From: a virus
Taxonomy: Duplodnaviria > Caudoviricetes
Length of the DNA stretch: 48,780 nt
IMG/VR virus record: IMGVR_UViG_3300044468_000005
Span: 1-48,780 of that record
Reading direction: 5' to 3' (one strand)
Part shown: piece after piece, positions 1 to 48,780 of the stretch
Position numbering within the stretch: the stretch's first letter is position 1
How the letters are laid out: each line of letters starts with the position of its first letter
Position numbers and translations under genes: made by a program
Notes under the pieces: generated by a model
What the model was told of the DNA's origin: nothing
Database searches by the model: none
What the model saw: only the letters and a program-made list of their open reading frames with translations

Positions 1-127
1 TTCATGCAGTTGCGAATCCACAGCGTCACGAAGCTTGAGCCCGACACCTTCGACGTCGCCCTCGTCGCGCCTGGCATCGCAGTGAGCGCGAGCCTCGAGG
101 TGCACTGGTCTGGGCGCCCTGGTGCTT
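1..127. repeat. Terminal direct repeat, identical to 48654-48780; circular assembly overlap indicating a complete genome
   Basis: The first 127 nt (ttcatgcagt...ggtgctt) equal the last 127 nt; 127 is a common assembler k-mer length. Confidence 0.95.
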
Positions 128-507
128 ACGACGCGAGCGTGCGCGTGCTGAGCGTCGACGCGCCGCGTGCGCTCGCCCAGGACGTGCGTGATTGGCTCGA
201 CGCCCACGAGGACGAGGTCGCCGACGCTGCCTATCATGGCCATGTCGAGCGCGCCTGCGAGTGCTGCCGCGTGCTGACGCGTTCCGATGTGCTGGTCGAT
301 GCCAGCGAGTTCGGCGCATTCGCCGGCGAATGGTGCCCCGATTGCGTCGCGCTCGCTGACTGCGCAGACCACGCCGAAGCGTGCCCCTGCACGAGCTGCG
401 CGCGCGTCAGGGAGCAGGCGCTGCGCCAGACGCAGGCGCGCGAAGCTGCAGTGCGCGGTGGGCTGAGCAAGTCAGGGCTCCACGCCCTGGCCTGGGTGGA
501 GGAGTGA
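4..507 (+). CDS. Hypothetical early protein with Cys-rich (Zn-binding) C-terminal half
   Basis: 167-aa ORF with CECC, CPDC and CPCTSC motifs; preceded across the junction by the promoter at 48622-48650. Confidence 0.7.
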   Translation: MQLRIHSVTKLEPDTFDVALVAPGIAVSASLEVHWSGRPGAYDASVRVLSVDAPRALAQDVRDWLDAHEDEVADAAYHGHVERACECCRVLTRSDVLVDASEFGAFAGEWCPDCVALADCADHAEACPCTSCARVREQALRQTQAREAAVRGGLSKSGLHALAWVEE

Positions 508-722
508 CCATGCTAGACACCAAGGACCTTGTCGATATGCGCGAGCAGTATCAGCTCGCAGATGGCCGCATCGCGCTCGTCGTGCGCTTCGCAGACGCGC
601 ACATGGTGCTCGTCGGGCGCAAGCTCGACAGCGTGCGTTACTGGGAGATGTACGGCCCCTATCGCACGCACACTGAGGCGTTTGTCGCTGCGCGCAGACT
701 GACTGAGAGCGTCGCATGCTAG
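504..722 (+). CDS. Hypothetical protein
   Basis: GTGA overlap with the upstream stop (alternative ATG at 510); overlaps the next gene. Confidence 0.6.
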   Translation: MTMLDTKDLVDMREQYQLADGRIALVVRFADAHMVLVGRKLDSVRYWEMYGPYRTHTEAFVAARRLTESVAC

Positions 723-1762
723 CCCTTGCCCCGCGAATCGCCCCCTTCACCGTCGTGTGCTGCTCGCAGGACCGAGAGCACTGGCTCACGCAGCGCGCCC
801 ACACCCTGGGCGCCAGCGAGTCGGCGAGCGTGCTGGGGCTCAACCCCTGGGGCTCCCAGCTGCAGGTGTGGGCAAGCAAGATGCGCATCGCTGTGCCGCA
901 GCAGGACAGCGAGCCTCTGTTCTGGGGTCTGCAGCTCGAGGACGCCATCATCAAGGGCTATGAGAAACGCACCGGGCGCGCCAGCATCCCATTCGGGCTG
1001 ATGCTGCAGTCAGTGCGCTGGCCTTGGCTGTCGGCGACGCCAGACGCGCTGACGACCAGCGACGAGACGGCTGCGCGACGCGCACTGCCCATCTTGCATG
1101 CGATCAGCGCGATTCGCCGTGCCCTGCGCGACGGCAACCCGACAGCAGCCCTTGTCGCTGAACTCGTCGACCTGTGCGCCGGCTGGTGGCCCCTGCAGAC
1201 GAAAAATATCGGGTTTGGCAGCGCCGAGCACTGGGTCGAGGGCGTGCCGCTTTACTACCGCGTGCAGTGCGCGCAGGAGGCGCTCGTATTCGGCGCGCAG
1301 CGCTGCACAGGCGCGGCGCTCATCGCCGGCCAGCGCCTCGCCTGGGACGACGTCGACGTCGACCTTGACGGCGTGCTCGAGCGCCAGATCGTCAACCTCA
1401 CGCACACTTTCTGGCATGCTTACGTGCTGCCCAAGAAGGAGCCGCGCGCTGACGGCTCTGCGAGCGCGCGCGCTGCACTGGCAGCCATCTATCCGGTCGA
1501 GCAGCCAGAGACCGTCGCTGCGCTCGGGCACGATATGATGGAGTTGGCCTATGAGCGTCAGGCATTGAAGCGCGAGATGGCAACGCTCGCTGCCCGCGTG
1601 CTCGCAGTAGAGAACGAACTGAAGCAGGCCATTGGCGACCGAGCGAAGGTCGTTTTCCCCGACGGCTCAGCACTCACTCACAGGACGGTTTGCAAAAAAG
1701 AGTATGTGGTTCCTGCGCAGCAATATCGCGAGCTCAGGCACCAGAAGGCACGAAAGGACTGA
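716..1762 (+). CDS. YqaJ-like (lambda-exonuclease family) recombination nuclease
   Basis: Motifs WLxxRxxxLGASE, LGLNPW, WGxxLE, LSATPD and VPLYYxxQ; adjacent to RecT. Confidence 0.9.
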   Translation: MLALAPRIAPFTVVCCSQDREHWLTQRAHTLGASESASVLGLNPWGSQLQVWASKMRIAVPQQDSEPLFWGLQLEDAIIKGYEKRTGRASIPFGLMLQSVRWPWLSATPDALTTSDETAARRALPILHAISAIRRALRDGNPTAALVAELVDLCAGWWPLQTKNIGFGSAEHWVEGVPLYYRVQCAQEALVFGAQRCTGAALIAGQRLAWDDVDVDLDGVLERQIVNLTHTFWHAYVLPKKEPRADGSASARAALAAIYPVEQPETVAALGHDMMELAYERQALKREMATLAARVLAVENELKQAIGDRAKVVFPDGSALTHRTVCKKEYVVPAQQYRELRHQKARKD

Positions 1763-1768
1763 ACGATC

Positions 1769-2683
1769 ATGGCTGGACCGAAGACCGAGGCAGACGGGCG
1801 CATCGCAAAGGCAAGCAACGGCAACGCAGCGGGGCCTGCGTCGCTGAGAGCGTTTTTGACGCAGCCGGCGATGGTGCGCGAAGTGACCAACGCCATGCCC
1901 AAGCACCTGAACCCTGACCGCATGCTGCGCATCGTGCTGACGGCGCTGTCGACCACGCCCAATCTTGCGCGCTGCACGCAGCAGTCGTTCATGGGCTGCG
2001 TACTGCAGGCCTCGCAGTTGGGGCTCGAGGTCAACACCCCGCTCGGGCATGCGTACCTGATTCCTCGAGAAAACCGGAAGCGCGAGGTGATGGAATGCAC
2101 GCTGCTGATCGGCTACCAGGGGATGATCGAGCTCGCGCTACGCAGTGGCAAGGTGACGGGCATCAAGGCGAAATGCGTCAGGGCTGGCGATCATTTCGAC
2201 TATGAGGATGGCCTGCACCCCAGGCTATCCCATCGTGAGAGCTCGCTGCCTGACCGGGAGCTGCAGGCCATCACGCACGCTTGGGCTGTGGCGCACATCC
2301 GTGATGGCGAGCCTATCTTCGTGGTGCTGTCGCGCGCGCAGATCGATGCGCGCATGCAGCGCTCGAGCAGCGGCAAGTCAGGCCCCTGGGTCAGCGACTT
2401 CGAAGCCATGGCGGCGAAGAGCGCTGTGCGCGCCCTGTTCCGGTGGATTCCGAAGAGCCCCGATATGGCGCTGGTCGAGCACATGGAGGAGACGGCCGAC
2501 CGCGGTAGCCTGCAGGCCGTTGCGTTCGACGCTGACGTCAAGAATGCAGTAGCGCGCACCGGCATCGCCCCGATCGCTGACGAGGACGACCTGCCCGTGC
2601 CCACGAACGACTTCGACCAGGAAACGGGCGAGGTCATCAATACGACAGGCGAGCCCATGCCGGCTCAGGCTGCGAAAGCGTAG
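1769..2683 (+). CDS. recT: RecT-family single-strand annealing protein
   Basis: Motifs LGLEVNTPLGHAYLIP, LLIGYQGMIELALRSG and PWVSDFEAMAAKSAVR; acidic tail. Confidence 0.95.
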   Translation: MAGPKTEADGRIAKASNGNAAGPASLRAFLTQPAMVREVTNAMPKHLNPDRMLRIVLTALSTTPNLARCTQQSFMGCVLQASQLGLEVNTPLGHAYLIPRENRKREVMECTLLIGYQGMIELALRSGKVTGIKAKCVRAGDHFDYEDGLHPRLSHRESSLPDRELQAITHAWAVAHIRDGEPIFVVLSRAQIDARMQRSSSGKSGPWVSDFEAMAAKSAVRALFRWIPKSPDMALVEHMEETADRGSLQAVAFDADVKNAVARTGIAPIADEDDLPVPTNDFDQETGEVINTTGEPMPAQAAKA

Positions 2684-2687
2684 CGCG

Positions 2688-3341
2688 ATGGACTGGGATA
2701 GGTCCTGGCTCGAGCAGCCCATCGTCATCATTGACTTCGAGACGACCGGCCTGTCGGCAGCGACTGATAAGCCAGTCGAAATCGCAGCAGTGCGCTATCA
2801 GCATGGCCGCTTTGTGCGCGCCTACCAGACGCTGCTCGACCCGGGCGGGCCCATCCCAGCCGAAGCCACAGCCGTGCACAGCATCACCGATGAAATGGTG
2901 CTGGGCAAGCCCACACTGATGGACGTCGCCCACGAGCTCTACGACGTCGCAGCTGCAGCCATCCCATGCGCGTACAATGCGCCCTTCGATCGCAGCTTCC
3001 TGCATGCAGCCATCACCGGGAACGACTGCGCCGCGTTTGACCCGTCGATTTCGTGGATCGACGTCTATGTGATGGTCGCAAAGATAGACCGGTTCGTGCG
3101 CGGCAAGGGCGGCAAGAAGCTCGGTGCTGCGTGCGCACGCTGGGGCGTTGAGCATACGGGAGCACATCGCGCATGGGGCGACGCACAGGCAACGGCGCAG
3201 CTGCTGTATCGGCTGCACGAGGTCGGCAAGGTGCGTGACTGCCCGCTGCGCCGGCTGCTCGAGCACACAGACGCCATGCGGGCTGAGCATGAGCACAACC
3301 TGCAAGAGTACCTGGCACGGAAAATGGGTCATGCCGGCTAG
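2688..3341 (+). CDS. DnaQ-like DEDDh 3'-5' exonuclease
   Basis: ExoI IIDFETTG, ExoII AYNAPFDRSFL, ExoIII HRAWGDA. Confidence 0.93.
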   Translation: MDWDRSWLEQPIVIIDFETTGLSAATDKPVEIAAVRYQHGRFVRAYQTLLDPGGPIPAEATAVHSITDEMVLGKPTLMDVAHELYDVAAAAIPCAYNAPFDRSFLHAAITGNDCAAFDPSISWIDVYVMVAKIDRFVRGKGGKKLGAACARWGVEHTGAHRAWGDAQATAQLLYRLHEVGKVRDCPLRRLLEHTDAMRAEHEHNLQEYLARKMGHAG

Positions 3342-3597
3342 TCAACGCCTTCGGCTGTATCGGGGCAAGCGGATGCGCATCTGCGAGGTTGCCAAAGCTG
3401 CTGGGGTGCCATGGAGCACGGTGCGCAACGCTTTCAACGCAGAGCCTGAAGATGTGACAGCGCGCATCGACGCGCTCGTCAGCCGGCGCATGGGGCGCGC
3501 GCTGGCGATCGCGAACGGGGTGAAGGTGGGGACCTATTACAAGCGGCGCGCCCGGGGCATGGGTGACTTGCGGGCAGCTAGAAAGTGGGCGTCATGA
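3331..3597 (+). CDS. Small basic HTH-like DNA-binding protein
   Basis: ICEVAKAAGVPWSTVRN helix-turn-helix pattern; overlaps both neighbours. Confidence 0.6.
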   Translation: MPASQRLRLYRGKRMRICEVAKAAGVPWSTVRNAFNAEPEDVTARIDALVSRRMGRALAIANGVKVGTYYKRRARGMGDLRAARKWAS

Positions 3598-3794
3598 GAG
3601 CGGATCCGAAGACGAAGCCTGAGCATCGGTGCTGCCCGAGTGCTGCGACGCACCTGCGCACCATCTCGAACGTCGGCGAGTGGTGCTGGACCGTGTTTGA
3701 CTGCCGTACTCGGTTCATCTCGCATTGCCCCTGGTGCGGCATGCTCTTGCCGCATAGGCGGGGAGAGAACCCAACCCTGCATGTGGTGAGGTGA
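3594..3794 (+). CDS. Small Cys-rich (Zn ribbon-like) protein
   Basis: CC...ISHCPWCG motif; ATGA overlap with the upstream gene. Confidence 0.6.
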   Translation: MRADPKTKPEHRCCPSAATHLRTISNVGEWCWTVFDCRTRFISHCPWCGMLLPHRRGENPTLHVVR

Positions 3795-3797
3795 GCC

Positions 3798-3983
3798 GTG
3801 GACGACAAAACTGTCGAGCTACCTGCCGAAACCTTCGAGCGCCTTGTCGCTGAGCTGGCCAGACACAATGACCTGTTAGAGCGGCAAGTGCGACTACTCG
3901 CACAGATCGCCCAGATCACGCAACGCGAGCTGGCGCAGGCCGAGGGTGCTGCGAAGCGAGTCGCGCGCCGCAAAGAGAAGTGA
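3798..3983 (+). CDS. Small coiled-coil hypothetical protein
   Basis: 61-aa ORF within the operon, heptad pattern. Confidence 0.55.
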   Translation: MDDKTVELPAETFERLVAELARHNDLLERQVRLLAQIAQITQRELAQAEGAAKRVARRKEK

Positions 3984-3993
3984 GGGGGGCGAC

Positions 3994-4311
3994 ATGCGCA
4001 CCGCAGAGGCAGTCAAGGTTATTACGTGCACGGCCGAAGAACTGAGCATGCTGATTCGTGAAGCCGTCAAGGCTGAGCTCGCAGCGACTGCGCGCCCGAA
4101 GCCTGATCATGCCTACGACACAGCCGAAGCAGCTGAATACCTGCGCATGAGCCCGAATGCGCTTCGACACCATATACGGGCAGGCAACATCAAGCCGGAT
4201 GTCTTCGGCAAGCGCGGTCGAACTGCTAGCCACCGCTTCACGCGCGCTACACTCGATGCGTTCATCGATGAAGGAGCAATGACCAATGGCAGGCAAGGGA
4301 AGGGGCGGTGA
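3994..4311 (+). CDS. xis: Excisionase-like HTH (HTH_17/MerR-like) protein
   Basis: YDTAEAAEYLRMSPNALRHHIRAGNI motif; directly upstream of the integrase; GAGGGGGG RBS. Confidence 0.8.
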   Translation: MRTAEAVKVITCTAEELSMLIREAVKAELAATARPKPDHAYDTAEAAEYLRMSPNALRHHIRAGNIKPDVFGKRGRTASHRFTRATLDAFIDEGAMTNGRQGKGR

Positions 4312-5584
4312 TGGCCTCACGTATCTGGGCGTCCGCGATGGCAAGAAGTGGTGGCGGGCGCGCATGGTCTGGATGGATGCAGACGGCGAGCGGCGCGATG
4401 AGCGCGAAACATTCGCCGCGGACTCCAGGCCGCTAGCAGTGCAAGAGCGCGCCCGGCTGTTGGCCGAGCGCATGGCGCGCGCGCGCGCAGGCATCGAGCG
4501 CTGCAGGGTTGAGAAGGCGTGCGATGAATACCTCGACAGCATCGAGGCGCACGGCACGCGCCTATCGCGTGAACCGACAGTGAAGCGTTTCAAGGCCGCA
4601 TTCCAGGGGCGATGGATCGACACCGTCGCTACGCGTGAGTTGCAGGCCTGGCTAACGCGGCAGGTGCGCCTCGACGGCGACAAGTTGTCGCGCGGCAGCC
4701 TGCGCAACTTCCGCGCCACGATCGTCAGCATCTGGGAGCATGCGCAGTTCAAGGGGTACATCGAGACCGCTGACGTAGCGCGCGCGGTGATCTGGCGGAA
4801 GGGTGGCAGCGGTCGCACGCGTGAGGAGGCCCTCGCTGAGAATGCTGCAGCGCAGGGCGAGGAGAAGCGCAGCTTCACCAGCGATGAGGCCGTCGACTTC
4901 TTGGCTGACCTGCGCGAGCACGAGGCCGACATCTTCCCGCTGATGGTCGCCCAGTTTATCCTGGGCGCCCGCTTCGCCGAGTCGTCTGCCATCCCGCGCG
5001 ATTGCCTCGACCCGGAGACGGGAATCGTGTTCGTCGCCTGGAGCCAGGTGCGCGGTGTCGTAGGACCGACAAAAGGCAAGCGCCGCCGCAAGGCCGGCCT
5101 GGGGCGCATCGGCCTCGAGATCGTGCGCGAGCACCTACGGCGCATGGATGAGCTCAAGTGGCCAGGCTACCAGGACCTGGTGTTTCCGCGCCGCCCCGAG
5201 CCGCAGGCGAGTGCCAGGTCGCGGCGCACCGGCGAGGCGCGCAGCATCAGCCCACATTGGGCCTACACGACCGTGTACGGCCGGCTGATCAAGGCATTTG
5301 AGCGGCTGGGCTTCGACATGGCCAACGCCACGCACGCCGCCCGGCACACGATGAACAGCCTAGCCTCCGAGGACATGGCGCGCGCCAATCTCTCAGAGAG
5401 CCTGCTGTTCAAGGTGGGCGGCTGGTCGTCCCAGCAGATTGCCGCCACCTACCGGCACCCTGCGGACGCCGAGGTCATCAGCCTGGCCGACGTGGTCGAA
5501 CGGCGTCTGTTCAAGCGCAGCGAAAGTGTGACGACAAGTGGAATCCAGGGGGGTGATGAGGCAAAAGAGGCGCGAAATGATTAG
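4286..5584 (+). CDS. int: Tyrosine recombinase / phage integrase
   Basis: Catalytic residues GARFAE (R), PTKG (K), HAARHT (HxxR), GGWSS (W) and ATYRH (Y); N-terminal arm-binding-like region. Confidence 0.9.
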   Translation: MAGKGRGGDGLTYLGVRDGKKWWRARMVWMDADGERRDERETFAADSRPLAVQERARLLAERMARARAGIERCRVEKACDEYLDSIEAHGTRLSREPTVKRFKAAFQGRWIDTVATRELQAWLTRQVRLDGDKLSRGSLRNFRATIVSIWEHAQFKGYIETADVARAVIWRKGGSGRTREEALAENAAAQGEEKRSFTSDEAVDFLADLREHEADIFPLMVAQFILGARFAESSAIPRDCLDPETGIVFVAWSQVRGVVGPTKGKRRRKAGLGRIGLEIVREHLRRMDELKWPGYQDLVFPRRPEPQASARSRRTGEARSISPHWAYTTVYGRLIKAFERLGFDMANATHAARHTMNSLASEDMARANLSESLLFKVGGWSSQQIAATYRHPADAEVISLADVVERRLFKRSESVTTSGIQGGDEAKEARND

Positions 5585-5779
5585 AGAAATGTAGCCATTC
5601 GCAATGTTCTACTTAGTCTAGCCGAACGCCGCTTTGCGCGACCTGTCGCACATTTTCCTGCGCAAACGTGCGAAACGACAACCGCCATGGAGCGCCCATG
5701 GTTCTAGCTGAGCGAGTCGAAGTGTGACTCGAAAGTGGAACCGGCGGTTTTCGCTGGGTCGCGCCAGAGGGTCACACTT
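5524..5779. other. Probable attP region with arm-type integrase sites
   Basis: AAGTGTGAC-n3/4-AAGTGGAA at 5524-5543 and 5720-5740, inverted GTCACACTT at 5771-5779; these flank an AT-richer non-coding segment after int. Confidence 0.65.
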
Positions 5780-5834
5780 CAGCCAGCGTTGACCCCTATT
5801 TGGTAGCGATAACTCGCACGGCGCGCTTCTTTAC

Positions 5835-5889
5835 GGTACAACCGAAACTGCTTGCTCAGCGCTCGCGCGTCAGCGTATATTGGTACAAC
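5835..5889 (+). promoter_or_regulatory. Sigma70-like promoter flanked by GGTACAAC direct repeats
   Basis: TTGCTC(5852)-18-TATATT(5876); GGTACAAC at 5835-5842 and 5882-5889. Confidence 0.5.
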
Positions 5890-5942
5890 TAGAAAGGCGC
5901 CAGCCTGCTGGGGCAACAATAGTGAGAAGGCGGAGGGCAGAG

Positions 5943-6695
5943 ATGGGCTGCGACATCCACATGTGGGTCGAGCGTCGTGAGAGCGAAGGCGCGCCCTGGG
6001 TGCTGGCTGCGCCCGAATGGCAATGCAGTTGGTGCAGCGGCTCGGGGCTTGAACTGCAGGGGCTGCAGGCGTGCTTCTGGTGCGAGGGCGCGAAGACCGA
6101 GCGTCAGTTCGCGGTGCGCAACTACAACCTGTTCGCGATGCTGGCTGGCATGCGCAACGGCATAGATAAGACGGGCGACGGCTACGAACCCATCGCTGAG
6201 CCGCGCGGCATGCCCGACGACCTTAGCGTCGAGCTGCTCGAGCACATGCAGCGCTGCCTGCATCAGGACTATTGCGCGCGCCGGGGCGAGCCGCGTAGCC
6301 ACGCCATCGCCTGGCCTGGCGAGCACTCTGGGTCCTGGCTGCGTCTCGACGAAGTGCTCGACTACTTCGAGCGCCCGCATCCTGCAGCACAGCACCAGGG
6401 CTGGATTGCACTCGAGCAACTGCAAGCATATCTCGATGCTGGACGCGGGCGCCCCATGAACTGGTGCAGCGGGGTTGATGGCTATGCCGTGCGCAAGGTG
6501 CCGCTGTCGCAGGCGCGCCAACTGCTCGCATGCAAGTCAGTCGATGACCGCTCCTCCTATTACACGCTGGTCACATGGACGTGCACGTATCGCGACGATG
6601 CTGGCTCGACGTTCATCGAGCACTTCCTGCCGGCGTGCAGGGGGCTCGCTGCCCGTCCTAGTGACGTGCGGCTCGTGTTCAACTTCGACTCGTGA
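5943..6695 (+). CDS. Conserved phage hypothetical protein (MGCDIH...RNYxLFAxLAGxRN...EPRGxPDD...RLVFxFD type) with CxxC insert
   Basis: Recognisable motif series; GGAGG RBS before ATG 5943. Confidence 0.75.
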   Translation: MGCDIHMWVERRESEGAPWVLAAPEWQCSWCSGSGLELQGLQACFWCEGAKTERQFAVRNYNLFAMLAGMRNGIDKTGDGYEPIAEPRGMPDDLSVELLEHMQRCLHQDYCARRGEPRSHAIAWPGEHSGSWLRLDEVLDYFERPHPAAQHQGWIALEQLQAYLDAGRGRPMNWCSGVDGYAVRKVPLSQARQLLACKSVDDRSSYYTLVTWTCTYRDDAGSTFIEHFLPACRGLAARPSDVRLVFNFDS

Positions 6696-6707
6696 GTGGG
6701 GGCTGAG

Positions 6708-7268
6708 ATGGGAACCAGGCATCTGATCGCTGTGATGGTCGATGGGCAGTACAAGGTAGCGCAATACGGCCAATGGGACGGCTACCCGAGTGGGCAGGGG
6801 GTCGATGTGCTCGCGTTTCTGCGCAGCGCAGACCTGGCGAAGTTCGCCGACAAGTGCCGGGCTACGCGATGGATCACGGCTGAACGCTGCAAAGTGCTCG
6901 ATGCTGAGCTGCGCGAGAGCGGCAAGGAGCTTGTTGACGTCTACCCGCACCTGAGCCGCGACACGAGCGCAAAAGTGCTGGGGCTCATCGCCAAGGCACC
7001 TGATGGCATCGAGCTGCGCAATCACATCGATTTCGCGGGCGACTCGCTGATGTGTGAGTGGGCATATGTCATCGACCTGGATGCGCGCACGTTCGAGGTA
7101 TTCGAGGGCTTCAACAAACGGCCACTGGCCAAGGGTGAGCGATTTCGCGATGCACCTGTCGATGGCAATGAGTATCAGCCCGTGCGTCGCGTCGCAGTGT
7201 GGCCCCTCGATGCGCTTCCCGATGATGCTGCTTTCGTGAAGGCGACTGAGCCAACCGGGGCGCCATGA
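6708..7268 (+). CDS. Conserved phage hypothetical protein (MGTRHL...QWDGYP...EWAYVIDLD type)
   Basis: Motif recognition and operon position. Confidence 0.75.
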   Translation: MGTRHLIAVMVDGQYKVAQYGQWDGYPSGQGVDVLAFLRSADLAKFADKCRATRWITAERCKVLDAELRESGKELVDVYPHLSRDTSAKVLGLIAKAPDGIELRNHIDFAGDSLMCEWAYVIDLDARTFEVFEGFNKRPLAKGERFRDAPVDGNEYQPVRRVAVWPLDALPDDAAFVKATEPTGAP

Positions 7269-7744
7269 ACTGCCCCCATTGCAGCGCCGAGATGCACACT
7301 GACCGCGACTATGCTGATTTCGCCTGCGCGCAGTGCGGGCTGGCAGGACCACGCGAGGTGCTCGAGGCCATAGCGCATAATCTCCGTGAACTCATGCAGC
7401 TACTCGCCCGCGAACAATTGCAGGTGGCAAGCGCGTCGATTGCCAATCGAGATGCTGCGAGCACTACTTCATGGCTCGAGGACCGCATCGTCGACCTCGA
7501 GCAGCAGCTGGAGCAGGAGCGCGACCGGCGCATCGAAGCTGAGCAGCGCAGCAGGGCGCTAGAATACGTCTCTGGATATGAAGTCGACCTGTTGACGATT
7601 AGGCACGTCCTCAACGAGGTTGACGCGCCCCACGACCCAGAAGACGGCGTATCACTTGAGCCCAAGCGCATACGCCTACTCGCGATCGAGCGAGATGAGG
7701 CACTCGAGAAGCTCGCGCAGATGCAGGAGCAGGGCGATGACTGA
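7265..7744 (+). CDS. Zn-ribbon plus coiled-coil protein
   Basis: CPHC...CAQC followed by a long heptad region; ATGA overlap. Confidence 0.65.
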   Translation: MNCPHCSAEMHTDRDYADFACAQCGLAGPREVLEAIAHNLRELMQLLAREQLQVASASIANRDAASTTSWLEDRIVDLEQQLEQERDRRIEAEQRSRALEYVSGYEVDLLTIRHVLNEVDAPHDPEDGVSLEPKRIRLLAIERDEALEKLAQMQEQGDD

Positions 7745-7777
7745 CGCAGTTGTGAGTTGCGTACTCATGAAGGCGTC

Positions 7778-8083
7778 ATGACAGCGCAGCGCAAAAAGAG
7801 CGCGAGCGCCTCGCCGACAATCGAAGCGCCCGCTGCGCCGCAGGCTGAAGCGACACCTAGCGGCGACGCTGACGCTAGCGCGCGCCGAGGCCCTGGTCGA
7901 CCCCCGAAGCCTGCAGATGAGCGCACGCAGGCCTGGGCTGGCATCAAGCTCTTCGTCGCTGACCTCGAGGCGCTGCTAATCATCAGCCGTGCGCACGGCG
8001 GCATCGGGCGCAGCGACTCGATCCGTCGCGCCATTCATCACTATGCACGCACGCTGCTGCGTCGCGCGAAGCGCGCCGAGTAG
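7778..8083 (+). CDS. AT-hook plus ribbon-helix-helix regulator
   Basis: RRGPGRPPK followed by a strand-helix-GIGRSDSIRRAI helix pattern. Confidence 0.65.
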   Translation: MTAQRKKSASASPTIEAPAAPQAEATPSGDADASARRGPGRPPKPADERTQAWAGIKLFVADLEALLIISRAHGGIGRSDSIRRAIHHYARTLLRRAKRAE

Positions 8084-8130
8084 CTGAGCCGGGCCCGACA
8101 ACCCGCAAACAACCCAAGGAGCAGAGACAC

Positions 8131-8919
8131 GTGACAGAATCCCCGAAGCCCAAACGCCCCCGCAAGAAGCCGCCCGCCGTCGACCCTGGAAATGATTCCA
8201 CGCCCCATGTGGAAATCGTTCCACATGCTGCCCCGCCTAACTCACCACGCGGTGAGTTGGCCAGGCACACTCCTGTTCCCATTGCCCCCGCCCGGCCCAT
8301 GCTGGGCGACCTGGGCGCCTACCTGCCCCCGAAGCGCCTGGCGTTCCTATGCGCCGGCTCGGACCTGCGCAAGGTGCTGCGCTCAGCCCTGGCGTTCACA
8401 GGCACGGACCAAAGCCAGCCACACCTGTGCCAAGTCCTATTCGACTCGGATGGCCAAGAACTGCGCATCGTCGCCACGGACGGCGCCAGCCTGTATGTCG
8501 GCACGTTGCCCACCCTCGATGATGAGCTCGCAGCTGGCCAGCACCGCATCAGCGCGGCGTGCGCTAGCAGGGTGGTGGACGCCATCAAGCCGAAGGACAC
8601 GACCCGGCTGTGGTTCGACGCAGGCAGCAACTCGCTGTCACGCGCAGGTGGGCTGGCCTGGTCTGTGGAGCTCTTCCAGGGCTCGGCAGAATTCCCGCCC
8701 TATCGGCACCTGGTGCCTGCTAGGCCGGGGCTCGAGCCGGGGCAGAGTGAATACCAAGGCACCCGCCTCGATGCCGCCATGCGCGCCCTATGCGCCGGGC
8801 CGGCCCACATGATCGGGTACGGGGTCGACACACCGGTCAAATTGATCGGCGAGACGGTCGAGGGTGCCTGGGCAGCTGTGCTGCTGGCGCCGCAGCGGGT
8901 CGCTACGAGGCGCTCGTAA
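8131..8919 (+). CDS. Truncated DNA polymerase III beta-clamp-like protein
   Basis: PHLCQVLF...LRIVATDG and EFPPYRHLVP resemble DnaN central-domain motifs (RPxLNGV, VATDGHRL, FPDYxxVIP). Confidence 0.7.
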   Translation: MTESPKPKRPRKKPPAVDPGNDSTPHVEIVPHAAPPNSPRGELARHTPVPIAPARPMLGDLGAYLPPKRLAFLCAGSDLRKVLRSALAFTGTDQSQPHLCQVLFDSDGQELRIVATDGASLYVGTLPTLDDELAAGQHRISAACASRVVDAIKPKDTTRLWFDAGSNSLSRAGGLAWSVELFQGSAEFPPYRHLVPARPGLEPGQSEYQGTRLDAAMRALCAGPAHMIGYGVDTPVKLIGETVEGAWAAVLLAPQRVATRRS

Positions 8920-8950
8920 TTGCCAGCGAAGGCCCTCAGGCCACCTAAAT

Positions 8951-9136
8951 TCAGATTCCGAGCTGTTCCATCGCGACGAGGCAGTGCGCCAGGGCGTCGA
9001 CGTTGCCCTCGAGGGCCATCTCGCAGAGCACAACTTCGGACCACATTTCAACCTCGCTGGCCTTTGCGCCGAGCAGGGCGATACGGGCGGCAGTCTCAGA
9101 GTCAATCTTGATGGTGCTGGTGTTCGTATTCGTCAT
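8951..9136 (-). CDS. Small hypothetical protein, predicted leaderless
   Basis: ATG lies 6 nt after a -10 box. Confidence 0.6.
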   Translation of the reverse strand: MTNTNTSTIKIDSETAARIALLGAKASEVEMWSEVVLCEMALEGNVDALAHCLVAMEQLGI

Positions 9137-9142
9137 GAGATA

Positions 9143-9176
9143 AGCATGAGCCCAGCGCGTAGATTTTGCAATACGC
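9143..9176 (-). promoter_or_regulatory. Leaderless sigma70-like promoter (copy 1 of a 19-bp motif)
   Basis: TTGCAA-17-CATGCT-6-ATG; CGTAGATTTTGCAATACGC at 9158-9176 is repeated at 10261-10279. Confidence 0.75.
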
Positions 9177-9204
9177 AATCTGCTCAATCTGCACGCCCAG
9201 TGCG

Positions 9205-9423
9205 CTAGGCAACAACGCTGCGCTGCTTCGCGAGCTCAGCAAGCCCCAGGCGCAGCACGTCCGACTCGCTCTTGCCGAGCTGGGCTGCGAGCGCCTGCAG
9301 GCACGCCCTCTCGCCAGGGCTCAGCCGCAGTGATGTGGTGGTGCTAGGGCCGTCTGCAGCCCGCAGAGGAGCGCCTGCGCCGGGCATGGGAGGGCGCTTC
9401 AACTTCTTGCGCTTCGCCGTCAT
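9205..9423 (-). CDS. Ribbon-helix-helix (CopG-like) regulator
   Basis: TSLRLSPGERACLQALAAQLGKSESDVLRLGL. Confidence 0.75.
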   Translation of the reverse strand: MTAKRKKLKRPPMPGAGAPLRAADGPSTTTSLRLSPGERACLQALAAQLGKSESDVLRLGLAELAKQRSVVA

Positions 9424-9656
9424 GCCGGGTCCCAGGCAGTCGCTTCCATGATGGCTTCGACGTACTCGCGCCAATCCGCCTCGAGCTCAGGGTCAGCGCC
9501 CTCGAGGCATGCCTGCAGCAGCTCGGCTTCGCTGACGCGCCCGTGGCGCACTTCGCTCAGGTCCACGGCCGGGCTGATGCCGGCGTATTCGACGCACTGC
9601 GCTGCTGCGCGGCTCATGCGTATGCCCTCGATGGTCACCAGATCGCACGTCATCAC
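9420..9656 (-). CDS. Hypothetical protein
   Basis: Overlapping ORF chain in a small operon. Confidence 0.6.
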   Translation of the reverse strand: MMTCDLVTIEGIRMSRAAAQCVEYAGISPAVDLSEVRHGRVSEAELLQACLEGADPELEADWREYVEAIMEATAWDPA

Positions 9657-9859
9657 ACCACCTCCTTCAGGCCAGCTTTGCGCGCCTTGCGCATGGCCTC
9701 AATCGCGTTGCCGACCGCGCGCTCGTGCACGATAGCCGTGCGCGTCAGCTTGTGCGTGGTCTTGCCGGTAGCGTCGAAGCGCTCGATCGTGCAGGTGTGA
9801 TAGTGCGCCCTAGTGTCGTAGTGAGCAGTGATGGCATACCCAAATATATTGCACCTCAT
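9653..9859 (-). CDS. Hypothetical protein
   Basis: Overlapping ORF chain. Confidence 0.6.
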   Translation of the reverse strand: MRCNIFGYAITAHYDTRAHYHTCTIERFDATGKTTHKLTRTAIVHERAVGNAIEAMRKARKAGLKEVV

Positions 9860-10239
9860 TCGTCGCGCCCCGGGACGCTGACCATGACCAGCTGGCCATT
9901 CCTATCGAAGGCTTCGTGGCGATCGGCCTTGCGGCCTGCCGCCCGCTGCGCCGGCTGCTGGTCGGCAGCCACCTTGTGCAGCATGGCCATGGCAGCGGCG
10001 ACCTCGCGCTCGTCGCACTTGAAAAGCTCGATAACCACACGCCCCTTGCGGTCAGCTTCCACAATCCAACTCTCACCGGGCGGCGTGGCGAGCTCGGCCT
10101 TCATGGCGAGCCCATGCGCCGCAGCACGCACATGCCTCCAGTGCGTGCCCTTCGGGGCCGTGATGACCAGCCTGGGCGAGGGGTTGTTGTACTCAGTCGT
10201 AGCCAGCACCACTTCGATCTTCATCTGCGGCTTCGTCAT
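9856..10239 (-). CDS. Hypothetical protein, predicted leaderless
   Basis: ATG lies 6 nt after a -10 box; first gene of the operon. Confidence 0.65.
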   Translation of the reverse strand: MTKPQMKIEVVLATTEYNNPSPRLVITAPKGTHWRHVRAAAHGLAMKAELATPPGESWIVEADRKGRVVIELFKCDEREVAAAMAMLHKVAADQQPAQRAAGRKADRHEAFDRNGQLVMVSVPGRDE

Positions 10240-10245
10240 GCCTCG

Positions 10246-10279
10246 ATCATGAGGCCCGTACGTAGATTTTGCAATACGC
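10246..10279 (-). promoter_or_regulatory. Leaderless sigma70-like promoter (copy 2 of the 19-bp motif)
   Basis: TTGCAA-17-CATGAT-6-ATG. Confidence 0.75.
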
Positions 10280-10282
10280 TAT

Positions 10283-11050
10283 CTAGTCGCTGTCATCACT
10301 TTTGTGCGCAAGAGGCGCACATGCATCGTACTTATCACGATGGAGCGTCGAGGTCGGTACTGCCCCGCCCCCTCCTGGCTGGGTGCCAGGCGTGCCGCTA
10401 CCAGCACTTCCGACGCACTCCTTCTTGTAGCGCTTTGGGTATGGCTTTGCTAGTGGCTTGAGGCGAGCCTGCATCTCGCTGTCGAGTGGCATCAGGTAGC
10501 GGTGCTTCCCTTCGAGCACGATGCGCGTGCACTCTGAGCGCTTTGGGCAGCGCCCTCTCTCCCCGAACTGCACTAAGATGCCAGTCGCGCTCGTTTCGCG
10601 GTTGTGCCAGATCCTGCCTCGCTTATCGCGCCATGCAGCGCCCTGCGCAGAACAGCCTGTGTAGATCCAGCCACCAGCCTGATAGATGCCTCCGTGGTGG
10701 TCTCGGTTAGGATCTGCAAACGAGACCACAATGCGCAGCCCTGGCGAGCGCTTGCGCAAGAACATGAGCGCCACTTTCACGATCCTCGACACAGGCGTGC
10801 TGTGCTCCCTGAGCGCAATGCGCGTAAGCTCGCAGCACTCTGTCTGCGCCAGACCGTATGGCTGGCCCATGTGCGAGTTGGCACCGCGAGAGAATATCAC
10901 AACGCCGATGAAACGACTGTCCTCCCAGACGCCCACCACGATCGCAGTCCCAGGCGGGACAGACTTCGAGTAGTGCCAGTGCTTGCAAGCGTGCCTTGCA
11001 GCAGCAGCGTTAGCCCAATCGAGGCGCAAGCTAGTTTTTTGCGAACTCAT
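10283..11050 (-). CDS. mom: Mom-family adenine-modification protein (GNAT fold)
   Basis: HWHYSKSVP, GVWEDSRFIGVVIF, ELTRIAL, VVSFADP..HHGGIYQAGGWIYTG and KHRYLMPL...PYPK. Confidence 0.88.
   Translation of the reverse strand: MSSQKTSLRLDWANAAAARHACKHWHYSKSVPPGTAIVVGVWEDSRFIGVVIFSRGANSHMGQPYGLAQTECCELTRIALREHSTPVSRIVKVALMFLRKRSPGLRIVVSFADPNRDHHGGIYQAGGWIYTGCSAQGAAWRDKRGRIWHNRETSATGILVQFGERGRCPKRSECTRIVLEGKHRYLMPLDSEMQARLKPLAKPYPKRYKKECVGSAGSGTPGTQPGGGGAVPTSTLHRDKYDACAPLAHKSDDSD
10341..10416 (-). tRNA. tRNA-Gly(CCC)-like element, non-canonical, embedded in the 3' end of mom
   Basis: 76 nt: GCGTCGG AA GTGC-TGGTAGCG-GCAC G CCTGG-CACCCAG-CCAGG AGG GGGCGG-GGCAGTA-CCGACC TCGACGC T CCA; all four arms pair, T discriminator and encoded CCA. 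Confidence 0.75.
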
Positions 11051-11534
11051 GACCGCAGTTCGGACAAGTGATTGTCGGCTGCTGGATTTCATCGAGCGCG
11101 CCCTGCGACTCTTCAGTCCCAGGCAGGAAATCTGCTGCCATCTTCTGGATGTCCTTGCTCGACCAGCCAGCAAGCTCGACGTCCGCCAAGTCGAAATCAC
11201 CGAGCAGTCGCTGCAGCTCGGGCACGTCCCAGGGCGCGAGCTCGTTCAGCCTGTTGTCTGCGAGCGCGAGCAGGTCGGCTTCGCGCTCCGTGAGCTCGAG
11301 CAAGCGCACCGGCACTCGCTCGAGCCCGAGCTGCTTGGCGGCCTTCCAGCGCGCATGGCCTGCGATGATGCGCTGATCTTCAGCGCGCGCGACGATGGGC
11401 GCGCCGAAGCCAAAGCGCTGAATCGACGACGCGACCTGCGCGACGACGCTGTCATTGAGGCGCGGATTTCTGCCCCATGCTTTCAGCGCGTTCGGCGACA
11501 TCCATACCGCTGCGCTCTCTTCGTTCGTGCTCAT
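11031..11534 (-). CDS. ParB/Srx N-terminal domain protein with C-terminal Zn ribbon
   Basis: NPRLND...SIQRFGFGAPIV...IIAGHARWKAAKQLGL...LADNRLNE; CPNCGHEF. Confidence 0.9.
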   Translation of the reverse strand: MSTNEESAAVWMSPNALKAWGRNPRLNDSVVAQVASSIQRFGFGAPIVARAEDQRIIAGHARWKAAKQLGLERVPVRLLELTEREADLLALADNRLNELAPWDVPELQRLLGDFDLADVELAGWSSKDIQKMAADFLPGTEESQGALDEIQQPTITCPNCGHEFAKN

Positions 11535-11561
11535 CTTTGCCCCCTTTGGCGTGAGCCGCTC

Positions 11562-11651
11562 AAGTCGTGATGCCGATCAGGCCGAGTAGGGGGCGCGCGC
11601 TGCGTGCGGATCTACGCAAGGCGCTAGTGTGGCCAATCGACATCACGACTT
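11562..11651 (-). promoter_or_regulatory. Long stem-loop in the leader of the parB-mom operon
   Basis: AAGTCGTGATG (11562-11572) pairs with CATCACGACTT (11641-11651); extends to 16 bp with one G-U on the minus strand. Confidence 0.55.
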
Positions 11652-11667
11652 CAGCTGCCCCCCCCCC

Positions 11668-12717
11668 TCACACATATTCGGCCCGGCAGTAGGCCAAAAG
11701 CTGCGCCTGCTCTGACGCTGACATGACATGGGCGCATGCCCCATCGATGGCCTGGTGCCCGAACGTCCCGGCGCCTTGCCCGAAATAGACCCGATCGAAG
11801 CCAGCGCGCGTGCGAATGGGCGCGCCCGAGATAGAGCCGACCTGCGTCCCGTTGATGTGGAAGGCGGCGAGCCCCGCAGAATAGGTCACGGCTAGCAGCT
11901 GCCAGGCATTCAGCACGAGCCCGGGCGAGACGGTGGCCGTGTGGATCGTCGACGCAGCAGCGGCATCCTTGATGGATAGGGTCATCGTTGTCGCATTGCC
12001 GTAGTACACGTCGATCGCTGAGGTCGGCCCGCCGATGGTCATCCAGTAAGAAGTGTTCCCGCTATAGTTCATCGTGGTAGGCCGGAAATACTTCCAGCAC
12101 GTGAAGGGCCCTGTGCCATTGAGCTGCGCTGCCGACGTGACTCCGCTCGTCGCGCCCATGTAGCGCCCGCCAGCGCCCGCCGTGCCGAGGACCTTCACGC
12201 TGCCAGGGATCAAATGCGTCGCAACGCCATAGTTGCGATTGACGTCGCCAGAGGTGAAAGCAATCCCGTATTTCAGGTCGGTGTAGTTCATGCAGTATCC
12301 CGGCGACGAGACCACGGCATTGCCGATGCCTACGCCCAAGGTTTCAATGACGCCCGCGGCATTCACGAACCTGATTTCTCCGGTATTCGGGGAATAGGCA
12401 GTGAATGAGCCATTGTTGCCGGCGTTAGCGTACCCGCTTAGCGTCACGGTCGCGCCGTCGAAGCCCTCATAGCGAGTGGGCGTATTGCCGTAGTAAGAGC
12501 TGTTCAGCAATACGCGCCAGTCTGGCGCGACCGTGTCGATGCTACGCGTCGATGCGCTGGTCTTATCGTGTGAGAACGCGCCCGTGGCAATGCAGGTCTT
12601 GTAGCTGTTGTAAAAGATCAGATCAGCGATCGCGAGCGGCGACCATTTGTAGGCGTTGCTCAAGATGACGCGCGCTGCAGCAGATGGGCTCATGCCAGCG
12701 TCCCTGACAAGTGCCAC
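11668..12717 (-). CDS. Tail fibre / receptor-binding protein with LamG/concanavalin-like C-terminus
   Basis: G/T/S/N-rich beta sequence; WQLLAVTY...FHINGTQV LamG pattern; last gene of the tail module. Confidence 0.7.
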   Translation of the reverse strand: MALVRDAGMSPSAAARVILSNAYKWSPLAIADLIFYNSYKTCIATGAFSHDKTSASTRSIDTVAPDWRVLLNSSYYGNTPTRYEGFDGATVTLSGYANAGNNGSFTAYSPNTGEIRFVNAAGVIETLGVGIGNAVVSSPGYCMNYTDLKYGIAFTSGDVNRNYGVATHLIPGSVKVLGTAGAGGRYMGATSGVTSAAQLNGTGPFTCWKYFRPTTMNYSGNTSYWMTIGGPTSAIDVYYGNATTMTLSIKDAAAASTIHTATVSPGLVLNAWQLLAVTYSAGLAAFHINGTQVGSISGAPIRTRAGFDRVYFGQGAGTFGHQAIDGACAHVMSASEQAQLLAYCRAEYV

Positions 12718-13535
12718 TCGTTGGTGTCCAGCTTGATTAGGCTCATCAGCGAATACTGCGCACCGCTGCTAAGCGAGCCCAGAAGCGAGCGCACCGTGAC
12801 ACCAGCGCCCTGCACAACCGACACCTGGCCCACAGCGTAGCGCAGCAGGTGAATGATCGTACCGACCCCAAAGGCGACACTGCTGTTAGGCGGCACAGTC
12901 ACGGACTGAGCCCCTGAGGACATCATGACCAGCAGTTTGTGCGCATCAGATGCCTGCAGCGTGATCGAGGTTGCATAGACCACGATCGGCAGGAGCAGCG
13001 GCGACAACAGCGCCACAGACGCCTGTAGGTTCGAGATGTTGCTGGTGTTTGTCGCAATGTTGTTGGTGTTCGCCGTGATGTTGCTGGTATTCGTAGCGAT
13101 GGAAGTGGTGTGCCCACTGACCGTGGTCTGCAGCGAGCTGATGTTGCTCGTGTTCGTGGCAATGTCGTCGGCGTTGTTGAGCACGCCGTTGTTGACCTCG
13201 TTGAGCCTTACATCGATGCCAGCAAGGTGCGACGTAAGCTGCTCTACTGCGTCTGTGGGTATCGGCGCATCAGGCGTGAGCTGGGGCGTGTAGCTGAAGG
13301 GTGGATAGAGCACGCGCAGCAGGTCTGCGCGGATAGCATCCGTGCCGCCGTCGATATGCGTCTCAGCGTGAAGCGCAACAGGCCCGGCTGCCCGAGGCGG
13401 TGAGTGCGGCAGCTTCGGAAACGCTAGTTCCACAGTGCGGTGCTCCGTGTGCTGCAAATCGCCTGGGGTCGCGCTCACGCTCGAGCTCGCTGGGGGCGGC
13501 GTGCGGCGCCTACTGACTTTCGCTTCGACCGACAT
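12690..13535 (-). CDS. Tail fibre protein with trimeric coiled-coil stalk
   Basis: Heptads IATNTSN/ITANTNN; C-terminal VTVPPNSSVAFGVGT...LIKLDTNEW domain. Confidence 0.75.
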   Translation of the reverse strand: MSVEAKVSRRRTPPPASSSVSATPGDLQHTEHRTVELAFPKLPHSPPRAAGPVALHAETHIDGGTDAIRADLLRVLYPPFSYTPQLTPDAPIPTDAVEQLTSHLAGIDVRLNEVNNGVLNNADDIATNTSNISSLQTTVSGHTTSIATNTSNITANTNNIATNTSNISNLQASVALLSPLLLPIVVYATSITLQASDAHKLLVMMSSGAQSVTVPPNSSVAFGVGTIIHLLRYAVGQVSVVQGAGVTVRSLLGSLSSGAQYSLMSLIKLDTNEWHLSGTLA

Positions 13536-13548
13536 GATCTGACCTCCT

Positions 13549-14784
13549 TCAAGGCGTCGAGCGTGAGTCGGATAGGGTCCCATAGGAACCTACGGTGCAG
13601 GCCTTTTTGCCGTTGTTCGTGATGGCCCATAGCGTCCCTGACGTGCCATTGGCCTGCTCGCTCGCGTGGGGCGCATGAACGAAGGACCAGGGAGAGTCCA
13701 GCGCATCCTTGCGGGCGACGAGCACCGCAGCGTGGTTCAGAGCGGGGCTCGCCTTGCCATTGTCCGTGCACACGGCGTAGCAGCCCGCCATGTATGTGAT
13801 GCCCTGAGGCGGATAGTTGCCGAGGTCTGCGCGCTTCGTCCAGGTGATGCCGTCCGGCGAACTCTGCACCTGCCCCACGTTGGCCGAAACGCCTACAGCC
13901 ACGAACTCGCTATTGCCATATACGATGGCCGTAAGTCCTCCCGTGGCTGCTGCAGGCGTGCGCGTAGTCCAGGTAATGCCATTCGGCGACGTCTGGATCT
14001 TCGGAGTCGTGGTGATACCACCGACCGCGACCCAAAGCCCGCCGCCGTACGCGATGCCCCCGAGGTTATCGGCCGCTGCCGCGGTGCGCTTCGTCCATGT
14101 CACCCCATCGGGCGATGTTTGGATTTCGCCTGAGTTGCCGACAGCGACCCATAGGCCGTTGCCATACGCGACAGCATGTAGTGAACCCGCTGGGGTGCCT
14201 CCAGGGGTGCGCACCGTCCAGCTAGACCCGTCGTTAGAACTGTAGATTTTCGGCGTAGGGTCGCCTGAGCCTAACTCACCGACAGCCACGAAGCGAACGG
14301 TGCCGGTGTTGGAAGCAGCGACAGCTAGGAAGTTCCCAGCGCCGGTCGTGCCGGTCCCATTGAGCCAGCCGCGCGCGTCGCGCGAAAAACAGACCCTATC
14401 ATTCGCGCCGACTGCTACCCAGACCTGATCGCGCCCAGCAGTGACGCCATAGCACACGCCGTAAAAGTCAGCCGTATACGCGCTCGGCGCGGCGCGCAGC
14501 TCCCAGTTCGCGAGCGCTTGCTGGCCTGCGTACGCACCGAGGTCAAGCGTACCGCCGAAGGTATGGCCCCCCGTCCATGCGTATGTCTTGTTTAGAAACT
14601 CGGTTTCGCCATGCAGATTGTTCAGGTAGCTGGCCCACTGATAGGCGCCATTCCAAAGCCAGTTGAGCCAGCGCGCAGGGGGGCGATCGTTCACGGCAAA
14701 GCCCTTATCCTTGTCTGTCTCGGCAGGCTCGAGCGTCGTGCTCGCATTTGTCGACCAGCGGAATAGATTGGTGGGTTTCGTCAT
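13549..14784 (-). CDS. Tail fibre with BNR/Asp-box beta-propeller
   Basis: N-terminal baseplate anchor (PPARWLNWLWN); repeated YGNGLWVAVG...SPDGxTWT blades. Confidence 0.8.
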   Translation of the reverse strand: MTKPTNLFRWSTNASTTLEPAETDKDKGFAVNDRPPARWLNWLWNGAYQWASYLNNLHGETEFLNKTYAWTGGHTFGGTLDLGAYAGQQALANWELRAAPSAYTADFYGVCYGVTAGRDQVWVAVGANDRVCFSRDARGWLNGTGTTGAGNFLAVAASNTGTVRFVAVGELGSGDPTPKIYSSNDGSSWTVRTPGGTPAGSLHAVAYGNGLWVAVGNSGEIQTSPDGVTWTKRTAAAADNLGGIAYGGGLWVAVGGITTTPKIQTSPNGITWTTRTPAAATGGLTAIVYGNSEFVAVGVSANVGQVQSSPDGITWTKRADLGNYPPQGITYMAGCYAVCTDNGKASPALNHAAVLVARKDALDSPWSFVHAPHASEQANGTSGTLWAITNNGKKACTVGSYGTLSDSRSTP

Positions 14785-15431
14785 GGGCTCTGCTCCACGT
14801 CTGAAAGATGGCCGCCTGTGGTCTGCGCATCATTCGCGCAGCCCAGCAGCAAACTGGTCTCGATCGCATCTGAGCCTGACAGGGTGAACGTGTTCGTGCT
14901 CGGCGAGGCCGCATAGCGCACGCCCACCTGCACGCCTGCAGGTGCAGCTTCGGTCAGCATGGCCACGAGCTGCTGCGCCACCTCGGCCGATGTGATCGCA
15001 TTGTCCCAGGGATACTCCAGGACAGCGCCGCTGACATCGACGCGAAACCCAGCCGGGTAGACAGGGAGGTATGCCAGCTGGAAGGGCACTTCGCGCCCGA
15101 GGACCATGCGCACGATGCGCAGCATCCTATCCGGCTCGCCGCTCGAGCGATTGACCAGGATGCGCGCCTTGATATAGGCGCGATACAGGCCGTCGCTGCG
15201 CCCCATGCGCGGCTCGCCTACGACCCAGCCCACCATGTCCAGCTGCTCGCCGACTGCTGTATCCAGGGTGCGCTCAGTGATGAGGCGATTGGCTTCGTCC
15301 TCGACCCCCTGCACGCCTGCCATGCCGGCAGCGAGCAGCCCCCGGAGCAGCGTGCTTGGCTCGAACTGCGACAGCAGCAGCGCCAGCGCGTCGGCTTCAT
15401 GGTCTGCCTGTCGCGCATACGCCCAAGTCAT
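14781..15431 (-). CDS. Baseplate wedge protein (DUF2612-like)
   Basis: LDTAVGEQLDMVGWVVG..R..SDGLYRAYIKARI. Confidence 0.8.
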   Translation of the reverse strand: MTWAYARQADHEADALALLLSQFEPSTLLRGLLAAGMAGVQGVEDEANRLITERTLDTAVGEQLDMVGWVVGEPRMGRSDGLYRAYIKARILVNRSSGEPDRMLRIVRMVLGREVPFQLAYLPVYPAGFRVDVSGAVLEYPWDNAITSAEVAQQLVAMLTEAAPAGVQVGVRYAASPSTNTFTLSGSDAIETSLLLGCANDAQTTGGHLSDVEQSP

Positions 15432-16645
15432 GTCATCACCACGGTCACATCAGCAGCGCGAATGCCGCGCTGGTCGGGCGCGATGCCCAGGTATTCGCGT
15501 GGGGCTAACTGATAGTCCACCATCGTCCACGTCGTGCCATTCGTCGACAGCTCGACCGTGGCCACCGAGATGACACCAGGCACGGTCGATACCGCTGTGG
15601 CGATGCGTGAGCGATACACAGCGCCGCCGATGTTGGCCTCGCCGGTGAACTCGTTCCCGCTTGACGAATACACGGTCAGTGACCCCTCCGTGAACTGCTC
15701 GACCGTGTCTTTCACCAGTTGGTCATTGACATACGTCGTCGGGTCTTTCGTGCCTGTGATGCGCGCCCAGAGCCTGCGGGGCGTGCCATCCGAAAACGGC
15801 ACGGTCTGCTGGTGCCCCTCTGCGTCGATGGCCACGCCGCTCGAGCCTGTCGCTGAGTAGGGCTCGATGCCTGCCGGCATGCTGTTCCAGATGCCCTGCG
15901 CCACGCCGTCAGCATTGTTATGCACTACGACCACTTCGAAGCTCGATGCGGGGCGCCCCTGGGCGTCCACAGCCTTCGTTCGGTTCGTATAGACCTTGAC
16001 CTCGGTCACCGTCGGCACGCCCTGGACGTCAGCCCGAATCGCGTCGACCGTGCCTGCGCCCGTCGCTTCGAGCTCAGCATCTCGGCGCAGCCGCAGCTCT
16101 GCATCGGACTCCTCGAGTGCCCCTAGTGTAGCTGCCAGCGCGTTCGTGATGGACACGAGCCCAGCAGGGGGATTCTCAAGCACTGTTAGCGTGCCAGGGG
16201 GCGCAGCGACTGGGCCAGCAACGTCGGCAACCATGAGGACATCGACGCTCACGCCTGCGCCGACGACGTCCTCGTCCGAGATGAAGCGCGCTGACGAGTC
16301 GCCATCGACCGTCGCGACGATACTGCCCTGGGGAAAGCTGCCCGTGCATACGACCTGGGCCGTGACATAGGAGTACGTCTCGCCCGCAGGCTCAGTCCCG
16401 GTGATCGACGCGACCATCCGCAGGGCGTCGCCCGAAGCGTTCGGCGAGAAGGCATTGTACACCGCCTCGAGCACCTCCCACAGCTCAGCCAGCTTCGATG
16501 CGTGGATGGCGGCGAGCTGTCCGAACACGGTGTCAGGGGCGCTGTCAAGTGATGGCGAGACGAGCGCGCGCGCCTCAGCGACGTATTCGTCAAAGCACTC
16601 CTGCTCAGTCTTGCGCACGAATCCTGTTGGTGTGAGCCCTGCCAT
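15428..16645 (-). CDS. Baseplate J-like protein
   Basis: GLTPTGF start, ASGDAL, GALEESDAELRLR, PASSFEVVV and PAGIE motifs. Confidence 0.9.
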   Translation of the reverse strand: MAGLTPTGFVRKTEQECFDEYVAEARALVSPSLDSAPDTVFGQLAAIHASKLAELWEVLEAVYNAFSPNASGDALRMVASITGTEPAGETYSYVTAQVVCTGSFPQGSIVATVDGDSSARFISDEDVVGAGVSVDVLMVADVAGPVAAPPGTLTVLENPPAGLVSITNALAATLGALEESDAELRLRRDAELEATGAGTVDAIRADVQGVPTVTEVKVYTNRTKAVDAQGRPASSFEVVVVHNNADGVAQGIWNSMPAGIEPYSATGSSGVAIDAEGHQQTVPFSDGTPRRLWARITGTKDPTTYVNDQLVKDTVEQFTEGSLTVYSSSGNEFTGEANIGGAVYRSRIATAVSTVPGVISVATVELSTNGTTWTMVDYQLAPREYLGIAPDQRGIRAADVTVVMT

Positions 16646-17007
16646 CACTCTCTCCCGGTGAAAGCGATCTCGAGCAGCGTGCCATCCGCCTGCACGCACT
16701 CGATTTCCCCGCTCAGTTTGCGCGTTGAGCCATCCAGGGCCAGCTCGATGCGGGTCACCTCAGCGATGCCCGGGACCTGCAGGATGCGGCGCCGGTATTC
16801 CGCGCGCCTCGTCAGGTCGGTCGACTTGCCCAGGATCGAGCCATAGTAGTCAGTGCCTGCTGACTCATCGCGAAACCACTCGCCCATCCCGTGATGCAAC
16901 GCGATGCGCAGGCGCTGCGCCCGGTACTCTGCATCGTATACGAGCACCATGCGCCCATTGCGTAGCGTCAGGTCATGCGTAGGCTCGGTGAGAGCTAGGT
17001 CTGCCAT
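16645..17007 (-). CDS. Baseplate wedge/sheath initiator (gp25/gp46-like)
   Basis: QRLRIAL...GEWFRDESAGTDY...ILQVPGI. Confidence 0.8.
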   Translation of the reverse strand: MADLALTEPTHDLTLRNGRMVLVYDAEYRAQRLRIALHHGMGEWFRDESAGTDYYGSILGKSTDLTRRAEYRRRILQVPGIAEVTRIELALDGSTRKLSGEIECVQADGTLLEIAFTGRE

Positions 17008-17008
17008 G

Positions 17009-17677
17009 TCACACCGCCTTCACTTTCGACGCTGCGCTCGATGGGACCGAGCCAACTAGGGCGCCATTGCCAGAGGTGCCTCCTCCGCTAGGAACCGTGT
17101 GGGTGTGGCCTGTGATGGCTGCTGTGATGGCTGCTGAGACGAGGCCAGCGAGCGCGACGTAATCTGCCCCTGTCGTAGCGCCTAGAATGACCTGCCCCCC
17201 TGGGCCCGGCGTGATGTGAATCGACGCCCCTGCGCCCTGAATGACGAAGTCGCTGGCGCTCACGCCGGTCAGCCGCAGGGTGTCTGGCACCCAGCCAGGC
17301 GTCGCGACGCAGCCGTTGAGCCCGTGCGGGTCGACCAGGCCCGGATGCTCGCGCGTCTGGCCCGTCGTGCGCCACTTGAGCAGCGACTCCTCGGCGCAGT
17401 CAATCTTGACCCAGTCGCCTACAGCGATTGGGAATGTGATCGCGAAGCCGCCCGCCCGTGGCCATAGGATGGGTACGCTATAGATATCGGGCAGTGGCTC
17501 GAGCTCGAAGGGCTCGGCCGGGTCGTCCGTGTCATAGGCGCGCTTGATGGCCGGGCGCACATCGACCGTCTGCTCGCCCAGGTCGTAGGCGAGCACTTGC
17601 GCAGGGAACGAGGTGTGAATGCGCGACTGGAAATCGCTGTTCACGCGGTCCATAGCCTCGCGCGCTGAGTACCTCAT
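17009..17677 (-). CDS. Baseplate central spike (Gp138-like)
   Basis: VPILWPRAGGFAITFPIAVGD; C-terminal HTH (His-x-His) tip motif. Confidence 0.85.
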   Translation of the reverse strand: MRYSAREAMDRVNSDFQSRIHTSFPAQVLAYDLGEQTVDVRPAIKRAYDTDDPAEPFELEPLPDIYSVPILWPRAGGFAITFPIAVGDWVKIDCAEESLLKWRTTGQTREHPGLVDPHGLNGCVATPGWVPDTLRLTGVSASDFVIQGAGASIHITPGPGGQVILGATTGADYVALAGLVSAAITAAITGHTHTVPSGGGTSGNGALVGSVPSSAASKVKAV

Positions 17678-18513
17678 ACGATCACCTCGCGCGCGCTGAT
17701 CTCCGCCGACCAGTCATCCCCATGCGTATCGCCTACGTAGCGCACCTTTTCAATGCGCCACAATCCCAGGCCGATGACCTCGCTGATCACCTCGATCGGG
17801 TAGCCAGGCACGAGCCCCGGGACGATGCGCGCACGGCACGTCATCAGCCCCTTGCCGTCGATTTCAGGCACGCCCTCGAGCCCTGTGCCAGCCTGTAGGA
17901 CCACAGCGCGCACACCGATGAAGTCACCGTGCTTGATGGCCTGCAGTTCACCGTCCTGCACTGAGATTTCGAGCCCAGCCGAGCGCGCCAGACGGTCCAT
18001 CTGTTCGAACGCAGAGCCAGAGCCGGTCAGGCCTTTGGCAAACACGTCGCCGATGCCGTCCAGGTTGCCGCTCAGTAGCTCCTTGCCCACGTTGCCAATG
18101 CCGACCTTCATGTCTCGAGCAAGCTGCGAGACGGCCTGCTCGAGGCTGATGCCTGGCCGCATGCCTCGATTCGCGCGTGTCTTGCGCTTGGCTTTGTCGC
18201 CATCACCCGAGCGCAGCACGGTCACCCAGGACCCGTCACGCTCCGGGCGCGAGAAGCCTTCGCGCAGCTCGCCCACGAAGATCGTGCAGAGCCCTGTGTC
18301 CGCATAGCCAGCCTTGACGACAACTGGCACGCCCTCCTTCGCGTGAAACTTGCCCCTCGTCTCTGGGTGCAGGTTGTACAGCGCAATCTCAGCCGTGTTC
18401 GGCTCCTTCGCCAGCGTGCGGTCGATTGTGAAGCCGCAGCGCAGGGCCTCCACACCGAGACCCCCGACGGTGATTTCATAGGCGCGATTGCGCAGCTCGG
18501 CTGGCTCAGTCAT
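17674..18513 (-). CDS. Baseplate hub protein
   Basis: PNTAEIALYNL, AGY...IFVGE, ISVQDGEL and GDTHGDDW. Confidence 0.8.
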   Translation of the reverse strand: MTEPAELRNRAYEITVGGLGVEALRCGFTIDRTLAKEPNTAEIALYNLHPETRGKFHAKEGVPVVVKAGYADTGLCTIFVGELREGFSRPERDGSWVTVLRSGDGDKAKRKTRANRGMRPGISLEQAVSQLARDMKVGIGNVGKELLSGNLDGIGDVFAKGLTGSGSAFEQMDRLARSAGLEISVQDGELQAIKHGDFIGVRAVVLQAGTGLEGVPEIDGKGLMTCRARIVPGLVPGYPIEVISEVIGLGLWRIEKVRYVGDTHGDDWSAEISAREVIV

Positions 18514-18833
18514 AGCTCGGCCTCGGGTACGTAGACGACCTTGACCCGCTGACCCAGGTCACTCTGCGTAGGCTCGTCGCGCCCCTTGCTCGGGTCCACG
18601 ACATAGATGGGCCCAGGCGGGCGTCGCGAGGACATGGGGCACCGAGCGAGCAGATCGACGTTCAGGGCGACGCGCACGCCGCTCAGCAGCGGGCCATCCC
18701 TGTCGGCGATGCTGAACACCCAAGCCCCATCGCGTTCGTTCCATTGCCAGCGAATGTCATACGTCGAGCCGTCGAGCGATACGCGGGCGGTCCAGTCTGG
18801 GTAGCCATCAGTCGGTGTGGGAATGAGCAGCAT
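18510..18833 (-). CDS. Baseplate plug-like protein
   Basis: LDGSTYDIRWQWNERDGAW motif and synteny. Confidence 0.7.
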   Translation of the reverse strand: MLLIPTPTDGYPDWTARVSLDGSTYDIRWQWNERDGAWVFSIADRDGPLLSGVRVALNVDLLARCPMSSRRPPGPIYVVDPSKGRDEPTQSDLGQRVKVVYVPEAEL

Positions 18834-19555
18834 CAGCCGAAAATCGCTTTCTTGGCAGCTTCCTTGATGCCGTGCAGCAGGGTGTCCGTCTCCTTCTCGG
18901 TTTGCTTGTCAGCGGGCTCTGCCTGCTTGCGCCCCTCATCCTTCGGGCGCTTCGATCGTGGCTTCTTGGGTCGCGCGGGGATCTCGCGCGTAGACAAGAG
19001 CGCAAACGATACCTGCTGCAGGTCGATGTCGAAGCGCGGCGCGTTCGCCTGACCTGCATCACGGCGAATGCTGAGACTCTTGATCGCCATATTGTCGTAA
19101 TCGCCCATATCGGAGGCAAGCGTATAAATGCGCCCGGCAGTCATGCCATTGCGCAACTCGGCATAGACATTGGCCACGCGACGCACTGGGTTCCCAGGAG
19201 CGCCCCAAAGGCGCACTGCAGCGCGCACTGTGCTCTCATACGTCAATGGCACGCCAGCAAAGCTCGTTGGCGCCTTGTACAGATTCGCCCTCGGGATAAG
19301 TGGCTTCGACACCTTGATATCTACGCCGAGGGTCGATGTGACCCCATCCATCTGCGCTGTCATCTCGCGCGCAGGTTGGTTCGACACGTAGGCAGTGAGT
19401 CGCACGCTGATGGGCTCGACGCGAATATGGTCGACCAGGTCCACTCCGTACTCGACCGGATAGGATGTGATCGCAGCGTCATGGCTCATTTCCTCGACTT
19501 CGACTGCATCGAACTCGATGACGCCGCCCTCCCATTTCAGCACGCTGCGACTCAT
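18833..19555 (-). CDS. Dit-like tail/baseplate protein
   Basis: EEMSHDAAITSYPVEYG..DHI..EP and YDNMAIKSL; follows the tape measure gene. Confidence 0.75.
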   Translation of the reverse strand: MSRSVLKWEGGVIEFDAVEVEEMSHDAAITSYPVEYGVDLVDHIRVEPISVRLTAYVSNQPAREMTAQMDGVTSTLGVDIKVSKPLIPRANLYKAPTSFAGVPLTYESTVRAAVRLWGAPGNPVRRVANVYAELRNGMTAGRIYTLASDMGDYDNMAIKSLSIRRDAGQANAPRFDIDLQQVSFALLSTREIPARPKKPRSKRPKDEGRKQAEPADKQTEKETDTLLHGIKEAAKKAIFG

Positions 19556-21015
19556 GGAGGGCCGCCCTTGCCGCTGCCAGCCGTGCGCACCGTGTTCCTG
19601 TTCTGATCATCCTGCACGCGGCGCGCAGTGCGCTCGACCTCACGCAGTGTGTTCTTATCTGGGTTGCCATAGACGTTTACGACCATATTGGCGGCACCCT
19701 GCGCTGCCGCTGTCGCCATCGTGCCTACGGGCGCGCTGACATACTGCAGTCCTTTCAGCAGCGCGGGCGCATAGTCTGCGACGTCAACGGGTTTTTGGGG
19801 GATAGGGGCCCAGGGCCCGCCACCAGGCGGTGGCGGGGGAGGAGGGGGAGCAGGTGCCTTGCTCGCATGGCCTGTCGCCTTCCGTAGCGCCTCGGGCGTA
19901 TAGATGGCTGCCATGTTGTCGGCGAAGCGCCCCCAGGCATTATCCACGCCATGCAGCAAGTCATAGAACAGATTGCCAAGAGCCTTCATGTAGCCAGTCC
20001 ATGTGTGCACGACTAGCTTCCAGTTCTCCTCGCCGATCAGCGCTGTGAAGATGTCGCCAATGAGGCTCTCACGACCCTCGAGCGCTCCCCAGATGTCCTC
20101 GATCGCGAGCGCTACGAGGATCAGGCCGGCAGCGAATGCGATCATGGGTAGGCTCGCGAGCGCGAACTGGATGGCAAAGGGCGTCAGCAGCGCCCCCAGG
20201 GTGATCAGCGCTGCCTCGAATAGCTTACTCTTCGCAAATACTTCCTTCATGCCCACGGCCATGTCACTGAGCAGGCCGACGATGTCCGTCATGGGGCCCA
20301 GGATGATCGACCCCATGCCGATCTTCAGGTCCAGGATATTGGCTTCGAGGCGCTTCGTCATGTTGGCATAGCCGCCCGCTGTGCGCGCAGCGTCGCCTTG
20401 CTTATCGGCCGTATCCTTCAGGATCTTCTCATACCTGAGCATCATCTTTTCTTGCTCGGTCATCTGCTGCGTTGACTTCGTGATGCCCTTCGTGCGCGCG
20501 AACTCCTGCAGGGTGGCATCGCCGATGCTGATGCCCAGGATTTCCACGGCTTCCTTCGATCCGGTCAGGCCTGAGCGCAGGCGCGTCAGCGCCTCGTCAT
20601 CGGCCATGTTGAAAAACGAGCCCAGGTCGACAGCAAGCTTGGACAGCGTCTGCGACATCTCGGCAGATTGCTTGCGATTGCCGCCTAGCATGGGCGTTAG
20701 GAGCCCGCCGAGCTCGCCTGCCATCCTAATGAGCTGCGCGCTGCTGCGACCGACTTCTTGCCCTGTCGCCTTCGACCAATCGATCACCTGCTGCGAGTAG
20801 TCACCAAAGGACTGCGTCGCGACGTTCAGGCTCTCATTCGCATCGCTGGCTGCGCGTGTGACGTCGATGAGCCCTGCCGTGATCGCGCCAACGCCGATGC
20901 CGATACCGATGTTCGCTAAGGCGCTCTTGATGCTGTCAAGCCCGCCCTTAGCCTCCTGGAAGCCTTTCTTATCGACGTCGATGCCGAACACAGCCACGAG
21001 CTCGCGCAGAATCAT
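19552..21015 (-). CDS. Tape measure protein (short, 487 aa)
   Basis: Helical Ala/Gly-rich, AVDLGSFFN...LRSGLTG motif, hydrophobic segment; follows the chaperone genes. Confidence 0.85.
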   Translation of the reverse strand: MILRELVAVFGIDVDKKGFQEAKGGLDSIKSALANIGIGIGVGAITAGLIDVTRAASDANESLNVATQSFGDYSQQVIDWSKATGQEVGRSSAQLIRMAGELGGLLTPMLGGNRKQSAEMSQTLSKLAVDLGSFFNMADDEALTRLRSGLTGSKEAVEILGISIGDATLQEFARTKGITKSTQQMTEQEKMMLRYEKILKDTADKQGDAARTAGGYANMTKRLEANILDLKIGMGSIILGPMTDIVGLLSDMAVGMKEVFAKSKLFEAALITLGALLTPFAIQFALASLPMIAFAAGLILVALAIEDIWGALEGRESLIGDIFTALIGEENWKLVVHTWTGYMKALGNLFYDLLHGVDNAWGRFADNMAAIYTPEALRKATGHASKAPAPPPPPPPPGGGPWAPIPQKPVDVADYAPALLKGLQYVSAPVGTMATAAAQGAANMVVNVYGNPDKNTLREVERTARRVQDDQNRNTVRTAGSGKGGPP

Positions 21016-21290
21016 CGACCCCCCCTGGCGCGCCCCCGGCGCATGTGCTCTGCCTGCTTATCAGCCTGCTTATGCTGCAGGCGCTCGTACATGTTCAGCA
21101 CGTCGTGCGCGTCATAAGCGTCACGCAGTGACCAGCGCGCTTGGATATCTGTTAGGCCGTCCTGGTAGCGGCCTGACGATGCGATGCGGTGGAAAAACCA
21201 CTCATCCCCGACTGCGTCCGGGACCCGTTCGCTGACGACATCGCCTGCGCTCGCGCCTCCTTGGCCTGTTCCAGGACTGCGACGAAAAAA
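21012..21290 (-). CDS. Tail assembly chaperone extension (gpT-like) reached by -1 frameshift
   Basis: Slippery T-TTT-TTC at 21290-21284; the -1 frame is open to the tape measure start and contains WSLRDAYDAHDVL. Confidence 0.7.
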   Translation of the reverse strand, partial: FFRRSPGTGQGGASAGDVVSERVPDAVGDEWFFHRIASSGRYQDGLTDIQARWSLRDAYDAHDVLNMYERLQHKQADKQAEHMRRGRARGGR

Positions 21291-21685
21291 TCGCCACAGC
21301 TGAACTCCACGCATGCGCGCATCCAGACCGACCAGCGCGCGAGCCCCTTGCCAGCGCCAAACACCAGATCACGCACCTTCGTGATAGGCATCCAGCCTTC
21401 ACTGCCCGGGGTGTCCTCGATGACGGTCACCTTCTCGAAGGTCGCTGTCAGGTATTCGATCAGCTCATCATCGAGGCGCTCGAGAAACGCGCCTGTCGCT
21501 ATGATCTCGACCACCTGCGCCTCGGCGCCCCCTGCAGCAGCTGCCCCAGCTGCTTCCCGGATGGCGATGCCGATCATGTTCAACAGACGCCTGGCGACGC
21601 CGCGCGCATCCTTCGCGCCTAGCTGCTGAATGCGCACTCGACGGCCCTCGAGGCCCTCGAGCTCTATTTCCCGCGTTTCGATCAC
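21152..21685 (-). CDS. Tail assembly chaperone (gpG-like)
   Basis: Located between tube and tape measure genes; contains GDFF at the slippery site. Confidence 0.75.
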   Translation of the reverse strand: MIETREIELEGLEGRRVRIQQLGAKDARGVARRLLNMIGIAIREAAGAAAAGGAEAQVVEIIATGAFLERLDDELIEYLTATFEKVTVIEDTPGSEGWMPITKVRDLVFGAGKGLARWSVWMRACVEFSCGDFFVAVLEQAKEARAQAMSSANGSRTQSGMSGFSTASHRQAATRTA

Positions 21686-21727
21686 GACTGCCCCCTATGT
21701 CACTCGTGCGCGCTACCCAGCGCGCCT

Positions 21728-22147
21728 CTAGCCGTATTTCAGCTCGGTGTTCGTGAGGCGCACCTTCCATTCGCGCGCGCTGGCCTGTGCCCCGTAGCTG
21801 ATATCAGGCGGACGCATGAGGTAGGCGTCCGGGCTGCTCACAGTCTCGCCTGTCTCGTTGTCGCGCAAGAGCACCGGGAACACGCCTACTGAGCCCCCTC
21901 CGCGCTTGCGCAGGTTGTAGAGCTGCTCGAGCTTCTGGTTTTCGTCAGACGTGTGCATTAGCTTGAGGGTCAGCGTCGAGCGCGCGTCATTCGAGACGCT
22001 CGCAGACACTTCACCATCGACGCCTACCACGTCGGTCACAGCGTCAGCTTCCCACTCGAGCGTAATGAATTCATCTTCCGCCCAGCCCGACGCGATCAGC
22101 AGCCCGCCCAAACTGCAGCTCACTTTCTGCGGGTGATAGTTTTTCAT
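21728..22147 (-). CDS. Tail tube protein (DUF3277-like)
   Basis: YHPQKV...VGVDGEV...TLKLMHTSDEN...REW. Confidence 0.85.
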   Translation of the reverse strand: MKNYHPQKVSCSLGGLLIASGWAEDEFITLEWEADAVTDVVGVDGEVSASVSNDARSTLTLKLMHTSDENQKLEQLYNLRKRGGGSVGVFPVLLRDNETGETVSSPDAYLMRPPDISYGAQASAREWKVRLTNTELKYG

Positions 22148-22161
22148 CGTCAGTCACCCTT

Positions 22162-23514
22162 TCAGATGTTCATGTACACATTGATGGTATCGACGCTGTG
22201 CACTGCACCCGTCGCACGAAAAAACGCTGTGACGCCGGTCCAGCGGCGCGCAGCGCGGTCCGCCGTAGGCACTTCGGCTGCAGCCGGCACGTCGATACCC
22301 CACGACTCGCCATCGGTGTCGATCGAGCCGTTGCGTTGCCCGAGCTCGATGACGCTCTTGATGCCGCCATAGATGAGCGCACCGCCGCCCTCATCCGTGA
22401 ATGGCACCTTCGCGTTGGCAGCGAGCCCGCTGAATACGTTCTCTTTCACGCGCGCAGCAAACCAGTCGCTCAGCTGCGTCAGGTCGAGATACGTGCCGTC
22501 AGCTGCTGCGCCCTCACCAGCGATATTCGTCCCCAGGATCGTCGAGTAGAAAGCCAGGTTCTTGCCTGTCGCGATCGACTCTTGGTTCGCGGTCAACTTG
22601 TCAGCGCTCACGCCGCGGAGCGTCTTGAACTTCCATGTTGCAGCCCCAGGCTCATAGGGGAGCATTTTCCCGATCCATGCAGCGCCTGCGAACTCGAGCG
22701 TGCGCGACTGATAGAGCAGCATGGTACGCGCATATCCCTTGGTCTGGAGGCGCGAGGCGATGTCGTCAGTCGCCGACGTCAATGCTTCCTGGTCAGCCGT
22801 CTGCGGCACGAAGATCACAGGCTTCGACTCGACCCAATCAGCGCACTCTTCGATGGCAGCCGGAGCCCCTGAGACCAGGCAGAGCCCGTACCAGTCGCTG
22901 TTATTGGCCCAGATCGCATCAAGGTCATTCGTGATGGTCGCAGCAGGATTGACGGGGACCGTCGTGACCTCTGTCAGCTGCAGCGACGGTGATAGCGAGT
23001 GATAGGACAGCAGCACGTTCGGCGCATCAGCAGCGATGGCCACATGGGATGCGCCATCAGTCGCTGTAATGGGGGCTGTCAGGGTTCCGACCGAGGCGAC
23101 GAGCCCAGCCACAATGCTTGCGATGGTGTCGGCCAGGCCCTCGGTATAGCTAGCTGTCTCGACGGTGCCATCCGCCTGCTCGACCTGGAACGAATGCACG
23201 AAGTCTTTGCCGGCGACGACGGGTGCGATCTGCACAGTCTGCGTTTCAGAGCTCGAGCGACGGCCCACCAGAAACGACTTTGGCCGAGGGTTCTGCGCCA
23301 TCAGCGCGCCTGCGGCCAAGTAGATCGGGTGCGTGTCATACCCTGGGCCCAGGTCAGTTGCGAGCTGCGTTGACCAACTCGAGGCTTTGTATGCGCGCAC
23401 GCGGTCCGAGTAGGCGTTGTGATAGCCGAACAGGAGCGGCGTACCGAAGCCTTTCTGCGAGACCGTCGCTGAGGCGATGGTGACGATCACGTTGACAATG
23501 TCTTCCAGGGCCAT
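22162..23514 (-). CDS. Tail sheath protein (DUF3383-like)
   Basis: IVNVIV..GFGTPL, TWKFKTLRGV, KVPFTDEG and GAVHSV. Confidence 0.9.
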   Translation of the reverse strand: MALEDIVNVIVTIASATVSQKGFGTPLLFGYHNAYSDRVRAYKASSWSTQLATDLGPGYDTHPIYLAAGALMAQNPRPKSFLVGRRSSSETQTVQIAPVVAGKDFVHSFQVEQADGTVETASYTEGLADTIASIVAGLVASVGTLTAPITATDGASHVAIAADAPNVLLSYHSLSPSLQLTEVTTVPVNPAATITNDLDAIWANNSDWYGLCLVSGAPAAIEECADWVESKPVIFVPQTADQEALTSATDDIASRLQTKGYARTMLLYQSRTLEFAGAAWIGKMLPYEPGAATWKFKTLRGVSADKLTANQESIATGKNLAFYSTILGTNIAGEGAAADGTYLDLTQLSDWFAARVKENVFSGLAANAKVPFTDEGGGALIYGGIKSVIELGQRNGSIDTDGESWGIDVPAAAEVPTADRAARRWTGVTAFFRATGAVHSVDTINVYMNI

Positions 23515-23523
23515 GGCGACTCC

Positions 23524-24099
23524 TTACGGGACGACAAGGGGCGGCTCGCCGTTGAGCGCGATCTCCGCGCTCTCGACGTAATCCAGGGTGGTGCTCGCGC
23601 TCGCAGGGGCGAACGTCAGGTCAGACAGCACAGCGAAAAACGCCTCGAGGATAGCGACAGACTCGACGCGCCCCTCATAGTCGAACTTGATGATCTGTAG
23701 CCGCTCATGCGAGCGCTCGAAGGCGACGCCCGCAGCGACGAAGGGCTCAAGCATCACCGGGTGATAGAGTGATGATCGGAGCTTCTCGAGATACCAGCGC
23801 GCAGAGCGCAGCGCCGACTGGTCACGCGAGCGGATGCGCGCTTCGAGCGTGAACGACATGAGGCCCGTCACATGTGGCCCTAGCATAGTCCGACCGCCTA
23901 CCACGACCTCGTCATAAGTGACGTCAGGCTGCCCGACAGGCGTTTCATTCTCGATGCTCAGTTCGAGATAGGGCGCGCGAATCACGCCTTTCGCCTTGTC
24001 ACGCCAGACGATCTGATCGGCGCCGCCCAGGTCCGTACTCAGCACGCTGGTCGCCCAGGTGAGCGCTGCTGCTTCGACCGCGTCCCATGCCACGGTCAT
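23524..24099 (-). CDS. Neck / tail terminator protein
   Basis: Size and position directly upstream of the sheath gene. Confidence 0.65.
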   Translation of the reverse strand: MTVAWDAVEAAALTWATSVLSTDLGGADQIVWRDKAKGVIRAPYLELSIENETPVGQPDVTYDEVVVGGRTMLGPHVTGLMSFTLEARIRSRDQSALRSARWYLEKLRSSLYHPVMLEPFVAAGVAFERSHERLQIIKFDYEGRVESVAILEAFFAVLSDLTFAPASASTTLDYVESAEIALNGEPPLVVP

Positions 24100-24629
24100 G
24101 ACTCGGGCCTCTTGTCGTAGATGACCGACACGATCGACGCGCGCAGCTGCCCCGTATCGATCAGGGGCGTCGACTTATCGTGCCCCTTGCGGTCGAGCGT
24201 GCTTTCGGCAAGGGGGGGCGGAATGCCCTGGGCGATGCGCTGCTTGATGTCGCCCTCGACCAGCAGCCCGAAGCGCTTCAGCGGCGTGCTCTGCTGGGCA
24301 GCCCAAGTGCCATCGTTCGCAGCGATAGCGCGCTGCAGGGCAGCAGCGAAGGCCGTGCGCGTGGCATCGCGATACTTGGCTCGATGCTGGTCGAACGTCG
24401 CGCGAATGAAGCTGCGCTCAGGCACGCCCAGACCCATCTCATGCTTGACGGCGATCTCGGCGACCGTCTCGTTAGCGTTGACATGTCGCTCGACAGCAGC
24501 CTTGCCAGCGACGCCCACCGCTACGAAGGGCGGCGACGCGGCGAAGTTGCGCACGAAGGCTTGCATCGCAGCGAAGCCTCTGTCTGTTTCCCGGATGGTG
24601 ATATGCGGTTTGACGGCTGGCTTTGTCAC
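24096..24629 (-). CDS. Neck / virion morphogenesis protein
   Basis: HEMG..VPERSFIR and PPLAEST..K..STPLIDTGQLRASI. Confidence 0.8.
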   Translation of the reverse strand: MTKPAVKPHITIRETDRGFAAMQAFVRNFAASPPFVAVGVAGKAAVERHVNANETVAEIAVKHEMGLGVPERSFIRATFDQHRAKYRDATRTAFAAALQRAIAANDGTWAAQQSTPLKRFGLLVEGDIKQRIAQGIPPPLAESTLDRKGHDKSTPLIDTGQLRASIVSVIYDKRPES

Positions 24630-24913
24630 GGCAGCACCGCATTCGAACATGAGCCGAAGAAGCGCACACGACCCTGCGCTAGCAGCTTGTCGTAGGCGCC
24701 CAAGTACGGCGACCCAGCAGCGCGCGCTGCAGGCTCTGAGAGCGGGCTCAGCCAGAGCAAGTGCGCCGTCAAGAGCTTCGCTGCAGTGTCCTGCAGGTCG
24801 CCCCAGGCAGCGCCCGCACGCAGGTAGGCTTCATCCAGCTTGAACTGCACCGTCGCATCGTCGAGCGACGCGAACTCGGTGTATTCCGCCTTGAACTCCG
24901 CTGGTGTAACCAT
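24626..24913 (-). CDS. Head-tail connector (DUF4054-like)
   Basis: FKAEYTEF, LLTAHLL and SPYLGAY. Confidence 0.75.
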   Translation of the reverse strand: MVTPAEFKAEYTEFASLDDATVQFKLDEAYLRAGAAWGDLQDTAAKLLTAHLLWLSPLSEPAARAAGSPYLGAYDKLLAQGRVRFFGSCSNAVLP

Positions 24914-24948
24914 GACGCAGCCGCCCCCCGTTGGCTCGCGTGCCTAGT

Positions 24949-25230
24949 TCACTCGTCATGCCCCCAGCGCCGCTTGCGCTCGGGCTTGGCCGGCGCATCG
25001 GGCACGTGGCTCGGCGTATCGCTCGGCGGCGTCGCTGGGACCTGGTCCTCGGCGCTCGGAATCAGGTCTTGCCCCTCGGCTGGCACGATCCACTCGAGAT
25101 CTCGATAGCTCTGCGGAATCTCCTCGAGCTCAGCGTCGAACACTTCGCCAGGGTTGACGAGGCGTGGCTGATCGGCTGACTGCCAGTTCAGCCCTAGCCG
25201 AGATGCTTTGTTATTGATCCAGCGCGCCAT
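24949..25230 (-). CDS. Hypothetical protein downstream of the capsid gene
   Basis: ORF with RBS in the structural operon. Confidence 0.6.
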   Translation of the reverse strand: MARWINNKASRLGLNWQSADQPRLVNPGEVFDAELEEIPQSYRDLEWIVPAEGQDLIPSAEDQVPATPPSDTPSHVPDAPAKPERKRRWGHDE

Positions 25231-25240
25231 GGTGTGCCCC

Positions 25241-26293
25241 TTACACGAAGTCCATGTAGGCCGCGCCCAGCGGCTTTTTGAAGAAAATCCCGCCGAAGCG
25301 GCTTTCGCACGGCACCTTCCAGCAGAAGTTCACCTTCTGCGGCGCATCCGCCTCGAAGGGCAGGGGCTCGACTAGACGCACGACATCGGGCGCTGATCGC
25401 AGGAACATCACACGCTGCCCTGTACCCGCTGCGTCTGCTGTAGCGCACTGATTCCACGCATATAGTTCGACCGGCTGCTGCATCTCGCTCTGCGACCGGA
25501 TGAACTCCTGAAGCACCGTGGTCTGATTCTCGCTTGTGGCAATCAAAGGCTTGTGGCTGATGGCCTCGAGAGCCTCGATCGGCATATACACCCGGTTCGG
25601 CCGATGCACGCCCCTCGATTGCGTGTAGACAGTGGAAATGCCTACGCGCAGGTCCTTCAGGATCTCCACCCCCGTCTTGTCAGGGCCGGTCCACTTGCGA
25701 TCGGTGCCTGACGCAGGCGCAGAAGCCTGCAGCACGGTGACGTTAGCGTTCTTCAGCACACCGGGCAGGCCGTAGCGCGTATCGCCAAGCGCAGCGATTG
25801 CGTCCTTCTTGCGCTCCATCATCTCCTGACAGAGCTGGATGCGCTCGACATCGAGCAGGGCGTCGCTGTAGCCCTTACGCCTGGCGACCATCACCTTGCG
25901 CAGGTCTTGCTTCGTATATTCGAACGCGTTCCCGAGCGAGCGAATGACCCCGGTGTTGATCTTCATGAACGCGCTGACGTTCGGCAGATCGTCGCCATAG
26001 TTGGCGATAATCTTGGCCATGCCGGCCACATCCCATTCCTGCCACTCGTACGTCTCTTCGCCCGGGTCGATGCCATCCTGCAGTGGTGCGACGCCTCGAA
26101 ACGCGAGGTCAGGGTAATCGTAGCGCACTGCCTCGAGCCCGGTAGAGACCAGGGCGCGCGATAGGATTTGCACCTCGTTCGCATCGGCGCGTCGCTGATC
26201 GCCTTCGAGGGTGACAGCCTCGTCAGCCATCTGCTGCAGGGCGGGCGAGCCGCGGCCCCAGCGCGCGAAAGGATTGGCCGGTAGCATTACCAC
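25241..26293 (-). CDS. Major capsid protein (DUF2184 family, HK97 fold)
   Basis: GMAKIIANYGDDLP, LPGVLKNANV and RFGGIFFKKP. Confidence 0.9.
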   Translation of the reverse strand: MVMLPANPFARWGRGSPALQQMADEAVTLEGDQRRADANEVQILSRALVSTGLEAVRYDYPDLAFRGVAPLQDGIDPGEETYEWQEWDVAGMAKIIANYGDDLPNVSAFMKINTGVIRSLGNAFEYTKQDLRKVMVARRKGYSDALLDVERIQLCQEMMERKKDAIAALGDTRYGLPGVLKNANVTVLQASAPASGTDRKWTGPDKTGVEILKDLRVGISTVYTQSRGVHRPNRVYMPIEALEAISHKPLIATSENQTTVLQEFIRSQSEMQQPVELYAWNQCATADAAGTGQRVMFLRSAPDVVRLVEPLPFEADAPQKVNFCWKVPCESRFGGIFFKKPLGAAYMDFV

Positions 26294-26775
26294 ACCTCCA
26301 CGATAGCCAGGCCTGCGCCTGTCGTTGACGTGACGAAGCGCGCGTTTGGCACCTGCGCAGCGGTCGCCGTGTCAGCGTCGGCTCGCACCTTGCCGAGCTG
26401 CGTATTGCCGCCGCTCGCAGTGAAGCGCGCGAAGACAGCGCCTTCCTGCGTCACGGCGCCCTCGGTCAAGCACCAGATATAACCCTTGCGCATGACAGCG
26501 ATGACGTCGCCCTTGGCATACATCACAGTCTGCGTGCCGCCTGTGCCGCCCCAGGTCGGGTCGCGATGCACGAAGCCTACGCCAGTCGCCGTGACATCCG
26601 TCGAGGCAGCAGGCAGCTTGACCGCATCTTCGGCTGACCTCGTGACGAAGATGCCAGCTGGCAGGCCGTTGGTTTCGTCGCAGATGTATGAGTGCTCGCT
26701 GCGCGGCAGCTCTGGATAGGCGTGATCGCCAGCGAAAGCGACGGGCGGCGTGTTTTGCACGACGGTCTGCGGCAT
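26287..26775 (-). CDS. Capsid decoration/cement protein
   Basis: VMRKGYIW motif; lies between DUF2213 and the capsid gene. Confidence 0.8.
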   Translation of the reverse strand: MPQTVVQNTPPVAFAGDHAYPELPRSEHSYICDETNGLPAGIFVTRSAEDAVKLPAASTDVTATGVGFVHRDPTWGGTGGTQTVMYAKGDVIAVMRKGYIWCLTEGAVTQEGAVFARFTASGGNTQLGKVRADADTATAAQVPNARFVTSTTGAGLAIVEVW

Positions 26776-26778
26776 GGC

Positions 26779-27936
26779 TCAGCCCCCCTTCTTTTGCTGG
26801 GTAAGGCCTCGGTGAATCGAGCGCCTGCGCTCTTCGATGTCGCGCAGCTTCGAGTCAAACTCATCTTCGCGAAGCTCTGCGCTGCCTTCAGTTGCGCGCC
26901 CCACGATAGCGAGGCCCTGGTTCTTAGGCGTTGCTTTTGCGATGGCGTAGTCGAACGCTGCGCTCACAGCATCGTCCGTGCGCCCCTCGCAAGCGAACTC
27001 CGGGGCAGATGCCTTGATGACGCGCTCGCGGATTTCGCGGTCCGATAGCGCATCGAAGCGCTCAGCGTCGCCGAGCACCTTCGCTGCAGAACGCTCGAGC
27101 GCCACGCGCGCCTGCACGGCAGTTAGCACGCGCTTCGGGTCCTGCGCGCTGGCGAGCTCGCCCTTCAGCACGTCGCGCTGCGCCTCGGCCTGGTCGGCTC
27201 GGGTCTTGTGGGTATCGCGGTCAGCGATCACCTTCTCGACTACGGCGGCTGACGGGTCGGGAATCTCGTACTCGACCCCGTCGATGCGGACCTTTCGCAT
27301 AGGCAATACCTCATCAGCTCCGGGCGCTCGTGCGCCGCCATCTGTGCACTTAACGTCGACAGCTTCGTCGAGCTCCGCATCGTCTGCGTCGAGCCGCATG
27401 CGCACGTCACTGCCAGCGCGCCCCTGTCCGGGCGGCAACATGGCGGCGTGGTTGTAGACGATGTCGCGCTGGACCTGATCGTAGCTTTCGCCCTCATACT
27501 CGCCGGGCGTCGCGTCAATGCGGCATGTGTAACCGAGCGAGATTTCGGTCAGCTCACGCTTCGTGACTGCAGCAATAGCCGCCGCGCGGCGCACGGATAG
27601 TGTCGCGTCGACAAATTTGCCGTCTTGCCTGGCGCGATCGACGATGCCGACCTCGAGCGCTTCGGCGTTGGCTGCCGACACAAACTCGCTGGGATGCCCG
27701 ACCGTGACAGGTGCAGCTCGGAGCGTCGCAAGGCTGTCCTCCCTGAACACCTCATCCGGGTGACGAAGCTCCCGCACCGTCGACCCATCCGCACGCCGGT
27801 ATCGAAAGACACCGGTCCGGCTGAGGTACGCTGGCAGCTCGAGAAAGCCTCGCGCGTCATGCCGAGCGGCTTTCCCTAGCGCTACTGCGTCGAACCGGCG
27901 AGCCTGCACGACGGGGAGCGTGCGCGCGCTTTGCAA
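26779..27936 (-). CDS. DUF2213 prohead protease/scaffold
   Basis: RTGVFRY, APVTVGHP, EISLGY and NHAAML..GRAG..RLD followed by a coiled coil. Confidence 0.9.
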   Translation of the reverse strand: MQSARTLPVVQARRFDAVALGKAARHDARGFLELPAYLSRTGVFRYRRADGSTVRELRHPDEVFREDSLATLRAAPVTVGHPSEFVSAANAEALEVGIVDRARQDGKFVDATLSVRRAAAIAAVTKRELTEISLGYTCRIDATPGEYEGESYDQVQRDIVYNHAAMLPPGQGRAGSDVRMRLDADDAELDEAVDVKCTDGGARAPGADEVLPMRKVRIDGVEYEIPDPSAAVVEKVIADRDTHKTRADQAEAQRDVLKGELASAQDPKRVLTAVQARVALERSAAKVLGDAERFDALSDREIRERVIKASAPEFACEGRTDDAVSAAFDYAIAKATPKNQGLAIVGRATEGSAELREDEFDSKLRDIEERRRSIHRGLTQQKKGG

Positions 27937-28025
27937 GGGTTTCGCGCGTGGCTGGCCCTACGCTCCCTGGCATTCCCTAGCGCGCCCGCACGCGGCCCGC
28001 TCTTGCCCGAGCAGGCGACTGCATG

Positions 28026-28062
28026 TAGACACTTGACGTCTACTCGTAGTTTGCATCATGGT
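28026..28062 (+). promoter_or_regulatory. Promoter of the RAMP/array operon, overlapped by a repressor-type operator
   Basis: TAGACA-cttga-CGTCTA (28026-28042) overlaps TTGACG(28033)-18-CATGGT(28057); ATG follows 7 nt later. Confidence 0.65.
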
Positions 28063-28069
28063 TCGCCAC

Positions 28070-28564
28070 ATGGGGGGAGACGTGCATACACACGCCGAAA
28101 TCGACCGTGCACTGAAGTTGGAGCAGTGGGGCCCCGGGCCATGGGTAGACGAGTGCGACCGGGCAGAATGGCGCTGCGAAGGCATCTTGTGTGTTCTGCG
28201 CCGTGACCAGAAGCTCGGCAGTTGGCGCGGCTTCGTTGGTGTCCCAGTGGGGCACCCGTGGCATGGGGTGGTGTCCCCAGCTGGGGTCACTGTCCATGGG
28301 GGCCTCATCTATGCTGCGCCCACTTGCGGCTCGTGCGCTGAGCGCCGTCCTGAGATGGCGCGCTTCTGGTGGCTGGGCTTCGACTGTGGCCACTGCTGGG
28401 ACTACCAGCCGGGGCTCGTGGCGCGCTTGGCGCGCCGATGCGGCCTAGGTCTGCACGAGTCGCGCATCGTGCATGAGGAGTTCGAGACGTATCGCACGCT
28501 GGACTACGCGCGCGAACAGGCTGAAGCGCTGGCGCGGCAGATCGTGCGCGCTGGCTGCTCATGA
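28070..28564 (+). CDS. Conserved phage hypothetical protein (GPW..E...HPWHG...VHGGL...WWLGFDCxH type)
   Basis: Motif recognition; first gene of the island operon. Confidence 0.75.
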   Translation: MGGDVHTHAEIDRALKLEQWGPGPWVDECDRAEWRCEGILCVLRRDQKLGSWRGFVGVPVGHPWHGVVSPAGVTVHGGLIYAAPTCGSCAERRPEMARFWWLGFDCGHCWDYQPGLVARLARRCGLGLHESRIVHEEFETYRTLDYAREQAEALARQIVRAGCS

Positions 28565-28576
28565 AAGGGGGCACAG

Positions 28577-29146
28577 GTGGATTCATTCGACGATGACGAG
28601 ATGCCATTTGTGGGGCCTGTGGTGCTAGGGCTTGCCACGCTCGACGGTTTTCGCACAGAGCGCGGTTGTCGGTCGCTGTTGCGCTACGTGGAAAATGCTG
28701 TGACGGACACCTTTCTCGAGGATGGCGGGCTGCAGCTCAGCTTCTTCGTATTCACGCGTCGTCAGCCCGTCTCGGGCGAGCCTCTCGATGGTGAATGCCT
28801 TGGCCCGGGCATGCGTGCGTTGCTGAAGCGCGAAATTGGTGTGCTCAGTCAGATATCGCTGCGCCCTGGTGTCGCATACACGGCGAACAACGAAGCGCTA
28901 CTTCATGCTGCGGTCGGCGTGGCATGCGAGCAAGGCCAGGCGGCAGCCGTCATCATGTCGTCTCCAGTCACGTCGAAAACGCCGGAGCAGAGCCCGCGGC
29001 GTGGCCTGTATTTGTGCCTGGAGACTGAGCGTATCGTCATAGGGCGCATGGCCCCTGTATCTGACGATGAGCAGCTCGGCGCCTGGGACGACGCCCCTGC
29101 AGCGCTCGGCGATTTCATCCCTCCTATGCCCATGGGGACAGCATGA
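28577..29146 (+). CDS. Hypothetical protein
   Basis: 189-aa ORF with AAGGGGG RBS. Confidence 0.65.
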   Translation: MDSFDDDEMPFVGPVVLGLATLDGFRTERGCRSLLRYVENAVTDTFLEDGGLQLSFFVFTRRQPVSGEPLDGECLGPGMRALLKREIGVLSQISLRPGVAYTANNEALLHAAVGVACEQGQAAAVIMSSPVTSKTPEQSPRRGLYLCLETERIVIGRMAPVSDDEQLGAWDDAPAALGDFIPPMPMGTA

Positions 29147-29403
29147 CGACGATCGAAGAGCGTGACGAGCGCCTGCGCGCAGCGCTGCGGGCCAACATGC
29201 GCATGGCTGTCATGCACGTCGAGCTCGTGGCGCGCATGCGTGAGAGCTCGAACCAGTTGCTAGGGCTATTGAATCACCCGCACATGGCGCCGCAACTGGC
29301 AGAGCACCTAACGTGCATTGCGCTGCGCCTGGCGGATGGGGCTGTCGATGCTGCCGAAGAGGCAGCGCGTGTTACGTCGACTATGAGTAAGGGGGATGCA
29401 TGA
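29143..29403 (+). CDS. Small helical hypothetical protein
   Basis: ATGA overlaps at both ends. Confidence 0.65.
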   Translation: MTTIEERDERLRAALRANMRMAVMHVELVARMRESSNQLLGLLNHPHMAPQLAEHLTCIALRLADGAVDAAEEAARVTSTMSKGDA

Positions 29404-30098
29404 AGGCCGTCGATATCATCACTGCGGATAAGAAGGCAGCGGACAGTCGCAAGCTGATCTTCGAGAAACCAGACATCCGCGTTGCGTCGTTCGCGATCAC
29501 TGGCAATGCGCCCTACGTGCAAAACCGGTTCGCGAATAAGGCCGAGATCATGGCCAAGCAGAGCGCCGGCAGCACGGCAAACAAGGGCACGAAGAAAGAG
29601 GCGAAGGACTTCGACGAGTGCTACCTGCGCGCTCAGCATCGCAGCACCGAGGGCTGGATCGGCATTCCTGCGGGGTCGTTTCGCGCAGGCATGATCAGCG
29701 CATGCAGGCTCGTCGGGTTCAAGATGACGCTAGCAAAGTTGAGCGTCTTCGTTGAATGCGACGGCTATGACGTCGACGGCAATCCGCTCATCAAGCTCGA
29801 GGGCGAGCCTGAAATGCATACAGCATACGTGCGCAATGATACGGGTGTGATCGACATTCGCGCCCGGCCCATGTTCAAGCAGTGGTCATGCGTGCTGCGC
29901 GTTCGCTATGACGCGCATCAGTTCACCGTGCAAGACATCGCGAATCTGCTCGCGCGCGTTGGCGCGCAGGTCGGCATTGGTGAAGGCAGACCAGATTCAA
30001 AAGACAGCGCTGGCATGGGCTGGGGCACGTTCGAGGTCATGCTATGCCCAGCTGAGGAGCCTGCGCTGATAGACTTACCGCGAAAGCGGCCATCATGA
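29400..30098 (+). CDS. Stand-alone RAMP/Cas7-like RNA-binding protein (putative Vipr-type effector)
   Basis: ITGNAPYVQN first strand, IPAGSFRAGMISA (compare IPGSSxKG), C-terminal Gly-rich loop GIGEGRP...GMGWGTFEV; directly followed by the GGY-NN array. Confidence 0.8.
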   Translation: MKAVDIITADKKAADSRKLIFEKPDIRVASFAITGNAPYVQNRFANKAEIMAKQSAGSTANKGTKKEAKDFDECYLRAQHRSTEGWIGIPAGSFRAGMISACRLVGFKMTLAKLSVFVECDGYDVDGNPLIKLEGEPEMHTAYVRNDTGVIDIRARPMFKQWSCVLRVRYDAHQFTVQDIANLLARVGAQVGIGEGRPDSKDSAGMGWGTFEVMLCPAEEPALIDLPRKRPS

Positions 30099-30104
30099 GG
30101 CTCA

Positions 30105-30804
30105 GGTGCGGCGAGGCAATGCGGTCAAGGCATGGCCAGGCGCGCTCTCGCTGAGCGCGGCTCGGCAAGGCAGCGCAGGCGTGGCGGGGATAGGCTGGGC
30201 TCGGATATGGCCAGGCACGGCAGGCGAGGCTCGGCGAGGCTGGGAACGGCAAGGCTCGGCAGGCGAGGCTGGGCATGCGTAGGTAAGGCGTGGCGAGGCA
30301 GCGCAGGCATGGCGCGGCGGCGCGGGGTGCAGCAGCGCAGGGCAAGGCATGGCAGGCAAGGCAAGGCTAGGGCTGGTTAGGCGCGGCAGGGCGAAGCGCG
30401 GCAGGCAAGGCAAGGCTCGGCTGCGCATGGCACGTCAAGGCGCGCATCGGCAGGGCATGGCAGGCGAGGCCTGGACAGGCGGAGCGAGGATTGGCGCGAC
30501 ACGGCTGGGTGCGGCTCGGCAGGCGAGGCTAGGATTGGCGCAGCGGGGCACGGTTCGGCAAGGCAGGCGGCGCTGGGCAGGGCTTGGTGCGGCATGGACG
30601 GTAAGGCAAGGCATGGCGGGCGAGGCGTGGCTTGGTACGGCCGGGCGGGGTCTGCATGGCGCGGCAGGCCTGGCTGGGCGGGGCACGGTTCGACGTCACG
30701 GAGCGGGGCACGGCGCGGCAGGCATGGCGGGGCGCCGAACGGCCAGGGGAGGCAGAGTGCGGCAAGGCACGGCAGGCATGGCGGGGTGTGGCACGGCTCG
30801 GTCT
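30105..30804 (+). ncRNA. GGY-NN pentamer array 1 (about 13-14 guide-like units separated by GGCA-type tetramers)
   Basis: Near-strict 5-nt phase of GG(C/T)NN; phase reset by 4-mers at 30174, 30219, 30258, 30302, 30351, 30400, 30459, 30518, 30562, 30615, 30663, 30717 and 30771. Confidence 0.8.
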
Positions 30805-30953
30805 CCGACGTGCTGCGCTTCGCGCTGGCGCGCGGCCTGGCTGCTCTCGAGGCCGACGCCGCCCCGAAGGCGCGCCGCACGCGCGCAGGCGCATCCCGAC
30901 GACGATGACGAGCCGAGGACGTGTACGGAACAGGGCAGGGGAGGAGAAGGGCG

Positions 30954-31211
30954 ATGGGCGAAGCGAGACTGTTAGTGCACATGACCGAGGACGACCTGCG
31001 CGCCGTCGTACGCGACGAGATGGAGCGGGCCGCTGCCAATAACCAGCCTGAGCAGCTCACGGTGGACGAGGCCGCGAAGTACATGCGGCGCAGCACGAAG
31101 ACAATCCGGCGCTACCTCGCCGTGGGGCGGCTGCGCGGCGCGCGCATCGCTGGCGGACAGGTGCTAGTTGAGCGCGCGTCGATCGACAGGCTGCTGCAGA
31201 AGGCCGGCTGA
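30954..31211 (+). CDS. Excisionase-like HTH protein between the two arrays
   Basis: LTVDEAAKYMRRSTKTIRRYLAVGRL; GAGGAG RBS; similar to 3994-4311. Confidence 0.8.
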   Translation: MGEARLLVHMTEDDLRAVVRDEMERAAANNQPEQLTVDEAAKYMRRSTKTIRRYLAVGRLRGARIAGGQVLVERASIDRLLQKAG

Positions 31212-31287
31212 CTTGCTCTTCCCTTCGAGCGTCGCCAGCACCTCTTCAGCAAGCTCCTCGATGCCCATGGCGGCCTCGAGCGTCTTG

Positions 31288-31536
31288 GGCATGGCTTGGT
31301 TGGGCGCGGCTCGGCAAGGCACGACAGGCAAGGCTGGGCCAGGCAAGGTGGGGCGACGCATGGCAGCGCAGGCAAGGCGTGGTGAGCGAACGCTAGGCCT
31401 GGTGAGGCATGGCAGGCGAGGCATGGCAGGCACGGCTGGGCTGGGCCAGGTAGAGCGAGGCTCGCACCGGCAAGGCATGGCGGGCGAGGCGTGGCTTGGT
31501 ACGGCTAGGATTGGCGCAGCGAAGCGCGGCAGGTTC
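31288..31536 (+). ncRNA. GGY-NN pentamer array 2 (about 6 units)
   Basis: Same grammar as array 1; tetramers at 31323, 31367, 31411, 31425, 31479 and 31528. Confidence 0.78.
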
Positions 31537-31729
31537 AGTTGTCGCTCGCCGCCCGACGCTCGAGCAGCCACGCCTCGACGTCCCGGCGTGCATAACGTTT
31601 CCTATGCCCCAACCTAGTAGCAATGGGCCCTTCCCCATTTCGGCACCACACGTAGAACGTCTTGACGTGCACGCGCAGCACGGCCGCGACCTCTTGCGAC
31701 GTCAGTAGCTCTTCGCCCCGTGTCAGCAT
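31535..31729 (-). CDS. Excisionase/AlpA-like HTH protein
   Basis: LLTSQEVAAVLRVHVKTFYVW...GP...RYARRDVEAWL. Confidence 0.8.
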   Translation of the reverse strand: MLTRGEELLTSQEVAAVLRVHVKTFYVWCRNGEGPIATRLGHRKRYARRDVEAWLLERRAASDN

Positions 31730-31796
31730 TCCCGCCCGCTCCCTGCTCGGGTGTGACGCTACCATGACCCGCAGCATGACATGCATGTCAATACAG

Positions 31797-31831
31797 TTGA
31801 CAGATAGCCTGGGCGCGTCTATATTCTAGAC
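31797..31831 (+). promoter_or_regulatory. Leaderless promoter of hicAB
   Basis: TTGACA-17-TATATT-6-ATG; palindrome TGACATGCATGTCA immediately upstream. Confidence 0.75.
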
Positions 31832-32038
31832 ATGACTGCGGACGAGATTGCCCGGATCCTGCAGCGCCGCGGATGCACGTGGCGCCAGGGCAAGGGTTCG
31901 CACCGGTTCTACATGTGCGGCGACTGCTGCACGACGGTGCTGGCGATGCATCGGGGCGATATCCCACGCGGAACGCTGCGCAGCATCGTGCGCGATCTAG
32001 AGCCGTGCCTGGGTCGAGATTGGCACAAGGAGGAGTGA
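31832..32038 (+). CDS. hicA: HicA toxin (mRNA interferase)
   Basis: RQGKGSH...H.GDIPRGTLRSI. Confidence 0.9.
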   Translation: MTADEIARILQRRGCTWRQGKGSHRFYMCGDCCTTVLAMHRGDIPRGTLRSIVRDLEPCLGRDWHKEE

Positions 32039-32040
32039 CG

Positions 32041-32427
32041 ATGGAGTACCGAGTGGTTTACACGCCGGAGGCAGATGGGCGATGGAATGCTGAGATCCCA
32101 CCTGGCCCGGGACACTGCGCGACGTGGGGCAGATCCCTGCGCGAGGCGCGCGCCCACATTCGCGATGCTCTCGCGACAGCTCTAGGTGATGACAAAGCGG
32201 GCGATGAGGCAGTGCTGCTCGAGGAGTTCAGGCTCCCGGAAGCCAAGCGCCTGAAAGGCCTCAGGGCTCGTCGCGAGAAGGTCGAGCAGAGCGTGCAAGA
32301 GCTCGCCTCAGAGACTGCTGACATCGCCCGCAAACTGCGCGCCGAAGGCTTTAGCCTGCGTGACATCGCTGAGCTCGTCGGCACGAGCCACCAGCGCGTT
32401 CAGCAGTGGGTCGCATCAGGTCGCTAA
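32041..32427 (+). CDS. hicB: HicB antitoxin with C-terminal HTH
   Basis: W.AEIP...CATWGRSLREA...DAL; C-terminal GFSLRDIAELVGTSHQRVQQ. Confidence 0.88.
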   Translation: MEYRVVYTPEADGRWNAEIPPGPGHCATWGRSLREARAHIRDALATALGDDKAGDEAVLLEEFRLPEAKRLKGLRARREKVEQSVQELASETADIARKLRAEGFSLRDIAELVGTSHQRVQQWVASGR

Positions 32428-32468
32428 CGCGCTTGTGCTGCGCTACCACGCTGCGCTAGGGTGCAGCC

Positions 32469-32730
32469 TGCGTCGGAGTTCGCCACTAGCTACGGCGCTC
32501 CTCCTATCTGAGACAGACGAGCAGCTCGAGGGCTTCGGCTCCCGAGCCGTTCGCCTTGTGCGCGCCTGCTGCGTGTCGTAGCGTCCCGAGCACTATTGGT
32601 ACTGTAACCCCAGGCATGGGGTGACCCCCAATCGTGAACAGGCTAGCGGCTCGGCAATGGTGCCGGGCCGCTTGTCTATCAGGGCCAGCCTCACGTGGTG
32701 AGCCGGCACACCAGCCTGTCGTGTCGTGCA
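32469..32730 (+). ncRNA. Unassigned structured non-coding RNA (multi-hairpin)
   Basis: Stems 32489-98/32573-82, 32646-56/32661-71 and 32638-44/32713-19, plus a cUUCGg hairpin at 32533; G-U pairs favour the + strand; possible promoter TTGTGC-18-TAGGGT at 32433-32462. Confidence 0.6.
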
Positions 32731-32739
32731 TATTTACGC

Positions 32740-32774
32740 TAGCGTATTAGGCGCGCAGGGTGCATGATGATCTT
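32740..32774 (+). promoter_or_regulatory. Leaderless promoter with TACGCTAGCGTA palindrome
   Basis: TAGCGT-17-CATGAT-6-ATG(32775). Confidence 0.55.
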
Positions 32775-33068
32775 ATGACCGTCGCCGACAAGAGCTTTGG
32801 AGCCAAACAGATCGCCGAACGCGGCCGCAGCCTTTGCTGCGTGTACCAGCTTGTTGGCACGCACGAGACGCGAGAGTCGCACGAAGCGTTCGCGCAGCTC
32901 TGCAAGAGTCAGAAGCTGCGCTGGGATCCCGATGCCAGGAACTGGTATTTCGACCTCACCGGCGCCGAAACAGCGTACGGCAGGGCTTTCTCAGATGCGG
33001 ACAAGGAGCGCTGCAAAGCGTTTTGCGCAGCAGCGAAGGCTGCTGGCTTTGACGTGGAGATTTTTTGA
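32775..33068 (+). CDS. Hypothetical protein
   Basis: Predicted leaderless start; LRWDPDARNWY motif. Confidence 0.65.
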   Translation: MTVADKSFGAKQIAERGRSLCCVYQLVGTHETRESHEAFAQLCKSQKLRWDPDARNWYFDLTGAETAYGRAFSDADKERCKAFCAAAKAAGFDVEIF

Positions 33069-33382
33069 AAATGAGACGCGAAGGCAACAAGCTGATCGGC
33101 GTGCAAGACGGCAACGGCTACCGGTACTACTGCGGTGACGTGTCCGCGCTCAATGATGAACGCGAGCGCATCATCTTCGAGATCCGGACTGATCGCCAAG
33201 TCAGCCAGGATGAGTATCAGGTGATTGCAGGGCGTGCACGCGAATATGCAGAGACCATCGTGAGCTTGCAAGACCCGGCAGCTCTTCGCTGGCACCTGTC
33301 GGTATGGACGAATGCTGAGTGCTTCGCCTTCGCCGGTGGTCATCGCTTCTCATGGTCGGGCGAGCGCCTTGAGGACGCGTGA
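33065..33382 (+). CDS. Hypothetical protein
   Basis: ORF within the operon. Confidence 0.6.
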   Translation: MKMRREGNKLIGVQDGNGYRYYCGDVSALNDERERIIFEIRTDRQVSQDEYQVIAGRAREYAETIVSLQDPAALRWHLSVWTNAECFAFAGGHRFSWSGERLEDA

Positions 33383-33615
33383 TGCCTCCCCGGTGCAAGC
33401 GCAGACCAGGCCGCCCACAGCGCTCGCCAGGCGAGCCGACAACTACGCTAGGCCTACGCCTCACCCAGGCCGAGCGGGCGCGCCTGGAGGCGCTGGCGAA
33501 GCTCTGGGGCTGCTCGCATCCAGACGCAGCGAGGCGCGCGATTGAGCAGGCCAGCGAAGCGCGCTGGCCTTCAGCTGTCCCAGTCGATCAGCTCGCCAAC
33601 CTCGAGCGAGGATAG
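33379..33615 (+). CDS. AT-hook plus ribbon-helix-helix regulator
   Basis: KRRPGRP...LGLRLTQAERARLEALAKLWGCSHPDAARRAI. Confidence 0.72.
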   Translation: MMPPRCKRRPGRPQRSPGEPTTTLGLRLTQAERARLEALAKLWGCSHPDAARRAIEQASEARWPSAVPVDQLANLERG

Positions 33616-33798
33616 CCCGACGCTGAGACTCCAGGTCGCGCCATCTTCTGCGAGCACGACCGTCGAGTAGCTGCCATCGCCCGCCGCCTGGATGGTTTTC
33701 ACCAAAGCCTTCGGCACGCGATGCGCTGCGTCGATCGGTAGTGGCTTGCCCATCGCATCCGCTGCCGGTAACGCTACGTATCCTTCTTTCGTTGCCAT
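33571..33798 (-). CDS. Hypothetical protein
   Basis: GGAGG RBS before ATG 33798. Confidence 0.55.
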   Translation of the reverse strand: MATKEGYVALPAADAMGKPLPIDAAHRVPKALVKTIQAAGDGSYSTVVLAEDGATWSLSVGLSSLEVGELIDWDS

Positions 33799-33829
33799 GC
33801 GAACACCTCCGGCAGCGCAGCATAGACGA

Positions 33830-34477
33830 TCACGGCTCGTCTGGGTTATCGGCGCACTGATTGTTTTGTGTCTGCAGGAACACCTCGGTGAACTCGCCCT
33901 CGGTGAATGGCAGGCACTCTGGGTCGCCCGTCGAGACCTCCTCGAACTTGTTATCACATGCGACCTGGAAGTTTACGCCGCACGCATCGGTTGCGAGACG
34001 CGTGAATAGGTCCCCTAGTCCGAGGCCATCGAGCGCGATCGACAGCGCGCAATAAAGGTGGGCGGAAACCTCCCCGATGAACTCGCCATCGAGGATGCAC
34101 GCATCGATGCATTGCTCCTGCAGGTCGGCGATGCGCTTCAACAGGCCGGCGATCTGCCCAAGTACGTGGCATTTCACCGCCTGGCTGGGGGATGCCGGAA
34201 GCTCTGCCTCTGCATCCTCCGCAGCAGCCTGGATGATCGCCTGCAGGTGATCGATTCGGGGCTGGTCGTGACAGAGGTCTGTCGGGTCATTGGGCGCCAA
34301 GCGGGCGATGGCCTGACCTGCTAAGTTGCGCCCCTTCAGCGCGCCGAGATTGAAAAACCGCGCATTGCGCGGCGCAGCGCACTCTGACGGCACCGGCTGC
34401 GCACTGGCCGTCGCGGGCGTGAATCCGGCGCACACTGCCACAACTAGGACTGCTAAGAGCGATAACGCGTTTCGCAT
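33830..34477 (-). CDS. Secreted cysteine-rich protein
   Basis: Signal peptide MRNALSLLAVLVVAVCAGFTPATASA; 10 Cys in the mature part; AGGAGG RBS. Confidence 0.75.
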   Translation of the reverse strand: MRNALSLLAVLVVAVCAGFTPATASAQPVPSECAAPRNARFFNLGALKGRNLAGQAIARLAPNDPTDLCHDQPRIDHLQAIIQAAAEDAEAELPASPSQAVKCHVLGQIAGLLKRIADLQEQCIDACILDGEFIGEVSAHLYCALSIALDGLGLGDLFTRLATDACGVNFQVACDNKFEEVSTGDPECLPFTEGEFTEVFLQTQNNQCADNPDEP

Positions 34478-34535
34478 GATTCCCCTCCTGAGCGCGTGAG
34501 CATGCACGAGCCCCTGCCCAGTGTACGCGCAAAAC

Positions 34536-34901
34536 TCATGGTTCGTGCCGCAGGCGATGCTCGAGCCGCGTGAGCTTCACCTCGAGCTGCACGTCGAACT
34601 TCTTGCCGAGAATGTGCCGGGCTTGTGCCAGCATGATCAGCACGTCGGCACACTCACTCGCTAGCGCCTCGTCACCGATGCGCCCGCGCTCGTGCTGGTT
34701 CACTGCAGCGATGAGCTCGCCGCACTCCTCAGTGAGCATGCGCAGCTGGTGCTGCTCGCCCCAAAGGCGTACGGCTGCCTGGGCAGCGGCGCGAATGCGC
34801 TCCTGGCTGCGCTCGAGCTCAGCGATGCGCGCAACGAGCTCATCGATGCGCGCGATCAGCTCGCTACGCCCCTGAAGGGTAATGAAGCGCTCCTCAGTCA
34901 C
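34536..34901 (-). CDS. MazG-like nucleotide pyrophosphohydrolase
   Basis: QL.ML.EECGELI.A...ECADVLIML (ExxE...ExxD). Confidence 0.8.
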   Translation of the reverse strand: MTEERFITLQGRSELIARIDELVARIAELERSQERIRAAAQAAVRLWGEQHQLRMLTEECGELIAAVNQHERGRIGDEALASECADVLIMLAQARHILGKKFDVQLEVKLTRLEHRLRHEP

Positions 34902-35089
34902 AGACCAGGCTCGCCGACTTGCTGAATGCCCTGCTCGCGAATGTAGCGCACAAGGGCTTCACCATCAGCGTCAGGCAGCCCGAACAGAATCATGTGTATG
35001 TCGACGCGCTTAAGGTGCGTTGCATGCTGGTCAACGAACGCGATCGCGTCCGTCAAGTTACGCACCTCGCCGACTGTCATTTTGTCCAT
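34898..35089 (-). CDS. Small hypothetical protein (candidate immunity protein for the MuF peptidase)
   Basis: Overlaps the 3' end of the MuF gene. Confidence 0.5.
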   Translation of the reverse strand: MDKMTVGEVRNLTDAIAFVDQHATHLKRVDIHMILFGLPDADGEALVRYIREQGIQQVGEPGL

Positions 35090-36759
35090 GCTTTCGGGTC
35101 ATCCAGGAGCCGTCGATAGAACTCGCGTTGATTCGCGCTGCTCGGCTGCAATGCATCTAGCATAGCATTCATGGCCTCTGGCCCGGAAGTGTATCCCTTG
35201 CCCTTCCATCGTAGCAATGACTCGCGTACAAGCTGCGTGAGCTTGGCAGCGTCTGTCTCCCCTGTCGCACACGCGATGATCGCGAAAAAGCGCTGGCGTG
35301 GCTCTTTATAGGAGCCCTTGACCTCGACAAGAGCCGTTGCCTCATTCTCGGTCATGGCGATTGCAGCGTTGACATCATCCATGGGAATCCGGGCGCCTAT
35401 GTGCACGACTTTTGTCGTGCTGCCGACAAACGCCTGCGCGAGCTCTTCGGTTGCGATTTCCTCAAGAAACTTGGTCGATCCATCTATGTAGGTCATGCCG
35501 GTCGTTGCGCCGCCCATCGTGTGAATGAGCTCGTGTATGACTGTCTTCTGCATGCTTTCGGCGCCCAGGTCCTTATGAAAGCGTACGCCCATCGTTCCGT
35601 TCCAGCCCATCACGCCTAGCGCCTCGCTTTGCTGCGACGTCGCGTCAAGCGTAATCGTCTGCTGGAATGGCCTCGTTGACTCCAGTTTGAATGCGCTAGC
35701 GATTGCTTTCTGCGTCGCGCGCACATGATCTGAAAATGAATCTGGCAATGCGCCCTCGTGGCGGTCGCCGACGAGTGGAACCTGTGCCTTGACTTTCGAC
35801 AGCTCTGCGACTGCATCCTTCATGAGTTGCGCATGCGCTGCTGCAGGCTGCCCGTAGGCTGGAAGCGCAGACGGCCGGGCAACTGGGCGCGGCTTCGGGG
35901 CTGGCGTTGGCGTTGGCGTTGGCTTGGGTGCGATCTCCTGCGCCATGTCCTCGACGATCGCAATAGCCTGGCATCTGCAGCGCACAGGCATCCCTGGGTG
36001 CCCATCTGATGGCGGCTTCGACCAGTCGAACGTTTTGCCCTCGCGCGCCTGATGCGATGGGCGCACGGCTTCGTCGAGCGACGTGCTCCATTTGTACTGC
36101 GCGACGTCTGCATCAAGCTGCCGCAGTCGATTCATCGAGCCGAACCACTTGCCGGTCTGGTCGACCGCGATCAGCGTCGCGCGCGAATAGGCGACGTCGA
36201 GCCGCCCAGCGATTAGCGTGGCCATGTCCTCGACACGCGTGCCGTCAAGTAGCCCACGTTGCACGATGCCGCGCACCTCGCTTAGGGTCTCGATCGGCAG
36301 CGAGCGAATCAGCCGCACGTTTTCCTGCAGGGCTAGGCCCATCTGCTCGGGCAGCCACTTCTCGCGCCCGATAAACGGGTTCACCGGCAGGCGCGCCTCG
36401 TACTCGATCGCGAAGTCGCGCGCATGGTCCGTGCTGACACCTTCCAGCATCGTCTTCGCCCAGCGCTGGGCGTTTCGCTGCCCCATGCCCAGCGACGTCA
36501 GGATAGGCTTCAGCAAGCTCTCAAGCGTGTCGCCGACGTCGTCCTGCCGCGTGTCCGGGGCGTGCATGCTGTCGACCAGCTTGGGCAGCTTCGGAATCAG
36601 CCGCTCGTTGACTAGCTTCTCCATGCGCTTGACGAGGCTGGTCAGCTGCGACGCATACGTCAGCGCATGCGCGTGTGGCCAGGGCAGCGGCTTTGGGGGC
36701 GGCAGCGCAAGCTGCGCTGGGGCGCGCTTATCGCCTGGCAGTGCGACGAGACTAGCCAT
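35077..36759 (-). CDS. MuF/SPP1 gp7-like minor head protein fused to a C-terminal HExxH metallopeptidase
   Basis: RATLIAVDQ, YKWSTSLDEAVRPSH and HPGMPVRCRC; PT/PA linker; then VIHELIH...LEEIATE. Confidence 0.85.
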   Translation of the reverse strand: MASLVALPGDKRAPAQLALPPPKPLPWPHAHALTYASQLTSLVKRMEKLVNERLIPKLPKLVDSMHAPDTRQDDVGDTLESLLKPILTSLGMGQRNAQRWAKTMLEGVSTDHARDFAIEYEARLPVNPFIGREKWLPEQMGLALQENVRLIRSLPIETLSEVRGIVQRGLLDGTRVEDMATLIAGRLDVAYSRATLIAVDQTGKWFGSMNRLRQLDADVAQYKWSTSLDEAVRPSHQAREGKTFDWSKPPSDGHPGMPVRCRCQAIAIVEDMAQEIAPKPTPTPTPAPKPRPVARPSALPAYGQPAAAHAQLMKDAVAELSKVKAQVPLVGDRHEGALPDSFSDHVRATQKAIASAFKLESTRPFQQTITLDATSQQSEALGVMGWNGTMGVRFHKDLGAESMQKTVIHELIHTMGGATTGMTYIDGSTKFLEEIATEELAQAFVGSTTKVVHIGARIPMDDVNAAIAMTENEATALVEVKGSYKEPRQRFFAIIACATGETDAAKLTQLVRESLLRWKGKGYTSGPEAMNAMLDALQPSSANQREFYRRLLDDPKAWTK

Positions 36760-36925
36760 GATACCAACGCCCGATGCGCTCGCCGGTAAAGAACCCGAGC
36801 GCGTACAGAATCACGCCAATCGCGATCGACTCGGTGCGGTTGAGCGGCGCGAACAGGTCGTAGACAGCGACCGGGACGACCAGCATCGCGAGCAAGCTCA
36901 GGATCGCAAGCGACGTCTGTTTCAT
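36752..36925 (-). CDS. Two-TM microprotein (holin-like candidate)
   Basis: Manual translation MKQTSLAILSLLAMLVVPVAVYDLFAPLNRTESIAIGVILYALGFFTGERIGRWYHG; overlaps both neighbours. Confidence 0.6.
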   Translation of the reverse strand: MKQTSLAILSLLAMLVVPVAVYDLFAPLNRTESIAIGVILYALGFFTGERIGRWYHG

Positions 36926-37353
36926 TGCGCTACCTCGACCCAGTCAAAGCCGACGCGCCCCACGAGCACGCAGCGCCATACTGGCACGCGCGATTCCCTA
37001 GCCAGGCTGACCATGTTCTCGGTCCCTTCGCGCCCGGGAAACGCGCACACGATACGCCACGCTGCTTCAGCCAAGCGCGCCTGCAGAGCAAGCATGCCGA
37101 CGTTTCGCACCGGGCCTGCAGCGCGCTTGTGCTGGTCCCAGTCGGCCCAGTAGGTCAATGATGGGCGCCGCTTCCTTTGCGCCCAGCTATGCACCAAGGT
37201 GTCGATGCCAGTCGCGCCGCCCTGGATGATGAGCGCCAAGCGTCGCTCGCGATCGAATGCGTCCAGCGCCCGATGCGACCAACCCCAATCGACCCCCGTA
37301 GGCTGGCCAACATGCGACCCGCACACAATGGCGACGTAGCCGTTCAGGCTCAC
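36922..37353 (-). CDS. SLOG-superfamily (DUF2493/YspA-like) protein
   Basis: IVCGS, IIQGGATGID, ADW...AAGPVRN and AFPG..GT..MV. Confidence 0.85.
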   Translation of the reverse strand: MSLNGYVAIVCGSHVGQPTGVDWGWSHRALDAFDRERRLALIIQGGATGIDTLVHSWAQRKRRPSLTYWADWDQHKRAAGPVRNVGMLALQARLAEAAWRIVCAFPGREGTENMVSLARESRVPVWRCVLVGRVGFDWVEVAQ

Positions 37354-38870
37354 ACTGCCCCCTGATCGGCCGAGTCTCCGCCCGGCTGCATCGGCTCCCC
37401 GGGCGCCCCGAGCTCAAGCGGCTTGCCCTGCGCGTCAATCTCGCGCTCGCGCGCCTCGACTTCCTTTTCAAGCAGCCGGTCGCGCAGCTCCATGTCGATC
37501 GTCGTCTCGATCGAATAGCCCTCGGGCCGGTAGCGGCTCTTCGCTACCTCCTGCGGCAAGAGCACGCCGTTCGTGATGTCCGAGGCGTCAGCCTGGCTCG
37601 TCTTGAGTCGCACGTCCGCCTTTTCGGTGTCACTGAGCTCGCGCAAGGGCGGGAAATAGACGCGCCAACCGTCGGGCTGCTGCCCCCCTGTCGGCCCCTC
37701 CTTCGACGCCAGCAGCACCTCGACGAAGCGCTGCAATCGGGGCCTCAGGTGATGCTCCTGGTACGAGAGCAGGTCGGCATTCCAGAGCTGCAGGTCCGAT
37801 TCGCCTGTCGCGTTTTCCCCTGCAGGCGAGCGCCCCCAGAGCACCGTTGCAGGCATGTCGAGCGCCGACGCAGCGTCGAGCATGAACGCGTCGAGCATGT
37901 CGGGCATGTTCCCGAAGTTGGGATTCTCGCGCGTGTACTCGTCGTCAGCGTCGATCAGGATGGCGCTGATCATGCTCTTCGCCATCTCCATCGCTTGCGC
38001 GCGCTTCTTGGCGCTCTCTTCGCCGTTGGGCAGGCTGAACATGTGCGCCAGGCCCTTCAGCCGATACACGACATATTGCGCATTCGACATCGCTGAACCC
38101 GCAGATTGCCAAGCCGTGACGTTGCGCTGTAGCGCCTCGTAGACAGGGTCGATTACGCTGATGCCCCAGCCGCCGCGCTGCGCGCGTATCTCCTCAGCAG
38201 TCAGCATCCCCGGGAACACGATCAGCCGGTCACGATGCACGCGCGCATAGGTGCCACGCTTCGCGTCGAGCCTCAGCATGTAGTGCGTGGGCTGCCCGAA
38301 GTCGGGACTTTCTGGGTCATCGTCGACGTCGGTGTCGAGCCATGACCGCTGGCACTTGCGCGCATCGACCACGCGCAGCCATATGAGCCGGCGCACGCGT
38401 TCGAGCTCGAGGGGCAGCGTCTGCGAGTCGATGCCTGTGCGCCCATCGTCCACGCCCAGCATGATGACGCAGCCGCCATATAGATTCTCCCACGTGCACG
38501 CCTCGCGAAACCTGGCGACTGCATCGAGCGCATCGGCCGCGTCCTGGATGGCTGTCGACGTGTCGACGCCCCCAGCTTCGTCAGGCACTGATACCCGAAA
38601 GCCTTTGCGCAGCGCATCGCGCGGGCGCTTCTCGCACGCCTTGCGCACGGTCGCATCGGCGTGAAACATGTCGCTAAGCACCGCGTAGGAGAGCCCTTCG
38701 AAGGACGCTGGCAGGGTGTTGGCGACCTTATCAGTGAGGGCTGAGCCCAGGCCCGAGACCACGTTGACCCAGCCGTCCACGCGCTGGGCTACGGCCCGGG
38801 CGCGCTGGGGTAGGGAGCGCACGAGGGTTCGCACCATGCTCTCGCTGGTCTGCTGCCGTTCGGTTTCCAT
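37350..38870 (-). CDS. Portal protein (DUF1073 family)
   Basis: DGWVNVVSGLG...DK, LYGG, VHRDRLI, WGISV and PATVLWGRSPAGENATGESD; GAGGAG RBS at 38870. Confidence 0.9.
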   Translation of the reverse strand: METERQQTSESMVRTLVRSLPQRARAVAQRVDGWVNVVSGLGSALTDKVANTLPASFEGLSYAVLSDMFHADATVRKACEKRPRDALRKGFRVSVPDEAGGVDTSTAIQDAADALDAVARFREACTWENLYGGCVIMLGVDDGRTGIDSQTLPLELERVRRLIWLRVVDARKCQRSWLDTDVDDDPESPDFGQPTHYMLRLDAKRGTYARVHRDRLIVFPGMLTAEEIRAQRGGWGISVIDPVYEALQRNVTAWQSAGSAMSNAQYVVYRLKGLAHMFSLPNGEESAKKRAQAMEMAKSMISAILIDADDEYTRENPNFGNMPDMLDAFMLDAASALDMPATVLWGRSPAGENATGESDLQLWNADLLSYQEHHLRPRLQRFVEVLLASKEGPTGGQQPDGWRVYFPPLRELSDTEKADVRLKTSQADASDITNGVLLPQEVAKSRYRPEGYSIETTIDMELRDRLLEKEVEAREREIDAQGKPLELGAPGEPMQPGGDSADQGAV

Positions 38871-39601
38871 TAGGCTCCTCCAGCCGCTAAGCCCATGAGC
38901 TGCAGCTGCAGCGGATGCTTCAGGTAACACGCTTCCATGCGTTTCCAAAACTCATGAACCGACGTCGAGAGCAATGCCGTGGTTTCAATGCTGTTGAGAT
39001 GCTGAGCGAACTTCGCGCGAGCTTGCTCAGTCAACCACTGGTGATGATTGGATCCTCGGCTAGGGTGCGGATTCCGCTTTTTCACCTTTGCATAGTTGTG
39101 CGGCTCGATCACGAGGCAGTAGATTTTCCTTTGCGGGCTCTGTAGAAAGAACGGGTAAGAACCCCCATCATAGGGGCGCTTGTATAGAGCACAGAGCGCC
39201 ACGATCAGGCTCTTCGGCCACATCCGATCCCATTCGCAGGGCTCCTCCGCCAGCAGCCGAGGCACTAGCTTGCCGCGTCGATACGCCATGAAGACGTCGA
39301 TCATTTCATCCAGAATGAGATCCGCCGGGTCCATGTCAGATTTGGCGATCACCTTCAGCGAGCTGTGCTCATCGAGCCAGTATTCGCTACCAGGACGACC
39401 ACCAGAGGTTTTCTTCGCCGCGGAAAAAACTACGCAACCACTTAGTTTTTTGGCGTTGTGCAACCCCTCGATGAGCTTACGGATGTTGTACACGTTCGCA
39501 TAGCCCAGACGCTTCGCTAGTTCGAGGTCGCGGATGCGAGGCTCCTTGTCCTCGAAGTCATCCCGCATGCGCAATCCGCCGAGCGTCGTTTCGCTTGCCA
39601 T
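38870..39601 (-). CDS. Antirepressor-like protein with P63C-like C-terminal domain
   Basis: EPRIRDLELAKRLG...IRKLI and GGRPGSEYWL; C-terminal W...P..L..LY...K.RNP...HHQWLT; lower GC than its flanks. Confidence 0.7.
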   Translation of the reverse strand: MASETTLGGLRMRDDFEDKEPRIRDLELAKRLGYANVYNIRKLIEGLHNAKKLSGCVVFSAAKKTSGGRPGSEYWLDEHSSLKVIAKSDMDPADLILDEMIDVFMAYRRGKLVPRLLAEEPCEWDRMWPKSLIVALCALYKRPYDGGSYPFFLQSPQRKIYCLVIEPHNYAKVKKRNPHPSRGSNHHQWLTEQARAKFAQHLNSIETTALLSTSVHEFWKRMEACYLKHPLQLQLMGLAAGGA

Positions 39602-39615
39602 AGCCCCTCCCATCA

Positions 39616-39714
39616 TCACGGCACGCACTGCAAGAAAAACCCGACCAATAGAATGCCAGCCACGAAGATCACGAATAGGGCAGCAACGCCTGAAATGTCT
39701 TCGTCCACGTGCAT
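39616..39714 (-). CDS. Single-TM microprotein (32 aa)
   Basis: Manual translation MHVDEDISGVAALFVIFVAGILLVGFFLQCVP. Confidence 0.45.
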   Translation of the reverse strand: MHVDEDISGVAALFVIFVAGILLVGFFLQCVP

Positions 39715-39727
39715 GCCATCCCCCCTC

Positions 39728-41188
39728 TCAATACAGCTGCGTCAGCGCGCCCCAGCGCTGCGATTCACTCGCAGCATCCCTGCTCGCCGCATATCCCAGC
39801 GCCAGCGCGATCGCTGCGTCTCCGTGCCTGCGCTTCCTATCGACCACGCTCTCGTTGCCCAGGTGCGGCAGCCGGGGCACGCCGTCGATCCTGCGAATCA
39901 GCACGAGGTCGTTACGCACGTCGAGGTCGCGCGGATAGAGAATCAGCCCGCTCTCATGCGCTTCCCTGAAGGCTGGCATGTTTTCCGCGTACCACTTGAC
40001 CGTCAGGTTGACCTGCTCGATCACCTGATCGCCCCAGTGCATCCAAGCCTGCTCAGCGACCCAGGAGCCATTCCCCCCTGCATCTAGGCAGCCCCGGAAC
40101 AGGTAGGGCAGCCGGTCGCCGACGTAGCGCACGACTTGCCACTGCGAGTCATGGGGCAGGTTCAGCATCTCGAGCAAGAAGGGAAAGCGCCGGCAGAGCC
40201 CCTGCTCGAGCGTGAAAGGCGCCATGACGCTGCGATCTGTGTAGCGCCCGAAGTCGAACCCGAACCCGTGCGGCAAGCTGCGCGGTAGCGCGCGCAGCAG
40301 TGGCGCTACGACCGCATCGAGCCACTCTGCGAGCTCGCGCTCACGCTTGTTAGCTGGCTCGAGCGCCCACGTGTCAGGCCTGGCGATGCGCACGACAGGC
40401 GCGTCGAACATGCGCGACTCGATCAGCGCGCGGCCTAGATAGCTCTGCCCCGACTTCGCCGGCTCGCAATAGAGCTCTTCGCGCACGCCGTCGCGGTATT
40501 CGAGTTCAAGCTCAGCAAGCCATACCCGCTCTGCTTCAGGGGACCAACGCCAGCCGTGCACGAGGCAGATGCGCCTGTACAGCCCTTGCTGCAGTGCGTC
40601 CTCGATCGTGATGCGATGTAGCGAGTAGGGCCTGATACCGTCGCGAACCTCATCGCACATGCGCGCGAACTCGTTATCAATGCCGTTGTGCGTGCTCATG
40701 ATCCACACGCTGCCGCCCCACATCAAGAGCGCGAATGCTGCCTTCATGACGACAGCCAAGTCGTCATGGAACGCTGCCTCGTCGATGACGACCAGGCCCT
40801 GCTTGCCGCGCAGATTGCGCGCGCGGCTCGTGAGCGCTGTGATGCGCTTGCCTGAAGGGAACACGATGCGAAACGCATTCACGCCGCACAGGTCGCCATC
40901 ATCATCAGCCTCGAGCACCACAGCGCCGATACTGTCCGCTGCGATGTTCAACCACTTGCACCACTTGATAGCATCCAGGATGAACTCTTTTGCGCTGTCC
41001 TCGTTGTAGCTCACATACCAGCAATCCTGCTTGCCTGAGCTCGCCTCGAGCACGCAGTGCGCTGCCGTCGCCCAGCTGGCGCCAATGCGCCGGCTCTTTT
41101 CGAACACCTTCACGCGCGCAGGGTCCTCGATCCAGCGCTGCTGGTAAGGCAAGAGCACAGCGGGGCGGGGCTCATGCAGAGCGGTCAT
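39728..41188 (-). CDS. terL: Terminase large subunit (Mu gp28-like)
   Basis: LLPYQQRW..EKSRRIGASW, LRGKQG.VVIDEAAF, STHNG, GFDFGR and HGDAAIA. Confidence 0.93.
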   Translation of the reverse strand: MTALHEPRPAVLLPYQQRWIEDPARVKVFEKSRRIGASWATAAHCVLEASSGKQDCWYVSYNEDSAKEFILDAIKWCKWLNIAADSIGAVVLEADDDGDLCGVNAFRIVFPSGKRITALTSRARNLRGKQGLVVIDEAAFHDDLAVVMKAAFALLMWGGSVWIMSTHNGIDNEFARMCDEVRDGIRPYSLHRITIEDALQQGLYRRICLVHGWRWSPEAERVWLAELELEYRDGVREELYCEPAKSGQSYLGRALIESRMFDAPVVRIARPDTWALEPANKRERELAEWLDAVVAPLLRALPRSLPHGFGFDFGRYTDRSVMAPFTLEQGLCRRFPFLLEMLNLPHDSQWQVVRYVGDRLPYLFRGCLDAGGNGSWVAEQAWMHWGDQVIEQVNLTVKWYAENMPAFREAHESGLILYPRDLDVRNDLVLIRRIDGVPRLPHLGNESVVDRKRRHGDAAIALALGYAASRDAASESQRWGALTQLY

Positions 41189-41655
41189 GACGCCTCCCAT
41201 CGCAGCTTGATCTGCGTCGGATGCGTGTCGACGCGAGGCCGCGCGCGCCTCGACCACGACCCCCCCCCCGCTTCGCCGACGCAGCGCCAGCCTGATGCGC
41301 GAAGACTCGCGCCGCCCTCGCTCGGCAGCGTGTACGTGATGAGCCGCCTATAGCCCATTGCGCGCGCAGCCCGCCAAGCAGTTCCGTACAGCATGCTGCA
41401 GGCGTTTTGCGTGCCGTCTGTGCAGACGCGCGTGACCTCTGCGGTGTAGTCGTCTATCTGGAGCATGCGCGCGACCGGGCGACCGATGATCGCGACTGCC
41501 ACGATATAGTCTGCAGACACAGGCGCTACGCCGACTGCAAACAATCCCCCGATAGGCGCGTCGTGGTGTCGATGATGGGCCGCCACGTACGCGCAAGCCT
41601 CTGTGAGCGTGACCGGCACGATGCAAAGCTGCTGGATCGGTCCGATTAGGGTCAT
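41185..41655 (-). CDS. XF1762-like (Mom-related GNAT) protein
   Basis: HHRHH, AIIGRPVAR, EVTRVCTDGTQNACSMLY and ITYTL.SE.GASLRASGW. Confidence 0.85.
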   Translation of the reverse strand: MTLIGPIQQLCIVPVTLTEACAYVAAHHRHHDAPIGGLFAVGVAPVSADYIVAVAIIGRPVARMLQIDDYTAEVTRVCTDGTQNACSMLYGTAWRAARAMGYRRLITYTLPSEGGASLRASGWRCVGEAGGGSWSRRARPRVDTHPTQIKLRWEAS

Positions 41656-41744
41656 GACGCGCACTGCCGAAGCAGCCCGATCACGATGAACCCGACCAGG
41701 AAGATCATGAGCAGGGACCTGGCTGCGGCGAGGTCATCGTTCAT
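41652..41744 (-). CDS. Single-TM microprotein (30 aa)
   Basis: MNDDLAAARSLLMIFLVGFIVIGLLRQCAS; ATGA overlaps. Confidence 0.5.
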   Translation of the reverse strand: MNDDLAAARSLLMIFLVGFIVIGLLRQCAS

Positions 41745-41977
41745 GGCTTCAACTCCCTTGGCGCCGGCCTCCGGCACACACAAGCGAATGCCATCGTGTA
41801 GCGGCCTGGCGTGAAGGACTCGATGCCCAACTCGGCGCAGGCATCTTTGCACTCGCTGTAGATGATGGGCTGCCGAGGGGCACAGAACGGACAGGCGGCG
41901 ATGAGAGTACCCAGCACGATGGCCGCAAATGCGATCCACACTGCGAGCTCGAGACCGTCGGCACTGGGTAGTCGCAC
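41741..41977 (-). CDS. Membrane-anchored Cys-rich small protein
   Basis: TM segment followed by CPFC, CKDAC and CVC. Confidence 0.55.
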   Translation of the reverse strand: MRLPSADGLELAVWIAFAAIVLGTLIAACPFCAPRQPIIYSECKDACAELGIESFTPGRYTMAFACVCRRPAPRELKP

Positions 41978-41988
41978 GCGCTCCTCCT

Positions 41989-42318
41989 TTAGTTAGGGAT
42001 GTCCTCGGCAGCCGACAGGTCGACTATGACCGTTCGGCCATCTGTGAGCATGACTTCCTTACCCTGATGCGCAGCCGCCATTTCATCAGGCACGTCGAGC
42101 AGGGCTTCGCCTGTGAGTTCAGCCGTCTGCTGGTCCATCAGCTCGACGAAATGGCAGGCGTGCGCAGTCCATCCAAAGGCCCCCTCATAATACTCAGGTG
42201 GCACGAGCGCATCGGCAGCTGAGCCGGTTCGCTCAGGCGGCTTCGGATAGCCCTCGAGCACGTCAAGTGCGTCGCGCTGGTCTGTCACGATTGGGGTTGG
42301 CCCAGTAAGTCTTTTCAT
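41989..42318 (-). CDS. Hypothetical protein
   Basis: ORF coupled to the upstream gene. Confidence 0.6.
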   Translation of the reverse strand: MKRLTGPTPIVTDQRDALDVLEGYPKPPERTGSAADALVPPEYYEGAFGWTAHACHFVELMDQQTAELTGEALLDVPDEMAAAHQGKEVMLTDGRTVIVDLSAAEDIPN

Positions 42319-43169
42319 GCTGCGATTCCATAGATAGGGGCGAAGTAGTTGACGAGCGACGTGAGCTCGGGCGCGGTCAGGATATGGTCGTAGTGAATTT
42401 GCTGGGCGACCCAGCCCTTGTAGGGGAATCCGCCCGTGGCCGGGGCAGCGCCTAGCCTCGGAATCCGCCCGGTATTCGCGCTGCTCGGGCTGCCTGCTGC
42501 ATCCGGATTCGTGAGAGCGCTGCCGCTGATGCGCGCGTGTCTAGTCCCGGCGACGTACCCGCTCATGATCCATCGAGTTACGTCGCGCGTACCGAATGCG
42601 GCCCCAGGATTCCAGTTGTTGAGCAGGGCCGCTGTGCCGTTAGCGACAGCGAGCCCAGGCGCGGTGGGCGGCATGTAGAACAGCCAATCGCTCATGCCCA
42701 CTTCTGTGGGCGCTGCTGGCGGATAGCGCGTCGCAAAGAAATACATATCTGCAGCCAGCGAGCTGTCGATGCGCAGAATATGGAAGATCGAGGACCCCGT
42801 CCCGTTATGCAAGAACGTCCACGCCGTCTGATTCGGGCCGTCGAACCAGCGATTGACGCCGTCGAAGTAGACTGCAGGTTGGCCATTGAAAGTGGCCACG
42901 CTCGACTGCCAGGTGGCCTGATTCGCTGCAGTCGACTGTGACCATGCGATCGACCCCATCGAGCCAGCGCGCGACAGCCAGCCGCTGATCTGCGTGCCAC
43001 TTCCGAAGGCGAACCACGACAGCGCCTCGTTCCGGCTGTCGAACCACGCCTTGAGGCCGGATATCTGCTGGGGCACCGGCAACTTCGCGCGCCGCCGCAA
43101 TGGCTGCACCGTGCGCCTGTCCCTGTCAGGCGAGCGTCGTGCACGCGCTGCGCGCCCGGTTCGCATCAC
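42315..43169 (-). CDS. LamG/concanavalin-like domain protein (probable virion protein)
   Basis: LKAWFDS...W...QSTAANQ...NGQPAVYFDG...YKGWVAQ..YDHILT pattern. Confidence 0.7.
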   Translation of the reverse strand: MMRTGRAARARRSPDRDRRTVQPLRRRAKLPVPQQISGLKAWFDSRNEALSWFAFGSGTQISGWLSRAGSMGSIAWSQSTAANQATWQSSVATFNGQPAVYFDGVNRWFDGPNQTAWTFLHNGTGSSIFHILRIDSSLAADMYFFATRYPPAAPTEVGMSDWLFYMPPTAPGLAVANGTAALLNNWNPGAAFGTRDVTRWIMSGYVAGTRHARISGSALTNPDAAGSPSSANTGRIPRLGAAPATGGFPYKGWVAQQIHYDHILTAPELTSLVNYFAPIYGIAA

Positions 43170-43582
43170 AGCTCCTTTGAGGCGTAGTCAGTTGGCATCA
43201 TCTGCAACTCGACGTCAGCAAGGTCTGACTCCGCCGAGAAGTGCGTCCAGCTGGCGTCGATGTTCCAATCGATCATCGTGCCATCGTACAGACGTCGCGC
43301 GATCTTGACGCTCCCTGTCCATGCTGGCGCCGCACCAGTGATGTATGCAGTGCGGTCTGCTTCGACCGTCGACGCGGTGCCGAAGATGACCCAGCAGCTA
43401 GCAGGCATGCCGCTCGCGAGCAGCGCGGGAGCTGTGACTGACACGCTGACGCGACGCCCCTTCCAAGCCGTCGGAATGACGCGCACGACATGCGTCGTTT
43501 GAATCTTCTCGCTGTAGTTGTTGGTCGCGTCAGCCAGGGGCCCTTTGACCCGGGCTGCCGTCTCACTGTGAATGCCGCTCAT
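43166..43582 (-). CDS. Hypothetical beta-rich protein
   Basis: Coupled ORF downstream of terS. Confidence 0.6.
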   Translation of the reverse strand: MSGIHSETAARVKGPLADATNNYSEKIQTTHVVRVIPTAWKGRRVSVSVTAPALLASGMPASCWVIFGTASTVEADRTAYITGAAPAWTGSVKIARRLYDGTMIDWNIDASWTHFSAESDLADVELQMMPTDYASKEL

Positions 43583-44031
43583 GGTCGGTCCTCCTCGTTC
43601 TCCCCGAACAGGATCTTGCGTCGAATCTCGTCTGCGTCGCCCGGCGTCAGCACGCGGTGCGTGGTCTGCGTCTTGATGGCGCCCCCATCAGTCCCAGACA
43701 GCTCGACCTTCTGCGTCGAGCCGTACACCTCGCGATTGCGCCGCTCAAGAAACCACGCGGCAGCGCGCCAGTCGCTATCAGCAGCCTTCACCACGTTCGC
43801 GAGCATGCGCGCTTCTGCGTTCGCGATGGCTTTGTCGACCGCTTCGACAAACTGCGCGTAGGGCTCCTCGGGCTCATGCCCCTCACCCCCTAGGCCGCGC
43901 TGCCTCCACACGTAATAGGTGGCCCGGCTGATGCCCTCGCGAAGGCAGGCCGTGTTCACGTCGACACCGATCGATAGCGTCTTGCACAGCGACACCATCA
44001 GCTCTTCGGTCAGTTTGCAGGGGCGAGCCAT
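43579..44031 (-). CDS. terS: Terminase small subunit (HTH)
   Basis: RPCKLT, GISRATYYVW, DWRAAAWFLERR and VELSGTDGGAI. Confidence 0.78.
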   Translation of the reverse strand: MARPCKLTEELMVSLCKTLSIGVDVNTACLREGISRATYYVWRQRGLGGEGHEPEEPYAQFVEAVDKAIANAEARMLANVVKAADSDWRAAAWFLERRNREVYGSTQKVELSGTDGGAIKTQTTHRVLTPGDADEIRRKILFGENEEDRP

Positions 44032-44034
44032 ACG

Positions 44035-44697
44035 TCACCCGTTCCTGGACTGGCACGTGTCTCCAGAGACACATGGCGTTTGTACGTCTATCAACCCCAG
44101 CTCGAGCGCCTCGCCCCTAGGAGCCGTTTTACGGCCCGCTCTTGCCCGGGCTGCATGCTGGGTAGCCCGGAAGGCAGAACGGCCCGCCACGGCGCCCCAG
44201 GACGCGATTGCGACCGCCTCTGCCTCGTTGTCGTCGGTCACGGTCCGCCCGCAGGCCTTGCTCGCCCACGAAACCGCAAGCTGCTTTGCGGCTTGGGTGC
44301 CCAGGCTCGCTGCGCCCCGGCCGAGCACCGCCCGGCGCCACACCTTCGGCTCGACGTACAGAACGTGGGACATGGGCACACCAGCGAGCTCGAGCTGCTC
44401 GCGCCAACGCCCCCGAGCGTCGCCCATGCCGACCAGCGTCGCTGCATTGCGCGTCGGCGCTTGCTTCGCCCACGAGTCGAACTGCGTATTGCGCATGAGT
44501 GGCATCTTGCCGTGGTCCTCGAGCACGACGAGCAGTGAGCGCGGCGCTGCGAGCTGCAGCGCATGCACGACCACGTTCGCTCGCTCTTGCGCAGTCGAAG
44601 CCAAGCCCGATGCGACAATGCGCCCATCTGCATGCAGCGCCCAGCCTGAGCAGACTGCCTGGTCGATTCCGAGCACAGCCGTAAGGTGAACGGTCAT
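44035..44697 (-). CDS. RuvC-like Holliday junction resolvase
   Basis: VLGID...GWA, VVLED, PKVWR and DNEAEAVAI. Confidence 0.75.
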   Translation of the reverse strand: MTVHLTAVLGIDQAVCSGWALHADGRIVASGLASTAQERANVVVHALQLAAPRSLLVVLEDHGKMPLMRNTQFDSWAKQAPTRNAATLVGMGDARGRWREQLELAGVPMSHVLYVEPKVWRRAVLGRGAASLGTQAAKQLAVSWASKACGRTVTDDNEAEAVAIASWGAVAGRSAFRATQHAARARAGRKTAPRGEALELGLIDVQTPCVSGDTCQSRNG

Positions 44698-44857
44698 CGC
44701 ATCACCTCCACGATGAGCCAAAACGTTGCGCCCATCGCGACAATCACGACAGCCAAGCACGCTAGGTCCTTGTTCATCGCATCACCTCCGAGCACAGCGT
44801 GAACACAGCTGCTGACAGCAGCGCGAACATGAACATGACGACATGGTCGCTGGTCAT
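44694..44857 (-). CDS. Two tandem 27-aa single-TM microproteins (44774-44857 and 44694-44777)
   Basis: MTSDHVVMFMFALLSAAVFTLCSEVMR and MNKDLACLAVVIVAMGATFWLIVEVMR; both end in GGAGGTGATGCGATGA (RBS plus ATGA coupling). Confidence 0.55.
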
Positions 44858-45366
44858 ATCTCCCTCCACGCTCTCGGAAGCAAGTCATACCTACGGGTGA
44901 TACGCACTGCCCAGCCACGAATATCCCCGCTGAGCGGCACGGCTGTGCGCCACGTGTCTTCGATGAACTGCCCGAGCTCAGCGATGCGCTCGTGAACCGG
45001 CGTCTGGTCGATGGCCTTGTCGTGCAGGTCAGCGAGCGTCTGCAGCGTCTGCGCGAGCGTCTGTAGGCGCCCCGCGTTGCGCGCTTCGACGTCGGTCACA
45101 TGGGCTCGCCACCAGCCAAAGAGCACGCCGAGCGGCGTCGCAGCTTCCGTGCGCGGGTCTTTCACGCGGTCCGCAACGTCTGCGGGCGCGAGCATCGAGC
45201 CATCCGGTGCGAGCAGCAGTGACGGGAACGCATCGAACTCGACCGGGCGATACGCCTCGAGCGTGGCGAGCACCTCGCAGCACGCACGCCACTGCGCGAC
45301 GCGAATATCGCGCCCGTCCTCGCAGTTCAGCACGCACGCCATCAGCTGGCCCCAGTCAATGCGCAT
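44854..45366 (-). CDS. Hypothetical protein downstream of the replication initiator
   Basis: Coupled ORF with GGAGG RBS. Confidence 0.6.
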   Translation of the reverse strand: MRIDWGQLMACVLNCEDGRDIRVAQWRACCEVLATLEAYRPVEFDAFPSLLLAPDGSMLAPADVADRVKDPRTEAATPLGVLFGWWRAHVTDVEARNAGRLQTLAQTLQTLADLHDKAIDQTPVHERIAELGQFIEDTWRTAVPLSGDIRGWAVRITRRYDLLPRAWREI

Positions 45367-46300
45367 CGCTGCCCCCTCCGAAGCGCGCACGCTCCTCGGC
45401 TGCGAGAGCGCGATAACGCTCCATGTCTTTCGCCTTGATGGCCTCGGCCTGCTGCGCCTGCAGCTGCTCGCGCTCGCTCAGTCCGTTGCCCGCTGGCGCA
45501 TCGAGTAGCGCGCCGAACCGAGCGGCGAACGTGGCGTAGGGGGCCCGCCGCGTGATGTCTTCCGGCGGCTGCGCCGCCCAGCGCTCGAACACCTGCTCGA
45601 GCAAGACCAGCGGCTCGACCCCTCGGGCCTCGGCTGTGCCCACGAGCCGATCGGCAAAATCCTCCACCACCTCACCGCCGCCGAGATACGGGACCACGGC
45701 GAACCTGGCGCGGTAGAGCTCAGTGAATCTCTCTTGAATCTCTGGGGCAGAATGCCCCCTTGCCTCACGCGCGCGCGCACGCGTCAAAGGCGCGCGAGCG
45801 CCTTTGGTCCCATTCCCATTCCCATTCCCATTCCCAGAAGATCCTGGAAATCCCGGTACGAGTACCAGGCCTTCCCGTGCCTTACTCGGTTGTTCCTGAG
45901 CCTGGCCGAGGTCGGCCTGAGCCGTTCCCGGGCTTTCCTGGGTAATACTGGAATCCGCTGACGGCGGAGGCGGTATCCTACTGTCGGGCTCCTTATGATT
46001 CGGAGATTGATGTTCCCGGAACGTGCGAACGAGGCCGTAAGTCCGCCCGGCAACGTCGTACCGAATCACGAAACGTCCGTCCTCGAGTGCGGCTAGCACG
46101 AGCTCGAAATCGCCGTCCCAGTAAGGGAGAATCAGCGAACGCAGCGCACGCGGTCGCCACTCGAAGCGACCTTCTTTGTCCGCATACATCCAGAGCCCGG
46201 TGAAGGCCCGGTACAAGGGCAGCCCAGTGCGCTGCTCAGCGTCCCAGAGCTCTTCGTCCGACAGCACCTCGGGTTTGATGTTGCGGATCCTCGCTCTCAT
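45356..46300 (-). CDS. Phage replication initiator / replisome organiser
   Basis: RIRNIKPE...GLWMYADKEGR...F.EHQ N-terminal domain; GNGNGNGN linker. Confidence 0.82.
   Translation of the reverse strand: MRARIRNIKPEVLSDEELWDAEQRTGLPLYRAFTGLWMYADKEGRFEWRPRALRSLILPYWDGDFELVLAALEDGRFVIRYDVAGRTYGLVRTFREHQSPNHKEPDSRIPPPPSADSSITQESPGTAQADLGQAQEQPSKAREGLVLVPGFPGSSGNGNGNGNGTKGARAPLTRARAREARGHSAPEIQERFTELYRARFAVVPYLGGGEVVEDFADRLVGTAEARGVEPLVLLEQVFERWAAQPPEDITRRAPYATFAARFGALLDAPAGNGLSEREQLQAQQAEAIKAKDMERYRALAAEERARFGGGSDAH
45785..46020. repeat. Candidate replication origin inside the initiator gene
   Basis: Hairpin CAAAGGCGC-GCGA-GCGCCTTTG (45785-45806), (TCCCAT)4 at 45808-45836, recurring WTCCYG motifs. 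Confidence 0.45.
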
Positions 46301-47025
46301 GACGCATCCCCATCGAGCTCGAGCTGCTCAGCCTGCCCAGCGCTCTCAGCGAATAATGGCGGCGTGAACCCGCGCGCCAGGCGCTTGCGCGCAATCTCAT
46401 AGTGCTCGGGCATGCACTCTGCGCCAATGGCGCGCCTGCCTTCCTGCAGCGCTGCGAGAAGCGTTGTGCCACCGCCTGCGCAGGGGTCGCAGACGAGGTC
46501 ACCCGGGCGGGTGTAGTCGCGGATAATGGCGCGCATGAGCCACAAAGGTTTGCACCCGAGCACGCCATTCCGGCCTTCGATCATCGGCACTACATAGCCG
46601 CCCGGCAACGAGCCCCAGCGCTGCATACGCTGCGTCTTCGGCCGCGCGACTACAGCCCAGACCGACCATTGCGTGGGCCCATCGCCGACGAGGCGCACGC
46701 GCGAGCCGGGCTCCATACACGCAATCGGCGCGAACACATAACGCCCGATGCGCTCAAGCGCATCAGCCCATGCAGGCGCGAGCACGTGATCTGTCAGCGT
46801 GACAAACCAGCCACGCGTGCGCGGGGCCCACGCAGCGACGAGCTGATCGATCGCTGCGCTCGTGAACGAGTCATAGCTCAGCGCGCGCCGCCCGATCGCA
46901 GCCATGTCCCTGTAAGCGCGATGCGTCCGATCGCTGTACGGCGCATCGACGATCAAGGCATCGATCTGCTCGACGTCTACGAGCACGTCTTGCCAGCGCC
47001 CCAGTCGTAGATCCGCCGGGCTCAT
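46297..47025 (-). CDS. DNA N6-adenine/N4-cytosine methyltransferase (beta class)
   Basis: IVDAPY (DPPY-like), KPLWLM and DPCAGGGTT.AA...R.AIGAE. Confidence 0.88.
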   Translation of the reverse strand: MSPADLRLGRWQDVLVDVEQIDALIVDAPYSDRTHRAYRDMAAIGRRALSYDSFTSAAIDQLVAAWAPRTRGWFVTLTDHVLAPAWADALERIGRYVFAPIACMEPGSRVRLVGDGPTQWSVWAVVARPKTQRMQRWGSLPGGYVVPMIEGRNGVLGCKPLWLMRAIIRDYTRPGDLVCDPCAGGGTTLLAALQEGRRAIGAECMPEHYEIARKRLARGFTPPLFAESAGQAEQLELDGDAS

Positions 47026-47432
47026 AGTGCACCACGCCGAAACGCGAGCACCATCTGGAGGCCCATTTCATCGCTGGTGGAGCGACATTTCGCGAGCGCC
47101 CCGAAGATGCTCTCGAGCGCTCGCTCCCCTGTCACGAAGAGGGGGCGCCCTTTGGCGAGCGCATAGCCGATCTCGATCGCAGTGCCCATCGAGCGCCCGC
47201 GCTCTGTGGGCCACAGCGCCCAGACCACGTCAGCACAGTCGATGCCTCTGAGGTCAGCGCGCGCGTATTGCAGCTGCTGTTCGGCCGAAAGCACCGAGTC
47301 ATGCGGCATGTCTGGGTCCTCGACCGACTGCCACCAGCGGTGCGTAATCTCGAGATGGTGCAGCTCAAGCGCTTCGGCCCAGTGCTTCACGCGCGGCAGT
47401 TCAGCCGAAGGACCCGCAAGGTAGATTCGCAT
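47022..47432 (-). CDS. Nucleoside 2-deoxyribosyltransferase-like protein
   Basis: IYLAGP...DL..I..AD...GTAIEIGYA.A.G.P. Confidence 0.85.
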   Translation of the reverse strand: MRIYLAGPSAELPRVKHWAEALELHHLEITHRWWQSVEDPDMPHDSVLSAEQQLQYARADLRGIDCADVVWALWPTERGRSMGTAIEIGYALAKGRPLFVTGERALESIFGALAKCRSTSDEMGLQMVLAFRRGAL

Positions 47433-47444
47433 CGCATCACCCCT

Positions 47445-47687
47445 TCAGGCGCATTGCCGTACGACCATCGAGCCGTCGCCTGTGAGCAGCCATGTCGGCG
47501 ATACGCCGCACACGCGAGCGATGGTGCGCACCATGCTCAGCGCCGGCTCTTGCTCGCCCCACTCATAGCGAAAGATGGTCTGCGAGCAGCGCCCAACCTG
47601 CTCGGCGAGCTGCCGCCCAGAGAGCCCGGCATGTTCGCGCGCCTTGCGCAAGCGCATCCCGAGGCCAGACATTCCGAGGCCCGACAT
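47445..47687 (-). CDS. cro: Cro-like XRE HTH regulator
   Basis: RLRKAREHAGLSGRQLAEQVG..QTIFRYEWG..EP...WLLTG; first gene of the replication operon. Confidence 0.8.
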   Translation of the reverse strand: MSGLGMSGLGMRLRKAREHAGLSGRQLAEQVGRCSQTIFRYEWGEQEPALSMVRTIARVCGVSPTWLLTGDGSMVVRQCA

Positions 47688-47701
47688 GATGCAAGGAAGA
47701 C

Positions 47702-47790
47702 TACACACCAGATGTTTAGTCAAGAACAGATTTCATGAGCCGGCTTGCTAGCGTTCCGTTGTAGGGGCACTACTAGACACGTTATGTCTA
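47702..47790. promoter_or_regulatory. Immunity-region operators TAGACA-N5-TGTYTA
   Basis: TACACA-ccaga-TGTTTA (47702-47718) and TAGACA-cgtta-TGTCTA (47774-47790) between divergent HTH genes. Confidence 0.75.
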
Positions 47791-48245
47791 AAGCCGTGCC
47801 GAGCATGCCAGGAAGCGCACCAAGGGGTTTCGCTGAGCGCCTCGTCCTCGCGCGTGAGGCAGCTGGCTTGCGCCAGGTTGACCTCGCTGACGCGATAGGC
47901 GTGCGCGCGCAAACGCAATATAGGTTCGAGCGCAAGGGCCATTTCCCCAGCCGCCCAACCTTGCTGCGCATGCTGCAGGTGCTCGACGTGACCGAAGCGT
48001 GGCTAGTGCAAGGCCTAGGTCCGGGCCCAGGCGCGCCTCGGCTCTCGAGTGCGATAGACGCATACCTGCGCAGCCAACTAGGCGCAGACACACCCCCTGA
48101 TGTAGCTAGCGCTCTGCGTGACGTGCCCCAAAGCGTCTACGGCATGCCTACCCCGAATGCCCGCAGCATTCACCGCGTTCGCGAGGCCATTGAAATGAAC
48201 TTGGCATTTGCGCGACAACACACTGATGGGGCGGACAGGCGATAG
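47784..48245 (+). CDS. cI: CI-like XRE repressor lacking an S24 peptidase domain
   Basis: RLVLAREAAGLRQVDLADAIGV..QT.YRFE...P...WLVQG plus a helical C-terminal domain; divergent from cro. Confidence 0.78.
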   Translation: MSKAVPSMPGSAPRGFAERLVLAREAAGLRQVDLADAIGVRAQTQYRFERKGHFPSRPTLLRMLQVLDVTEAWLVQGLGPGPGAPRLSSAIDAYLRSQLGADTPPDVASALRDVPQSVYGMPTPNARSIHRVREAIEMNLAFARQHTDGADRR

Positions 48246-48504
48246 CGTTACTGCGGGGGCAGTGCGCGAATACCTTGCATCGGACGTCGGGCGAAGCACG
48301 TCAGCGCGCACCGCGCGCAGATTGCTGGAGACCGACCTGCGCGCACTACGCGTCGATCCCTGCGCTGCAGTCGCGCTTGCGCAAGTGCACGTCTGTCGTG
48401 AGCTATTCGAGCGACTCGAGCTCGACGCGCTCTGCGCCAACGATCAGCACAGCACCCCTGCCTCGACGCGCCCAGCGCTACGCCCTCTGCGCCTGATTCG
48501 CTAG
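48226..48504 (+). CDS. Stand-alone paralogue of the repressor C-terminal domain
   Basis: AVREYLASDVGRSTSARTARRL aligns with repressor AIDAYLRSQLGADTPPDVASAL. Confidence 0.65.
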   Translation: MGRTGDSVTAGAVREYLASDVGRSTSARTARRLLETDLRALRVDPCAAVALAQVHVCRELFERLELDALCANDQHSTPASTRPALRPLRLIR

Positions 48505-48621
48505 CCAGCGCACAAAAGGCAGGCTCGCGTTCGCCATTTTCGCCCCCTGCGCGATCTGCAAAAACACGCGTGATGACTACATTTTTTATGTAGATCACGC
48601 CGTGCAAATGTTCGCCACTAG

Positions 48622-48656
48622 TAGACATCTAGTCATAGGATGTTTATTATGGGTTC
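48622..48656 (+). promoter_or_regulatory. Early promoter (leaderless) with an operator across its spacer
   Basis: TAGACA-17-TATTAT-6-ATG(48657, equal to position 4); TAGTCA-tagga-TGTTTA at 48630-48646. Confidence 0.75.
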
Positions 48657-48780
48657 ATGCAGTTGCGAATCCACAGCGTCACGAAGCTTGAGCCCGACAC
48701 CTTCGACGTCGCCCTCGTCGCGCCTGGCATCGCAGTGAGCGCGAGCCTCGAGGTGCACTGGTCTGGGCGCCCTGGTGCTT

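Follow-up and report, generated by a model that had tools for sequence, protein, structure and literature searches.

A tRNA-Gly-like RNA nested in the 3′ end of a phage mom gene, a candidate dedicated glycyl donor for DNA modification

The Mom protein of bacteriophage Mu moves glycine from Gly-tRNA-Gly to the N6 of adenine, giving N6-carbamoylmethyl-dA, according to the available part of PMC13219725, which confirms for the Mu enzyme the donor that an earlier note on the DNA studied here had suggested. In that same partial text Mu Mom accepts all three Escherichia coli tRNA-Gly isoacceptors but not tRNA-Ala that has been mischarged, and it presumably reads the acceptor end only; the protein is cast as a scavenger of host tRNA, and the cost of co-opting the translation machinery is noted. 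The identity elements read by bacterial glycyl-tRNA synthetase (GlyRS) are U73, G1-C72, C2-G71, C35 and C36 (PMC9976931 and PMC9908026, as far as available), and the crystal structure of GlyRS displays no contact with the tRNA elbow (available text of PMC9908026). Binding to EF-Tu is tuned by the T-stem pairs 49-65 to 51-63, and these pairs are altered in the non-proteinogenic (NP) tRNA-Gly species of staphylococci; in Staphylococcus aureus the NP1, NP2 and NEW tRNA-Gly serve the Fem transferases (accessible portions of PMC9976931 and PMC4574755).

The window analysed here is the whole 48,780-nt stretch of IMG/VR record IMGVR_UViG_3300044468_000005, a virus record found in soil runs. The 48.8-kb record carries genes for an integrase, repressor, terminase, portal, capsid, sheath and baseplate, and the source phage is a temperate soil myovirus; a DNA methyltransferase-like protein is also encoded (46297-47025, minus strand). 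On the minus strand, mom (10283..11050), which specifies a 255-aa Mom-like adenine modification GNAT (phrog_1384), comes behind the tail genes and a gene for a ParB-like protein. The assignment to mom made in the earlier note is upheld by profile matches to PF25680 (E 5.8e-43; 147.3 bits against a cut-off of 27.1; residues 8-206 covered) and to Mu Mom itself (PDB 8bv8, E 2.9e-20). The Mom domain (10433..11029, minus strand) ends at PYPK like Mu Mom, whose PYPK end aligns with residue 206 of the window protein. Equivalents of Mu H58, Y59, R111, S124, D149 and Y159 are kept, the position of Mu R151 is occupied by N115, and Mu W48 and W181 are unmatched. R151 is essential in Mu Mom (PMC13219725, part available), so that identical chemistry in the window protein is an assumption.

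The ParB-like gene (11031..11534, minus strand; PF02195) overlaps the start of mom by 20 nt and is the usual upstream partner, present in 148 of 154 element-bearing loci versus 33 of 55 loci that lack the RNA element described below. The end of its product carries a zinc-ribbon-like CxxC motif (11031-11080, below cut-off) that overlaps the mom start, loosely resembling Com of Mu, which overlaps mom as well. A scan of positions 9000-12000 found no sigma-70 promoters and no terminators. An exact 17-bp direct repeat (9160-9176 and 10263-10279; chance expectation 0.05) has both of its copies directly upstream of small minus-strand ORFs, and is a possible promoter or operator separating mom from the next gene.

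Codons 212-237 of mom contain a 76-nt tRNA-Gly-like RNA gene (10341..10416, minus strand). Its minimum-energy fold is a four-arm cloverleaf (-38.2 kcal/mol), and a structure-only descriptor ranks it as the best-scoring cloverleaf among 606 window tiles, bearing out the 76-nt cloverleaf that the earlier note had proposed. Folding energy on its own is weak evidence, because 7 of 200 shuffles fold equally well (z -1.9), and the 86.8 bits obtained with covariance model R1 are not independent, as R1 was built with this element included. The acceptor stem extends from G1-C72 to G7-U66, the D stem pairs 10-13 with 22-25, and the anticodon stem pairs 27-31 with 39-43 and presents the anticodon CCC (10383-10381). 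These arms, together with U73, the encoded CCA, the T loop GGCAGUA, A8 and A33, are as previously described, and the claimed loss of translation features is seen in A8, A33 and GGC in place of TTC. The T arm does have 5 bp, but a bulged A63 within it (10354..10354, minus strand; between pairs 49-64 and 50-62 in sequential numbering) had been missed; likewise, the 5-bp anticodon stem with CCC stands, but C32-G38 pair (probability 0.98) and close the loop to 5 nt rather than 7. Altogether the window element is without U8, U33, a TTC loop, an uninterrupted 5-bp T stem and a 7-nt anticodon loop, and it holds the full GlyRS identity set (G1-C72, C2-G71, U73, C35 and C36), all of which the earlier note had listed as present. 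Judged from its position in the fold, the bulged A63 is a candidate EF-Tu antideterminant. ARAGORN leaves the element uncalled from its default down to -ps80, a failure of the relaxed search that had been recommended as a check, and Rfam returns no tRNA (RF00005) match at E<=10, the only hit, mascRNA, scoring 18 bits where the gathering score is 42.5. When contigs of three DNA runs were compared, an independent run gave a contig identical across 10319-10577, and the element is therefore no assembly error.

To place the element in context, 240 loci were fetched by Mom protein similarity as the best 80 of each search, a sample biased to close homologues; adding the window and removing five loci with incomplete ends left 236 for counting. 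Of these 236 loci, 175 carry the element at the 3′ end of mom (119 of 149 clusters at 90% identity), and R1 recovers five further copies. With descriptor and covariance model combined, 56 of the 236 mom loci have no element within 1.5-2 kb; they are largely Firmicutes, enterobacterial and actinomycete prophages. The descriptor demanded a 7-nt T loop and overlooked true copies, including those of the two closest Mom homologues (L289 and L290), and copies lacking the D arm and distant from the mom end were possibly overlooked among the 56 negatives, because R1 describes full-length copies only. A structure-only score of at least 15 was reached in 174 of 236 test windows, versus 4/235, 9/236 and 14/224 in the controls. 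In a Mom tree (FastTree, 105 rows, weak deep support) the full, short and absent states of the element are intermingled.

Covariation in homologues, and conservation of the anticodon CC and of CCA, had been set beforehand as the test by which the proposal could be refuted, and all of these were found, together with a conserved U73. Across 32 of the 49 full-length copies, 97.7% of cells are paired and 17 of 22 pairs show compensatory change, a result matched by none of 500 shuffles; RNAalifold, unaided, returns the same structure, bulge included. The 174 structure-scored copies all begin with GC and all carry U73, G3 is present in 168 and an encoded CCA in 141; this count is unbiased with respect to G1-C72 and C2-G71, which were a search criterion, and are hence circular, among the 138 distinct elements compared below. 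The T-stem bulge occurs in 123 of the 138, is an A in every one of the 123, and is flanked by pairs that covary. Of the 138, 137 retain CC at positions 35-36, whereas base 34 varies freely (ACC 56, TCC 41, CCC 13, GCC 6); to our knowledge, ACC anticodons are practically absent from bacterial tRNA-Gly. The majority of the elements (89 of 138) belong to a D-armless class of 63-67 nt, in which only 11 of the 89 can form a hairpin at the D-arm position. U8 is retained in 8 of 138 elements versus 71 of 81 host tRNAs, the TTC loop in 21 of 138 versus 81 of 81, and U33 is mostly lost; ARAGORN at its default passes only 10 of the 138. The RNA family linked to Mom is real and widespread.

The association also holds in the reverse direction. 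Scans with T-arm plus acceptor motifs, which use neither the anticodon nor protein information, covered at least 120 viral and at least 120 metagenome loci; they address the bulged class only, and the T stem of elements found in this way is circular. Of the 240 matches listed, 221 have mom next to the element (112/120 viral and 109/120 metagenome), making linkage to mom near complete for the bulged class. Among these same listed matches (120 of each kind), mom ends at the element in 99 viral and 92 metagenome loci, starts right after it in 13 and 17 (30/240), has another position in the locus in 1 and 4, and went undetected in seven of each kind, with four of the seven viral loci having less than 190 nt upstream. 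The motif does not require CC, and CC nevertheless stands at 35-36 in 95 of 95 distinct metagenome copies (from 100 loci). The elements upstream of mom are separate genes that look more canonical. The mom-linked copies of five bacterial genomes reach 63-90 bits, compared with 43-52 bits for ordinary tRNA-Gly. Some of the more canonical copies are annotated in GenBank as plain tRNA-Gly, and Salinibacter phage B2_17 has an annotated tRNA-Gly after mom. At the mom loci of Mu, Salmonella SP-031 and a Proteus phage, no element was detected.

Several individual loci depart from the arrangement seen in the window. A second Mom subfamily, which ends at MYKG rather than PYPK, also runs into an element (L481 and about 50 similar loci). 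Tandem, differing copies follow mom in L482 (569-644 and 650-725, TCC then ACC), and two D-armless copies stand in tandem after mom in L134 and L160. In the Arthrobacter phages BarretLemon and Sicarius2, genes resembling tRNA-Gly(TCC) overlap the end of mom but carry no annotation (L082, 2110-2183, and L084, 2056-2129). The Microbacterium phages Appa and Phonegingi encode a more canonical tRNA-Gly antisense to mom, 32 nt beyond it (L081, 2166-2240, and L088, 2154-2228, both minus strand), with a G7-A66 mismatch and anticodons that differ (CCC versus TCC). These antisense copies and the separate upstream copies fit a product that acts in trans. Six loci (L108, L462, L489, L508, L522 and L534) have an element without a Mom match in the fetched flank, and such mom-less copies could be orphans or could be tied to another transferase.

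Whether CCA is encoded appears to follow the host. In ten genomes picked with knowledge of the element's CCA state, CCA is encoded in 10 of 42 sampled tRNA genes from five Planctomycetota-labelled genomes whose element is without CCA, and in 43 of 44 tRNA genes from five proteobacterial genomes with a CCA-bearing element. Counted by hand for each phylum, the figures are 9/11 versus 2/10 (p 0.009), with G002 and G003 as counter-examples, and the tendency of an encoded CCA to track host habit is suggestive.

Because Mu Mom ends at PYPK, residues 207-255 of the window protein are extra; they form a 49-aa read-through tail (10283..10432, minus strand) that crosses the RNA and is absent from Mu Mom. 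The earlier note had regarded the tail as read-through of the RNA, which agrees with the end of Mu Mom, but the tail is not incidental, since the mom frame is depleted of stops within the element and its own stop often overlaps the start of the next gene. Among the 138 elements, mom stops beyond the CCA in 125, inside the element in nine and before it in four. In-frame stops inside the element are present in 12 of 138 in the mom frame versus 54 and 86 in the other frames, the shuffle expectation being 59, and with one element per 70% cluster (75 clusters) the corresponding counts are 11 versus 25 and 45. The peptide sequence of the tail is not conserved: at the 3′ end of the short copies, each of the three frames is used in one copy or another. 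In 71 of the 125 read-through loci the mom stop is overlapped by the next ATG, and, separately, 71 of 119 predicted next genes were scanned, of which 48 matched the terminase small subunit. The window itself is without this stop/start overlap, its next ORF beginning 44 nt after mom. The open read-through frame is under selection, and it is probably selected for translational coupling.

We propose that the RNA at the mom 3′ end is likely excised, charged with glycine by the host GlyRS and used by Mom as a dedicated glycyl donor, and we put the probability of this reading, which is drawn from sequence comparison, at roughly 0.7. The element keeps the features that GlyRS reads and, as far as its sequence can be interpreted, loses those needed for translation; a charged, ribosome-excluded donor is favoured because of this pattern and because the bulge falls at T-stem pairs that set how tightly EF-Tu binds. 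The anticodon in particular speaks for charging, since GlyRS reads C35 and C36 and Mom presumably reads the acceptor end only. The tRNA-Gly-like RNA would likely be cut out of the late transcript, and the host synthetase would likely charge it; the charged RNA would then serve Mom for adenine modification in phage DNA, with the T-stem bulge presumably weakening EF-Tu binding and so keeping the RNA from translation in late infection. Nesting would make mRNA and RNA alternative products: a translated transcript would yield Mom and permit re-initiation on the next gene (usually the terminase small subunit), whereas an untranslated transcript would fold and be cut at G1, presumably by RNase P, and the remaining mom mRNA would have no stop codon but would contain the complete coding sequence of the enzyme domain.

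Several observations weigh against the donor reading: the D-armless copies (89/138) may be poor substrates for GlyRS or RNase P, the window Mom is without Mu R151, G002 and G003 depart from the CCA trend, and in this phage CCC could decode GGG, which makes up 123 of the 497 Gly codons counted over 15 late genes. A precedent for processing and charging without a D stem is offered by tmRNA. The element is dispensable for Mom chemistry as such, given that Mu, Salmonella SP-031 and the Proteus phage do without it and that Mu Mom uses all isoacceptors. The word private, under which the donor was originally proposed, consequently has to be softened: a dedicated donor is the best reading, but in the sense of preferred or supplementary, because of that isoacceptor use and the 56 of 236 loci without an element.

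The arrangement of the reading frame would also suit a cis-acting switch, in which the fold, as a cleavage site for RNase P or as an mRNA mimic bound by Mom, holds down expression of mom and of the coupled terminase small subunit and never donates glycine. The mom stop beyond the CCA (125/138), the depletion of in-frame stops (12/138 versus 54 and 86), the overlap of the next ATG with the stop (71/125) and the terminase gene that follows (48 of 71 scanned) are all as such a switch predicts, and the same model has been proposed for selC in selB (PMC8124441, partial text). It leaves the invariant C35-C36 and U73 unexplained, however, as well as the stand-alone upstream, tandem double and antisense copies, and we consider it improbable as the sole function; regulation in cis and a donor role can coexist. 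Similarly improbable, in our estimate, is a general supporting role for tRNA-Gly, whereby the RNA aids translation, or refills or shields a pool drained by Mom or hit by host anticodon nucleases, without being Mom's preferred substrate. The ten copies passing ARAGORN at its default and the more canonical look of the upstream copies are consistent with that role, but D-armless forms, 5-nt loops, a free base 34 with ACC commonest, and the bulge fit decoding poorly, and among the matches listed the bulged class is linked almost completely to mom.

That the element is a relic or an accident, either the decayed remnant of a host tRNA-Gly acquired as an attP site or a fold arising by coincidence in coding DNA rich in GC, is very improbable. 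The phage does have an integrase and the single-sequence folding z is only -1.9, but the element differs from host tRNA-Gly (63-90 versus 43-52 bits), lies about 4.8 kb from the integrase and conserves its non-canonical features, while control windows stay near background. Covariation across diverged homologues led us to reject both the attP relic and the chance fold.

Under the donor reading, Mom and its RNA would make up a two-component system, an extension to which we give an even chance: widespread uncatalogued RNAs, many of them D-armless and 63-67 nt long, would be produced from one gene that supplies both an enzyme and an EF-Tu-evading carrier, and the choice between translation and processing would balance enzyme, co-substrate and terminase in such a way that modification of the DNA precedes packaging. 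It is suggested that many Mom homologues close to the window protein bring their own carrier, which would give phage tRNA-like genes a concrete non-translational role and account for the odd C-terminal tails annotated on these Mom proteins. The RNA family is overlooked by ARAGORN and Rfam; one motif alone corresponds to about 860 stored viral stretches. Its members are putative minimal GlyRS substrates of natural origin and provide a candidate antideterminant for EF-Tu. In a body of literature with few subscription journals, we found no description of a tRNA-like gene associated with mom, and the family apparently is undescribed so far; other bulged tRNAs have been reported in PMC5389517, the available part of which makes no mention of mom. 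New beyond the earlier note are the invariant T-stem bulged A, the 32-38 pair, the D-armless class and the selected read-through frame. Known already are the dedicated-tRNA-Gly logic of the Fem transferases and the nested layout of selC in selB.

With canonical bacterial tRNA-Gly (RF00005) the element shares the cloverleaf, the 7-bp acceptor, G1-C72, C2-G71, G3-C70, U73, an NCC anticodon and CCA, and the window copy differs in A8, A33, the 32-38 pair, the absence of a TTC loop and the T-stem bulge. Mu Mom (PF25680, PDB 8bv8; PMC13219725, part available) resembles the window protein in family, in most catalytic residues and in the PYPK end; in Mu, however, no tRNA-like element follows mom and host tRNA-Gly is used, whereas the window mom runs through its own tRNA-Gly-like RNA. 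The staphylococcal NP tRNA-Gly, as far as the available sources describe them, are similar in keeping GlyRS identity, in losing the D- and T-loop consensus and in having altered T-stem EF-Tu determinants, and like the element they are proposed to be dedicated to a tRNA-dependent transferase. The change at 49-65 to 51-63 is a bulge in the element and a pair substitution in the staphylococcal species, which carry UCC and act in Fem peptidoglycan synthesis, whereas the element has CCC in the window and a variable base 34 elsewhere, and is linked to mom. The element further differs in being phage-encoded, in its DNA-modifying partner, in its nesting within the ORF of that partner and in its D-armless forms. 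The nesting is paralleled by selC (tRNA-Sec) in the 3′ end of selB, where, in the accessible text of PMC8124441, the final codons of the gene for the partner protein likewise contain a whole tRNA, translation of which yields a C-terminal extension, and expression is proposed to be of the either-or kind; the selB stop overlaps the start that follows, as the mom stop does in 71 of 125 read-through loci, though not in the window. There the tRNA serves translation through SelB, whereas the phage RNA appears built to avoid translation and sits in a DNA-modification module.

Follow-up and report, generated by a model that had tools for sequence, protein, structure and literature searches.

The two blocks of GGY/NN pentamer repeats downstream of a vipr gene in this phage genome are, judged on sequence, very probably a staggered VIPR guide array that would serve to silence competing phages. 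The reading draws on the established grammar of the repeats, the homology and fold of the Vipr protein, the same-strand linkage of gene and array in relatives, and the bias at the junctions between units; with real pentamer repeats adjacent to a Cas7-like gene, an identity as back-to-back guide RNAs is very likely. VIPR, its 1-nt-skip rule, wobble alignment and repression were defined in bioRxiv 10.64898/2026.04.26.720920. Both the system and its staggered layout were thus already described in 2026, and the locus reported here is an additional one, extending the family by one complete phage genome and its roughly 18 tail-less guide units (both arrays).

The window, i.e. the whole 48,780-nucleotide stretch analysed, is an entire IMG/VR record whose ends overlap, with one contig joining end to start, so the genome is complete and circular (48.8 kb). 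Matches to PHROGs include terminase, portal, major head, tail sheath, baseplate, RecE/RecT, integrase and excisionase, and by this gene content the phage is temperate and contractile-tailed; terminase, portal, sheath and integrase also place the locus in the viral or proviral setting that characterizes VIPR. All four runs containing words of the phage are labelled soil metagenome; a single one of them contains at least half of the words and is possibly the source. No host was found from terminase, integrase or capsid relatives: terminase relatives in GTDB genomes were 41–49% identical, and of 251 weak capsid matches five (23–30%) came from the class to which the Polyangia genome L201 belongs.

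Table 1. Coordinates of features in and around the vipr locus (positions in the window; junctions are GGCA where no tetramer is given)
Feature	Position	Strand	Remarks
Three co-oriented genes 5' of vipr	28058-28564, 28577-29146, 29143-29403	+	Within the same inserted block
vipr, RAMP/Cas7-like, 232 aa	29400..30098	+	Homology and predicted fold
Array 1	30105..30804	+	Staggered GGY/NN; 12 internal units bounded by 13 junctions, with lead-in and end units outside them
Array 1 junctions, first part	30174 (CGCA), 30219, 30258, 30302 (CGCA), 30351, 30400, 30459
Array 1 junctions, rest	30518, 30562, 30615 (GGCG), 30663, 30717, 30771
37-bp exact direct repeat, copy 1	30605..30641	+	Spans the GGCG junction
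Excisionase-like HTH_17 gene	30921..31211	+	Between the array blocks; Pfam PF12728, E 4.6e-10; TIGR01764
Array 2	31288..31532	+	Grammar of array 1; five units of 7–10 pentamers and one 2-pentamer stub
37-bp exact direct repeat, copy 2	31469..31505	+
Last unit of array 2	31483..31531	+	Sole unit with a candidate target (weak; sister phage L084)

The gene at 29400-30098, whose stop lies six bases 5' of array 1, is by homology and modelling a Vipr homologue with a Csm3/Cas7 fold. The protein belongs to no family in Pfam or NCBIfam and has 6804 homologues. A profile of 86 sequences (the query and 85 of the 119 homologues listed, out of 6804 in all) had SUSP1 Vipr (36pp_D) as its only PDB profile match (E 6.3e-6; E 0.004 with the single sequence). 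The AlphaFold model (pLDDT 85.8) matched Csm3/Cas7 in Foldseek (best E 2.5e-5), and a VIA alignment with Csm3/Cas7 gave Z 11.4 and rmsd 3.5 with 139 aligned. SUSP1 R138 and R179 align with the family-invariant R156 and R197, and SUSP1 D177 with the invariant E195, while the G-loop tryptophan of SUSP1 (W178) aligns with G196. According to bioRxiv 10.64898/2026.04.26.720927, R138, D177 and R179 are RNA contacts in the Vipr structure, and SUSP1 Vipr binds GGY/NN-type RNAs in the solved structures. A RAMP fold with thumb and G-loop is thus found here outside a CRISPR locus, as is typical of VIPR, with no cas neighbours and no cas gene besides the Cas7-like vipr among the 68 proteins scanned against PHROGs.

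Adjacent to vipr lie the non-coding YNNGG repeats (at least four) with fixed GGY and variable NN that define a VIPR locus. All 11 ORFs of at least 45 aa that overlap array 1 have a negative codon score under the genome's own codon model. Array 1 has 70 GGY pairs at lag 5, whereas 300 dinucleotide shuffles averaged 7.2 and never exceeded 16. The register slips by −1, not +1, penalty-free counts giving 12 pairs at lag 4 vs 2 at lag 6 and, likewise, 25 at lag 9 vs 3 at lag 11. As an earlier note on this DNA had noticed, the slips are mostly GGCA, also CGCA and GGCG (10, 2 and 1 of 13), and segmentation reproduced in place all nine NN strings that the note had read by eye. GGC directly follows each of the 13 junctions, i.e. 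consecutive units overlap by 1 nt at the DNA level, and the first NN after the junction is GA, AA or AT in 10 of them. Nine of the 12 internal units (39–59 nt) are exactly 5n+4 long, with 7–11 pentamers; unit 30178-30222 has one surplus base, and units 30566-30618 and 30619-30666 each lack one. These three irregular units were left off the list in the earlier note, so its statement that the phase holds has exceptions.

Outside the two arrays, neither strand of the genome has a run of at least four in-phase GGY; the GGY-like stretch at 32603-32660 was rejected as an array on segmentation. An Rfam scan of the whole window gave zero matches, CRISPR repeats included. Positions 30286-30482 (197 bases) are not an assembly artefact, because run X2, an independent run of another study, has a contig that is identical to them.

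We compared the window with 81 homologous vipr loci (80 from IMG/VR plus Cy-LDV1), 77 of which carry arrays. Counting the window, vipr and array share a strand in all 145 blocks, and a phase break is 4 nt long in 474 of 479 cases (GGCA 348, CGCA 79); the segmentation penalized 6-nt breaks more than 4-nt breaks, but the lag counts in the window, which carry no penalty, give the same picture. A length of 7–11 pentamers was found in 218 of 230 pooled units (218 from homologues and 12 from the window). The first NN was GA, AA or AT in 123/230 of these units vs 347/1317 at inner positions, which bears out the bias noticed earlier, and the last NN, absent from that note, was more biased still (AA, AC or AT in 163/230). 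Entropy of the NN was 3.9 bits at inner positions (near-random), 3.4 at the first and 2.9 at the last. Guide-sized units, a conserved 4-nt shift and biased junctions, as proposed from the window sequence, are therefore supported by the 77 array-bearing loci and by the published staggered vrRNA layout, and pooling the junctions yields a definite motif (first NN GA/AA/AT; last NN A-rich) for the step at which staggered arrays would be processed. The note further proposed selection on spacing rather than slippage; slippage and recombination do act as well, as seen in the three irregular units, the 2-pentamer stub at 31415 and the 37-bp duplication.

Inner NN (210 non-redundant homologue units) fitted best to codon positions 1-2 of phage genes (logL −3893, vs −3943 for uniform, −3976 for positions 2-3 and −4170 for positions 3-1), and their dinucleotide bias was genome-like (r 0.86); the codon-frame fit is not decisive because the other frames also correlate (residual r 0.78 and 0.69). 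Strand coherence of guides, with p 0.008 pooled but 0.33 in a within-locus permutation, was dropped. In the homologue arrays (L001-L081), Y of GGY varies with the base that comes after it, GGC being used before C in 118/208 cases (57%) vs 473/554 (85%) before A (p 1e-13, C vs the other three bases), an avoidance that may limit RNA self-pairing. The same GGCA grammar was present in five cultured actinophages (Donkeykong, Brocalys, Quico, Pipp and ODay), ready-made bench models for staggered VIPR arrays. Two of these five records have the arrays annotated as hypothetical genes, and related actinophages among the five differ by whole units.

Array 1 and array 2 share the exact repeat of 37 bp and a stretch of 19 bp, and seven exact repeats of 17–37 nt exist between units, which shows that recombination reshuffles the guides. 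Recombination across the 37-bp pair would delete 864 bp and with them the HTH gene; a joint of this kind was not seen in the four runs, and the second 37-bp copy forms a separate 37-nt contig of double depth in the run X1 assembly. In the sister phage L084, the closest of the phages compared (terminase 64%; next 51%), genes for head morphogenesis, an HTH protein and a protease adjoin one another with no VIPR between them, and the block 28058-31532 therefore behaves as an inserted cassette. The first of the three genes upstream of vipr matches phrog_2164, and the three (28058..29403) had no tblastn match in the 81 vipr loci or in L084. An excisionase-like gene 3' of vipr and the accessory gene also occurs in Cy-LDV1 and three mycobacteriophages. 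The frame exiting array 1 (30789-30908) resembles, by eye, the last part of a small DNA-binding protein, and is possibly a gene remnant split by insertion of the cassette.

Staggered arrays with overlapping vrRNAs, where the end of one vrRNA is the start of the next, were found in one paper of the literature searched (bioRxiv 10.64898/2026.04.26.720920); further VIPR literature is bioRxiv 10.64898/2026.10.21.760802. The legend of fig. S18 in the former describes individually processed vrRNAs with 1-nt overlaps. This processing may be a prediction, because the text claims RNA sequencing for arrays of the ribozyme and single-guide kinds and makes no such claim for staggered arrays. The present locus resembles staggered-array VIPR in its stand-alone Vipr, GGY/NN pentamers, units offset by one base and phage-borne location with no cas or CRISPR seen, but differs from that clade in having no accessory-gene homologue and two blocks split by an excisionase-like gene. 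With the type II VIPR of SUSP1 it shares a homologous Vipr, the thumb arginine, the acidic and arginine positions of the G-loop and the pentamer motif. SUSP1 guides, as described in PDB 36pp and in bioRxiv 10.64898/2026.04.26.720927 and 10.64898/2026.10.15.759431, are about 100 nt long with 9–16 repeats, a pseudoknot tail and vap1, whereas the units here are tail-less, with 39–59 nt and 7–11 repeats, and Vipr has glycine in place of the G-loop tryptophan. The invariant structured 3' tail of type II is thus absent, units abutting directly. Class 1 CRISPR RAMPs (Csm3/Cas7) are similar in the fold of the Vipr model, but use contiguous spacers instead of a gapped pentamer code, and the cas operon and repeat-spacer array of class 1 CRISPR-Cas were not found here.

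Under the guide-array reading, transcription of the array would likely give a single precursor, to be cut near each slip from GGCA to G into 40–60-nt guides, which would direct Vipr to silence the DNA of competing phages. By analogy with the published type II system, one Vipr per pentamer would hide GGY, the NN would pair with double-stranded DNA with every third base skipped, and binding of guide and Vipr would block transcription. The 4-nt step may break the register of the Vipr filament and so mark the guide end, standing in for the structured 3' tail of SUSP1 guides, and the A-rich last NN may be a boundary signal, not code.

The decodable NN code proposed in the earlier note equals the published 1-nt-skip rule of VIPR, while gapped searches for array units remained at chance and the database search it suggested, with gapped patterns, gave nothing above chance or controls. 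In the phage's own genome (18 units × 4 skips) a single nominal match was obtained, between unit 30355 and the HTH gene at 31143-31169 (minus strand; 15/18, skip 1), and was read as chance, the skip falling on codon position 1 in one of 72 tests. Units showed no enrichment over controls in 242 loci, none of 14 units from the five actinophage genomes beat controls, and a search for targeting of vipr genes (15 units vs 120 proteins) was negative. At skip 1, 161 homologue guides against 302 sequences gave matches with at most two mismatches for 32, vs 25 of 161 when shuffled, and with at most one mismatch for none.

The six collection scans were exact, with zero mismatches and no shuffled pattern, and covered five of the 15 longer units. 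With 18 specified bases, IMG/VR gave 1, 1 and 0 matches for units 30404, 30463 and 30721; both matches (19/22, skip at codon position 2, unrelated genes) were rejected. With 16 bases, unit 31483 gave 16 loci, at which the next NN was never fully matched, and unit 31429 gave 12 loci reaching at most 17/20; these too were discarded. Twenty bases of unit 30463 hit two near-identical methyltransferase-like genes in JGI metagenomes, set aside for a skip at codon position 1 and an unmatched last NN. Exact-match counts drop about 16-fold per two added bases, as expected by chance. These target tests are weak, because they include neither the host nor close relatives and, in the collections, tolerate no mismatch. 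The terminases of the phage's closer relatives are 58–80% identical.

One candidate target, noticed post hoc, lies in L084 at 10500-10526 (minus strand), within a phrog_302 virion gene, where unit 31483 matches 16/18 at skip 1 with every skipped base at a third codon position. The phage's own copy of this gene region differs at the site, and the unit reaches at most 9/18 anywhere in it. Shuffles of unit 31483 reached 16 in L084 once in 5000, and family-wide rounds 0/322 times; 1 of 161 unrelated guides reached 16/18 in L084, and over all loci two real matches compare with 0–5 in most null rounds. No second copy of the L084 gene was found in IMG/VR, nor did contigs of runs X1-X4 cover the site. 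We regard the match as a possible but doubtful real target.

An accessory gene of roughly 150–200 aa was found by profile search in 74 of the 81 homologous loci. Its designation as a named vap rests on position, and its profile had no match in SUSP1. No homologue of the family was found with this profile in the complete 48.8-kb genome of the window, where an unrelated gene may conceivably take its place. Five of the seven homologous loci without the gene end at most 320 bases from vipr, and homologue L016 has no accessory gene within 6 kb downstream. Among the gap ORFs listed, 10 of 11 are accessory-type genes lying between two array blocks, and since the gene often sits there, its loss through recombination between blocks is plausible, albeit inferred. 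The vap accessory gene is typical of VIPR, not universal, and Vipr plus vrRNA alone repress in Escherichia coli (bioRxiv 10.64898/2026.04.26.720920), while SUSP1 requires vap1 against its satellite, according to bioRxiv 10.64898/2026.10.15.759431. Lacking a gene that nearly all its relatives keep, the locus is a natural test of the need for it.

A decaying VIPR, having lost its accessory gene, probably by block recombination, and with an array drifting by slippage in which many units are targetless, would account for the missing homologue, the frequent position of that gene between blocks, the three irregular units, the stub, the seven exact repeats between units and the zero targets found in searches. 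We consider it unlikely: vipr is intact and keeps the family-invariant residues, register is kept in nine of 12 units, Vipr and vrRNA suffice for repression in E. coli, L016 likewise lacks the gene in the 6 kb downstream, and the absence of close relatives and host from the collections is sufficient reason for finding no targets. A specific picture of a working, accessory-free VIPR has Vipr alone acting on sister phages with tail-less guides cut between GGCA and G. In it, the last guide of array 2 would address an L084-like head-completion gene at a site lost from the phage's own copy, and new guides would arise by recombination between units and blocks; in this full form the picture is distinctly improbable.

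That the array acts as one long RNA or as uncut overlapping windows, the tetramer only resetting the filament register, seems quite unlikely. RNA folding gave z > −2 for 10 of 12 pieces, with no common fold, hairpin or tail among units, and no processing nuclease gene is evident beside the array, both as uncut RNA would have it, but unit length is tight (7–11 pentamers in 218/230) and the published legend names individually processed vrRNAs, perhaps as a prediction. A GGCNN microsatellite or DNA-level element (protein-binding array or recombination hot spot) with no guide role could claim the internal duplications and the negative target searches, but is highly improbable in view of the strict linkage and co-orientation with vipr (77/81 loci), the −1 shift in 474/479 breaks, the lack of in-phase runs of at least four GGY elsewhere in the genome, and the binding of such RNAs by Vipr in solved structures (bioRxiv 10.64898/2026.04.26.720927).

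Downstream of the guide array, a cysteine-rich gene of 225 aa (33830-34507, minus strand) has a signal-peptide-like start and no family match. HicA (31832-32038) and a HicB-like protein (about 32041-32427) form a toxin–antitoxin pair (31797-32427) located 3' of a near-consensus sigma-70 promoter with 11/12 matches.
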